A model generated the notes under the pieces. It made no database searches. It saw only the letters and a program-made list of their open reading frames with translations, and had not been told where the DNA came from. DNA of 64,000 bases, taken from assembly GCF_006345805.1 (NCBI RefSeq), contig NC_043010.1:17112001-17176000 (forward strand). Direction: 5' to 3'. Positions 1-64,000 of the stretch are shown here, one piece after another. The DNA is from Octopus sinensis (taxonomy: Eukaryota). A program made the translations under genes and the position numbers. The first letter of the stretch is position 1. Every line of letters begins with the position of its first letter.

Positions 1-425
1 GGAATCTGTCCAGAGACGTGCAACCAAACGCATACCCTCCATCAGACACCTACCATATTCTGAGCGCCTTGTTTCCCTGGGCATGGATTCACTGAAGCTC
101 CGGCGTCTAGCGACGGACTTGGTAAACACCCACAAGGTTATCAACCACCTCACCAACAACAACACTGAACACCTTTTTGATCTCCATGTGTCTAACACAC
201 GTGGACATGCCTACAAAGTCAGAAAACAGCACAGCTCCCATGACTTTCGGAAACATTTTTTCACGCTCAGGGTTGCTGAAGCGTGGAATAAACTGCCTGC
301 ATCAGTTGTTGACTGCCATGACACTGCATCCTTTAAGGCCCTCATGCTTCCCGAAATCCGTTGAAACTACACCTGATTATATATACACTTTAGATGAGTT
401 GTAGTGCACCTGAGCACTGTACACA

Positions 426-471
<46 letters not shown>

Positions 472-482
472 TATTATTATTA
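1..482 (+). mobile_element. 3' end of a CR1/L2-like LINE (RT C-terminal tail, 3' UTR and (ATT)n tail)
   Basis: ORF 83-364 reads SLKLRRLATDLVNTHKVIN...TRGHAYKVRKQHSSHDFRKHFFTLRVAEAWNKLP, matching the typical CR1/L2 terminal motif (LxxRR..DL...K; TRGH..K; R..FF..RV...WN.LP). It is followed by an (ATT)n tail at about 427-482. Confidence 0.85.
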
Positions 483-886
483 TAAAGTAGGGGACCAGTT
501 AGAGAAGAAATAAAATCGAAAACTGCTGAAGTAGAATTAGTCTTAAGCAAAAAAAATCTACGGAGAATTCTTATTTCCGAAAATGAGTAACGCTGGATCT
601 GTTCACGTCAGAAGTTGAATGCAACGGAAGTGAAAGCAACGAAGGAGATAAAAAGAAGAGTAATGTTGATAGGAGTGGGCTGATGGTGGGGAGGGTTAGC
701 AGTGGTGATGATGGTGGTGGAGGTGTTAGCATTACCAAAATTGGTATTGGAATCATACTGAAGTGCTTGTGGAGGGAGGAGTCATGTTGATGGCGTCGAT
801 CTTTGAGGCGATTGAAGTAGTATCATAATATTATTGTGCACTATGTACAAGTTTTAGTTTAATCACGGCTAACATTCCTCCCACTT

Positions 887-939
<53 letters not shown>

Positions 940-1474
940 TCCTCCTCCTCTTCCTCCTTCAGTTTAATACATCCATCTTGAAAATGCAATAAAATATTGC
1001 CGAGGAGATCGGATATTCAGGCGAGGTGTAAAAGGAAACTCGTGTTTCCAATGTCGACAACTTCTCACGTACGTTCGCCTGAAAATAGATGCGCGTCGAT
1101 CGATCGAAAAATGAGACAGACGAGAAGGGTGGCCATGTCTAAATGGAAACGAGGCAGCATTCCAGCATGGAACCATTTCTATCACTCTGTCCATAGTCAC
1201 GCGCGCACGACATACACACACACATGCACACACACACGCACACACACGCACACACGCACACACGCACATACACACACACACGCACACACACACACACGCA
1301 CACCACACACACACACACAGACGCACACACACACACACGCACACACACGCACACACACGTGCACACACGCACACACACAACCGCACACACACGTGCACAC
1401 ATATAAAAACTGGCACTCCGTCGATTGCGACGACGAGGGTTCCAGTTGATTGGAAAGCGCAGAACGGTCAGCTC

Positions 1475-1685
1475 ATGAAATTACTGTGCAAGTGGCTGAG
1501 TACTCCACAGACACGTGCACCCTTAGTGTAGTTCTCTGAGAGATCCCAGTATGACACAGAATGTGACAAGGCTGGCCCCTTCTGAATTACAGGTACAACT
1601 CATTTTTACCAGCTGAGTGGACTAGAGCAATGTGAAATAAAATGTCTTTCTCAAGGACATAACGCGCCGCTGGGAATTGAACTCG
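1475..1685 (-). mobile_element. tRNA-derived SINE fragment (family F); related copies at about 56480-56620 (-) and 63360-63660 (+)
   Basis: The minus strand reads GAGTTCAATTCCCAGCGGCGCGTTATGTCCTTGAGAAAGAC...GCTCTAGTCCACTCAGCTGGTAAAAATGAG, a B-box followed by a CORE-like central segment shared with the other two copies. Confidence 0.7.
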
Positions 1686-1728
1686 GAATACATACATACA
1701 TATTCATATTTACATACACACATACATA

Positions 1729-1789
<61 letters not shown>

Positions 1790-1797
<8 letters not shown>

Positions 1798-2070
1798 ATC
1801 ATGTGACCGACTAGACTGTCAGTTGTTGCTACACATCGCTGGTCACAATGCGCTTCGCATTGTTTTAGCCTTCAGATGACGCCAACAGAAGAAGAGCGAG
1901 AGAAAGTTGTGACGAAAGAGTACAGCAGGGATCACCACCATCCCCTGCCGGAGCCTCGTGGAGCTTTAGGTGTTTTCGCTCAATAAACACTCACAACGCC
2001 CGGTCTGGGAATCGAAACCACGATCCTACGACGGCGAGTCCGCTGCCCTAACCACTGGACCATTGCGCTG
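1790..2070 (-). mobile_element. SINE family C head (1880-2070) plus SINE tail fragment
   Basis: Reverse complement of the GCGCAATGGCCCAGTGGTTAGGGCAGCGGACTCG...GACCGGGCGTTGTG head also seen at 5966, 6502 and 13620. Confidence 0.8.
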
Positions 2071-2111
<41 letters not shown>

Positions 2112-2123
2112 TATATATATATG

Positions 2124-2179
<56 letters not shown>

Positions 2180-2584
2180 TATAAATATATATATATATAA
2201 ATATATAAATATATAAATATATAATATAAATATATATATATATATATATCTATATATATATATATATAATATATAATATATATATATATATATATATAAT
2301 ATATATATATACGCGCACACACACTATACACCACACATATTGAGGAGATAGCTATAATCCTGGGAACCATCTCATTAGCGCATCGTACCGAATCTTGGCT
2401 ACAGGAGATTTCTAAGTGTTTGGTCTATTTATAGATTGTGACACACCCAAAAAACCTCCTCGCAAACCGTTCATTTACTCGATGGTGCCTTCAAATCCCG
2501 AGGAAGCCAACGTACCATAGGACTATGACATATTCCCATATCTTATGGCATCTATTATATAAACTACATGAAATCTATAACATT

Positions 2585-3021
2585 ATTTTCTACTCTAGGT
2601 ACAAGGTCTGATATTTTGGGGGAGGGGGCCAGTCGATTAGATTGATCACAGTACGCAACTGGTACTTAATTTATCGACCCCGAAAGGATGAAAGGCAAAG
2701 TCGACCTCGGCGGAATTTGAACTCAGTACGTAGCGGCAGACGAAATACCGCTAAGCATTTCGCCCGGCGTGCAAACGATTCTTATTTCTTTATTGTCCAC
2801 AAGGGGCTAAACATAGAGGAGACAAACAAGTACAGACAAACGGATTATGTCGATTACATCGACACCAGTGCGTAATTGGTACTTAATTTTATCGACCCCG
2901 AAAGGATGAAAGGCAAAGTCGACCTCGGCGGAATTTGAACTCAGAACGTAACGTAACAGCAGACGAAATACCGCTAAGCATTTCGCCCGGCGTGCAAACG
3001 ATTCTGCCAGCTCGCCGCCTT
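2585..3021 (-). mobile_element. Tandem/nested dimer of SINE family B (OR/Meta-SINE-like)
   Basis: Two copies of GGTACTTAATTTATCGACCCCGAAAGGATGAAAGGCAAAGTCGACCTCGGCGGAATTTGAACTCAG, flanked by a near-identical direct repeat ATGAAAT(C/G)TATAACAT. Confidence 0.85.
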
Positions 3022-3138
3022 ATGAAATGTATAACATAGCGTGAGATATGGAATTAGAATATTCTCCATTTACGGAAACAATTGTAATGTCAATCTGACA
3101 TCTTTCCTCGTTTAAATTACACACGCGCGCGCGTGCGC

Positions 3139-3303
3139 GCGCTGGAGTGGCTGTGTGATAAGTAGCTTGTTTACTAACCACATCGTTCCGGGTTCAGTCC
3201 CACAGCGTGGCACCTTGGGCAAGTGTCTTCTACTATTGCCTCGGGCCGACCAAAGCCTTCTGAGTGGATTTGGTAGATGGAAACTGAAAGAAGCCCCTCA
3301 CAT

Positions 3304-3387
<84 letters not shown>

Positions 3388-3646
3388 TGTATGTATGTAT
3401 GTATGTATATGTTTGTGTGCCTCTGTTTATCCCCCAACCATCGCTTGACAACCGATGTTGGTGTGTTTACATCCACATAACATCGCGGTTCGGCAGGTGA
3501 GACTGATAGAGTAGGTACTTGGCTTACAAAGAATAAGTCCTGGGGTCGATTTGCTCGACTAAAGGCGGTGCTTCAGCATGGCCGCAGTCAAATGACTGAA
3601 ACAAATAAAAGAATAAAAGAACAGAACAAAAGAATAACTTTAAAGA

Positions 3647-3680
<34 letters not shown>

Positions 3681-3870
3681 CACAACCTCTCGACAACCGG
3701 TATCTGTGTGTTTACGTCTCCGTAAATTAGCGGTTCAGCAAAAGTGACCGATAGAATAAATATCGGCTTCAACAAAACAAGTATTGGAAGTCGATTCGTT
3801 CGACTAAAATTCTTCAAGACGATGCCCCAGCATGGCCGCAGACTAATGACCGAAACAAGTACAAGAAGAG
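3139..3870 (+). mobile_element. SINE family A (OK-like), full copy 3139-3620 plus a second 3' half at about 3680-3870
   Basis: tRNA-like head GGAGTGGCTGTGTG...GGTTCAGTCCCAC, internal (TA)/(TATG) microsatellite and tail AAGGCGGTGCTTCAGCATGGCCGCAGTC, as in the other copies in the window. Confidence 0.85.
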
Positions 3871-4172
3871 AACAAGTCACCCGATGCCATAAGATGATGG
3901 ACGGACATTGCCTCATTCTGGCGATATGGTTTGAGGACAGGAGCGCTTCCTTCAAAATCTATTTGCATCTTTCGTTCATTAGAACCGTTCAAACTCTCGG
4001 CTTTCCTTTGACGCTCCTGCGGTTTCAACATCAACAACAATCGGCGCTTTGTTATGTCGCTAGACGTTCACTGCAACGGGGCTGTTTGGATCAACGACAA
4101 GCATCAATGTCATTCCAAGTCTACTGTCTAAAAATGGTCGGGGTTTAAAGAAATCCTTGACAGGTTTTGCCA

Positions 4173-4403
4173 AGGCGGCGAGCTGGCAGAAACGTTAGCA
4201 CGCCGGGCGAAATGCTTTGTGGTATTTCGTCCGCCGCTGCGTTCTGAGTTCAAATTCCGCCGAGGTCGACTTTGCCTTTTATCCTTTCGGGGTCGATAAA
4301 TTAAGTACCAGTTACGCACTCGGATCGATGTAATCGACTTAATCCGTCTGTCTGTCCTTGTTTGTCTCCTCTGTGTTTAGCCCCTTGTGGGTAGTAAAGA
4401 AAT
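4173..4403 (+). mobile_element. SINE family B, full length, with 11-bp TSD
   Basis: GGCGGCGAGCTGGCAGAAACGTTAGC...GTAGTAAAGAAAT, flanked by AGGTTTTGCCA at 4162-4172 and 4404-4414. Other copies at about 11208-11345, 16450-16640 and 59575-59810. Confidence 0.9.
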
Positions 4404-4818
4404 AGGTTTTGCCACTTCAGAGCCTCTTCTTGAAATGGGACACGCCTCCAGTCGGCTGGCAACTGGTGTGGTGTATTAACATTAAGTTCTTATCAACCGG
4501 AATCTATAAAGAATGCTTTCAGATTGGACTCGCAGATTTGGGAAGAAGTGATCAACAGACGCCTTTGTGATTTAACGTCTACACTTAAGACGATAGGGTG
4601 ATATATGAGGGAGACTTCACTACTATGCCTAACAGCTTGAACGATTGCATAAGGACTCCCTCATTGGTACGGTGTTCCCATATTTCAAGAGGCTTCAATG
4701 TGCTACATTCTTCAAATGCTTCTTTCCGTATTATCTGGGACGGGGGCGTCATTTTGACCCCTCGTTTTTATTAACTCCTATTTTATTAACTCCTATTAAG
4801 TTCTGGCACTATGTGGAG

Positions 4819-4819
<1 letters not shown>

Positions 4820-4885
<66 letters not shown>

Positions 4886-5010
4886 TTCTACTACTACTTC
4901 TACTACTACTACTACTACAATTACTACTACCACTACTACTATTACTATAACTACTACTACTATAACTACTACTACTGCTGCTGCTGCTGCTGCTACTACT
5001 ACTATTACTA
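4820..5010. repeat. (TAC)n/(TGC)n trinucleotide microsatellite
   Basis: Direct reading; it explains the poly-Y/poly-L pseudo-ORFs. Confidence 0.95.
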
Positions 5011-5453
5011 CTATGCCAGATGTTTTTTTGTTTTGTTTTGTTTTTTTACATTTTCTAATATGAGAATCTGATTAAAAGTGCATAAGGAAACATCAATGAT
5101 AAGGAAACTAATGAATTATAAATACCGACCACACCCATCTGCCCCAGAGCTCCTCCCACCACTAATGATGTACTGATTAACCCGGTGGTTATTAATTCAG
5201 CTCGCTGTGTCTCTGCTCAGTGTTTGTGACCGACGAAGAGACAACTACTCCGTGGCGCTGTGAGCTAATCTAGATGTATGCACACCATTTGTCAACAAGC
5301 TAGATGTATTCTCCGTGACAAAACGCAGTGAGTAGCTTGTTCCCTAGTTCGAACGTGCATCAAGCATATTCGGGCTGCTAATAAACAGTGCAGTTATTAA
5401 TACTTGAAACACATTAAATAGCAAAGACGCCACAGAGTAGAATGTCTTTTGGG

Positions 5454-5886
5454 GGATCTTTTCGGTTTGAACGGCAGTTTTTTTTAACATAATTTCTAGG
5501 TAACTAAAAAATTTTAAACTTCGTATACTGGTAGAATGTGTTTATAAAACATCTTTTTCTCTTGGCTTTATTGAGAAAATTCTATAGTTTGTAAGATATT
5601 TGTTGTTGTTTTTTCTTCAATTTTTGCAATTTCAACGAATCACTGATGTCTATTGAGGTATAAAAAAAGCATTCTGTGCCGTATGAATATGTCCCTCGTT
5701 TAAGAAACAGATTGGGTTTATTTACATTTGTCAAGAAAAAAAGATACCTCCCCCCACCCCTAACCCTAACTAACCCTAACCCTAAAACTGATTGAAATGC
5801 AATAGATCGATAATAGGGTCATAATTATGAGTGACAATTTCATATGACACCGCTAGAAAAAACTGCCGTTCAAACTGAATAGATCC
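5454..5886 (+). mobile_element. GGATC-ended MITE (family E) with internal (CCCTAA)n
   Basis: TIRs GGATCTTTTCGGTTTGAACGGCAGTTTTT / AAAAACTGCCGTTCAAACTGAATAGATCC. TSD is CTTTTGGG vs CTTTTTGGG (8 bp plus a homopolymer slip). CCCTAA repeats at about 5758-5785. Confidence 0.9.
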
Positions 5887-5965
5887 CTTTTTGGGACTTC
5901 CATCTTAAGTGAGAAAGTTGTACTTTGGCTATTAAATGAGAGTCTTAAGATGTGACAGTTTCCCC

Positions 5966-6275
5966 TGTGGAGGCACATGGCCTTGTGGTTAGAGCAGCGG
6001 ACTCGCGGTCGAGGGATCGCGGGTTCGAATCTCAGACCGGGCGATGTGTGTGTTTATGAGTGAAACACCTAAGCTTCACGCGGTTCCGGCAGAAGGTAAT
6101 GGCGAAACTTCTGCTGACTCTTTCGCCACAACTTTCTCTCACTCTTTCCTCCTGCATCTTGCCGCTCACCTGCGACGGACCGGTGTCCCGTCCAGGTGGG
6201 GAACCTATACGCCAAGAAACCGGGAAACCGGCCCTTATGAGCCAGGCATGGCTCGAGAAGGAACAAACAGCAACA
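5966..6275 (+). mobile_element. SINE family C, full length, V-SINE-like central domain, 11-bp TSD
   Basis: tRNA head, CTGCGACGGACCGGTGTCCCGTCCAGG (V-domain-like) and an AAC-rich tail; TSD ACAGTTTCCCC at 5955-5965 and 6276-6286. Confidence 0.85.
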
Positions 6276-6501
6276 ACAGTTTCCCCGTCGATTTGTCGAA
6301 TGATTATCCGTAAGTCAAGCATGGAAACGGTTCTTGGGGAAATCTGATGGCAAAAGAATTCGTTCATATCTTGCAAAATTCGAAAATAGATAAATTATGA
6401 AATTTTGCTTCTGTTTGCAAGATTCTTGATGAGAAATCGTATTTTGAAATAGATGGTGTCGTACGTTGGGTGGGTCATTTTGCCAATAAAAACACACACA
6501 G

Positions 6502-6730
6502 TAGAGGCGCAATGGCCCAGTGGTTAGGGCAGCGGACTCGCGGTCGCAGGATCGCGGTTTCGATTCTCAGACCGGGCGTTGTGTGTGTTTATTGAGCGAA
6601 AACACCTAAAAAAGCTCTACGAGGCTCCGGCAGGGGGTGGTGATCCCTGCTGTACTCTTTCACCACAATGGCGGTGCCCCAGCATGGCCACAGCTCAAGA
6701 GCTGAAACTGGAAAAAACAAAAACAAACAA
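6502..6730 (+). mobile_element. SINE family C head joined to a family A-type tail
   Basis: C head through ...TGTACTCTTTCACCACAA, then GGCGGTGCCCCAGCATGGCCACAGCTC (the family A tail). Confidence 0.7.
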
Positions 6731-7005
6731 AAAACATGCTTTGGTATCAAAATATTATTCAACAATAAATTGAGGAACAAGCAATCAGGAGCATCATATC
6801 GCATCACATCAAAAGGAGCTTTGTACGTATATTCAAAATCTTTGGTGAGGGTTTTGGAAATGTCGAGAGATCTTTTGGAATGAATCCAAAAGTTTGCAGC
6901 ATCGCCAACTTTGCTTTTTCTTCTCTTTTCACTCATGTAAAATGTAAAATCAGTTTTTATTCTTTTATTTTAATTTAATTTTTTTTAGTTTCGACAAAAA
7001 TAAAG

Positions 7006-7438
7006 GGATCTTTTCAGTTTGAACGGCAGTTTTTTCTAGCGGTGTCATATGAAATTGTCACCCATAATTATGACCCTAGTATCGATCTATTGCATTTCAA
7101 TCTGTTTTAGGGTTAGGGTTAGTTAGGGTTAGGGTTAGGGTTGGGGGGAAGGGTATCTTTTTTACTTCACAAATGTAAATAAACCCAATCTGTTTCTTAA
7201 ACGAGGGACATATTCATACGGCACAGAATGTTGTTTACCTCAATAGACGTCAGTGATTGGTTGAAATTGCAGAAATTGAAGAACAAAAACAACAAATATC
7301 TTACAAACTATAGAATTTTCTCAATAAAGCCAAAAGAAAAAGATGTTTTATAAACACATTCTACCAGTATACGAAGTTTAAAATGTTTTAGTAACCTAGA
7401 AATTATGTTAAAAACTGCCGTTCAAACCGAAAAGATCC
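7006..7438 (-). mobile_element. MITE family E, inverted relative to 5454-5886
   Basis: Same TIRs; perfect 8-bp TSD AAATAAAG (6998-7005, 7439-7446); (TTAGGG)n at 7107-7153. Confidence 0.92.
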
Positions 7439-8094
7439 AAATAAAGAAATTGGTGGAAACATATTATTTCAAAACTTTATCCAGTTTAAGAACCGACAGA
7501 TATCGACAAAATATGTTAAGTCGCATACGCCTTGCAAGAGCATGGTTTCCGTTCAGGTTTCTACTATGGCCCCGAGACAACCAATGCGTCGTGAGTGAAT
7601 ATGATGGACGGAAACTGTGGAAGCCTCCATCGTGCATGTCTATATATACTTGTGTGTGTATGTGTGTGTGTGTGTGTGGTGTGTGTGTGTGTGTGCGTGT
7701 GTGTGTGACTATTTACCTGTGATTGATTGCACAGTTTTCCAGAACAGACGTTCAATGGAACAATAAAAAGGCTTTTAAAGGTCAAGTATAGGACAGGCAG
7801 GCAGACAGGCAGACAGATAGGCAGGCAGACTGGCAGACAGGCAATCAGGCAGGCAATCAGACAGACAGACAGGCAGACAGGCTGTGTTCCTTCTCTCTGA
7901 TCAATATTTCTCCCGTCTATTCTTTCTATTCGTTTCTTTTGTCTCTTTTTATCTCTCTCGTCTTTCCCCCTCCACCCCACCCCCACCAACCTTTGTTCTT
8001 TCTTTCTTTCTTTCTTCTTTCTTTCTTCCTTTCCCAAGTCAATTCCATTTAAAACACACACACACACGCGTACACACACACACACACACACACG

Positions 8095-8135
<41 letters not shown>

Positions 8136-8595
8136 GCGCATTTACCTAAGTACAAACGTAAGCCTCGACTTTTGTCTCTCTTCTATTATCAATCCCTCCC
8201 AATTCATTCAAAGCGATTGGTAGTGGTGGTGATGATGATGATGATGATGCTGATGATGATGATGATGATGATGATGACTACGGTGATGATAGTGATGGTG
8301 ATGGAGGAGGAAACAAAAGCCAATTTTCAACCGAGCAACGTAAAGATGAGAGAGAGAAAAAAAAAATCACTTTTTATGCAAACATCATCGTCTTTTGTTT
8401 CGGCAACGAATTTTACATGGTTCGTCCTGGTACTTTAATAGTGTGTGTGTGCGTGTGTGTGTGTTAATTGCATGTTTAGTGTGAATCAATTAGGTCTTCT
8501 ATAATGCAAATCATTGTTGCGGTTCTCTCAATGTCACTGATGATTGCTCTGTTTTTGTTCCTCCATTACTGCACTACAGCAGCAGCAGCAGTAGT

Positions 8596-8630
<35 letters not shown>

Positions 8631-9017
8631 TAGTAGTAGTGTCATCTTGTTCCCGTTAAGTTGCACGTATTCTATTGCAACGAGGTCGTTCAATTAATCG
8701 AATACCAAAATTTATCTGAGAACGTCTTTTGAATATATGTGTGTGTATGTGCGTATGTGCACGTTTATGTGTGTAGTTATGTGTGCGTCTATGTATGCAT
8801 GTGTACGTGTATATACAGACATACATACGTACATACGTACATACATACATATATGCATATGTATATATATATATGTGTGTGTGCGTAACAATAATCTTGA
8901 ATTTGAATGAATGACAGTGAAACAATTGTAAACTTAAGAAATCAAATTTTCTCATTCCAGTCTCCTTGATATATATATATATATATATATATCAAAATAA
9001 GCAACAAGTATATCCAA

Positions 9018-9093
<76 letters not shown>

Positions 9094-9138
9094 ATATATA
9101 TATATATATATATACATATATATATACATATATATATA

Positions 9139-9202
<64 letters not shown>

Positions 9203-9831
9203 AAATAAGCAACAAGTATATCCAAGGTAGAGTAGTACAATCGTTTCATGCTACTTCATTTTATTAAACACTGTAAGTTTTAAAATGTCGAGCAATCTTC
9301 AACCACTTATAGAATTTTCCACTCAAACGGACAATGCACATTCTTATCCCTATTTCATTTGCCAACATTATCAAGAGGGTAGATATATAGACAGAGAGGT
9401 TGATTCCATTCTTAAGAACATGATAGTATATTCACTCTCTGACTGTAGATTTTATCATTGAGTTCACTTTGTTATTTAGATCTGTCAGTGGGGAGGGGGT
9501 TCTTATTTTTGGTTGGATGGAGACAAACAATTTTTTTTATTTATAGATATAGGAAAGGGTAGTACAAATGTCAAAACCATAAACCCATTCCTATTTTGAG
9601 GAATTCAGTTTAGATATATTTGAATGTATTATAGCAAAAAGCTAGTAGGTTGAAGTTAGAGGGGTAGGGAAACATAGACTACTAGTGCTCTAGAGGTTTT
9701 AATGTCCCTTACCATTTAACATCCAGATTTTATATTTAGAAATTTGATTTACTTAAATTTATTCAGGGACCTTTTGAGCAGGATGGGTTACTCGACCAAA
9801 CGAAAATTCCTAACTGGTACTGCATCAGGGC

Positions 9832-9921
<90 letters not shown>

Positions 9922-10256
9922 GGTGGATGAACGTGGCGAGAATGGTGCGAATGAACGGGCCTGGCCTGAACATACACCCGGAGTTGGAAAAAGGAAAGGA
10001 AAAAAGGCACCTGCCCCAAAAGTCAGGGTACTCATGGGTTTTTTTATGGGGTTTTTCCATGAGCAGCCCCCGAACGTTTCCTCCCTATTCAGGATCAAAC
10101 ATTGTTCATTTCTTTCTTGTTTTTTTTTTTGCTCTTATCTAAACACAAAATTCTCACAACACACACTCACACACATATACACACATTCTTTGTTTTGTCC
10201 TGTACTGTTCAATAATGTTTTTTTTTCTTATGTAAACCTTTCTGGTTAATAAAGAA

Positions 10257-10303
<47 letters not shown>

Positions 10304-10394
10304 CATTATTATTGTAGGCTCTAATGGTCCCAAACCCGGAGAGAACACAACACGTGACACTTGAAGGTGAACTGTTATAAATCATCTGTGAATA

Positions 10395-10458
10395 ATGCCT
10401 CCTCTGCTCCAGCTGGCCTGTACCTTCTTTATCTTAGCGACGTTCTCAGTAAGAACAG
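10395..10458 (+). CDS. Ly6/three-finger (quiver/sleepless-like) GPI protein, coding exon 1 (signal peptide)
   Basis: ATG at 10395 gives MPPLLQLACTFFILATFSVRT+G, then a strong donor AG|GTGAGT in phase 1, matching the phase of exon 29571. A possible acceptor TTGTAG ends at 10317. This is the only good signal-peptide exon I found upstream, but the link spans a 19-kb intron and is inferred. Confidence 0.75.
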
Positions 10459-10689
10459 GTGAGTATTTCTCCGGACTCTATTAAACTTTCTCTTTATCAT
10501 CTCATTTCCTTTCTGCTGCTTACCATGTTGCTGTTTCTGCTGCTAATATTGCTGTTGTTGCTGTTGTTGTTGTTGCTGTTGTTGCTGTTGTTGCTGCTGC
10601 TGCTGTTGCTGCTATTGTTGTTGCTGTTATGAATTCTGTAGGAACACATTGTACTGTGAATTGTAACACTAAATTATTTTATCATAAGA

Positions 10690-11081
10690 CTAGCAGTATC
10701 GCCCGGCGTTGCTCGGGTTTGTTTCGACCCTTTAGAATTGGAATTTTTGAAAAGTAAAAATTTTGCATTATGTAGCTTGTTATTCTCTTTAAGTGAACAT
10801 TTTTCTGGTTGAAATACACCGAAAAATGGCGACACAGCAGTCAAAAAATCGTAAAAAATAGGGATTTTCATAGAAAAAAAGCACCTTTTTAATGTAAATA
10901 ATTTTTGGTGTTAACATTGTCCGATTTGATTTTTTTCTTCTACGGAAGGAAGAGCAAGCCTTCTTCTATCATACTCTCAATTTTGGTCAACTTGTGCCGC
11001 AGGGTCTCGGAGGAGATATTTTTAGTTGAAGGCTACCAAACCTGCCATACACAGACAGCTTCAGCTTTATATATCGAGAGA
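10690..11081 (-). mobile_element. Non-autonomous Helitron
   Basis: The minus strand starts A|TCTCTCGATATATAAAG and ends with hairpin CCCGAGCAACGCCGGG + CGATACTGCTAG|T. The 3' 330 bp is shared with 41630-41956. Confidence 0.85.
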
Positions 11082-12213
11082 TTATATAGAAACAATAATT
11101 AATTCATCAGACAAAGTTATTAGACATAGTTTCAGATCGAAATTAAGATCGATTTGATTGGACATATCCCCGCTCGACAATGATCTGGGGACAGTATACA
11201 GTGTACCAAGGGCGGTGAGCTGGCAGAACCGTTGGGAGGCTGGAAAAAGTGCTTAGCGGCATTTCATCTGTCCTGAGTTCAAATTTCGCCGATGTTGACT
11301 TTGCCTTTCATCCTTTCGGGGCCGATAAAAGAAGTACCAATCGGACACAGAAGTCAAAATAATCCACTTGCACGCTCCTCCAATCACCACAACTGCTAGC
11401 TTTGTGCCAAAATTTGTAACCAATACAAAATGTGCCTCAAAAAAAAAAACCCTCGAGGTCACTATCCTTGAGAGACTTTTCAACAAAAAGCACACAGTGT
11501 GTACCATCCTAAATCATAATACTAAGTGAAAAGTAAACGAGAAAACATTCTTTATTACAGTTTGAAATGTGAAAGAAACCAAACTGAGGAGGTGGAATAT
11601 CACCGAGATGTGTCTCAAGTATTTTCATTGGTTTATTATTTGTTTTTCCATCTCAGAACAAAGAATAAACTCCTCGGATTTTTATTTAAAAGAAAAACAG
11701 TATTGCACTGGTTAATTTGTTTCTCTAAGTAGAATTTCAGTAAAGAAAACTAAACAATTTTATCTTCAAGGGGAAAATTTTATTGAAAAGAAAACTAGAA
11801 TTGCAACTTTGGTGAAGTGAGTTTAATTCTGAGAAAAAGATTGACATTTTTTCCTCAGAATTAAACTCATTTCACCAAAGTTTCCATGGTCACAATAATC
11901 ACATATATATATTATTTTAATCGAAACCGGTTACTGTCGGAGATTCGTTACACATGGGCTCATGCTGAGATTGTCTATCAATGCGGAACAAATACTACAC
12001 ATGGTTTCTGTTGCTGATATTTACATTTTCACAGGCTGATCAACAGAAGATATGCAGAGTAACCCAAATGAAGTAAATTTACTAGTCATACCTTTACTAA
12101 TATACAAAGCATTTATTTAAAATTAGGTCGCAGTATTTGTATAATAATGAAAACCACTACAAACGTTCTTACGCTTTGCCACATTGTTGTATAAAGAAAG
12201 GAGAAAGATAGCT

Positions 12214-12247
<34 letters not shown>

Positions 12248-13619
12248 TTAACAGAAGACCTGGAGGATGAGTGCACATACCAGACGTGGTGGTGGTAAAA
12301 GAGGAGGAGTAAATGACAGACTAGTTATGAAAGGAGTTATGCAGATGAGAAATTTGTTTATTGGATTTTATTCTAAGGTTGATAAATATTTTTTGGGCGG
12401 GTGAGGAATTAGTATTCATTTCATCGTTTTGTATACGTACGAAGAGATCTAGAAAATGCTAAATTATGATTGTACGTGTAACATATCGTTTCGTATGACC
12501 CACGGCGGTAAAAGCACACTCTCAAAATTACCCTTTTCACGACAGATAACACTCTAAAATTCATAATAATATGCAAATTTTTGATAAAGAGTGTACAGCA
12601 GCAGAAGTGACATTCGACAGGAACACCAACTTTTCTTCCCAAGTGTCGTCTTCCTGTCATAGTGTTCTAGCAGACGGCATATCACAGCTGCAATCTCAAT
12701 AAAGATAAACCATAATGCGTTCCTGATATGTCCTTACGACAAATACTGTCGCCTTTTGATTTGAGGAGTCCTAGAGTCTTGTTCCCAACATCCAGAAAGC
12801 GCTCATTAAACCTGTTTCTCAAAAGGTGACCTATTTTGCCGAAGCCTCCTCACTACTCAAACTTCCTCTTGCTGTCTTTTGCCTTATTTTCCTCACTCTC
12901 ACGACTTTACTGATTGAGCCTCGGTATTCTCTCTATCCGAAGAAAGCCATGTGTCCGAAACGTTGGATGCTTTCACTGGAAATGGAAATTATTTTTGTTA
13001 TACCAACTTTTATTAAAAAAGCATTCGGATATGGCTACGCCGCACTATTGAAATATGGTGAGAGTGAAAAATACTCGGAGTTGTGACTATGATTGCCAAA
13101 TGTCACACTGTTCTTTTCACTGCATTTCCGATCTTCAGTTTTAACTAAACAAAACTTTCGTTCATTTTTCCACTCTTGCATTTGTTTGGTTTTGTTAAAC
13201 ACTGTTCCTCAATGTTTACCTCACCTCGATGCAAGTACAGGACTGATTAAAGTTATCGTAGTCTTTATGCCACGTATGTCAATGCTTACTCCAGCCATGC
13301 TGTATCATCAACCATATAAACCGGTGTGCCGTGCCAATACTGGCCACCAACATCACTGGCCGTTGATGTTTATTACCTGAATGTCGTAGTAAACCTCACC
13401 ACTTGGCTTTAATGGTCCCGATGGATATTCCCACAAGAGTACCTCATCACCGGGGGCACCCCCTCCTTTACACTAATCCTTATTTCACTCTACTGCTCTT
13501 GAAGAGAGATGAACTTATAAACTTACCAATTCCATTCAACCAAAAACCGCGCTTTGGAAATCTCTTTCGTATCACCACAACACCCACCAGCGCCACCACC
13601 ACTACCAACAGCAACCGCA

Positions 13620-13965
13620 AGTGGAGGCACAATGGCCCAATGGTTAGGGCAGCGGACTCGAGGTCGGAGGATCGCGGTTTCGATTCCCAGACCGGGCGTT
13701 GTGTGTGTTTATTGAGCGAAAACACCTAAAGCTCCACGAGGCTCCGGCAGTGGGGGTGGCGACCCCTGTTGTACTCTTTCGCTCCTACTTTCTCTCACTC
13801 TTTCTTCCTGTTTCTTGTCCCCGACTTCCTACGCAACCGCTGAGCCTGGATGCGCATCCATCCATCCGTCGATGCTCTCGGTGTCGGGAGTTGACCTGCT
13901 TTCTCTTCTGCGGGTCTTACGAATAGCAAAGGACCACGTTTCGGACTTCTCCCATCTTGCGAGCT
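13620..13965 (+). mobile_element. SINE family C variant
   Basis: Head GGAGGCACAATGGCCCAATGGTTAGGGCAGCGGACTCG near-identical to 6502, with a different 3' body. Confidence 0.75.
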
Positions 13966-14139
13966 CTGGGACGAAGACCATTCGTTCAACAGCAACAGCA
14001 ACCTCTTCCGACAACCTACCACAACCACAGTTACTCCCACCACCTCCAGCTGATCCCCCCACAAACAACATGATCGTTACTATAGCGACGATTACAACCA
14101 CCACGACCACTACTACAGTCAGCACTACTATCAACACTA

Positions 14140-14177
<38 letters not shown>

Positions 14178-14388
14178 ACAGTCAATCCATGCTCCACCAT
14201 TCACCGCAGAACAATATCACATCTGAGCAGTGCCGCTGCCACCACCACCACCATCATCACAACTACAACCCTTTTCATGATCATTACTATCAGTAGCATT
14301 AGTAGCAGCAGCAGCAAGATCGGAATTATAATTATTTTTCATCATCATCATCATCATCATCATCGTTATCCTCATCATCATCATCATC

Positions 14389-14437
<49 letters not shown>

Positions 14438-14468
14438 GCCTAATAACTGGACCAGTTCACTTTTCCAG

Positions 14469-14489
14469 GTGCCGACGATCGCCAACGAC
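14469..14489 (+). CDS. Candidate 21-nt frame-preserving microexon of the Ly6 gene
   Basis: CCTAAT branch-like motif, CACTTTTTCCAG| acceptor, 21 nt GTGCCGACGATCGCCAACGAC, |GTAAGC donor. In phase 1 it gives G-A-D-D-R-Q-R-L with no stop. Confidence 0.45.
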
Positions 14490-14947
14490 GTAAGCGACCC
14501 CTAAGAAGTTATTTTTGTTACTGTTGTAACCGCATGACTTCCAGCCACCCTGACCCTTCCTGAACACTTTGTGTTCTGTGTTCCCTTCACCTGTGACGTC
14601 ATCACCACCACCACCACCACCGCAGCCGCCGCCACCACCATCACCATCATCATCATCATCATCATTGTCATTATCATCATTGGTGTTGTAATGGACGTCA
14701 TCGTTATTCTTCCCTTAATTTTCTACCACCCCCAACACCACCACCAACACCAACACCACCACCACCACCACCACCACCACAGTTCCACATTCACCTGTAT
14801 CATCTCCCGTTTGTTTTCTCTGTCTGTCTGTCTTTCTATCGTGGATAAATCACTCACTCCAACTCTCTCTCTCTCTACTTTTTATTACTATATACGTCTT
14901 ATGCATACATATTCATAACTACATACATACATAATATACATGGTATG

Positions 14948-15002
<55 letters not shown>

Positions 15003-15030
15003 ATATATATATATATACATATATATATAC

Positions 15031-15076
<46 letters not shown>

Positions 15077-15539
15077 TATATATATATATATATATATAGA
15101 TATATATATATAATATATATATATTTGTAAAAAATGAAGTTGAAAATGCTGCTATATTAGACAAATTTTAATTTAACATGTTTCGGTTCTTGAAATGACG
15201 AACCTTATCAAAAAATTTTTTTTATATATAATAAAGAGAGTCCATGCTATATGTTTAAAGAGTATGATGTAATAGTTCATAATTGTGACATACATTCAAT
15301 AGAGTCAAATATAAAAAATTCATATACAATAAAGAGAGTCCATGCTATATGTTTAAAGAGTATGATGTAATAGTTCATAATTGTGACATACATTCAATAG
15401 AGTCAAATATAAAAAATTCATGTTCTTGAAAAGGCGAGGAGTTCATTATGGATTTTACCTTGTGTTCCAATGGGAGCAACAGTAATGATTTTTGGTAGGT
15501 GTCTGCTGGCATAATTTTGCCAGCAGACACCTACCAGGC

Positions 15540-16075
15540 ATAATTTTGCCAGCAGACAACCTACCAGGTTGGGGAAGATATGCAATGTGGAGGGGTCGGA
15601 CTGGAGTCGCCGGAAGACTTAGAGAATGGTGCATTGGAGGGGCAGGGTGGAGGAGTGGTAGGTGAAGAAAAACGGCAGACAGGCAACGACGGGGCGGGTG
15701 CAAGGAGAAAGAGCAGAGGCACGGTCCAAGGATCGTGCAAGGCAAGGGCAGTGCGGTCAGTGATGAGGGGATAACCACGTAGGATGAAGTGGCGAGCCAT
15801 GAGTTGAGACTGAGTCTCAAAGTCATGGTTGTCGCTGCAGAGCCTGAGCAGACGGAGGAATTGGACGTACGGGATGGGGAGCTTTGTGTGGGTAGGAGTG
15901 CGAGTCAGTGTATTTGTAGTGGATTGAAGTAGAGAGAGTGGAGTGGCGTATGCTGACAGAAATGTCGAGAAATTCGATGGAAGAGTTAGAAATAGTGCAG
16001 AAGAATTCGAGGGCAGGATGGAAGGATTGGAGAAAGGAGGGGAATCGTAAAGATTGCCTTTTGTTGCATGAGGTT
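15540..16075 (-). mobile_element. Penelope-like element fragment (RT C-terminus/thumb and start of GIY-YIG), frameshifted
   Basis: HPALEFFCTISNSSIEFLDISVSIRHSTLSTSIHYKYTDSHSY and IPYVQFLRLLRLCSDNHDFETQSQLMARHFILRGYP are characteristic PLE motifs. Confidence 0.85.
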
Positions 16076-16200
16076 TGTGACAAGGTGCTGAGCCTTGTTG
16101 TAGCTTTCCATTGCATATTTCATTCAGCCAAGGCTTAGCAGCTATTTCCAGCACCTCAACATATCCAGCAGAATTGATTATAAAAACCTGTGGCAACGAT
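16070..16200 (-). mobile_element. maT/DD37D-like (Tc1-mariner) transposase fragment
   Basis: INSAGYVEVLEIAAKPWLNEICNGKLQQGSAPCH resembles the QQDSAPxH region of the element at 45535. Confidence 0.6.
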
Positions 16201-17169
16201 GCAATGCTACGTGCGTTTCGAATCGCTCAATTCGCTTCAGTGACATAACAAACACAGCGTCACATCATGCATATAAGAGACGATAACGCTAAAGGGTTTC
16301 TTTCCCCTCTGATGAGCGCTCAGGTTAAAGAGCGATGTATTTATTTAACATGTATCTCTTTGTTTTTGTTTTTGTTTTTCTGCGTGTCACTGTTTTCAGT
16401 ATTTACGTTCTCCATTTGATGTTAGTCCATCATTATTATTACAAAGAAAAGCTTAACAGTATTTCATCTGTCGTTACGTTCTGAGCTCAAATTCCGCCGA
16501 GGGCGACTTTGCCTTTCATCCTTTCGGGGTCGATAAAATAAAGTACCAGTTTCGCACTGGGGTCGATGTAATCGACTTAATCCCTTTGTCTGTCCTTGTT
16601 TATCCCTTCTATGTTTAGCCCCTTGTGGGTAGTAAAGAAAAATATTATTACAAAGAAAGAAAGGAACATTTATACTGAGTGTGTACGGCCCAAGAATAAA
16701 AAGAATTTAAAAATCAAAAGCTTAAAACCATGATAGTATCTGCAAGGACAAATCTAAAATTCACAATTCTTTATCACAATCAAACGAGTGGCTAGAATTC
16801 AGAGATTGTTTCCATGACTATCCGGTTTCAAAACCAGTCGGGCAAAGAAATGGTCATCTAAAAAGTTTAATTTTATTTTTGTAGATATCCAAAAATGTAG
16901 AAAAAGAATTATGATTGCAAAAAGGGATTACATCAGTGAATTTATTCAGTAATTTTGATCCCTATGACTTAAGAATAATATAGGACTCCCTTATGCAGAA
17001 TTTCCATTTATAAATATGGTTGGCGATCAGCACGTCGTGCTTGAAACTCAGAGTACCAACGAATTTTAATCAAACTGTTTTGATCCATACATGTAACTCC
17101 CAATAAAATGGTTGAGTGCCCTTCTTTCGTTTCTCCACTCACTCCTTATGTGTGTGTGTGTGTGTGTGT

Positions 17170-17207
<38 letters not shown>

Positions 17208-17374
17208 GTAGTGTGTACATTCATTGTTATTACTTTTCTTTGTAAATACAAAATTTAAGCAGACACAACATCCCCACTTTTTATTATTACTATCATCATC
17301 ATCATCATCATCATCCTCATCATCATCGTCATCATCACCATTATCATCGTCTATATATAGCTTAGTACTTAGCT

Positions 17375-18060
17375 AATAAAGAGCTTCAGTTTTCCATGTA
17401 TGACTTTCCAAGTCAAACTCTGTCGTTGCACTGGCAAAAGAGTCGACGAAGAGGTCGCTGCATATCGTCTACTTTGATAAGATACATGGACCCCGTCACC
17501 CACATTTCTTTCCCGAATGGTCTTGTCTTTTTTTTTTAAGTGCGACACCTTGAACAGGTGAGGGTCCAGTCTTGTTTCTAGGAATACGTCTTCCCTTGAG
17601 ATGTGAAATGCCTTCTCTTGCGTCACAGACATGAAAAGAGAAAAGCGTCAGAGGTAAGGCACAACCTTGCTTGATTCTCACTCGGCTCACATCAAATTGT
17701 GCAGATCTAGTTTTCTGCTGTGCATCATAAGTGCCAATACCAGTGTGTACTCAATCCATCATACGAGTGAACATTTCCTCGCCCTCCCAACCTCCCCAGA
17801 ATCAACCACCAAACTAACCGGTATATTCTGTTGCTGAATATCTTCGTGAACTCAACAGAGACATAATACAATGCCTTCTTCTGCTCTACTTATTTCTCTT
17901 GTATCTGTTACAGGCAGAACATCGAAACTTTTGTTTTTCTTCCTCATCTGAAGCCAAAATGACTTTCGCGTTGAACAGCTGAAATTTTCTCATTCAGTCT
18001 TTTTTGAATAATGCACTTGCAAAGTTCTCCCACAAGACATACCGAATGCCGAAATCCTTC
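17375..18060 (-). mobile_element. RTE/Bov-B-like LINE reverse transcriptase fragment, decayed
   Basis: RVRIKQGCALPLTLF (xKQGCxLxPTLF) followed by HLFKVSHLKKKDKTIRE (LFNLxRLxAKTK-like). Confidence 0.75.
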
Positions 18061-18143
18061 GGTAGTGTCCACATTCATTGTTATCACCCTTCTTTATAAA
18101 GGCAACATACTAGCAGATTTTCAGTCCTGTCAGACACATCATT

Positions 18144-18212
<69 letters not shown>

Positions 18213-18224
18213 GTTATTATTATT

Positions 18225-18262
<38 letters not shown>

Positions 18263-18281
18263 TATCATTATTATTATTATT

Positions 18282-18827
18282 GGATCTTTTCTAAAAGAAG
18301 GACAGATTTTTCTCGTTAAGTAAACAATTTGAAACTTCGTATACTGGTAGAATGTGTCAAAAGAAAACATAATTGTAAACCAAAATGAAAACGGAATTGT
18401 AATTTCTAAGTTTAACGTTGTTTAATAATTCGAATTTTAACCAATGGTATTCTTTGTTTCGACCTCATATCATTTACTGCCTCTCAAACTATTGTAACGT
18501 AAACATGTAAATAGCTAAAACGTAAACATCCGCTTATCGTAAACAGCTAAATTCACTTGGCATCGTATACAGCTTTTTCAGTTCCCTAGAATTATATTTG
18601 AAACAAAATAAAAAGAAAATGATTCATACGCATAAATATCCATCCTTAGACTTCAGAAAGATTAGAAATGCAACAAAAATTTAAAATACCGGATCTTTAC
18701 CTTTTGACCTACAGATTTAAAAAATAATTTTTTCTAACTAAACACTTTCAAACTTCGTGGAGTATATATAAAATTTGTGTAGATCCTAAATAGCTACACA
18801 CACATGTATACAAACATATGCATATAT

Positions 18828-18861
<34 letters not shown>

Positions 18862-19059
18862 CACCTATACACACATATTCTAATGCATATGCATATATGT
18901 GTATATATTTATAATGTGTGTGTATTATAGATGCATACATTATATATATATAAAAGATGTTTACATACAATATATATATATATATGTTATATACATCTAC
19001 ATGTATATGTATGTATGAATATATAAGTACCACAGAATTTGAATCAAACTGTTTTGATC

Positions 19060-19090
<31 letters not shown>

Positions 19091-19871
19091 CACACACACA
19101 CACATACATACATACATACATACACACATACTAAAATTACATCGTTGGAGCAGTAATTTATTTATGTATTTTTTGTTATACAATTTATTTTTAAGCTGAA
19201 TCCCTATCCTGACATTAACCCCTTTCTTATAAAATAGTTGAAGAATCTGGGTGTAGGAATTGGGCCAGTATTGGAACTTTTAACTTCTTGCTCTCTATCT
19301 TATGATCTCCGAAATTTAAGAATCTTGTGTTAACTGGGCTCTTATTATTTACTCTGACTCTGCCACCACCTCAATGCAAAGACTATCAATATCAGAATTA
19401 TCTTCACAACCACCACTGAGACATCCTAACATAATCAATGCCACTACTACTATCATCATCATTATCATCATCATCCACTGCCGCCACCACCACCAACAAC
19501 TCTACAAAAACACCAACACTATAATTGCTGCCGTCATACGCATCCACTGTCACCACTACACCACCACCACCACTGCCATGATAACCACATCTACCAGAGC
19601 TGTTTGCTTACTTCTTACCCACGCTGTTTAAAATTTTCACAAAATAGCTGTCTACGTCACAGTAACACTATGCAGCTAATAATTTCAGATCAAAACAGAC
19701 AATACGATTGGTTAAAATTCGCAGATTTAAACTACGTTTAAACTTATAAAATACATTTTTCTCAAAAAAACTAGTTGAAATTAATGTTTTCTTTTGACAT
19801 ATTCTACCAGTATACGAAGTTTCAAATTATTTAGTTAACTAGAAAAATCTGGCCTTCTTTTAGAAAATATC

Positions 19872-19872
<1 letters not shown>
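18282..19872. mobile_element. 1.59-kb GGATC-ended MITE-family element with internal passenger DNA
   Basis: Ends GGATCTTTTCTAAAAGAAGGACAGATTTTTCT / AGAAAAATCTGGCCTTCTTTTAGAAAATATCC, imperfect inverted homology over about 200 bp, TSD TTATTATT/TCATTATT. Confidence 0.8.
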
Positions 19873-19873
<1 letters not shown>

Positions 19874-19917
<44 letters not shown>

Positions 19918-20900
19918 TATTATATTATTATTATTATTATTATTATTAATAATATTTTCGGATTGATTTGCATTTTATTTCATCTTCCGATCGGGTCTCA
20001 ACCAGAGTCCTAAGGCACATATAACTGGATTAGAGCGCTTTCTTATTCTTTGTTGCTGCTAAAGAAGCCACATTTACTTTTCATACCAAAATCAGATGGA
20101 GAGAAACTTCCTGAGAATGTGGACGGTTGATGCCAACACAATATTTTGAATCTCATAGATTGTTTGTTTTCCAGGAATCTGCTCAAAATATTTATCGGCA
20201 TTAAGTCCAAACTATAACTGACTGCAATATTCGCTTCCCACTTTCTTTCCTACAGTTTAATCCTTGTTGCATGTCTTTCGAATCCCATACATTTGTAACA
20301 GAACCGTTTCCAATGTTGTTACATTCCTTCCATTACTGAAACTAATTCATCCATTCCTCGTAAATCACAAACTAGAAGCAATCAGTTCGTAGAATGACAT
20401 TTACAATTGGCCTCCGGTTCTTTATCATTTCCCAATCTGTTTCTTCCGTGAATATGTTTTACGGCATGTTTTTGGTGTCTGATATATTTGTAAAAGCACC
20501 ATTGTTGATGATGTCTTCTTAATCCATTTCCTTACCTAAATAGTCTTTGGAATAGCAGCCAAGTCAATGTTTGCTGCTCATCTGCTAATCCTTTGATGAC
20601 TCTTAAAAGACAGATTGCTTAACACTGCACCGAGTATTATCTTCACAATTTCGCCAACCCGAGGTTATTTTTCCATAAGTTTAAAAAGGAAATGATCTGA
20701 AACCATTTTCCCTCTTTCAGTATCTTCATCATCGTCTTCAAGATTTTACAGCAAGGACTTTTGCACCTTGAGGTACAAATTCGTTCATCTATATTCGTAA
20801 TCAGTTTTCGTCTTTCTAGTTTGCTATCTGCGGCATTGGTCTGTCCTTCTCTTTGGCCAGAATTACTTTGTTGTGCAGACAATATATTTCTCTTGAATCT
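19874..20900 (-). mobile_element. R4/Dong-like non-LTR retrotransposon 3' remnant with (TAA)n tail
   Basis: The minus strand ends KYFEQIPGKQTIYEIQNIVLASTVHILRKFLSI*, typical of the RLE-clade C-terminus (QKxxxLxTAHILRxxL). A short 3' UTR follows, then (TAA)n at about 19874-19950. The 5' limit is approximate. Confidence 0.7.
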
Positions 20901-21257
20901 TCGTCAAAGAATTGTTTTATCAATCCCGGTCAGTGTTCTTGGAAGCAAAACAAGCATTTCAAGTCAACAAAAATGTAAAGAATTCTTCCAACTGTTAGTA
21001 GCATTGAGAAAAGTCTGTTTTTGCTATATTTCTATAGCTTTGTGTATTTCATTCCAGCAAAATTAGAAAAATTCCTTAAACAATGTCATATTTGCCAATG
21101 AATGGTTGAAAATATTTGAAAATTTCCACTCTTAATTACTTCACTACCAATTAATTGGTGATGGATCCACAGCTACTTTGAGACAGGTGTACACACTGCG
21201 TGCATCAAAGCCGAAGCCAACAAGATTCCTTCAAACGTTGAGTTTTAATTGATTATA

Positions 21258-22515
21258 TTAGGTTGGCAACTAAGTTCCCGCTATTTTTTTAAATTTTAGA
21301 ATTTATTGTATTTTTAAATTTTGGAATCTATTTTTTTTGGAAAATTCTATTTTAAAATCATTTGTTTTGGGTTTTTTTCTAGTTAATTTTAGTTAATTTT
21401 TATTTATTTTCAGATCATTAAAATGGAATGTTAAGTTAAGAAAAACGAGCATTTTCGATACCTCCTTCTTTTTGCTTTTAATCAAGGTTTTAAGACCGCA
21501 AAAGCTGCTTGCGATATTTGTGCTGTGTATGGAGAGGGTGTCATAGCTGAAAGAACCGCTCGTGATCGGCATGCCAAGTTCAAAAATGGAAATTTTTATC
21601 TCAAAGACGCACCTCGTTCTGGCCGTCCAGTTGAGTTCGATGAAGAGCGATTAAACCAACTTTTGCGTGAAAATTCTCGTCAAACGACAAGAGAACTGGC
21701 AGAGAAAATGGAATGCTTCCACACTGCTATAGAGAAGCATCTTCACTCGATGGGAAAGGTTCAGAAGTATGGAGCATGGGTTCCGCATGCTTTAACTGAC
21801 AACAACAAAAAATCAGCGAGCCACAATCTCCGCTGGTTTGCTTGCTCGTCACCGCTCAACTCATGGACACAAGCAACGATTTCTTTACCGAATCGTTACT
21901 GGCTACGAAAAATGGTGCCTGTACATCAATATAAAGCAGCGTAAGGAATGGTTTAGCCCCGGTAAACAAGCGACACCGTGCGTGAAACAAGATCTTCATC
22001 CGCGTAAAACGATGTTGTGCATATGGTGGGACTGGGAAGGGATTATCCATTTCGAATTGCTTGAACGGAACCAAACGGTCAACGCGAAACTCTGTTCAAC
22101 GGATGGAAGACTCAACACGGCTATTCAAGAGAAAAGACCTAATCGGCAGCATGGAGTCCTTCTGCTGCACGACAACGCACGCCCTCATATCACCAATATG
22201 ACTAAGGAAGCCATTCAAACGTATGACTGGGAAGTGCTGTCACACCCGCCGTACTCTCCTGATTTAGCACCAACGGATTTCCACCTCTTTCCATCGCTTT
22301 CAAATGCTATGCGCAGAGTTTCGTTCAATACTGATGAACATTTTTCGAGTCGAAATCGGGTGATTTCTACCAACGAGGTATTGAAAATCTTGTTGAACGT
22401 TGGGAAGAAGTTGTAAACAAGGGTGAATACATTATTGATTAATTAGTTATTTTTTATTAAACCTTTTAAAAAATTAAAATTTTTTTAAACGGCGGGAACT
22501 TAGTTGCCAACCTAA
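21258..22515 (+). mobile_element. Full-length mariner (DD34D) with disabled transposase (about 21423-22442)
   Basis: TIR TTAGGTTGGCAACTAAGTTCCCGC at both ends with TA TSD. Motifs PRSGRP, WVPHAL, IVTGYEKW, LHDNARPH and HPPYSPDLAPTDFHLF are present. There is a stop at codon 4 and frameshifts. Confidence 0.95.
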
Positions 22516-23159
22516 TATATATTGATCTCGCTTTTTTCCCTTTTATGTCGATAAAATTTTTGTTGCAGGTGTCTCGGCGAAATCCAACAGCTTTTCCCAT
22601 TAACCCATGTCTACCAGTAACTGAGGTTAAGACACCAATCAAAATCTCGACCGTCTTTTTCGAACAATCCAATTCGAACAATCCACGTTTACTTAGACTT
22701 AGAAATTTAGCAAACCCAGATTTAGTTACGGCTACAGTTAACTTCTAAATTACATTTCACATTTTGTTTGCTCTATAAGAAACTTTAGTTCAGAAAGTTT
22801 CGAACGTTATTTTGTCGAGTTTTCGGTATGAAAAGTAAATGTGGCTTCTTTAGCAGCAACAAAGAATAAGAAAGCGCTCTAATCCAGTTATATCTGATTC
22901 TGTTAACAAGCGGTTATTAACTAATCGTTACTAACTAGCGACAAAACTTATCTTGCGCTCTCCCGTTTGCAAATAATCTTTGAGACCCGCTCTACTTCCC
23001 TGCGCAATACAAAACTCCATAAAACAGCGCCCACGCATTGGCTTTTTCTCTTCCGAAAGAGGTAAACCTTGTTGCGTTCTTTGGTAAATAAGTTCTTTTC
23101 GACATGGTAAAAAAATAAACCGAAATTAAATTTGGGAAATATGAAAAACATGTAAACTA

Positions 23160-23310
23160 GGCGCAGGCGTTACCGTATAGTAAGACGTTTGCTTCCCAAT
23201 TATATGTTCTGGGTTCAGTCCCACTGCACGGTACCTTGGGCAAGTGTTTTCTACCATAGTCCCGGACCAAGGCCTTCTGAGTGGATTTAATAGACGGAAA
23301 CTGAAAGAAG
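23160..23310 (+). mobile_element. SINE family A 5' fragment
   Basis: GGGTTCAGTCCCACTGCACGGTACCTTGGGCAAGTG...GGAAACTGAAAGAAGCC. Confidence 0.75.
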
Positions 23311-23466
23311 CCGTTTGTGTGTGTGTGCGCGTGTGTGTGTCTGTGTGTGTGCGTGTGTGCGCGTGTGCGTGCTGTGTGCGTGTCTGTTGTGGGTGTTGTG
23401 TATGTATGTGCAGTGTGTGTCTGTTGTGCTGTGTGTGTGATGTACTCTGTGTGTGTGTGTGTGTGT

Positions 23467-23515
<49 letters not shown>

Positions 23516-23762
23516 CATACTTCTCTTCTCACAAAAGACTTGCAATTCCAAGCCGTGTCTGATAAGGGACATGCTACAAATGAAGCACCCGGCGTTGCGG
23601 CTATCGTCGACACTTATCCCTCCACATGGCACGATGCATTCAAACAGTAATATGCGCCAGGGCAACATGTGGAACTTTATAATGAGGCAGTGAACTGTTT
23701 ATTGATCGCTCTCTGATATTTATCATTACTCCTCTATGAATAATGAATGAATGAATGAATGA

Positions 23763-23772
23763 ATGAATAATG

Positions 23773-23818
<46 letters not shown>

Positions 23819-23850
23819 TAACAATAATAATGATGATGATGATGATGATG

Positions 23851-23917
<67 letters not shown>

Positions 23918-23943
23918 TAATAATGATGATGATGATGATGATG

Positions 23944-24026
<83 letters not shown>

Positions 24027-24069
24027 AATAACAATAACAATAATAATGATGATGATGATGATGATGATG

Positions 24070-24131
<62 letters not shown>

Positions 24132-24216
24132 AATAATAATAATAACAATAACAATAATAATAATGATGATGATGATGATGATAATAATAATAATAATAAT
24201 AATGATGATGATAATG

Positions 24217-24247
<31 letters not shown>

Positions 24248-24332
24248 TGATAATAATAATAATAATAATAATAATGATGATGATGATGATGATGATGATA
24301 ATAATAATAATAATGATAATAATAATAATATA

Positions 24333-24363
<31 letters not shown>

Positions 24364-24420
24364 TACGATAAATAATAATAATGATGATGATGATGATGAT
24401 AATGATAATAATAACAGTAA
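23763..24420. repeat. Compound (AAT)n/(GAT)n block microsatellite
   Basis: Direct reading; about a dozen alternating blocks. Confidence 0.95.
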
Positions 24421-24636
24421 AATCGTGTTAACTGGAACGGCTCATGTACTGAGAAGAGCATTATTGCTGTGAAAACAACATCCATTCATGAATTTATTGA
24501 TTTATTATATATTTTTTTAAATACATATTTTACCTGTGAATTTGTGTGTGTAATCTGGGAATGCATACAATGAGCTTCTTTGCTCTAGGTGTACGGAAAA
24601 CACCCGGCGAGAAACGGAAGAAAATGTGAAGAAGGA

Positions 24637-24683
<47 letters not shown>

Positions 24684-24863
24684 GAATGATGATGATGATG
24701 ATTATAGTAAAACTGAGATAACGGTAGTATATTTTTACACGAAGACTGAACTTAAATACAGAGAACAAAATAAGGACTTTGCGAAAGAAAATCTTTGCGG
24801 TTATCTAGTGGTAACCCTTTGAAATAGGAAGGAACTACGTCCGGCATCACTTAGAGATGATGA

Positions 24864-24906
<43 letters not shown>

Positions 24907-25778
24907 GCTGTTGCTGTTGTTGTTGCTGCTGCTGCTGCTGCTGCTGTTGTGGTTGTCGTCGTCTACACGGTGGTTGCATGGCGTTATTAATCGTTGGTTG
25001 TCGTCATCAACCTATTTCGATGTTGAAATTGCAGTGGAATTAACATGATTACAATTAGTGTTGTCGTTGTTGTTGTTGTTGCTGTTGCTGTTGCTGCTGT
25101 TTTTAAATCTAGCCACCATCTGCTGTATGAATAATATATGTAAATTTATATGTGACAAACAAATGAGAGGAAGTCAAATAATTCGTCGATAAGAACATTT
25201 TATCTTATCGTTAGAATGTATAATACAACTTTTTCGAGTTGTTGTGCACAGATTATTTGCCGCCTTGTTTTTCTAGTTTGTATTTAAATTCATCGTTTTT
25301 TGACGGATGGAAGAAAGCGAGGGAGAGAACAAGAGTAAAAAAGGGTTTAACCTGCTGAGTTGACAAGCAGGGAAGTGAAAGTTGTATAAGTCACACGGTG
25401 ACAATCCATAAGTGAAAGGAGAAATACGAATGTGCTCTTTGGTGGGCTCTTTGTGCGCGGGGAAAGGCCCAAAACGATTTGGGGTTCCGTATTTATGTTT
25501 TTTTTTCTTACTAAGTTAGGTCAGGCTGAACAAATGATTTTTTTCATCTATTATCTTGTCTGAACCCTATTTAACCTAAGAACGGTCACTTAAACAATAG
25601 AATTTAATTAAGTGTGACTGTTGACTTTCATGAGTTTCTAAGTACAAAAACCGACAACAATAGAAAAGAACTCGTAGAAATATGTAGGCTAGGTTTCGAA
25701 TCTTGGTTAAGAATCTATGAGGCTATTCACAACGTATTAGTTATGTTAAAATCAATTCTAAATGTGTGTGTGTGTGTG

Positions 25779-25811
<33 letters not shown>

Positions 25812-25830
25812 CGTGCGTGTGTGTGTGTGT

Positions 25831-25884
<54 letters not shown>

Positions 25885-25940
25885 CGTTCGTATGCATGTC
25901 TACGTGCGTGCAGAGGGATTTACAAAACACAGAAGTTATT

Positions 25941-27431
25941 AATAGATAGAATAAAATAAAGTTTATTCATCAACACTAACAACTTCCTTCGCTCCTCCTC
26001 TGAGTTTCACGCTTCCGCTTTTCACCGTGACCGAAACTTAGATTTAAGCATGGGCCTTTGAAGTGTTTGAATATTTTAGTTGGACGTCCATTGGTCACTT
26101 TTGATGGCTTCTGTATCGGTGCGTCATGTATGTATAAACTTACACGTGTATTTACAAATGTGCATATACGTATACAAAACGAATATATACATCCACATAT
26201 AAGTATACAAATGTCTGTATATATAAATGTACAACGCTTTAGTCATATAAACAGACCTATACTCACAAGTACATGTATACATGTCACCATAGATGTAGAA
26301 GCTTGAAAGTACAAAGACCCGGATATATGAACATACATATAAAATATACAGAAATACACATATGTAGTGGTTATGTGTGTCTATCAGGTGACCAATGCAA
26401 AAGGAATGTGTATGTCGTTCAAGTAAACAAATGAATGAATAATGTAGCAAAATGTACACCCAATTTTGACTCAAAGCCTATTATATATATATATTATATA
26501 TATATATATAATATATATATATATATACATATATATATAATAAATATATATATATAATAAATATATATATATATAATAAATATACAGGACGTCACCAGCT
26601 GTGTAAACAGCATGACATGATGTACGAAAAAAAACGAGTTAAATACGCGAACAACGAGAGAGAAAAATGGAAAACAGTACAAGTAACACGGAGAACGAAT
26701 AGATAGAATAAAATAAAGAATAAAATAAAATAAAGTTTATTCATCAACACTAACAACTTCCTTCGCTCCTCCTCTGAGTTTCACGCTTCCGCTTTTCACG
26801 GTGACCGAAACTTAGATTTAAGCATGGGCCTTTGAAGTGTTTGAATATTTTAGTTGGACGTCCATTGGTCACTTTTGATGGCTTCTGTATCGGTGCGTCA
26901 TGTATGTATAAACTTACACGTGTATTTACAAATGTGCATATACGTATACAAAACGAATATATACACCCACATATAAGTATACAAATGTCTGTATATATAA
27001 ATGTACAACGCTTTAGTCATATAAACAGACCTATACTCACAAGTACATGTATACATGTCACCATAGATGTAGAAGCTTGAAGGTACAAAGACCCGGATAT
27101 ATGAACATACATATAAACATATACAGAAATACACATATGTAGTGGTTATGTGTGTCTATCAGGTGACCAAATGCAAAAGGAATGTGTATGTCGTTCAAGT
27201 AAACAAATGAATGAATAATGTAGCAAAATGTACACCCAATTTTGACTCAAAGCCTATTATATATATATATATATATATAATAAATATATATATATAATAA
27301 TATATATAATAAATATACAGGACGTCACCAGCTGTGTAAACAGCATGACATGATGTACGAAAAAAAACGAGTTAAATACGCGAACAACGAGAGAGAAAAA
27401 TGGAAAACAGTACAAGTAACACGGAGAACGA
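25941..27431. repeat. Tandem duplication, period about 757 bp
   Basis: 25941-26698 is repeated at 26698-27431 with a handful of substitutions and microsatellite length differences. Confidence 0.95.
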
Positions 27432-27637
27432 CCCTTCATCAGTTCTCGGCTGTCTATACACTCATTTCGAGCATTCAACGACAATATAAGTTTTCGAAGA
27501 CAGTTGCTCCCATAAATTCTAAAATAAAATTTTGGATTTATGGAGGGTCAAAGTTGGGGAAAAAAACAGGAAAAAATAGTGAACGCTGGGAGAAATAATT
27601 TCTTTGAAAAGAGAAAAGAGAAAATAAATGTAGAAAT

Positions 27638-27702
<65 letters not shown>

Positions 27703-27966
27703 CGTCCAGTCCTTAGAACGTCGTGCGGGAAAAGAGAGATGGTCACGGGAGAAAAAGAAAGAGGGACGATGGTCCCGTGTGAGCAACGAGGGAGAGAAAA
27801 AGAGAAAGAAGGGAAAGAGAGACAGACAGAAAACGGTGAATGGGAAGAAAAGGGAATTAGAGGATGGAAGGGAAAAACAGCATAGAGTCGCATCAAAAAG
27901 GTTAAGATACACTGACTTGGAAATGGATGTGTTGCATTCAGTCAAATAATAATATGTATATATGTA

Positions 27967-28006
<40 letters not shown>

Positions 28007-28998
28007 TGTGTGTGTGTGTAATGCAGACGTCCCATCGTTCGGCCAATTGCTGCAATATTTGTCCTGAGATGACATGTGTTATGGACATGCTGTGTTAAAA
28101 ACATTTTAAATCTCAGAAAGAGACGAAGATTCCTCCCAGCTGGAGCCAATGGAAGTGCCAAATGCATATCGGCCTTCCTGGTCCTTTTTCAATGGCGCAT
28201 ACTCGCAGCCAGCCACATGCTCGGTCGAGAGTTCGTTGTCTCCAATGTAGAAAGCAGCGGAGGAAAAAAACCATTCACTGATGTTGCGAATCGCCACTCG
28301 ATTGAATAGAAATCAGGTATATGCAATTGGGGCAGAATTTTTTATCCCAATTAACGAGACTTGGCCTGTTGCGTTTTTGATGGAGATGTTCCGCCAATGT
28401 TCCTCGTGCCGATAAGTTTGCATGCATTGACTTGCAGAGATGTATACCCATCCCTAGCTGGTCTTTTTCTGTGGATGGCATTGTGGATGGCATTGTATAT
28501 AGGGCTAAACAGCGGTGGTGTACCCCCTACTGTCACGTTCGTGTTAGATTGACAGTATACAACCATTCTATCGCCCCATCACCGTACATGTCTCACCGTA
28601 CTAAATTTAGAAATTTAGTATTTCTGACATTGTATATTATTTTAGCAATAACATCATCTATGTATGCATTCATGCATGTATGTATGTTGTCTTCTGTTTT
28701 TAATTATTTAAATCTTTCCTCTGAGGAAGGAGCTTGTTTCTAACAAAGATACAAAACTCCATCCTTGAAATGTAGATGGCAAAAACAATGTCACGTTTTA
28801 AACTTGAAGAAAGTCTTGCATAGTTTTATTGTTCCACTCACAAATTGGAATGTGCGAGTTAGTTGATTGGTTTCTTTTTCTGGAAACCCTCGCTTATCCG
28901 GATTGTCCCTTAGGCATTTACTCACAGAAACAAGGGCACAAATTATTACTAGTATAAATAGGAATTTATAACCTGGATATAGAAACTGGAGGTTTAAG

Positions 28999-29242
28999 TA
29001 TGCATGCATGTATGTATGTATGTATGTATGTATGTATGTATGCATGTATGTATGTATGTATGTATGTATGTATGTATGTATGTATGTATGTATGCATGTG
29101 TGCATGTATGTATGTATGTATGTATGTATGTATGTATGTATGCATGTATGTATGTATGTATGTATGTATGTATGTATGTATGCATGTATGTATGTATGTA
29201 TGTATGTATGTATGTATGTATGTATGTATGCATGTATGTATG

Positions 29243-29276
<34 letters not shown>

Positions 29277-29310
29277 TGTATGTATGTATGTATGTATCTA
29301 TGTATGTACA
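28999..29310. repeat. (TATG)n microsatellite
   Basis: Direct reading. Confidence 0.95.
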
Positions 29311-29570
29311 TGAAGCCCAGTTACAACTACAGCCGGCTGTTGCCGGTAAAGGTTTTAGCTGCTAATTCTGTACAAGACATTGTAGATCTTTAGCTGGGCT
29401 AAAAAGTCACATTCGATCACTGCACCAGTAACAGTTAAGCTCCGTGCAATGGCCATACTCGATAACGAGGGGGCAGCCATCATGTATGTATGTATGTATG
29501 TATGTCTTCTCTGTTCTTCTACGCTTCAGCTGATTGTTCTTCTCTCGTTTCCATACTGTCTGTCATACAG

Positions 29571-29744
29571 TTCGTTCGGTTGGCTGTTTTGTCTGTTCGT
29601 CCTTCAACCACAGCAACCCAGCATGTGAAGATCCGTTCCACAACCGAAACAATCAATTCTACCATTCGAAATGTTGGGCGAGCCACCGGAATCGAATCGG
29701 AGTCTACCCTGCCACCCAGTGCATCAAAATGGTGGCTACTGACT
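29571..29744 (+). CDS. Ly6/three-finger (quiver/sleepless-like) protein, coding exon 2
   Basis: Pyrimidine tract + TACAG| acceptor; (V)RSVGCFVCSSFNHSNPACEDPFHNRNNQFYHSKCWASHRNRIGVYPATQCIKMVATD; |GTAAGT donor; 174 nt, phase 1-1; CxxC...C-D-PF pattern of Ly6/QVR proteins. Confidence 0.9.
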
Positions 29745-29755
29745 GTAAGTAACGT

Positions 29756-29825
<70 letters not shown>

Positions 29826-30016
29826 GCACAACACACTGACGCGTATGTACATACTCGTACTTATACATGCATTCATAAACACACACATATACACACACAT
29901 ACACACATACGTACATGCATAAACATATGCACACATGTATACATGCTCACATACACACACATACATACGTACGTACATACATACACGCATACTACTTACA
30001 TACATACATACATTCA

Positions 30017-30048
<32 letters not shown>

Positions 30049-30068
30049 CATACAAACATATACATACA

Positions 30069-30100
<32 letters not shown>

Positions 30101-30120
30101 CATACAAACATATACATACA

Positions 30121-30152
<32 letters not shown>

Positions 30153-30435
30153 CATACAAACATATACATACATACATACATACATACATACATGCATACA
30201 TGAAATCATGTATGAACACACAAATATACATCTGTACTATTTTCTCAGTTTTCATTCTCACCTCTCTCTCTCCCTCTCTCTTTCACTCTCCCTCTCCCTC
30301 TCTTTCCATCTTTCTTTCTCTATTTTCTCCGTCTCTCTTTTTCTTTCTCTCCCCCCTCTCTCTCACTACCTTTCTGTTTATCTACCTACCTACCTACCTA
30401 CCTATCTATCATCACTTCTTTATCGCTAATTACAG

Positions 30436-30701
30436 ATGAAACCGGTTACCATATTGTGGTGCGCAACTGTGTCGTGGACAACGGCGGGACGACATCGGAA
30501 TCGGAGATTGGGAGACAAAGCCATTGCGGCTGGGTTCGTGCCATGAAGTATAACAACAAGATGTATCGTGGATGCATCTTGGCTTGTGATTATGACGGCT
30601 GTAATGTGGCCGGCCCTTTACACCGGACACCACAGATTTTCTACACATTACTTGCCCTCTGCAGCCTCCTCCTTTCTATGCTGTTGGCATCCGTAGTCTA
30701 A
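30436..30701 (+). CDS. Ly6/three-finger (quiver/sleepless-like) protein, last coding exon with GPI signal
   Basis: TACAG| acceptor; (Y)ETGYHIVVRNCVVDNGGTTSESEIGRQSHCGWVRAMKYNNKMYRGCILACDYDGCN + VAGPLHRTPQIFYTLLALCSLLLSMLLASVV*. Terminal CxxDxCN motif, hydrophobic tail, 10 Cys in the mature domain. Confidence 0.92.
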
Positions 30702-30834
30702 GGAGAGAGGTCTCTTGTCTGTAAATTTATGAACCTCGGTTTTATTATCTGAAATGAACAAACGAATAGACATTTACACACAACATTTATTACGCCTACA
30801 CAAAATACAGCAGCATACACACACACACACACAC

Positions 30835-30874
<40 letters not shown>

Positions 30875-30939
30875 ACAGGTATGCATGTATGTATGTATGT
30901 ATGCATACAGGTGTTCAAACATAGACATCAACTTGGATG

Positions 30940-31341
30940 GGATCTTTTCGATTTGAACGGCAGTTTTTAACATAATTTCTAGGTAACTAAAAAATTTTAA
31001 ACTTCGTAAACTGGTAGAATGTGTTTATAAAACATCTTTTTCTCTTGGCTTTATTGAAAAAATTCTATAGTTTGTAAGATATTTGTTGTTGTTTTTCTTC
31101 AATTTCTGCAATTTCAACCAATCACTGACGTCTATTGAGGTAAAATACATTCTGTGCCGTATGAATATCTCCCTCATTTAAGAAACAGATTGGGTTTATT
31201 TACATTTGTGAAGAAAAAAAAAGATACCCTTCCCCCCACCTTTAACCCTAACCCTAAAACAGATTTCTAGGGTCATAATTATGGGTGATAATTTCATATG
31301 ACACCGCTAGAAAAAAACTGCCGTTCAAACCGAAAACATCC
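30940..31341 (+). mobile_element. MITE family E
   Basis: GGATC TIRs; TSD CTTGGATG/CCTGGATG. Confidence 0.9.
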
Positions 31342-31577
31342 CCTGGATGTATACACAGATATTAATGTGATTATTACTGCAAGGTAAAGCTCCAGTCAAT
31401 TGCATGGATACTACTTCATAATAATTCCAGAAGGTACCACCACAACTAACAACTGTAATGTCTACCTCAACGTACCACATTGCAAGGTGCCAACACAAGA
31501 TTCTACAACAGGATACTACCACAAGGTACAACTAAATGTGCACACGCACAGTACAGCAACAATGTAACACTATGAGA

Positions 31578-32000
31578 GGATCTTTTCGGTTTGAACGGCA
31601 GTTTTTAACATAATTTCTAGGTAACTAAAAAATTTTAAACTTCGTATACTGGTAGAATTTGTTTATAAAACATATTTTTCTCTTGGCTTTATTGAGAAAA
31701 TTCTATAGTTTGTAAGATATTTGTCGTTTTTTTCTTTAATTTCTGCAATTTCAACCAATCAAATACGTCTATTGAGGTAAAAAAAAAAAAAACATTCTGT
31801 GCCGTATGAATATGTTCCTCGTTTAAGAAACAGATTGGGTTTATTTACATTTGTGAAGAAAAAAAGATACCCTTCCCCCCACCCCTAACCCTAACCCTAA
31901 AGGAGATTGAAATGCAATAGATCTATAGTAGGGTCATAATTATGAGTGACAATTCATATCACACCGCTAGAAAAAACTGCCGTTCAAACCGAAAAGATCC
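31578..32000 (+). mobile_element. MITE family E (no matching TSD)
   Basis: Perfect GGATCTTTTCGGTTTGAACGGCAG TIRs; flanks CTATGAGA/TCACAGTG do not match. Confidence 0.9.
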
Positions 32001-32342
32001 TCACAGTGTATTACCAAAGGATACTTCACAACAGCCTACCTGAAGACCTACCAAAAGGTACCATAATACAATACAATTATACTAAATACAATCTATCGCA
32101 GTCTCACAAATAACTCCTGGGAGATGCTACCTAAATAACTACATCCGAATGTACGTAGACGAGTTGCTGTAACATTTCAAATAAAATACTTTCACGATAT
32201 ACAATTATATGGAGCACATAAAAACATACCAACACAAAATATTTGCAAAGAATACGACCACTTATATACTACCGCTATGTACACCTGTAACATACGACCA
32301 AAAGTTACTGCCAAGGGGTGCTACAACATATTACTACCATAA

Positions 32343-32550
32343 CTTGTTTCAGTCATTTTTGACTGCGGCCATACTGGAGCACCGCCTTTAATCGAGCAAC
32401 TCGACCCCGGGACTTATTCTTTTGTAAGCCCAGTACTTATTCTATCGATCTCTTTTGCCGAACTGCTAAGTAACGGGGACATAAACACACCAGCATCGGT
32501 TGTCAAGCAATGCTAGGGGGACAAACACAGACACACAAACACACACACGC

Positions 32551-32636
<86 letters not shown>

Positions 32637-32806
32637 TACATATATACATATAACATATACATATATACGACGTCTACCAAATCCACTCACAAGGCTTTGG
32701 TCGGCCCGAGGCTATAGTAGAAGACACTTGCCCAAGGTGCCACGCAGGGGGACTGAACCCAGAACCATGTGGTTGGTAAACAAGCTACTTACCACACAGC
32801 CACTCC
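32343..32806 (-). mobile_element. SINE family A (OK-like), full length
   Basis: Reverse complement of the 3139/48088 copies. Confidence 0.9.
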
Positions 32807-34337
32807 TTCTATCACAAAAAAAGCAACCACATTAACTGATTGAAGAAGCGAGCTGGTCATGGCTGGATTGCCTTTCAGCTTTATGTACTTTATTTTAGGA
32901 CCGACCTGGGGCTAAACAATAACTGCTTACTTCTCACGCATAATATGTAAGACTGTTTACTAAAATTCGAACACATTCAAAAATGATGTGACGATCTGAC
33001 TCAGAAGGAAAATATCGATTATGAAAAAGCATTGCTCAAATCATTTCATCTTTCCTCTCTTCTCGGTCCACCAACACATTTCACTTTTGTTTTACATCCA
33101 AAATCCAAAAACATTGATTCTCAACGGAATCTACAACTTTTGTGCCTTTGATTGCAGAGTTTTAGTTATAGAAATGCTTAAAAGTATATTTAATCTTGTA
33201 ACTAACCGCTTACATAATAATCTAGAAATGTTAGTTTTACAACAAACTCGAAAACGACTAACCTAATTCCAAGAAACTTGTAAGTGGAGCACTTTAGTCG
33301 TACTCGATATTACATAATTACATTTTTTTAGCCGAGTTAAAACCAAAGCAATTTCGGTTTTCCGGACAATTAACGTCAAATTGTTTTTTTATTGTTTCTG
33401 TCAATCTCTTCTGCAAGGCCATTAGACGCTCTCTGCACTTTATCAGGACCTCCGTACCACAGTCGCGGATATGACGTTGACAGGTGACTATATTATACTG
33501 TAATAAACTTCACACACACACACACACACACACGCACGCACGCACACACATATACACAAGCACATACACACGTGTATGTGTGTGTCTGTTTGTGTGTGTG
33601 TGCTTGTGTGTGTGTGCATGTGTGTGTGTGTCTGTGTGTGTGCATGTGTGTGTGCGTGCATGTGTGTGTGCGTGCATGTGTGTGTGTGTGCATGTATGTG
33701 TGTGTGCATGTGTGTGTGTGCGTGCATGTGTGTGTGTGTGTGTGTGTTGGTATGTAATATAATACGAACTGCAGAATTTCCCTGAGGGTTACTAACAGTA
33801 AAAGTTTCCTGTCATAAGTGCAACCGTCAGGCCATTATCATTGGGATATTGAAAAAAAAGCACAGCGCCGATGCTCTTGCTTCTGCTAAGAAGCATAACT
33901 CTACCTCTTGGACTGTTGGAATTAATTCTTTCCCCTTTGAAGCATATGAATCTCAAAGAGGAATTACATTTAATAAACCGAAAACAGAACAAGAATAGAA
34001 AGAAATTAGGACAAAAAGAGAAACTAGTGTTTAAGGACTTAAGAGTGGTAAATGTTTCTATAACAAGAGAAAATAGGGTTCGGGGAAGAAACGAAGAAAG
34101 AGAATTTAAAAGTAAGAGAAGCGAAAAATAAGAGAAGTAAAATACATGCTTATATTAACATATGTTTATGACATTGTATGGTGTGTCTTTTGGAATTAGC
34201 TACCAGATACGTAATAGCCCATTTACGCATTAGATGCTTCTCAAAGTGTCTGCACTTCGCGAAAATCCCTAACTTGGTGCTCGAGTAGAGAGACAGTGAG
34301 AAAGGTGGCAAGACAGCGGATTATAGAAATGCATTTT

Positions 34338-34411
<74 letters not shown>

Positions 34412-34483
34412 AATATGTATATATGTGAAATATATATATGTATATATATATATAAATATGTATATATATAAATATATAATATA

Positions 34484-34560
<77 letters not shown>

Positions 34561-34889
34561 ATATATGTGTATATATATATATCCGCAAGCATAACAATAT
34601 ATGTACAATACAAAGACCAGCACGTGTCAGCATCGAAAATGGATGTTAAATGATGATGACAGTGTATTGTATATAGCGTGTGTGTTTGTGTGCGTGTACA
34701 TACATTGTATATGAATACAATTATCTATAACAGTGCTAATTAAAATCAATCGATATACAGATACAAGGTGTTTACAACTATCGATAACTACTAACCAAAA
34801 TCAATTATATATACATATATATATATATAATTTTAATCCAAACGGGAAACAAAAAAACAACAACAATGGAACAATTACAGTATTATTAT

Positions 34890-35095
34890 TAATAGGCGCT
34901 CAGGAAAAGGAAGCAGGGAGGTATGACGTTTCGAGCGGAGCTCTTCGTCGGAAACATAAAGAAGGAAGAGAGAGGAAAGAAAGATCCCAGAGCGGGCAAC
35001 AGGGAAAGAGAAAAAAGACGACTGGTGTTTACGAGTTGCACATGGTGAAAGGCGGATGTTTACGAAAACAGAGCAAAGTGGGTTTTTAAAGGCAA
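34890..35095 (-). mobile_element. Probable Penelope-like terminal repeat fragment
   Basis: Contains the hammerhead-like core CCGACGAAGAGCTCCGCTCGAAACGTC on the minus strand, the kind found in PLE termini. Confidence 0.45.
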
Positions 35096-35500
35096 AAGAG
35101 TGGAGACAAGGTTGGTAACGCAACAGATGTGTGTGTATGTGTGAGTGTGTGCGTGTGCGTGTGTGTATGTGTGTGTGTGTGAGGCGAGATGAAAAAACAA
35201 AAAAATATATATGTGTGTGTTAGTGTGTGCGTCTGTGTGTAGGCGTGTGAGGTAGGGCGAGATAGTGGTCAGCTTAGCAGACAAAGGTCAGTAGTAAGAA
35301 AAAGAAGGAAGGAGGAAGGGAGGGAGGGGAAGGGGTGGGGGCGTATGTAGCGTGCCAGCGTTTGTTGAGTAGTAGTGTGTGTGTGTGTCCAGTGTCGTGG
35401 TGGTATAAATGGCGAGTAGATTGAATGTGTGTAAGAGTAATGTATATATTTAAGCAATGTGTGTATATGTGTGCGCGTGTGTGTAACGAAAAAGGGGGGG

Positions 35501-35533
<33 letters not shown>

Positions 35534-35859
35534 CAAAATAAGCAACAAGGATATCCAAGGTAGTGTAGTACAATCGTTTCATATATATATATATATATAT
35601 TCTATAGTGCCACCATGAAGCATTGAAACAAAACACTGTTAATGGGCGCTAATAATCGATAAATCAAATTCATGTGGGCGGTGGAAAGGCGGTGATTGGT
35701 CGGGTGTTCGGGTGGCTGTATGAATATAGCGTCTTTGACGTTAAATGTTGTTAAGTGCTGTATATCAGAATTGTATGACAACGAACAACAAGAATTTTAT
35801 TGTCATCGTAAGTTTGAATGGCTAACTGTATTGACAGAATCGACAGACAGGCAGCTAAA

Positions 35860-36382
<523 letters not shown>

Positions 36383-36403
36383 TTAAAACCTATAACAACA
36401 ATT

Positions 36404-37146
36404 GGATCTTTTCCTTTTGAACGGCACATGTCAACACAATTTCTAGTTAACTAAACACTTTAAAACTTGGTATACTGGTAGAATGTGTCAAAATAAAACA
36501 TTTTTTCTCTTGGCTTTCTTGATAGCATTGTAATTCGTTTGTTTAACGTAGTTTAATTTTTCGAATCTTAACCAATGAATCGCCTCTAATTGAGCTAAAA
36601 TCATTTGCTGCGTCTAAAACTGAGACAACATCCTGTCACTAACCCTAAACCTCACCCTAACCCTAACCCTAATTTTTTTTCTTAACTGTTAAATTAATTT
36701 AATTGTTACGCGTGTAAAAAAAAATGGAAAGCTAAAACGAAAGCAATGGAAAATAATTTAAACAATCAACAAACAAAATAATTCTATAATTTTATACAGA
36801 ATTATTGTTTAAATTATTTTCCATTGCTTTCGTTTTAGCTTTCCTTTTTTTTTACACGCGTAACAATTAAATTAATTTAACAATTAAGAAAAAAAAATTA
36901 GGGTTAGGGTTAGTGAAGGATGTTGTCTCAGTTTTAGACGCAGCAAATGATTTTAGCTCAATTAGAGGCGATTCATTGGTTAAAATTCGAAAAATTAAAC
37001 TACGTTAAACAAACTAGTTACAATTTTATCAAGAAAGCCAAGAGAAAAATGCTTTATTTTGACACATTCTACGAGTATACGAAGTTTTAAAGTGTTTAGT
37101 TAACTAGAAATTGTGTTGACATGTGCCGTTCAAAAGGAAAAGATCC
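36404..37146. mobile_element. 743-bp almost fully palindromic GGATC-ended MITE
   Basis: Both arms (about 350 bp) are reverse complements, with CCCTAA/TTAGGG runs; perfect 8-bp TSD CAACAATT. Confidence 0.93.
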
Positions 37147-37799
37147 CAACAATTGATTTCCACAATAATCAGATTTTTACCTTTTATTATTTTAATTATA
37201 TTACGGAGATGTACTTGCATAGCAAGTGATTTGATCTGAGATCGTGTGCTGAAACGAAAACAATTGCAGCGTGGAAGGTGTTTGTAAGCCATTGCAGCAA
37301 GGATTTTTGTCAGTGAACAGGTCGCGGTCTTAAAGCGACGAAAATATTTTGACAAATTAAACTTAAATGTTGATGTGTATTTTACAAGTAATTTCATGTT
37401 TTACAAGTCTTCATGTAATTATAAACATGGAGTCGATAACTATCACAAGATGGTGTAGTTAAAGGGAGATAATTTATAATATCGCAACAATTTTTCGGGT
37501 GAATATTATTTTTTCAAATTAATCTTGTTGTCAATTCAAAACTGGTCAGAGCTTCTCAACAAATTTCTTCTTCTTTTTTCTTTTTTCTCACCTCTTTTTC
37601 AAATATTGTTCTCTTTTTCAAAATGACCACTGTTTGATATTGGGGTTTCAAATTTGTTGCCAGTATACTCTGATAATTAATTTTCTGTCTGGCCAATATA
37701 TTTATACTTGTTAATAATCTGACACAATAAATCAGATTTGTTTTTCCAGTTAATACTTCATTTGTAAATATTTTTCTTCCGCTCTTTATGTTGATATAA

Positions 37800-38070
37800 T
37801 GAATATATTAACACCTCTTTATCGTCCGTCTATCATGGACGCTCTATCTAGTTGTCTGCCCCACTGGAACAGCGTTGTCCGCTTCTATTTCTCCTCCACT
37901 AAGTGTTCGACAGAATCTAAGCCTGGACAGTATGGTATGGAGGGCTGGTTGTTGCCCATACAGCGTGTCCCCATTCTCCACATCATTGATGTATTCAGAA
38001 GAACAGCACACCCGTTACAATTTAGCACAAGTGTCGTTGCATGAGAGTTGCCAGAACTGCTTCTAGGGCT
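37800..38070 (-). mobile_element. Highly decayed RTE-clade LINE fragment
   Basis: TLYGQQPALHTILSRLRFC resembles the LYGxLPxISTxIRxRRLRFAGH region. Confidence 0.45.
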
Positions 38071-38869
38071 CCAACTCCCGATTTTTTTTTCATCAGGGAT
38101 TACGCTTGTGAGGTTTTTCTAGCTTTGTGATGTGTTACAATGTCCGGGCGTACAAAACATTTCTTTCAAAATTACGAATAGCTGTGAAATTTGCGCCAAA
38201 TTCCAAAGAGTTGAGAATCAGGGGTTTATAGATGGAAGGGTAAAATTCTATTATATCTATTATGTGCAAATTTACAATTACATAAATTATCTCTTTAGTT
38301 AATTCAATTAGTTATAATGGAACTATTTTTCCACAAATTCATATTCGTTTCCCTTTCCCTAGATGGTTCCTCCATCTCAGCCCAGCTAACGATCTCCATT
38401 GGTCCGATTGATTTATTTATTAACCCATAACTGGGATCCTGACAGATGCTACAACTCCGAGCCGGAGTAGCGCTAGCAAGAATAATGGCTAAGAAGTGAT
38501 TCCACTCTCCTCAAAGCCCTGCATCTCGCAAACCAGAGCCCTACCCCGGATGCAATCACACCCAGGACATATTGACATGTACCACAGTTATTAACCTTAC
38601 ACTTGTGAGGTTTTTATTGCTGTTGCTTCGATCAAACTTCGCTTTTGTCAACAATCAACAATTGTTTTAATAATATTGAAAGGTCACCAGAGAAGTGAAC
38701 TTATACAGCCAGATGTAGTTGGCATAAAACTGATGTAACTCTTACTGGTTCCGTTGACTTCAAGTAACAGAAAATAGGAAGCCTAGTGGTGTTGTATGGT
38801 CTGCGGATGTGTGTCGGTTAATAAGAATAAGGCAGTGGGCGACAGGTGGCGGGACCAAGTTTTGTCTAA

Positions 38870-39232
38870 TCTCTATATATATAAACGGCAAAATGTCTGC
38901 GTGCGTGTCCTTTATACAAATCCACAATTTTTCAGTTAGAGGGCTCGCACTTTCTATGGTCATTTAAAACCGTCCAAGGGTGGTCATACACATCTTTACA
39001 TTTCCCCAGTCACTCCGCAAAGCCATTAAAAAATCAATAGAAGTGATTTTTGGTGAATTTTCTATCCAAAACCCAATCAAAATGCCCGAAACTTGATTCG
39101 CCAATTGAATGCCAGCTAGCTGTATGTGATTGGTCGGAGATTTGGACAGTACTTACATGTATGTGTGCACGCACGCAGCTGTATATGCATGCGCTAGCAC
39201 TATGACCCGGCGTTGCCGGGTCATAATGCTAG
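38870..39232 (+). mobile_element. Non-autonomous Helitron, complete (363 bp)
   Basis: A|TCTCTATATATATAAACGGC start; hairpin ATGACCCGGCGTTGCCGGGTCAT then AATGCTAG|T. Confidence 0.92.
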
Positions 39233-39244
39233 TATAGAATATAG

Positions 39245-39830
39245 AACGGTATTAAGAGCGTTTGAAGATATCTATGTGTCGATGTGGAAAGCTTGTACGA
39301 GATGGGACTAATTGATGGAGAGAGGATTTGCAAAATACTCAGCTTCCACGCTGGCGGCATCGGTGTAGGGAGGGAAGAGGAGTTCAGGATGCTGAACTCC
39401 TTAAAGACAACGACTAGGGAGAGGAGTGGAGTGAGATAAACATCCTCAACACAGGAAGGGATGTGGTCGAAGAGATTCTCGTGATTTCAGGAGTTAAAAG
39501 ATCGGAAGAGGAAGCAGATGGTTTAGAAGAATTGGTGGCGAGAGACTTGTTGCTGATATCCAGGTTAGTAACATCAAAAAATGGAGTTTCCCCATTCTCG
39601 CAGTCACTCATCTCTCTCAATTGAGCCAATCGTCTCTGTCGTGAACATAGATACCACCTTTCAGGATCAAGATACAATGGATAGTGAAGCGTGGACAGCT
39701 GAGAGGAGTTGAATACTGGCTTTGAGAAATCGCTATCTCGAAGACAAAGAGGATGTGACACTCGTAGAATGGAACAACGCCCATAGCAGAGAAGGGAAAA
39801 GTGTTCAGAGGATTTTTTTAATGCATTTCT
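39245..39830 (-). mobile_element. Decayed LINE apurinic endonuclease (APE) region
   Basis: Frameshifted pieces (LKGGIYVH; GVQHPELL...LSHLVQ) resemble the KGGVxVYV and GDFNxHH...LxQLV motifs of CR1/Jockey APE. Confidence 0.5.
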
Positions 39831-39952
39831 GACGCCTGAACCGAATGCTTACAACAGAGTAAACTCTGCTAAAAGTACCCAAGAACTAAGTGGAAGAACC
39901 ACACCCGGTGGTATCATAAAAATATGGGCATAGATACATACATCTACCTACT

Positions 39953-40035
<83 letters not shown>

Positions 40036-40036
40036 A

Positions 40037-40791
40037 TCTTATTATAAAAGGCAGATTTTATCTGCCTCCCTTTGTCAGTTATAGAAATCTACAATATAAG
40101 ATTTCTTCAATTACAATTTACCTAGCATTTTAAAGAGTAGAATGCATCGGGTTATGCCAGGTCCAGTTTTTAAAATTTAAACTCCAATTAAGCAAAATTT
40201 ACAGAAAACTCACATTCTGGTGTGTATGTCAAATGCTTTTCTTAATGTGGTTTACACCACACGCACACGCACACACACAGTGTGCAACGAAAGTAATTCA
40301 CTGTGTGTGTGTTGACAGGTAGACAATAGAATGCGATGGCGATGGCGATGTAATATTTGTTTCTGTCTATCACGCTGATAGATACATGAGTAAAATGTAT
40401 GGCAAGCTAAGAGATAAGAGTGAGTGAAAATGTTCTTGGAAGAGAGTAAATAGCGACAGAGTGATTTGAGGAAGACTAAACTGAAAGTATTTCTATAAAA
40501 CGGATCAACCATGCTATCAACATAATTTCTCCCACTTTCTCTTTGCAAGTGTACCTTAAACCACTACTCAAAAAATAAAAAAAACACAGCAAACAGAAAC
40601 AAATAAATACATAACGATTTACTCCTCACACAATTTCTTCAATTAGAGTTTACCTAAGATTTTTCAAAGTACTCCATTCGGTCATGCCATAACAAATTTC
40701 TTTCAATTTCACCCCCAATTAAGACAAAATTCGAGAAAACTCAATATTTTAACATTTCACTCCGAAAGCATTGATGTACATGTGTGCGTGC

Positions 40792-40832
<41 letters not shown>

Positions 40833-41955
40833 ATGGGTTGTGCGACACAGAAAGTGTGGTGTGTAAGTGAAGTGCTTTTGTTACTGTGTGTAAAGAGACA
40901 GAGAGAGTGAAAGAGAAATAACTGAACTTTTTTTATTCACTTTTTGTAGTGAGTGACTGAGAGAGAAAAGAGAGAGAGAGGTTATGTATGTATATATGTA
41001 TGTATGGCTTCAGTGACACACACACACAAAAACACATACCTACGTACACCTAAAGCACGCACACACACACACACAAGCGGAGCGCGAACTTCAAAATTTT
41101 GGTAGTATTAATTTGCGAGCGTACTTCTAAGCGCGCGTAATTGAAAGTTTTCACTATGATATCATCACGTGCGAAAAAATTCGAAGGGTTTTGAACAATT
41201 GAGATACAGATGTCACACCTGTATTGAAACCATTGCTAAGCTGCCGTAATTGCTTAATTAAGACTTTGTTTAAATTGAAAGGGGCAAATATGTGACGAGG
41301 TTGAAAAAAAATACCCCAGAAAAAAAATGTACTGCTGGTATTTATATAATTCACTACTATTTTGCTACAATGTCATGAAAAAGAAAAAATTTAGGTATAT
41401 ACAACATATACATTTTTTCTATTCATTCAACGAAATTTAAAAAATCGAATTCGCCACCCCCTTTTCCCCGTTCGCGTTTGTGTAAAAAAAATTATTATTT
41501 AAGTTTTAAAAATTATTTACTTTGTTCAAAAAATATTAATATTAATTAATTTTCAAGAATTATTTAATTTTATTCTGTAAAATAGTAATTAATTCATTTA
41601 TCTGTAAATCCGCGTGGTTGTTACTCAGGCACCTAGAATGGTAACCTTCAACTAACACTATCTCCTCCGAGACCCTGCGGCGTAAGTTGACCAAAATTGA
41701 GAGTATGATAGAAGAAGGGTTGCTCTTCCTTCCGTAGAACATAAAATTCAAATCGGACCATGTTAACACCAAAAATTATTTACATCAAAAAGATGCTTTT
41801 TTCTATGAAAATCCCTATTTTTTACGATTTTTTCACTGCTGTGTCGCCACTTTTCGGTGTATTTCGACCAGAAAAATGTTCACAAAATTTTTACTTTTCA
41901 AAATTACAATTCCAGCGGGTCGAAACAAACCCGAGCAACGCCGGCGATACTGCTA

Positions 41956-41956
<1 letters not shown>
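40037..41956 (+). mobile_element. Longer non-autonomous Helitron (about 1.9 kb)
   Basis: A|TCTTATTATAAAAGGCAG candidate start; 3' hairpin + CTGCTAG|T, with 3' 330 bp shared with 10690-11081. The 3' end is certain; the 5' pairing is inferred. Confidence 0.65.
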
Positions 41957-42009
<53 letters not shown>

Positions 42010-44033
42010 GTAAGCGCGCGCGCACATACACACAAATATTTTTATCTCTTTGGTGAAACTTTGCCTTATATATTTTTCAATGATTTCCACTCAGTTTTAT
42101 AATAAATATATTTTAAATGACAGGAATTCAGAAATTCCTAAAACGATCGAAGAACTTCAAAGAAATTCTGACAAGGGTGTTCAGAATTTATTTGTTTTGG
42201 GGATGACGTTTTGACATTAGCTCATTTCTAGAATTTGATAAAGGAAGTCATCTGGATGAAGAATTGCTTATAGCTGCACAATGGCATTGCTCGACATCCG
42301 CCAGAATATGGCTTAGCAAAATAGACTTCTGACCACAATATCTTAAAGTTTATGATACCTAAAATAAAATGTTTGTTGTGTACCTTCTCATAAAGACGCA
42401 TTCTTTTAAGCCTATTGTAACATGTTTTCTGCCAACTTCACCTTGGCACAATATATCAATTTCTTGCTGTGGCATATATTGTTAAATGGACGTAAGTTAG
42501 TACTCGTACAGTTGCATTGGGATTCAATAGCTGTTTTTGTAATTTCGTCTGTTATCTTAAGGTTTCTGATACTGCTGTAACAGACTTTCATGGAATTTTT
42601 GTTAAAGGTTTTATAATATTTATGACCAATTAGAAAGTATGTCTGTATAACTGTTAATAAAGATTTTGCGATATTAAATGTCGCATTCGGACTAAATAGA
42701 TAATACGCTTGTGTGGTTTTTGTAGCTTTGTGATATGTTACAATGTCCAGGCGTACATAACATTTCTTTCAAAATTACGAATAGCTGTGAAATTTGCGCC
42801 AAATTCCAAAGAGTTGAGAATAAGGGGTTTACAAATGGAAGGGTAAAATTCTATTATATCTATTATGTGCAAATTTACAATTACATAAATTATCTCTTTA
42901 GTTAAGTCAATTAGTTATAATGGAACTATTTTTCCACAAATTCATATTCGTAACTTGACAAACTTTATCGCATCGGAAATATAATTAGCAACTATGTCTA
43001 ACGGGAGTGGAAGAAACAAAAAAGTTACCTTATGATCTTTAAATGTAATTTGGGATATATCCAATTCAAAGTATTCAACTCTCTCTAGTTAAAGTTTGGT
43101 GGCGAATATTTGTTGCTTATAATTAATCTTAAGTGTGGCACTAACGGTTGATTGCAATAAGTGAAACTCATTAATACAATTGCATTGTCTACTGCTTGTA
43201 GAACGACTTCCGTTCACTAAAATGGTTGCATGCTTCATTATGTCAAAATCGCTCATTACAAGAAACCTCACGTAATTTTGGTACAAAACATGGAATTGAT
43301 TTCTCTGTAGACATTCTCAGTTCTTACGCCAAAGACAGGCGAGAGATAAACTTGGCCAGGTACCATGCTGCGAGACGTCTGACTTCATTAAAATCAAGAA
43401 GCGTTTATGAAGTAAGAAGTAGCAGAAATTTTATCTGGATCCGGCTTTATTCCATTTTTGGCGAGTTTGATCAACAAAAAACTAATTTTAATTACTAGCA
43501 AGGACACGGTATTCCGTTTTGCAACCACAAAACGCTACCGAGTATATTAAAGGTAACCGAGTTAATATCGTCTTACTTTTGGGGTTAGCTTTGCAATATT
43601 CTCATTTTTAAGCGATAAACTATAGATTTTCTATCGAATTCAGAGCCAGTGAGTTACCGCTCACCCATCAACAATTTTTCTATCTTCAATCACATTGTTT
43701 ACAGGTTTGAGCGTGAATTGAAGGCTGTTTATGCGTGTTCGCATCTATAGTAGCGTGCAATATTTGAAGTGATGCTGGCTTGGCAGGAGTAACTGATCTT
43801 AACATTGTGCGATCGAATAGTTCATAATGCTTATTGGTTCTAAGGAAAAGTCTTAGAAGCGATAAATTACGGGACTCAGTAGAAGTGTAGAATATTCTTT
43901 AATACATCATGACTAAAAGGCTCCTATTTTCAGTACTCCGAGTCACATATTTCCAATCATCAGCTTTCCCTTTGGAATATTTGCCGTTTGAAAATATTTT
44001 TGAAATATTATTTGAAAGTTATGAAGAAAACGC

Positions 44034-44457
44034 GGATCTTTTCGGTTTCAACGACAGTTTTTTCTAGCGGTGTCATATGAAATTGTCACCCATAATTATG
44101 ACCCTAGTATCGATCTATTGCATTTCAATCTGTTTTAGGGTTAGGGTTAAGGTTAGGGGTGGGGGGAAGGGTATCTTTTTTTCTTCACAAATATAAACAA
44201 ACCCAATCTGTTTCTTAAACGAGGGACATATTCATACGGCACAGAATGCTGTTTTTACCTCAATAGACGTCAGTGATTGGTTGAAATTGCAGAAATTGAA
44301 GAAAAAAACAACAAATATCTTACAAACTATAGAATTTTCTCAATAAAACCAAGAGAAAAACATGCTTTATAAACACATTCTACCAGTATACGAAGTTTAA
44401 AATTTTTTAGTTACCTAGAAATTATGTTAAAAACTGCCGTTCAAACCGAAAAGATCC
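44034..44457 (-). mobile_element. MITE family E (no matching TSD)
   Basis: GGATC TIRs and TTAGGG run; flanks GAAAACGC/GAGTGCGT. Confidence 0.9.
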
Positions 44458-45534
44458 GAGTGCGTTTTGTGTGCGCCTGTGTATATACATATCTATACTT
44501 ATACGCACATATATCCACGAAATTATGTATGCATACATATATATACATGTATGCATATATATATACATACGCACACATGTTGATGATGATAAGGAAATTG
44601 CTTAACATTCGTATCGACTCTCCGACCACGTGGAGCTGGCATGAATTTCTTAACTATTCCACTATATTGCGTTTATCGAGCGCGAGTGCGCGCACACAGA
44701 CACTCACACATTGATACTCTCTATTATATAATATATACATAATACACACGTATGTATAAATATATATAACTTATACAATGATATATACCAAACACACACA
44801 CGCATGCATGCACATACGTCTGTGTGTGTTCATGTATGAATGTGTTATGTAACGTGTGTGTTCTTCATTAGGTGTGTATAAAAATGTACGTGTGGGTTTA
44901 TGCATGTGTGTATATGCATGTGTGTATATGCATGTGTGCATGTGTGTGTGTGTGCGTGTGTGTATATGCATGTGTGTGAAAGCGAGTGCCCCAAAAGGTT
45001 ATGACCCACAGCCGTTTTTACCTTATTGCTGGACTTCCTTTCTCATCTTGGAAATAATGACGTCAGACGCACGTTGACATTTCGCGTTCGGATTATTACC
45101 AACATAGCAAACATACAAACCCAACTACTGCCAGTTACCACACACGCGCGCGCGTACATATACATACATACATACATATATAAATATATATATATACATA
45201 CATTCATACATATATACATACATACATTCATACATACATACATACATACATACATACATACATTCATACATACATACATACATACATACATACATACATA
45301 AATACATATGTACATACATACATATATAAATATATATACGTACATACATATATATACATACATACATACATATATATATATATTTATATATATATACATA
45401 CATACATGTATGTATGTATGTATGTATGTATGTATGTATGTATGTATGTATGTATGTATGTATGTATGTATGTATGTATGTATGTATGTATGTATGTATG
45501 TATGTATGTATGTATGTATGTATGTATGTATGTA

Positions 45535-46382
45535 TAGTGCGTTCGGCTAGATTTTGACGATTTTATATGTCTCCTGTTTTCACGAACGGCTCTTGGCATA
45601 TTAGTGAACAGTCGACGGTGTTGGAGAGCATAAAGGTTAGTTTAGAAAGAGTTAGCTGGAGGCCGTCTGAATACTGGGAAAGAGTTTGTTTGCGTCATGA
45701 CGATTGGCGCCGGGTATCAAAACGCCAGCATCATGACTGCTGCTCAATACTCTGTGAACATTGTAAAGGGTGTAAGACAAAGAATGGACATCTGTAACAG
45801 AGGCTACGAAGTGGTTGCCAGTAGGATGGGACACTGCAGGCGTTCTGACTGCGTCCACACGCTAGAATTCAACCCCCACGTCTTTAAACGGGGCATCAGG
45901 CTCAATTCGGACGGCTACTTGAAGCTGCTGGAGACGGTGGCCAATCCCTGACCAAAGAGGGTTGTTGCTGAAAGGCCATATTTGTGGCAGTAGGATTTGG
46001 TTCCTCGCCATGGTTCCAAAAAGTGTCAAAAGAGACAGTCGGAGAATTTCTATGAGTTTACCAGCCCCAATATCTGGCCCCCTAATTCACCCAAAGGGAA
46101 TCCCATGGATTTCTATGTGTGTGGCATGATTGAGAAGGACACCAATTGCTCTGCCTGCAACACCAAGACCAAGCTACTGGGCTTACAAAGAATAAATCCT
46201 GGAGTTGATTCGCTCGACTAAAGGCGGTGCCCCAGCATGGCCACAGTCAAATGAGTGAAACGAATAAAAGAACAGACTAAAGATCACCAGATGCATTACA
46301 TCAATCAGTGACACTCGTTACATATAAATCACTTGACGACTCCAAGTTTGCTTTGTGAGTCAGGTGACTTTTGGACACCCTG
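45535..46382 (+). mobile_element. Internally deleted maT/DD37D-like transposon with a SINE-A tail inserted at about 46176-46280
   Basis: YLKLLETV, RPYLWQ*DLVPRH and NIWPPNSPKGNPMDFYVCG (WPPxSPDxNPxDY). The right end reads CACCCTG|TA and the left end is degenerate. Confidence 0.75.
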
Positions 46383-46498
46383 TAGGATGAAGAATAAAAG
46401 CCAAACAAACTCATAAAAGTCAACGGTCATCCATTTGCATAGATATGTATTGGTTTATATTATTTATCTTTACACTCCTCTTTTAGCATTTGTTTATA

Positions 46499-46597
<99 letters not shown>

Positions 46598-46689
46598 TCA
46601 TGTACATTTTGTCATTTTATATTCTAGCTTAGTCACAAAGCTGTTTGCCCTTCAGTTCTGTGTGGACTTTGTGTGTCATGGGTGGAGGG

Positions 46690-46900
46690 TGCACAGTGAT
46701 ATAGACAGGGCTACATTTGCACTTTGTCACATGTGCATGCTGACTAACATTGTACATCCTGCTTCCTTTCTTTCAAGCCTTCACATGTCCTCTGCATCCG
46801 CAGTCTGCATTTCCCTATCACGTAGCATCTCTATTTGTACGCAAGCATCATACAATCTGCCCAGTTCTTTATGAGGGAGGCTTCTTGTTAAAAATGAAGG
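46690..46900 (-). mobile_element. RTE LINE fragment
   Basis: GRLYDACVQIEML...TADAEDM*RLERKEA resembles RLYxACVxxxMLxGSETW...DMRRLERxE. Confidence 0.6.
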
Positions 46901-47109
46901 TAATAGCTCTCTGAACGTCCCTCATTTTGTAACAGGTAAATTGAGGATTGATAAAAGGTCTCATCTGCATAAAAGAGATCTTATTTATTCAGTTTATATT
47001 GAGATTTGTGATAAAACAACAGCAAATTTTCTGGCAGATTTCCAGTGGGACAATCACTGAGTTGCTGCATTTCCAACAGTGAGAACCAACAATGAAGCAT
47101 TTGCAATTC

Positions 47110-47535
47110 AGTGATCTTCACTCAAAAAAGCACCAATTTGTCTTATGCTTACAACCTTCACCAATACAGACCAATGCTGACACACACACAAACACCCTGA
47201 CTGGCTTCGTGCCAGTGGCACGTAAAAAGCACCATCCGAACATGGCCAATGCCAGTGTCCCCTGACTGGCCCTGTACCAGTGGCACATAAAAAGCACCAT
47301 CTGAATGTGATCGATGCCAGGCCCACCTGAGTGGCTCCTTGTGCCGGTGGCATGTAAACAGCACCCACTACACTCTCAGAGTGGTTGGCGTTAAGAAGAG
47401 CATCCAGCTGTAGAAACATTGCCAGATCAGATTGGAGCCTGGTGCAGCCACTGGCTTTCCAGACCTCAGTCAAACCATTCAACCATGCCAGCATGGAAAA
47501 CGGACGTTAAACGATGGTGATGATGATGATGATAT
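47110..47535 (-). mobile_element. SINE/LINE-tail family D (RTE-type 3' end, (CAT)n tail); other copies at about 56645-56930 (-), 59870-60215 (+), 61290-61440 (+), 63740-64000 (+)
   Basis: Shared AAAAGCACC..GTGGCAC tandem modules and GTGGTTGGCGTTAGGAAGGGCATCCAGCTGTAGAAAC...ATGATGATG tail. Confidence 0.8.
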
Positions 47536-48087
47536 ATAGGTCAGTTGAGTTAGAGGTTAAAATAACCATCTAAGGGATAGAAATATCCATTACACTACCA
47601 GTATATTACCTATATTTAACCATGGACATACATATGCAGACATATGCTCATAAATTACAGGTAAAGACAAAGATAAACATGTGTTTATCAAGAATCAAAA
47701 TTTGAAGAAAACAGAAAATTGAGAAGTACTGATTAACAACAATTGACTTACACCAATTATTATTTATTAATTCAATACATCTAATAGCTGTTTCTGCTTC
47801 CAATGTTATATGGTATTGCCATTGATATTCAAAATATGTAAAAATATTAATCATATTTGGTAATAAAACCGATTTGAAACAAGGAGCTTCATCAGAGTGA
47901 AGAATAAATAAAGAAGAAGAGCATGAAGAAGAAAAAGGGAAAAGTTGAATATGGTTGTAATCCTAGCATTTTGCTTGTGTCACACAAATATAATATATAC
48001 TAGTGTGACCACGTTATCTTTAAGATAGCGTATTTTATATTGTATCATATATTTGTGTAATATATATATATACATACGTATATATAA

Positions 48088-48485
48088 GCGTAGGAGTGGC
48101 TGTGTGGTAAGTAGCTTGCTTATGAACCACACGGTTCCAGGTTCAGTCCCACTGCGTGGCACCTTGGGCAAGTGTCTTCTACTATAGCCTCGGGCCGACC
48201 AAAGTCTTGTGAGTGGATTTGGTAGATGATAACTGAAAGAAGCCCGTTGTATATATGTATATATATATGTGTGTGTTTATGCGTTGTGTTTGTCCCCTCC
48301 CCCCATCGCTTGACAACCGATGCTGGTGTGTTTGCGTCCCCGTAACTTAGCGGTTCAGCAAAAGAGGCCGATAGAATAAGTACTAGGCTTACAAAGAATA
48401 AGTGCTGGGGTCGATTTCCTCGACTAAAGGCAGTGCTCCAGCATGGCCACAGTCAAATGACTGAAACAAGAAAATGAGTAAATGA
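48088..48485 (+). mobile_element. SINE family A (OK-like), full length
   Basis: Same head, body and tail as 3139 and 32343. Confidence 0.9.
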
Positions 48486-48489
48486 GTAA

Positions 48490-50050
48490 ATATATATATA
48501 GAATGCAGTAATTAATAATGGAGCAGAAAAGTCTTCGCGTCTGAAAAGGAATAGCTGAAATATTAGCAAACTCCATGGTCCAATAGCATTCACGGTCATC
48601 ATGTGCTAAACCCAGTTTCCTTGCAGCCTCTTTGTAACTATGGCAAACTACACCATTAATAGTCCTCATATCTTCAAATGATTAACTCCGGGAATATGAT
48701 ACAGTAAATCTCTCAGATAGAATCGCTCTTCTTCTTTTGGTGAAACAAAATAGATACGCCCAATTGAGTATGTATTATTTTTTCTGAGATGCCACATTTT
48801 CTCACTATTATTCCATTTGTAAAATTCAGGGAAATCAATAAAGTGTAATGTCCATGCAAATGAGTGATTGCTGGTGATTCCTGGTTAACTCGCATCCATT
48901 CAGTGAGAGTGGAGCTTCCATGTGTGTGGATAACATGTTCAATATCATCATCATCGTTAAAGTAAATGTATTGCTGTTGGGGTAAGCTGTCAGATCGCAG
49001 GATATGAACCTCTCTTTTACTCTTTTACTTGTTTCAGTCATTTGACTGCGGCCATGCTGGAGCACTGCCTTTAATCGAGCAACTCGACCCCTGGACTTAT
49101 TCTTTTGTAAGCCCAGAACTTATTCTATCGGTCTCTTTTGCCGAACCACTAAGTAACGGGGACATAAACACACCAGCATCGGTTGTCAAGCAATGCTAGG
49201 GGAACAAACACAGACACACAAACACACACACGCATATATATATATACATATATACGACGGGCTTCTTTCAGTTTCCGTCTACCAAATCCACTCACAAGGC
49301 TTTGGTCGGCCCGAGGCTATAGTAGAAGACACTTGGCCAAGGTGCCACGCAGTGGGACTGAACCCGGAACCATGTGGTTGGTAAGCAAGCTACTTACCAC
49401 ACAGCCACTCCTGCGCATGTAATTTGAACCCTAAAATCCTCCAGACTGCCTCGGATGAGGATACACAGTGGCCAGTGATATAATTTTCAGTTTCATCTTT
49501 GTGTGTTTGTTGTGCATTGGTTTGTCCACTGATATTGACCGTCACCCGATAATGACCTTTATGAATATATCTGCTAATATATTTAATTGATTTTACAGAT
49601 GCACATATCCCTACATTACAACGACCTCCATATCTGACTACGAAAGATGAGGACATATGGTAACATTAGCCAATGTAAATGTAAAACCATTATTCCAATG
49701 TCGCTAAAGTGGACAGCCATTATAACTGTGTCATGTATTTTCCTGAAAGTCTCTAGAGAAATGTTTTTTTTACATTTCCCATCAACCATACATGTTTCAT
49801 TAGGTTTATCTCTTCCACATGGACCATGTAGCATGCTTTTCATGACATGTTGGAACAGAATTGGTTGTATTTGGGCCTTTGGAAGTTCTGCACAAACAGA
49901 TTTATCCTAATGTTCTGGATCTTTATTTAATATGAACAATATTTGACAAGGGGCTAGTCCACGCTTTTGGAACTCTATAGTCCTCATGTACCCCTGCAAC
50001 CTATCCCAAAACATTCTTCTCCAAAATATTATGCAAGATATCCCTAAGTT
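48490..50050 (-). pseudogene. Helitron Rep/helicase relic, interrupted by a SINE-A at 49015-49416
   Basis: IEFQKRGLAPCQIL (HUH motif EFQKRGLPHxHxL), MLHGPCG..CMVDGKCKK, CASVKSIKYI..YIHKG, SEAVWRILGFKLH, ERFYLR and MRTINGVVCHSYKEAARKLGL, in the correct RepHel order. Confidence 0.9.
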
Positions 50051-50557
50051 TCATATTAAATACTCTGTCAGTGAAATCTGGTCTGTCAGCTGGTGTCTGA
50101 CCTGGATAAAGTTCGTCTGTGATACCATTTGAGCAACGAAAATTCTGACACAAATGAAAATTAAATTACAGAGATGCATAGCAAGTGACTTGATCTGAGA
50201 TTGTACTGAAAAAAACAACAATTGCAGCATGGAAGATGATTGTAAGCCATCAAAGAACACACAAAAAGCCATTAGATTCATTTCAATATTCAGCACAAAG
50301 TTTTGTCAGCACAAAGATGCAGCACAAAGTTTTGTCAGTGAAGAGGTTCTGGTTTCAGAGAAACGAAAATATTTTGACAAATTAAATTTAAATGTTGAAG
50401 TGAATCTAATGATTTTTTGTGTGATCTTAAATGGCTTACAAACATCTACGCTGCAATTGTATTTGAAAATTAAATGTTGAAGTGAATCTAACATTTTTTT
50501 TGTTTTCCTTGAATGGCTAACAAATTTCTTTGAAGCTGCAATTGCTATAGATATACA

Positions 50558-50830
50558 CAGGAGTTGAACAAAATAGTGGAAACACCTAGCATCATAGCAT
50601 CATAATTTTGAAATATCTATAAAACTGTCGAAAGCTTATTTATTTTTATGTTTTTTTATTTATTATTAGTGTTGCTTTATATGTTTTGCTAAAGTTGCTG
50701 TTTCTTTTGAGATATCAGAAAAAGGTAATTAAAATTCATTAAAATGGCACATCTACCGGACTTTCAAAGAGGTCAAATTGTTGATGCTCGTATGGCAGGT
50801 GCTAGCATAAGGAAAACAGCTGAAATGTTT
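50558..50830 (+). mobile_element. Tc1-like element 5' fragment
   Basis: Left-end-like CAGGAGTTGAACAAAATAGTGGAAACACC and N-terminus MAHLPDFQRGQIVDARMAGASIRKTAEMFG. Confidence 0.7.
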
Positions 50831-51409
50831 GGAAACTGACTTTCCGTCGACAACTATGATTGTCACACGCCGATGATAGGTCAATACCTTGAAACTCGAG
50901 TCCGTGTGTATCATAAGTTGAAGATGGGAAGGATGACTTCCCTTCACAAATACTGATAGGGCACAGAAAGTGTGTCTATAGCCAGCTGGAGGAGGTGTCT
51001 TAGGGGTTAGCCATATTCAAATGGCAAATATACGTCACTATATATATATATATATATATAGATATATATACACGCACACAAAAAGATAGATACAACTAAA
51101 TGGGCAAACAAAAATATGAGATGCTGCCTAGTGCTTTTTTTTTATGTTGATAAGCCCCCAATAGGTGCCTTAACTCCCACATTTTAGAGCTCCATGACCT
51201 CTATTTTTCAGGAGCAAAATCCTTTTAACAAGTTCCGTAAGATTGCAATTTTGGAATCTGCACATAAAGATCAGTAGTATGGGATGCATGTGTCATGATT
51301 AGAATTTTTTTAGGGTGTGTAAAGAGGGGAATTGCAATTGTGATGAAATTCGAATCATAGGTAGACCAGTTCATTAGAGAAAATATAACAGAAAAGTCTA
51401 ATTGTTCAA

Positions 51410-51447
51410 CTGCATGTAACACGGGCAGCGCCGGGTATATCTGCTAG
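51410..51447 (+). mobile_element. Helitron 3' terminus (5' end not located)
   Basis: CACGGGCAGCGCCGGGTATATCTGCTAG|T. Confidence 0.6.
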
Positions 51448-53369
51448 TATATCTATATACTCAGCTGTAAATAGGTAACCCTACTGTAGACTAGCCATCT
51501 GATCAGGAGGTAGTGTTGGCCTGCATGCCCTAACCAGTGGGATGACGTAATTTTATAGTTAAAACAATGCAAAGCGCATTGTGACCAGTGATGTGTAATG
51601 TCTGATGATTTGGTTGATCATGTGATCATGCATATATGTATACACACACAAGCTTCCAAACATTCCTAAACCATTATAGGTGCATGTTCAGTGGAATTGA
51701 TCCCAGGACCATGTGGCTTGAAGCAAACTCATGAACCATGTGCTCACATCCATGTTTGATTGGAAGTAATTGTAACCAGGTGAGTAAGGTGGAGAAGAAA
51801 AGCTCACCTGAGATCCAGCAGAGTTACGGTGTTTGGAGAGGGATGTTTTCAGAACAGAATATTGTAAACTGCTGATAGAGAAGATAAAGGAAGAGAGGGG
51901 AGGGGGCTAAAGGTGAGGGTCACTGATCTCAAAGAGCCTCTTCCAAGGACAGACATTGAAGGTCAAAAACAAACAAACAAACAAAAAAGCACCTTGTTAA
52001 TGTCAGGGGCGACAACTCCACAAAACTTAAGGGATTTGAGTTGGCAGCAATCGAATTGACGATGTGAAGTAAACAGCGACAAAGCTAAGATGGAATTAAT
52101 AAATTGAATTATACTTTGAGAACCAACATAGATCAGTGTTTGTAATAGTGTCAGGGGATGGACGTGAGGCTAAGAAAACTTGCCAGACGTGTGCTTTCAG
52201 GTTCAGTGCTTAATGCACAGCACCTTGGCCTTGTATTTTCTATTTGCAGCCCCAGGCTGATCAATGCCTTCTGGAGTGAATTTGGGAGACGGGCAACACA
52301 GTGTGTGCGTTCAGATTGGTGGTCTACGAATATCACTATGAGTTGTATTGTTGTCACATCCCTCCTCCTCATCATCATCATGTCAACAAATGGTTCATCT
52401 GCTTTCTACTTTGAAGACATGTTCAGTAAAATATCTGTTACTTGAAAAACAGGTAAGGATTAGTGACAGGAAGAGCATCCAGCTGTAAATCTATGCCTCA
52501 ATAGAATATTTGTCTAACCCATGCCAGCATGGAATAATGGACATAAAACAAACAACTAAACCTATGAGACGGTACTCCAGCATTGCCACAGTCTATCAAC
52601 CTCAAAATAAAGAACCATAAGACACTGGATACGTTTATCTTGGCTAAATAGAGTTACATTTATGCTTAAACCTGCACATATTTAATGTATCTGTATGTTA
52701 TATGCATAAAATATTGTTTGATGTATAAACCTGCAAACATTGGTTTCAGCTGTTTTAAATAGAAGTGTTGAATTAAATAAGAAGATAGGGGTTAAGAATT
52801 AATTTCCAAATATTCACATATTTTATTGAATTTGTTTTTGATCTCATAATTTTGATTTCTGCCAAGATGAGAGAAAGAAAGAAATAAAGAAAACAGCAGA
52901 CCTTGCAATTAACTCTGAGTTGAAGTAAATCCTGTCCTTTCTCAGATTTACTGTAGCTTGGCCTCTCATTTATCTCTAGATTTATGTGTGTTTTATATTA
53001 TACATACATATATTACACACATCTACCTATAATATGTATGTTTAGTGTCAAACTGTCAGAAAAAAGAGTACTCAATACCATGGTAAAGATTGATATTTTA
53101 TTTTGGTTAAGTTAGCCTCTTTCACCTGTATGTGCACAGGATCTTCAGGTACATAGTAACTTGCCTGAAGAGCCTGTGTACCAACATTTGAAACCCAAAG
53201 TAGCAAGAGACTAATTCAACCAATACACACACACACAATATTAAAAAGATGGTCTTGTCACATTTCTGATTGCTGAATGGTACAACAATGCACTATAATA
53301 CAGACAATGGGCTATATACCTGTTGTAATTTAGTCATCCATTGTCTGAAGAAGGAATTTTATTCCAAAA

Positions 53370-53751
53370 CTAGCAGTATCACCCGGCGTTGCTTGGGTTT
53401 GTAAGGGAAATAACTATACAAGCATTTTTAGAGATGTAAAGTATAATAGCCATCTCAATATGGCTAACCACAAAGGGGGGGTGTTACTGTAGCTTTTTAC
53501 GTTCTGAGATTTAATAAATTTTTAGAGAGTTACTTCCCTTATATATGCCAAAAATGCATTAAAAATGGGAAAAATTCATGGTAAATTTTTTTTTAAATCG
53601 TAGACGCGCGCTAATACCCAGAAGGGCTCGATATGAATCATGACTATAAGATACCCGGTTTTGGTTAAACTGCACCGCAAAATGTGGGAGTAGTTAGGAA
53701 TCTAAATCGTAGGAGACAGACAGCACACAACCTCACTTTTATATATAAAGA
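53370..53751 (-). mobile_element. Non-autonomous Helitron, complete
   Basis: The minus strand starts A|TCTTTATATATAAAAGTG and ends CCCAAGCAACGCCGGGTGATACTGCTAG|T. Confidence 0.88.
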
Positions 53752-53829
53752 TATCATATCAGACAATGGATGATTAAATTACAATGGGTATATAGCCCAT
53801 TGTCTTCTCTCTCTGATGACCTCTGAAGT

Positions 53830-54090
53830 CCGGTGTAAGGGATGTCCTCGCAGAATATACACGCAGCAAGTTTAGATGGGCTGGACACGTCGCCTGGCTC
53901 ACCAATAATCGGTGGACCTGCGCAAGCAGAAATAACCACTCGGAAGGCCTCCACGACGGTGGAGTTACAATTTCAGGAGGACGATTGGGATCACGTGGAT
54001 GAGAAAGGTGCGATCTAGAGGAGTGGACAGCGTGCTGTGACCAGCGGTGTCAAATGGACGCCTGACAGAATGGTCAGTCAAGGTGATCAA
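53830..54090 (+). mobile_element. RTE LINE 3' fragment
   Basis: KFRWAGHVAWLTNNRWT...RPPRRWS (RWAGHVxRxxDxRW...GRPxxRW). Confidence 0.75.
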
Positions 54091-54796
54091 AGTAATATAG
54101 CCCCTTGTTTGTATTATAGTGCATTGTTGTGTCATTCAAAACATTTTGTTCTTTACAAACAATTCACAATGCTTCAAGCAAACTACAATACTCTCCAAAC
54201 AGTTTATTAATTGTGAGGAGATTAAAAAAGATTCTTTGTTTTGAAACCTGAAGAACTTTATGCCCGACAGAATGAAGAATTTTCCAAATAGATGTGGTCA
54301 TGTTATCAATAATGAGGAGACAAATAATATTTTGATTAATATGTTTCAATTAAGACCAAAGAAGCATTTGTCCCTTTACCATCTTGAAATGTGACAATTG
54401 GTCCCAGGGTAGAGAAGAAGAGACTTGCCCAAGGTGCCACACAGTGGGACTGAACCTGAAAATACAGGGTTGGAAAGAAAACTTCTTAATCACATAGCTA
54501 TCCATGCTTGCACCTAATACACACACACACACGTGAAGTCGTGGCTGTGTAGTAAGAATTTTGCTTCCCAACCACATGGTTCCAGGTTCAGTCCCACTGC
54601 ATGGCACTTTGGGCAAGTGTCTTCTGTTATAGCCTCAGACCAGCGGTGGTGATGGAGGAGGAGGAGGAGGAGGCAGTGATGGTGACACTGATATTCATAA
54701 TGTTGAATGGAGAGAGAGAGAGAGAGAGAGAGTGGGAGAAGATATTAATATTCACATGGGGGAGAGAAACATGTGGGAAAAGAGGAGAGAAAAATG

Positions 54797-55220
54797 ATGA
54801 TGGTGATGATGGTGATGATGGTGATGATGGTGATGATGATGGTGATGATGGTGATGATGGTGATGATGGTGATGATGGTGATGATGATGGTGATGATGGT
54901 GATGCTGTTTATTTCTTTTTTGTGACACTTGCTGTTTGTTTGGTGGTGGTGGTGGTGCTGATTGTGGTGATGGTGGTGGTGCTGGTTGTGGTGGTGGTGG
55001 TGCTGATTGTAGGGCTGGTGGTTGTGGTGGTGCTGCTGCTGCAGGTGGTGGCGGTGGTGGTGCTGGTGCTGATTGTGGGGCTGGTGGTTGTGGTGGTGCT
55101 GGTTGTAGTGATGGTGGTAGTGGTGGTGGTGGTGCTGGTTGTGGTGATGGTGGTGGTGCTGGTTGTGGTGGTGCTGGTTGTGGTGGTGCTGGTTGTGGTG
55201 GTTGTGGTTGTGGTGGTGGT
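54797..55220. repeat. (GATGGT/GAT)n array and degenerate (GTG/CTG)n array
   Basis: Direct reading; explains the D/G-, V- and H-rich pseudo-ORFs. Confidence 0.9.
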
Positions 55221-55427
55221 AATCCATCATTTCAATGATGCTGGAGGCAACAACACCGCCATTAAGGGACAGACATGAAATAAATAGTTGTTTTTATATT
55301 TTAAATTTTAGTTCACAAAAATCCAAGGCCGGCTCCTTGCAGCCATCACCACCACCTCCTCTGTTATATAACAACCTACCAATATTATCACAGCTCTCAG
55401 TGTGTGTGTGTGTGTGTGTGTGTGTTT

Positions 55428-55475
<48 letters not shown>

Positions 55476-55546
55476 TGTGTGTGTTTGTGGTGTGTGTGTG
55501 TTTGTGTGTTTGTGTGTGTGTGTGTGTGTGTTTGTGTGTGGTGTGT

Positions 55547-55577
<31 letters not shown>

Positions 55578-55590
55578 TTGTGTGTGTTGT

Positions 55591-55627
<37 letters not shown>

Positions 55628-55659
55628 GTGTGTGTGTGTGTTTGTGTGTTGTGTGTGTG

Positions 55660-55710
<51 letters not shown>

Positions 55711-56051
55711 TTGTGTGTGTGGTAAAGAAGCTTGCTTTGCAATGCAGTGGTCTTGGGTTCTGTTTCAGTGCACAGCACATTGTGCAGGTATCTTCCACTA
55801 TAGCCCTGGGCTAAACAAAGACTCCTGAGTGGATTTGTTGGATCGAACTGAAATGTGTGTGTGTGTGTGTTTCTCAAATCTCCGAGTATGTTTATGTGTT
55901 GGTGATCAACCATGGCTTCCCTAATGAAGTCATTTACTTGCAGTCCACCATGAAAATATATCCCTGTTTTGTTCTTTATCATGTGTCCGTGTGTCACAGA
56001 ATCATCTTTGTATATAAAGGAATAACACTTATTTCTTTGTAACACAACTTC

Positions 56052-56095
<44 letters not shown>

Positions 56096-57907
56096 CACGT
56101 ACATATATAGGCAATATCAAATATATCTAAATACAACAATGATGATGATGATACGTATATACATACATATACACATCATCATCATCATCATCAGAAATCG
56201 GACGCTAAATGATGATGATGATAATGATGTGTATATATATGTATGTATATACGTATCATCATTATCATTGTTGTATTTAGGGTTAAGGTTAGGGATATAT
56301 ATATAAATATGATGATGATGATATATACATGGTGGACTCTCCCGTCAAGGACGAAATATGAGCATTTAGCTTTTGCCGAACGACCTGCACAAATTATTTG
56401 TTTATAAGAGATCAAAATGTTTGTGCCACACATTAGCTTACTCTCACAATCAAATCAACAGTACCTGAATAGGTGTCACAGTGTGCCATGCATCAGGTGC
56501 CAAAGTGACTGCAGAGCAACATGAAATAAAGTGTTTTGCTCAAGAACACAACACACCGCCCGGTCTAGGAATTGAACCCATGATCAGTTGACTGCGAGTG
56601 CAATAGCCTAACCACTAGGTCACGCACTCTCACTGATATATCTATATATCATAGTCGTCATCATTGTTTAACGTCCGCTTTCCATGCTGGCATGGGTTGG
56701 ACTGTTTGACTGAGGTCTGGAAAGCCAGGACGCTGCACCAAGCTTCAGCCCTTCCTAACGCCAACCACTCCAAGAATGTAGTAGGTGCTTTATACATACC
56801 ACCGGCACAGGAGCCAGTCAGAGGGCACTGGCATCGGCCACGTTTGGATGGTGCTTTTTACGTGCCACCAGCACAGGAGCCAGTCAGGGGGCACTGGCAT
56901 CGGCCACATTCAGATGGTGCCACATATATATGTGTGTTTGCATCATCATCATCATTGCATGTAAATATATTTGACATTGTCTATATATGTACGCGTTTTG
57001 TGAGTGTGTGGGGGTGTTTCTGAAAATTGTGTTACAGCTGAAAAAAAAAAGTCCAAAAGGTCAACCAAATCATGGAACCAAACTGTAGCAGCAACAGCAG
57101 GGTTCAGTTGGAATCCCATAAAACCCAAACGTAAACCGACAAGGATCTACAGGAAATTTGCAGGGACCGGTTGAAAAATTACAGGACCAGCTACATATCT
57201 GAAGGGATCAAATGAGTGCTGGCAGATAGGGGCAAACTGAAATTTTGTAGGGACCAGCTGGAAGCTTGAGGAGAGTAGCTGAAAGATTGCAGGAATCAGA
57301 CGAAATCTTTAATTCTGTAAAACAGCCAGAAATTATTGCTTTTCTGTGTTAAGTGAAACATTTTGTGAGACCTGAAACCAAAATAAACATTTAAAATAAA
57401 ATAAAAATGTGTAAATAGATCAGCTATTTTAATGTTATATCCCCACCCTCGTTCCATCTCCAAGATAAATGTGGAATCAATAATAATGAGAAAATAAGGG
57501 TCGATACATCCTGGCTCCTGAGTGGTAGTGGTCGGTGGGTAAAGGAAAGGCATGTCCTAATGGAAGCTGAGGGAGAGACAATGAAGAAACAGCAATTGTT
57601 GCCCAAGAGCAAGATTGGTGCCGCTTATTGGACACGTTTTGGATCAAACATAAGAGTTGAGGGAATGTTACAGTTGTGTTGATATGCTTCTTCAGTCTAA
57701 ATATAATTTAAATCCTTCATTTGGTTTTTGTGTTTTGGTTCTATTTCGACGGAACATTCTGGCTTTTTTTTCCACCATTCTTTGTTTCCTGTCCTTGTTC
57801 GTTTGTTCTGTACACAGAATCATTGCTCGTTAATTTTCATGTTCGGACGGCACCACTGCAGCCCTCGCCCCTTCTCCAGCTGGCACCAGAGAAGGGGCAT
57901 GCACGTG

Positions 57908-58024
57908 TCAGCGCAACGTCTGCGACATATGAAGTGCATTCAGCATTAACTTGAATGTGGCACCAGTCAGGTTGGCTCCGCGCAGGTTTGCATCCTGCAA
58001 ATCGGAGCCTGAAAGGTCACAGTT
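57908..58024 (-). CDS. KCTD9: KCTD9 last coding exon (pentapeptide repeats)
   Basis: TTTTCAG| acceptor; NCDLSGSDLQDANLRGANLTGATFKLMLNALHMSQTLR*, matching the KCTD9 C-terminus NCDLSGCDLQEANLRG...LHMSQSVR as I recall it. Confidence 0.93.
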   Translation of the reverse strand, partial: NCDLSGSDLQDANLRGANLTGATFKLMLNALHMSQTLR

Positions 58025-58404
58025 CTGAAAAGAGAAAATGAAATTTTTGTTATTTACACTTTATATATTTTTTACATAATTATTTTTTTGAATGTTTGAA
58101 CATAAGTCAAACTTTTTAAATGCCTGCACATCGATTAAAGTTTAGAGGAGGGTAATTAGAGAGGTGTGTGTGAAGTGAGATCACAGAGTGGAGGTGGGAC
58201 TGACCATGTGGTTCATCAATTCTTCGCTTATAATTTAAGGGCAAAAAATGTCTTTGAACAGAATATTTAATTGGGGAGAAGAACATCTGGAATTGTGACC
58301 TGAAATTTGGTCCCCTATTTGTAGGAAGATGTTTCTCTGGTTTGTTCAGAACCATGAAACAAAAGTAACTCAACTTCTCTTAAGAGTTTCTAATGAGGAA
58401 ACAC

Positions 58405-58411
58405 ATGCACG

Positions 58412-58482
<71 letters not shown>

Positions 58483-58850
58483 ACACTCTCACATACACAC
58501 ACACATACTTTTACACACACACACTTACACTCACATACACACACACATTTACACACACAGACACTCACACATACACACACATTTACACACAAACTCACAA
58601 TTTACACACACACACACACACTTACACTCTCACACACACACATTTACACTCACACACACACATTTACACACACACACAATTTACACACACAGACACTCAC
58701 CCCTCCACACACACACACTCTCTTACACTCTCACTCATCCCCCCTAACACACACACATACACACACTCACACACACACATACACACACTCACATACACAC
58801 ACACATACACACTCACACACACACACAGACACTCACACACACACACACCC
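58405..58850. repeat. Degenerate (CA)n array in the last KCTD9 intron
   Basis: Direct reading. Confidence 0.95.
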
Positions 58851-58977
58851 TGATATCCAATCTTGCAATGCAGAGTAGATTGTTAAATATAAAACCACCA
58901 TCACCCAGTTTCACCCAAGTGAGGGGGTGGATAAGTGAGCAAAAGAACTGGCTTTTGGCAAACTGATTCTGCTTTAC

Positions 58978-59111
58978 CTCAAGATCAGCACCAGCCAGCA
59001 CAGCACCCCGTAGGTCACAGTTCTTTAAATTTGCATTCTTCAATGTTGCCACCCGTAAATTGACGCTGGCCATATGGCTGCCTTCCAAGATGACATTCTT
59101 CATCTGGGCAC
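58978..59111 (-). CDS. KCTD9: KCTD9 penultimate coding exon
   Basis: TTTGCAG| ... |GTAAAG; 134 nt, phase 1-0; (G)AQMKNVILEGSHMASVNLRVATLKNANLKNCDLRGAVLAGADLE. Confidence 0.93.
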
Positions 59112-60408
59112 CTGCAAACAGAAGGAAAAAGGAACCAGAATCGGTAAACAAAATGGAAACTAACAAAAAAATGAAAAGACGTGGATCGAATGTTGGCATT
59201 TTACACATCCACAGCCATGATAACCATGGAAACACTGGAGTTTCACCAGAGCCACATAAGTGTATCCAGGGGCTGAAAACTGTGCTGAAGCATCACTTCA
59301 ATGGGGTCAAATCTCTCTTTGATTATTGCTGGTTTGGGGCTAAATTGCACACACACAACGGGTTTCTTCCAGTTTCAGTTTACCAAATCCAGTCCAGTCT
59401 CAAGTCTTTGATCAGACGAAAACCAGAGTAGAAAACATTTACCCAAGGTGCCACACAGTGGGACTGAACCTGAAACCACAAGGCTGGGAAGCAAACTTCT
59501 TATCACACAGCCATGCCTGCACCTGTGTGTGTGTGTGCGCAGAGCACGAGGGGCTAATGATATCAATCATCGAAAAGGCGGCGAGCTGGCAGAAACGTTA
59601 GCACGCCGGGCGAAATGCGTAACCGTATTTCGTCTGCCGTTATGTTCTGAGTTCAAATTCCGCCGAGGTCGACTTTGCCTTTCATCCTTTCGGGGTCAAT
59701 AAATTAAGTACCAGTTACACACTGGGGTTGACATAATCGACTTAATCTGTCTGTCTGTCCTTGTTTGTCTCCTCTGTGTTTATCCCCATGTGGGTAGTAA
59801 AGAAATAGAAATAGCAGCATACGCAATTTGGTGATAAACATTGAGGAAGAGTTGATTCAGAAAAACAAGACACCTGTGCGAGTGGCACGTAAAAAGCACC
59901 ATTCGAGCGTAGCCACCTGACCAGTGCTACCTGACTGACACCCATGCTGGTGGCACATAAGAAGCACCATTTGAGTGAGACCGAAGCATGATCATTGCCA
60001 GTGCTACCTGATTGGGTCCCATGCTAGTAGCAAGTAAAAGGCACCCACTATACTCTCGAAGTGGTTGGCTTTAGGAAGGGCATCCATCTGTAGAAACCTT
60101 GCCAAATCAGATTGGAGCCTGGTGCAGCTTTTTCCTGGCCTGCCAGTCCTCAGTCGAACTGTCCCACCCATGCCAGCATGGAAAACGGATGTTAAACAAT
60201 GATGATGATGATGATGATAATGATGATGACACCGCAGTCTCGTCTTCAACATTAAAGATAGCAACAAGAGGGTGTGTACATAGAAAGTGACAGGAAATGA
60301 TAGCTTGTGAAACAAAATGTCAGTAGATTTAAAACTGATTTATACAATGTTCCCAGTGTCATGAATTGAGGCATTTCATTTATTGATGGAACAAAATATT
60401 CTTTTCTA

Positions 60409-60857
60409 CTCTAGGCACAAGGCCCGAAATTTTGGAGGAGGTGGGGTATTCGATTAGATCAACCCCAGTATGCAACTGGTACTTAATTCATTGGCGAGCT
60501 GGCAGAAACGTTAGCACGCCGGGCGAAATGCGTAGCCGTATTTCGTCTGTCCTTACGTTGTGAGTTCAAATTCCGCCGAGGTCGACTTTGCCTTTCATCC
60601 TTTCAGGGTCGATAAATTAAGTACCAGTTACGCACTGGAGTCGATGTAATCGACTTAATACCTATGTCTGTCCTTGTTTATCCCCTCTATGTTTAGCCCC
60701 TTGTGGGTAGTAAAGAAATAGGTACTTAATTTATCGACCCCGAAAAGATGAAAGGCAAAGTCAACCTCAGTGGAATTCGAACTCAGAACATAAAGACAGA
60801 CGAAATGCCGTTAAGCATTTTGCCCAGCGTGCTAACGTTTCAGCCAGTTTGCCGCCT
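60409..60857. mobile_element. SINE-B (+, 60489-60720) inserted into SINE-B (-)
   Basis: TSD GGTACTTAATT at 60478-60488 and 60721-60731. Confidence 0.85.
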
Positions 60858-61439
60858 TGATGGAGCAAAATATTATTAAATGTTGGAGTAGCAAAAAACA
60901 ATGTGCCAACTAAAAGCTGTGCAGTATTTAATGAAGTGGGCTCTAACATATTGAATGTAATGAATCAATGAATTTTAATGAATTGAAATTATTCCTATAA
61001 TGAGAAATCAGTCATTATATATTAATAACTAATTATGGTCAAGGGGTGACAACTTCGGTTTTGCAATTAAAACTAGAACATAGTCAAGAGAAAGCTCATC
61101 TTTGGTAGTATAGTGATGACTCTGGACATGTTTCAGTCTTATTAGAATTCATCAGCAAAATATAGCCAGTAATCATCTTGGAGCCTTCGAATCTAAGAAA
61201 TTATTATTGACCTAATCATGTGACGGAAGTGAGTTGGCAGACACGATTGGAGTGCTGGACCAAACTCTTTGAACCATTTGGATTTTCACATAAAAGCACC
61301 AAACCCTGCAAAGTGGTTGGCGTTAGGAAGGGAATCCAGCTGTAGAAACCATGCCAAATCAGACTGGAACCTGGTGCAGTCCTGATCAAACCCTCCAACC
61401 CGTGCCAGCATGGACAACAGACATTAAATGATGACGATG

Positions 61440-61498
<59 letters not shown>

Positions 61499-61733
61499 AT
61501 GTATATAGAGGGGGCACACACACACACACACACACACAATAAACAAAGTTCCACCCATCTGCATCATCAAGATTTGGCTTATTTGGAAAAAAAGCAACAA
61601 AGCACCTCCAGTGATATTGCTGTGGGAAATGGAATATCCAGTATCTTGGGCAGGGGCCTTCTTTTGGCTTGATATGACAAGAGGAAAAAAAAATGAAACA
61701 CACACACACACACATGTACATGCATACACATAA

Positions 61734-61796
<63 letters not shown>

Positions 61797-61797
<1 letters not shown>

Positions 61798-63057
61798 GGG
61801 GTCATCCCATAAATAATGCAGTTTTTTTAACTGCATGAACAAAAAGTTGGAGGAGGACGGGATAAACTACCTGCATCAACTTGCAATAATAGCAGGTAGT
61901 AATATTACCTTGTGCTTATTCATGGTGCAAGTTTTGAAGAGTGCAGTTTGATTTTAACAATTATTTTTTCAAAGCTATAATGGAAGTGACGAAGGAACAT
62001 ATTCGCCATATTTTCCTTTATGAATTCAATAAAGGCAACAGTGAAACGGAAAGTGCGAGGAATATTAATGCAGTAGATGGGGATTGAACAATAAGTGTAA
62101 GCCAGAGTCAACGGTAGTTCCAGAAATTCTAAACCAGAAACAACAGCCTAGAAGATGAGCTTGGAAGATCTGTAGAGCTTGACAAGGATGTCCTGCAAAC
62201 CCTGGTGGAACAAAATTTCATCAGAACTGTTGAGGAACTAGCAGAGAAGCTTCCATTTGGTCATTCAACCATTCATCAACACCTGCATGCTATCAGAAAA
62301 GCCAGCAAATTGGATCGATGGGTTCCTTGCAAACTTTCTGAATCTAATCATGTGTAGAAAGTGAATATGTGCTCTTTGCTGTCACGTCTCACGAATGAAC
62401 ATTTCTTTGACCGAATAGTGACTGGTGACGAAAAATAGGTTCTCTATAAAAATGTCAAGCACTAAAGACAGTGGGTAGGGAAAGGAGAAATACTGGCATC
62501 CCAGGCTAAAGGTCTTTACCCATGTAAAGTGTTGTTATCTGTTTGGTGGGATATGAAAGGTTCAGTCCACTTTGAACTTTTAAACCCAAACCAAATGATA
62601 ACAAAGGAGATCTACTGCAAGCAGCTTGAGTGGCACTAGAAAAAAAAAATGACCATCTTTCGTTTCAAGACAAAAGGTGTTCTTCCATCAGGATAATGCT
62701 TGGCCACTTACAGCAAAGATGACATTCCAAAGGCTGGAGCAGTTTGAATGGGAAATGATGCCCCACCCACCATATTCGCCAGACATTGCCCCATATGATT
62801 ATCATTTATTCCGCAGTTTTCAAAATCATTTGAATGGAAAAAATATTAATTCTGTAGAGGAGGTCAGAACAGGAGTATTTTTCATCATGGACAAATGAAT
62901 TTTGGAAGAGGAGCCTTGCAAGTCTACCAGATAGATGGAAGAGCATTGTAGAAAATGAAGGGGAGTACATTTTAGATTGAAAAAAAAACTTTCTTTATCT
63001 TAATTTTGAAAAATAAAAGAAGTATTAAAAAAACGCATTATTTATGGGATGACCCAA
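61797..63057 (+). mobile_element. Full-length decayed mariner (transposase relic about 61980-62980) in a KCTD9 intron, antisense to the gene
   Basis: TIR (T/G)GGGTCATCCCATAAATAATGC at both ends, TA at the right end. MEVTKEHIRHIFLYEFNKG, IVTGDEK, FHQDNAWP and HPPYSPDIAPYDYHLF are present with many stops. Confidence 0.93.
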
Positions 63058-63091
63058 TACATATGTATGTATGTATGTCTTACTGCCTTAC

Positions 63092-63197
63092 CTTCCATAT
63101 TAGCTTGGTGACCAGCAGGGTCTTCAAAGTTGCAACTACACAAGCTGGAACCTTCCAGATTGGCACAAACCATTTTGATTCCTTGTAAGTTGGCACA
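63092..63197 (-). CDS. KCTD9: KCTD9 third-to-last coding exon (upstream exons lie beyond the window)
   Basis: TTCTTGTAG| ... |GTAAGG; 106 nt, phase 0-1; CANLQGIKMVCANLEGSSLCSCNFEDPAGHQANME(G), matching KCTD9 CANLQGVKM...CNFEDP.G..AN.EG. Confidence 0.93.
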
Positions 63198-64000
63198 CTA
63201 CAAGAAGAAAGCAACAATCCATAGACTTGGAGCAAATAGTTGCAGCAAGCAGCAGCTGCAGTACATGGAAATAAACACTTCAATAAATATATCTAGTAAA
63301 TAAAAAAACACACATACACACACACACACATGCACGCGCGTGTGTGTGTGTGTGTTTGTGAAGGCATGTGGCTTAGTGGTTAGGGTGTTGCACTCACAAT
63401 TGCTAGATCATGGGTTCAATCTCTGGACCAGGCAGTATGCTGTGTTCTTAGCCAAAATACTTCATTCATGTTGCTCCAGTCCACTAAGCTGTAAACATGC
63501 CACCCTATGATGAGCTAACCTTCCAATAAGGGGAAAAATTTGGCCTGCTTGCCTAACCAGAAGGATGACATCATTCAAAAGTTTAAAAACAATGCAAATC
63601 ACACTGTGAGCAGTGATGTATAACATCAGACAGTCTGGTCAATCTCATGAGATATCTTCACCCAAACGGCAGAGACAAGTTTAGAAGATTTTATATATTT
63701 CTGGATTATTAACCTCCGTTACCAGCGTCGCCTTACTGGCACTTATGCCTGTGCTAGGAGGGTGCCAAGAGCACCATCCGAGCATGATCGTCGCCAGAGC
63801 AGCCAACTGGCTTCCGTACCCATGGCACGTACAAGGACACCATTCGAGCGTGATCGCTACCAACGTCGCTTCACTGGCACCTGTGCCAGTGGAACGTGTA
63901 AAAAGATTCGAACGAGATCATTGCCAGTACCGCCTGACTGGCCCCCGTACAGGTGGCATGTAAAAAGCACCCACTACACTCTCGGAATGGTTGGCATTAG

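What the first reader, a model, noticed from the sequence alone, without database searches (positions are those of the whole stretch)
57830..57910. KCTD9 stop codon has the architecture of programmed readthrough: UGA-C, 9-nt spacer, 13-bp stem-loop, open 25-codon extension
Seen (minus strand): ...CGC UGA CACGUGCAU then GCCCCUUCUC-UGG/UGCCAG/CUG-GAGAAGGGGC. This is a perfect 10-bp GC-rich stem (57898-57889 with 57876-57867) extended by U.G, G.U and G-C pairs. The frame stays open to UAA at 57832-57830, giving X-HVHAPSLVPAGEGARAAVVPSEHEN*. These 78 nt are much more GC-rich than the AT-rich UTR that follows. Known: UGA-C is the leakiest stop context, and stems starting about 8-12 nt downstream stimulate readthrough (alphaviruses, MuLV-type signals, Drosophila headcase) or act as Sec-redefinition elements. 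Inference: a C-terminally extended KCTD9 isoform that I am not aware of being described. The hairpin could instead be an ADAR or RBP site.
Basis: partly seen in the sequence, partly recalled or inferred. Interest (0 to 1): 0.72.

Follow-up and report, generated by a model that had tools for sequence, protein, structure and literature searches.

The report
Conserved translated extension past octopus KCTD9 stop
The stop codon of the octopus KCTD9 gene is followed by a hairpin and a short in-frame extension that octopuses, argonauts and cuttlefish-like species have all kept and that evolves like protein-coding sequence, so ribosomes very probably read through this stop to make a longer KCTD9; no such case appears to have been described in cephalopods.

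Summary
On the minus strand of this Octopus sinensis window, KCTD9 ends CGC-UGA-C. A 9-nt spacer follows, then a G+C-rich hairpin (10 perfect bp, 13-15 with wobbles), and the frame stays open for 25 codons to UAA.

Comparison with O. vulgaris, O. bimaculoides, Argonauta hians, Sepia pharaonis and two unidentified decapodiform transcriptomes shows it is not chance:
- UGA-C, the spacer and an 8-11-bp stem core are present in all.
- The frame stays open to a positionally aligned second stop (25, 28 or 31 codons).
- All indels inside the extension are multiples of three.
- Substitutions are synonymous only in the KCTD9 frame (7 synonymous, 2 non-synonymous, against 0/9 and 0/9 in the other two frames).
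- Identity falls from 0.90 to 0.44 right after the second stop.

Two bivalve-like and one gastropod-like outgroup lack the extension and the hairpin. No SECIS was found. No assembled transcript or database protein has a sense codon at the stop.

Best reading: hairpin-stimulated programmed readthrough, arisen in coleoids or earlier in cephalopods (Nautilus not sampled). A-to-I editing of the UGA is a weaker rival. Translation itself remains unproven. This is a new member of a known kind.

The parts
63092..63197 (-). KCTD9 antepenultimate coding exon (CANLQG...HQANMEG, ends in phase 1)
   Evidence: Splice sites ag|TGT and G|gtaagg read. The peptide is 100% identical to O. sinensis KCTD9 XP_029645211.1.
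58978..59111 (-). KCTD9 penultimate coding exon (pentapeptide repeats, ...AQMKN...GADLE)
   Evidence: Splice sites cag|GT and GAG|gtaaag read. Protein match.
57911..58024 (-). KCTD9 last coding exon up to the annotated C-terminus ...NALHMSQTLR
   Evidence: The C-terminus is conserved across molluscs. Pfam Pentapeptide match, E = 5e-8.
57907..57910 (-). Stop codon UGA (57910-57908) plus the following C (57907): the UGA-C tetranucleotide
   Evidence: Identical in O. sinensis, O. vulgaris, O. bimaculoides, Argonauta, Sepia pharaonis and two Logan decapodiforms. Outgroups have TAA-T or TGA-A.
57899..57907 (-). 9-nt spacer CACGUGCAU between stop and stem
   Evidence: Eight of nine bases are invariant in all coleoids, including two third-codon positions, and there is no indel.
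57886..57898 (-). 5' arm of the hairpin (GCCCCUUCUC + UGG)
   Evidence: Core pairs are conserved.
57880..57885 (-). Hairpin loop (UGCCAG; RNAfold closes one more U.G pair, giving a 4-nt loop)
   Evidence: The loop varies in sequence among lineages, and in length by whole codons (+3 nt in Argonauta).
57867..57879 (-). 3' arm of the hairpin (CUG + GAGAAGGGGC)
57833..57907 (-). 25-codon in-frame extension HVHAPSLVPAGEGARAAVVPSEHEN
   Evidence: It has a coding-type substitution pattern in this frame only and in-frame indels.
57830..57832 (-). Second, in-frame stop codon UAA that ends the extension
   Evidence: It aligns with TAA of Argonauta and TGA of decapodiforms. Sequence identity collapses immediately after it.

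Best explanation
This is a programmed stop-codon readthrough site shared by all coleoids sampled (octopuses, an argonaut, cuttlefish-like decapodiforms).

Proposed mechanism (inferred):
1. Most ribosomes terminate at the KCTD9 UGA and make the canonical 409-aa protein.
2. A fraction decode the UGA with a near-cognate tRNA. Two things would favour this: UGA-C is a weak termination context, and a stable G+C-rich hairpin starts 9 nt downstream, so it sits at the mRNA entrance of the ribosome when UGA is in the A site.
3. Those ribosomes continue for 25 codons (28 in Argonauta, 31 in decapodiforms) to a second, conserved stop.
4. The product is a KCTD9 isoform with a short tail, of which roughly half to two-thirds is Pro/Ser/Thr/Ala/Gly and which is probably disordered. 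Its motifs H-V-[HR]-A-P-S, A-G-E-G-A-R and V-P-(P)-S are under purifying selection.

Shown here: the sequence anatomy, its conservation, and the coding-type evolution of the extension in the KCTD9 frame.

Inferred: that the decoding event is ribosomal readthrough, that the hairpin stimulates it, and that the tail has a function.
For: (1) Anatomy is confirmed.

(2) TGA-C, the spacer and the stem are present in seven coleoid sequences from both superorders. In contrast, synonymous sites of the preceding exon changed freely: 41 third-position changes in 38 codons.

(3) Frame-specific coding signature.
- Codons with a synonymous versus a non-synonymous change, in frames 0 / +1 / +2:
  - L005 vs L001: 7:2 / 0:9 / 0:9
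  - Sepia vs L001: 7:3 / 0:10 / 0:10
  - Octopus vs L005: 8:10 / 0:15 / 2:14
- Parsimony changes by codon position are 11, 8 and 21 (P = 0.0096 for the excess at position 3).

(4) An unbiased nucleotide aligner puts only gaps of 3 or 6 nt in the extension (Octopus vs Argonauta). The UTR just beyond has gaps of 1, 4, 1, 1 and 3, 5, 5, 4 nt.

(5) There is a conservation cliff at the second stop. Identity for CDS exon / extension / next 90 nt:
- L005 vs L001: 0.88 / 0.90 / 0.44
- Octopus vs Argonauta: 0.85 / 0.70 / 0.29

(6) The hairpin folds in every coleoid (-22 to -36 kcal/mol, z from -2.1 to -4.9) and is absent in outgroups. Stem pair 6 goes U-A (Octopus), C.A (Argonauta), C-G (decapodiforms).

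(7) RNA-seq contigs from decapodiforms (12 retrieved and read, out of about 36 listed in the index) show the mRNA is colinear through TGA and the extension, so no splice removes the stop.

(8) The spacing matches known structure-stimulated readthrough: 8-9 nt in an alphavirus example, 8 nt in a gammaretrovirus, and a fully conserved 8-nt spacer in Drosophila kelch (PMC3159437).
Against: - There is no direct evidence of translation (no Ribo-seq, mass spectrometry or reporter data).
- Only about four independent lineages were available, so the statistics are modest (P about 0.01). After the hairpin the codon-position bias is weak (9, 5, 10).
- Covariation in the stem is one pair and not significant (246 of 500 shuffles do as well). 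One lineage (L001) carries an A.A mismatch.
- Part of the stem's conservation could follow from conservation of the peptide, and vice versa.
- No protein with the extension exists in the 5.8-billion-protein collection. That is expected for readthrough, but it gives no positive support either.
- Coleoids edit mRNA massively, and conserved hairpins are typical of their editing sites.
Confidence: 0.6

Rival explanations
1. Stop-loss RNA editing. ADAR deaminates the A of the UGA to inosine, the codon is read as UGG (Trp), and edited transcripts encode the extended protein. On this view the conserved hairpin and flanking pairings are the double-stranded editing substrate rather than a ribosomal roadblock.
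For: - The extension is clearly under coding selection, so some way of decoding the UGA must exist.
- The feature is found in all coleoids sampled, the clade with exceptional A-to-I recoding, where stop-loss editing is recognised (PMC8382921).
- MFE folds put the stop codon in or beside a lower helix. The A is bulged between pairs in Octopus, and UGA pairs with a downstream UCA in Argonauta and Sepia.
Against: - The target A has a 5' G, the neighbour ADARs disfavour in all metazoans examined (PMC9989829). The coleoid stop-loss events described are UAG to UGG. A site selected for editing would be expected to be UAG.
- The predicted lower helix is short (3-5 bp), is separated from the stem by internal loops, uses non-homologous partner sequences in different lineages, and is absent from the L001 fold.
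- All 12 RNA-seq contigs read here have TGA, and ten of them show no A/G difference anywhere in the 2-3.8-kb mRNA. These contigs were retrieved by their 409- or 416-aa product, so they had to carry a stop at this position.
- No protein with a sense codon at this position is in the collection.
- Editing does not explain the conserved C after the stop or the fixed 9-nt spacing.
Confidence: 0.2
2. The region is not translated. On this view it is a conserved cis-acting RNA element at the start of the 3' UTR, such as a binding site for an RNA-binding protein, an ADAR site within the UTR, or a Microprocessor-type hairpin. The apparent codon periodicity would be a small-sample accident.
For: - The most conserved part is the spacer plus stem. 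Most of the third-position excess comes from these first 15 codons (2, 3, 11).
- After the hairpin the codon-position bias is weak (9, 5, 10).
- All three frames are open in Octopus.
- The sample is small.
Against: - Changes are synonymous only in the KCTD9 frame, including outside the hairpin. Between L005 and L001, 4 of the 6 changed codons 3' of the stem are synonymous.
- All indels are in frame.
- Conservation ends exactly at an aligned in-frame stop.
- There is no Rfam match. The best is a miRNA model at 19.9 bits, E = 2.
- In decapodiforms the stem is only 11-12 bp, too short for a pre-miRNA.
Confidence: 0.1
3. The UGA encodes selenocysteine. The hairpin would be a Sec-redefinition element working with a SECIS element in the 3' UTR.
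For: An in-frame UGA is followed closely by a stem-loop and a conserved ORF, an arrangement seen in some selenoprotein mRNAs (established knowledge).
Against: - No SECIS match at E up to 10 in 2.4 kb downstream in Octopus, or in decapodiform transcripts carrying up to 1.6 kb of 3' UTR.
- Orthologues outside coleoids simply end here, some with TAA.
- No orthologue has Cys at the position.
Confidence: 0.02

Closest known systems
Drosophila kelch and headcase readthrough (cellular genes with a 3' stem stimulator; Firth et al. 2011, PMC3159437)
   Same: - A cellular gene with a conserved stop codon.
- A conserved spacer of about 8 nt, followed by a conserved stem.
- A downstream in-frame ORF under coding selection.
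- kelch also uses UGA and has a fully conserved spacer.
   Different: - Here the hairpin is compact (loop of 4-13 nt), not a long-range stem with a loop of 52-268 nt.
- The context is UGA-C rather than UGA-A (kelch) or UAA (headcase).
- The extension is only 25-31 codons.
- The lineage is Cephalopoda and the gene is KCTD9.
Type II viral readthrough signals (UGA-C plus downstream stem, as in alphavirus replicase genes and several plant virus genera; PMC3159437)
   Same: - UGA followed by C.
- A stem of 11-14 bp beginning 7-9 nt after the stop.
- The class was proposed from the same kind of synonymous-site and structure conservation.
   Different: - This is a chromosomal animal gene, not a virus.
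- The three bases after the stop are CAC, not the CGG or CUA consensus.
- The loop is compact.
- The product is a short tail rather than a polymerase domain.
Mammalian and insect readthrough genes found by coding signatures beyond the stop (Loughran et al. 2014, PMC4132726; Jungreis et al. 2016, PMC5100048; VDR, PMC5868278)
   Same: - Detected in the same way, by a protein-coding evolutionary signature between the annotated stop and the next in-frame stop.
- UGA is the preferred stop.
- The extensions are short.
   Different: - The efficient mammalian cases rely on a UGA-CUAG primary-sequence motif (established knowledge) rather than a hairpin.
- KCTD9 did not turn up with 'readthrough' in any paper of the library searched.
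Coleoid stop-loss A-to-I editing (UAG to UGG; Shoshan et al. 2021, PMC8382921)
   Same: - It also yields a C-terminally extended protein from a genomically encoded stop.
- It occurs in the same clade and depends on conserved local RNA structure.
   Different: - The stop here is UGA, whose A follows a G, a disfavoured ADAR context.
- No A/G signal is visible in assembled transcripts.
- The structure lies downstream of the stop rather than around it.

Membership tests
Programmed stop-codon readthrough with a 3' RNA structure stimulator | Leaky stop context, conserved across species (UGA followed by C) | tested here: met
   CGC-TGA-C in all seven coleoid sequences. Outgroups vary (TAA-T, TGA-A).
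Programmed stop-codon readthrough with a 3' RNA structure stimulator | In-frame downstream ORF with a protein-coding evolutionary signature that ends at a conserved second stop | tested here: met
   Synonymous:non-synonymous 7:2 in frame 0 against 0:9 and 0:9 in the other frames. Codon-position changes 11/8/21 (P = 0.0096). In-frame indels only. Identity 0.90 falling to 0.44 after the second stop. Only about four independent lineages.
Programmed stop-codon readthrough with a 3' RNA structure stimulator | Stable RNA structure starting about 6-9 nt 3' of the stop and conserved among species | tested here: met
   9-nt spacer with no indel. An 8-11-bp G+C-rich stem core in every coleoid, none in outgroups.
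Programmed stop-codon readthrough with a 3' RNA structure stimulator | Base-pairing supported by compensatory substitutions | tested here: inconclusive
   One pair changes on both sides (U-A to C-G, with C.A in Argonauta). Eight of 13 pairs never vary. 246 of 500 shuffles reach the observed value.
Programmed stop-codon readthrough with a 3' RNA structure stimulator | Ribosomes actually pass the stop, the extended protein exists, and the efficiency depends on the stem | not testable with these tools
   Needs Ribo-seq, mass spectrometry or reporter assays.
ADAR stop-loss recoding site | Target adenosine in a favourable sequence context (5' U or A, not G) | tested here: not met
   The A of UGA is preceded by G. 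G is disfavoured in all metazoans studied (PMC9989829).
ADAR stop-loss recoding site | Target adenosine lies within a conserved extended duplex | tested here: inconclusive
   A short lower helix involving the stop is predicted in three of four lineages, with different partner sequences.
ADAR stop-loss recoding site | A-to-G difference between RNA and genome at the site | tested here: inconclusive
   All 12 RNA-seq contigs read here have TGA, but they were retrieved by their unextended product, so a stop is guaranteed there. Ten of them carry no A/G variation along the mRNA. No extended protein is in the collection. Only consensus-level editing (above about 50%) would have been seen.
Selenoprotein mRNA (UGA = Sec) | SECIS element in the 3' UTR | tested here: not met
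   No SECIS family match at E up to 10 in window 55500-58100 or in L001, L005 and L006.
Selenoprotein mRNA (UGA = Sec) | Cys or Sec at the homologous position in orthologues | tested here: not met
   Orthologues terminate at this position, some with TAA.
pre-miRNA / Microprocessor hairpin | A stem of about 30 bp or more with conserved ~22-nt arms, or a match to a known family | tested here: not met
   The stem is 11-15 bp plus irregular lower pairs. The best Rfam miRNA hit is 19.9 bits against a gathering score of 90.

The most novel reading that the evidence does not exclude
The site is an ancient innovation of cephalopods, present in both coleoid superorders. Their split is roughly 250-300 million years old by the literature, which was not tested here. 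It would couple the clade's two RNA-level recoding systems.

The hairpin stimulates ribosomal readthrough of UGA-C. Its strength, and hence the ratio of short to long KCTD9 (a Cullin-3 adaptor), would be tuned by A-to-I editing of adenosines in the 3' arm (GAGAAG).

For example, in Argonauta the C.A mismatch at stem pair 6 would become a C-I pair when edited.

This would be the first programmed readthrough described in molluscs and the first readthrough signal modulated by editing.
Probability: 0.1. Interest if true: 0.85.

Novelty: new member of a known kind. Interest (0 to 1): 0.62.

Why it matters
- **A new clade for a known mechanism.** Functional stop-codon readthrough of cellular genes is well documented in insects and in a handful of mammalian genes. 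I found no described case in cephalopods or other molluscs, and none for KCTD9, in the library searched.
- **A tractable model.** A compact hairpin signal kept in both coleoid superorders gives a clean system for structure-stimulated readthrough in an animal gene.
- **A known protein.** It adds a hidden isoform to a conserved Cullin-3 substrate adaptor.
- **An annotation problem.** Coleoid annotations probably miss such extensions, because all deposited KCTD9 models stop at the UGA.
- **A link to editing.** It also raises the testable question of how readthrough and the clade's extensive RNA editing interact.

Tried and rejected
- **The genome search on the window's own genome.** I wanted to see whether the hairpin is a repeat. 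The service was closed for the day, so genome-wide copy number and the frequency of stop-plus-hairpin arrangements in other octopus genes could not be assessed.
- **Search for an extension-bearing protein.** An X-padded query carrying W plus the decapodiform tail found only canonical KCTD9s matching the 28 C-terminal residues.
- **Search for short C-terminal fragments from more cephalopods.** No hit above 84% identity.
- **20-nt pattern scan of JGI metagenome contigs.** It returned two identical, unrelated contigs (L023, L024), which are chance matches.
- **SECIS and other Rfam families.** Nothing relevant. The miRNA 'hits' at 56130-56280 are (TA)n microsatellite artefacts.
- **Identifying the Logan samples from run accessions in the literature.** No paper found. 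A protein tree only places them as decapodiform, bivalve-like and caenogastropod-like.
- **Cephalopod editome paper by PMC id recalled from memory.** The 2017 paper was not found under that id. The supplements of PMC8382921 do not mention KCTD9.
- **Alternative splicing as an explanation.** Rejected. Transcripts are colinear through the stop. There is no room for an intron. The only plausible acceptor in the extension would give a different frame from the one showing synonymous change.
- **An independent downstream ORF.** Rejected. There is no in-frame ATG at the start of the extension. The octopod ATG at 57900-57898 is in the +1 frame and is absent in decapodiforms.
- **The open frame as evidence on its own.** Rejected, because the +1 and +2 frames are also open for 22-28 codons in Octopus.
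Full report
**What is in the window**

The window is Octopus sinensis: it matches GCA_006345805.1, CM016872.1 at 100% over 8593 nt. On the minus strand it holds the last three coding exons of KCTD9:
- 63197-63092
- 59111-58978
- 58024-57911

These were read, and the protein identity comes. The annotated 409-aa protein ends ...NALHMSQTLR, a C-terminus shared by molluscan orthologues.

The stop is TGA at 57910-57908, followed by C. Then come:
- a 9-nt spacer, CACGTGCAT;
- a perfect 10-bp stem, GCCCCTTCTC / GAGAAGGGGC, extended by wobble pairs to 13-15 bp;
- an open frame of 25 codons ending at TAA 57832-57830.

The extension is 61% G+C against 40% beyond it.

**Is the single sequence more than chance?**

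Not by much. The 59-nt fold is far better than shuffles (z = -4.9). However, the window holds about four comparable perfect hairpins, and in Octopus all three frames stay open for 22-28 codons after the stop because the stretch is G+C-rich. The case therefore had to be decided by comparison with other species.

**Sequences gathered for comparison**

An X-padded C-terminal query found the coleoid KCTD9 proteins, and their cluster members were listed. I fetched the DNA or transcripts for:
- O. bimaculoides (L018);
- O. vulgaris (L027);
- Argonauta hians (L004);
- Sepia (Acanthosepion) pharaonis (L003);
- an unidentified decapodiform represented by ten retrieved RNA-seq contigs (L005-L014);
- a second, more divergent decapodiform (L001, L002).

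The outgroups were placed by a protein tree:
- two pteriomorph-bivalve-like transcripts (L015-17, L021-22);
- one caenogastropod-like transcript (L019-20);
- the chiton Liolophura (L026).

Nautilus was not available.

**What the comparison shows**

- **Signal conserved.** Every coleoid has CGC-TGA-C, the same spacer (one A/G difference) and a G+C-rich stem at the same distance.
- **Extension peptides.**
  - Octopus: HVHAPSLVPAGEGARAAVVPSEHEN
  - Argonauta: HVHAPSLTPAAGEGARSAAAVPPSDHKG
  - Decapodiforms: HVRAPSPTTAGEGARQSH(M/T/A)M(V/L)PPSTTTD(G/S)QN
  - Each ends at a stop that aligns with the others.
- **Substitutions behave as coding only in the KCTD9 frame.** Codons with a synonymous versus a non-synonymous change, by frame:

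| Pair | Frame 0 | Frame +1 | Frame +2 |
|---|---|---|---|
| L005 vs L001 | 7:2 | 0:9 | 0:9 |
| Octopus vs L005 | 8:10 | 0:15 | 2:14 |

- **Codon positions.** Parsimony changes by codon position are 11, 8 and 21 (P = 0.0096). The preceding exon gives 8, 0 and 41.
- **Indels.** An unbiased aligner places only 3- or 6-nt gaps inside the extension. The UTR beyond has gaps of 1, 4, 1, 1 and 3, 5, 5, 4 nt.
- **Conservation cliff.** Identity for CDS exon / extension / next 90 nt:

| Pair | CDS exon | Extension | Next 90 nt |
|---|---|---|---|
| L005 vs L001 | 0.88 | 0.90 | 0.44 |
| Octopus vs Argonauta | 0.85 | 0.70 | 0.29 |

- **Outgroups.** The bivalve-like and gastropod-like sequences have TAA-T or TGA-A, in-frame stops within 0-9 codons and no hairpin.

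Together these are the standard hallmarks of a translated extension. The signal is moderate rather than overwhelming. There are only about four independent lineages, and the third-position excess is concentrated in the first 15 codons (2, 3, 11). After the hairpin the bias is weak (9, 5, 10).

**The hairpin**

It folds in all coleoids, from -22 to -36 kcal/mol for 59-62 nt.

The stem is in register with the codons, so that three pairs join two third-codon positions:
- one never varies (C-G);
- one shows a full compensatory change, U-A in Octopus and C-G in decapodiforms, with C.A in Argonauta;
- one goes U-A, then U.G, then A.A in L001.

Formal covariation has no power here: there are four distinct rows, and 246 of 500 shuffles do as well. 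The structure is therefore supported by conservation, not by covariation.

The spacer's two invariant third positions suggest a constraint at the nucleotide level. The same is reported for the 8-nt spacer of Drosophila kelch (PMC3159437).

**How the UGA is decoded**

- **Selenocysteine is unlikely.** No SECIS was found in 2.4 kb of octopus downstream sequence or in decapodiform 3' UTRs. Orthologues simply end at this position.
- **Splicing is excluded.** Transcripts are colinear through the stop.
- **A-to-I editing of the UGA is the serious rival,** because coleoids recode massively and do have stop-loss editing (PMC8382921). Four points count against it:
  - The A follows a G, the disfavoured ADAR context across metazoans (PMC9989829), and the coleoid events described are UAG to UGG.
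  - The predicted pairing around the stop is short and not homologous between lineages.
  - None of the 12 RNA-seq contigs read, and no protein in the collection, has a sense codon at the stop. The contigs were retrieved by their unextended product, so a stop there was guaranteed. Separately, ten contigs show no A/G variation anywhere in the mRNA.
  - Editing would not explain the conserved C after the stop or the fixed 9-nt spacing.
- **Ribosomal readthrough explains all of these.** I put it at about 0.6, editing at 0.2, a non-translated RNA element at 0.1, and Sec and chance at a few percent.

**Comparison with what is known**

The arrangement works like the structure-stimulated UGA readthrough signals of Drosophila kelch and headcase and of several virus groups (PMC3159437). 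It was detected by the same logic used for insect and mammalian readthrough genes (PMC5100048, PMC4132726).

It differs in four ways: the hairpin is compact, the bases after the stop are CAC, the tail is very short, and the host clade and gene are new.

I found no paper combining KCTD9 with readthrough or with RNA editing, and no described cephalopod readthrough case. The extension matches no Pfam family. Its function is unknown. I infer a disordered regulatory tail on a Cullin-3 adaptor.

**Verdict**

- It is a new member of a known kind, found in every coleoid sampled and missing from current annotations.

Noticed in passing
window 61938-62900 (+), inside the KCTD9 intron: A degenerate mariner/Mos1-like transposon. 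Its ORF fragments lie in different frames and match the HTH_48 domain of Mos1 transposase (E = 1.6e-10) and the Transposase_1 DDE domain (E = 6e-16). A PHPPYSPDIAPYDYHLF motif is also present.
   Followed up: partly
window ~59574-59813 and ~60493-60720; also L025:14750-14989: A roughly 230-nt interspersed (SINE-like) repeat is present at least twice in the KCTD9 introns of the window and again further upstream in the gene. Copies are 91-93% identical. Related ORF fragments (…RRANVSASSP…) recur on both strands.
   Followed up: no
window 15498-15531, 39201-39225, 39378-39401: Three other non-repetitive perfect inverted repeats of 10-14 bp with short loops and G+C of 50% or more. They are probably parts of repeats. 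They show that such hairpins are not rare in this genome.
   Followed up: no
window 55308-56300 and 58380-58880: Long (CA)n/(TG)n and (TA)n microsatellites produce spurious long 'HTHT...' ORFs. They also produce spurious Rfam miRNA hits at 56130-56280, all below gathering scores.
   Followed up: yes
L026:10569-10720 (chiton Liolophura sinensis KCTD9): The chiton orthologue also ends TGA-C and stays open in frame for more than 50 codons. It has no similarity to the coleoid extension and no G+C-rich hairpin. With a single sequence, it cannot be told from chance.
   Followed up: no
L025:16444-17289 and L018:5286-6131 (outside the window): An intronless 281-aa DHHC palmitoyltransferase-like ORF lies on the same strand inside a KCTD9 intron in both O. 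sinensis and O. bimaculoides.
   Followed up: no
L005:~2560-2600, L001:~1500-1540, L003:~79640-79670: A second conserved block in decapodiform 3' UTRs (TAAATTKGTCRGTCTC...TTTTGGTGCTATTTT) lies about 270 nt after the KCTD9 stop, amid otherwise diverged UTR. It may be a regulatory element.
   Followed up: no
Argonauta hians L004:16185 and 16209 (stem pair 6): Argonauta carries a C.A mismatch in the middle of the stem. It is intermediate between U-A (Octopus) and C-G (decapodiforms). An A opposite C is a preferred ADAR configuration, so editing there would restore pairing. This is speculative.
   Followed up: no
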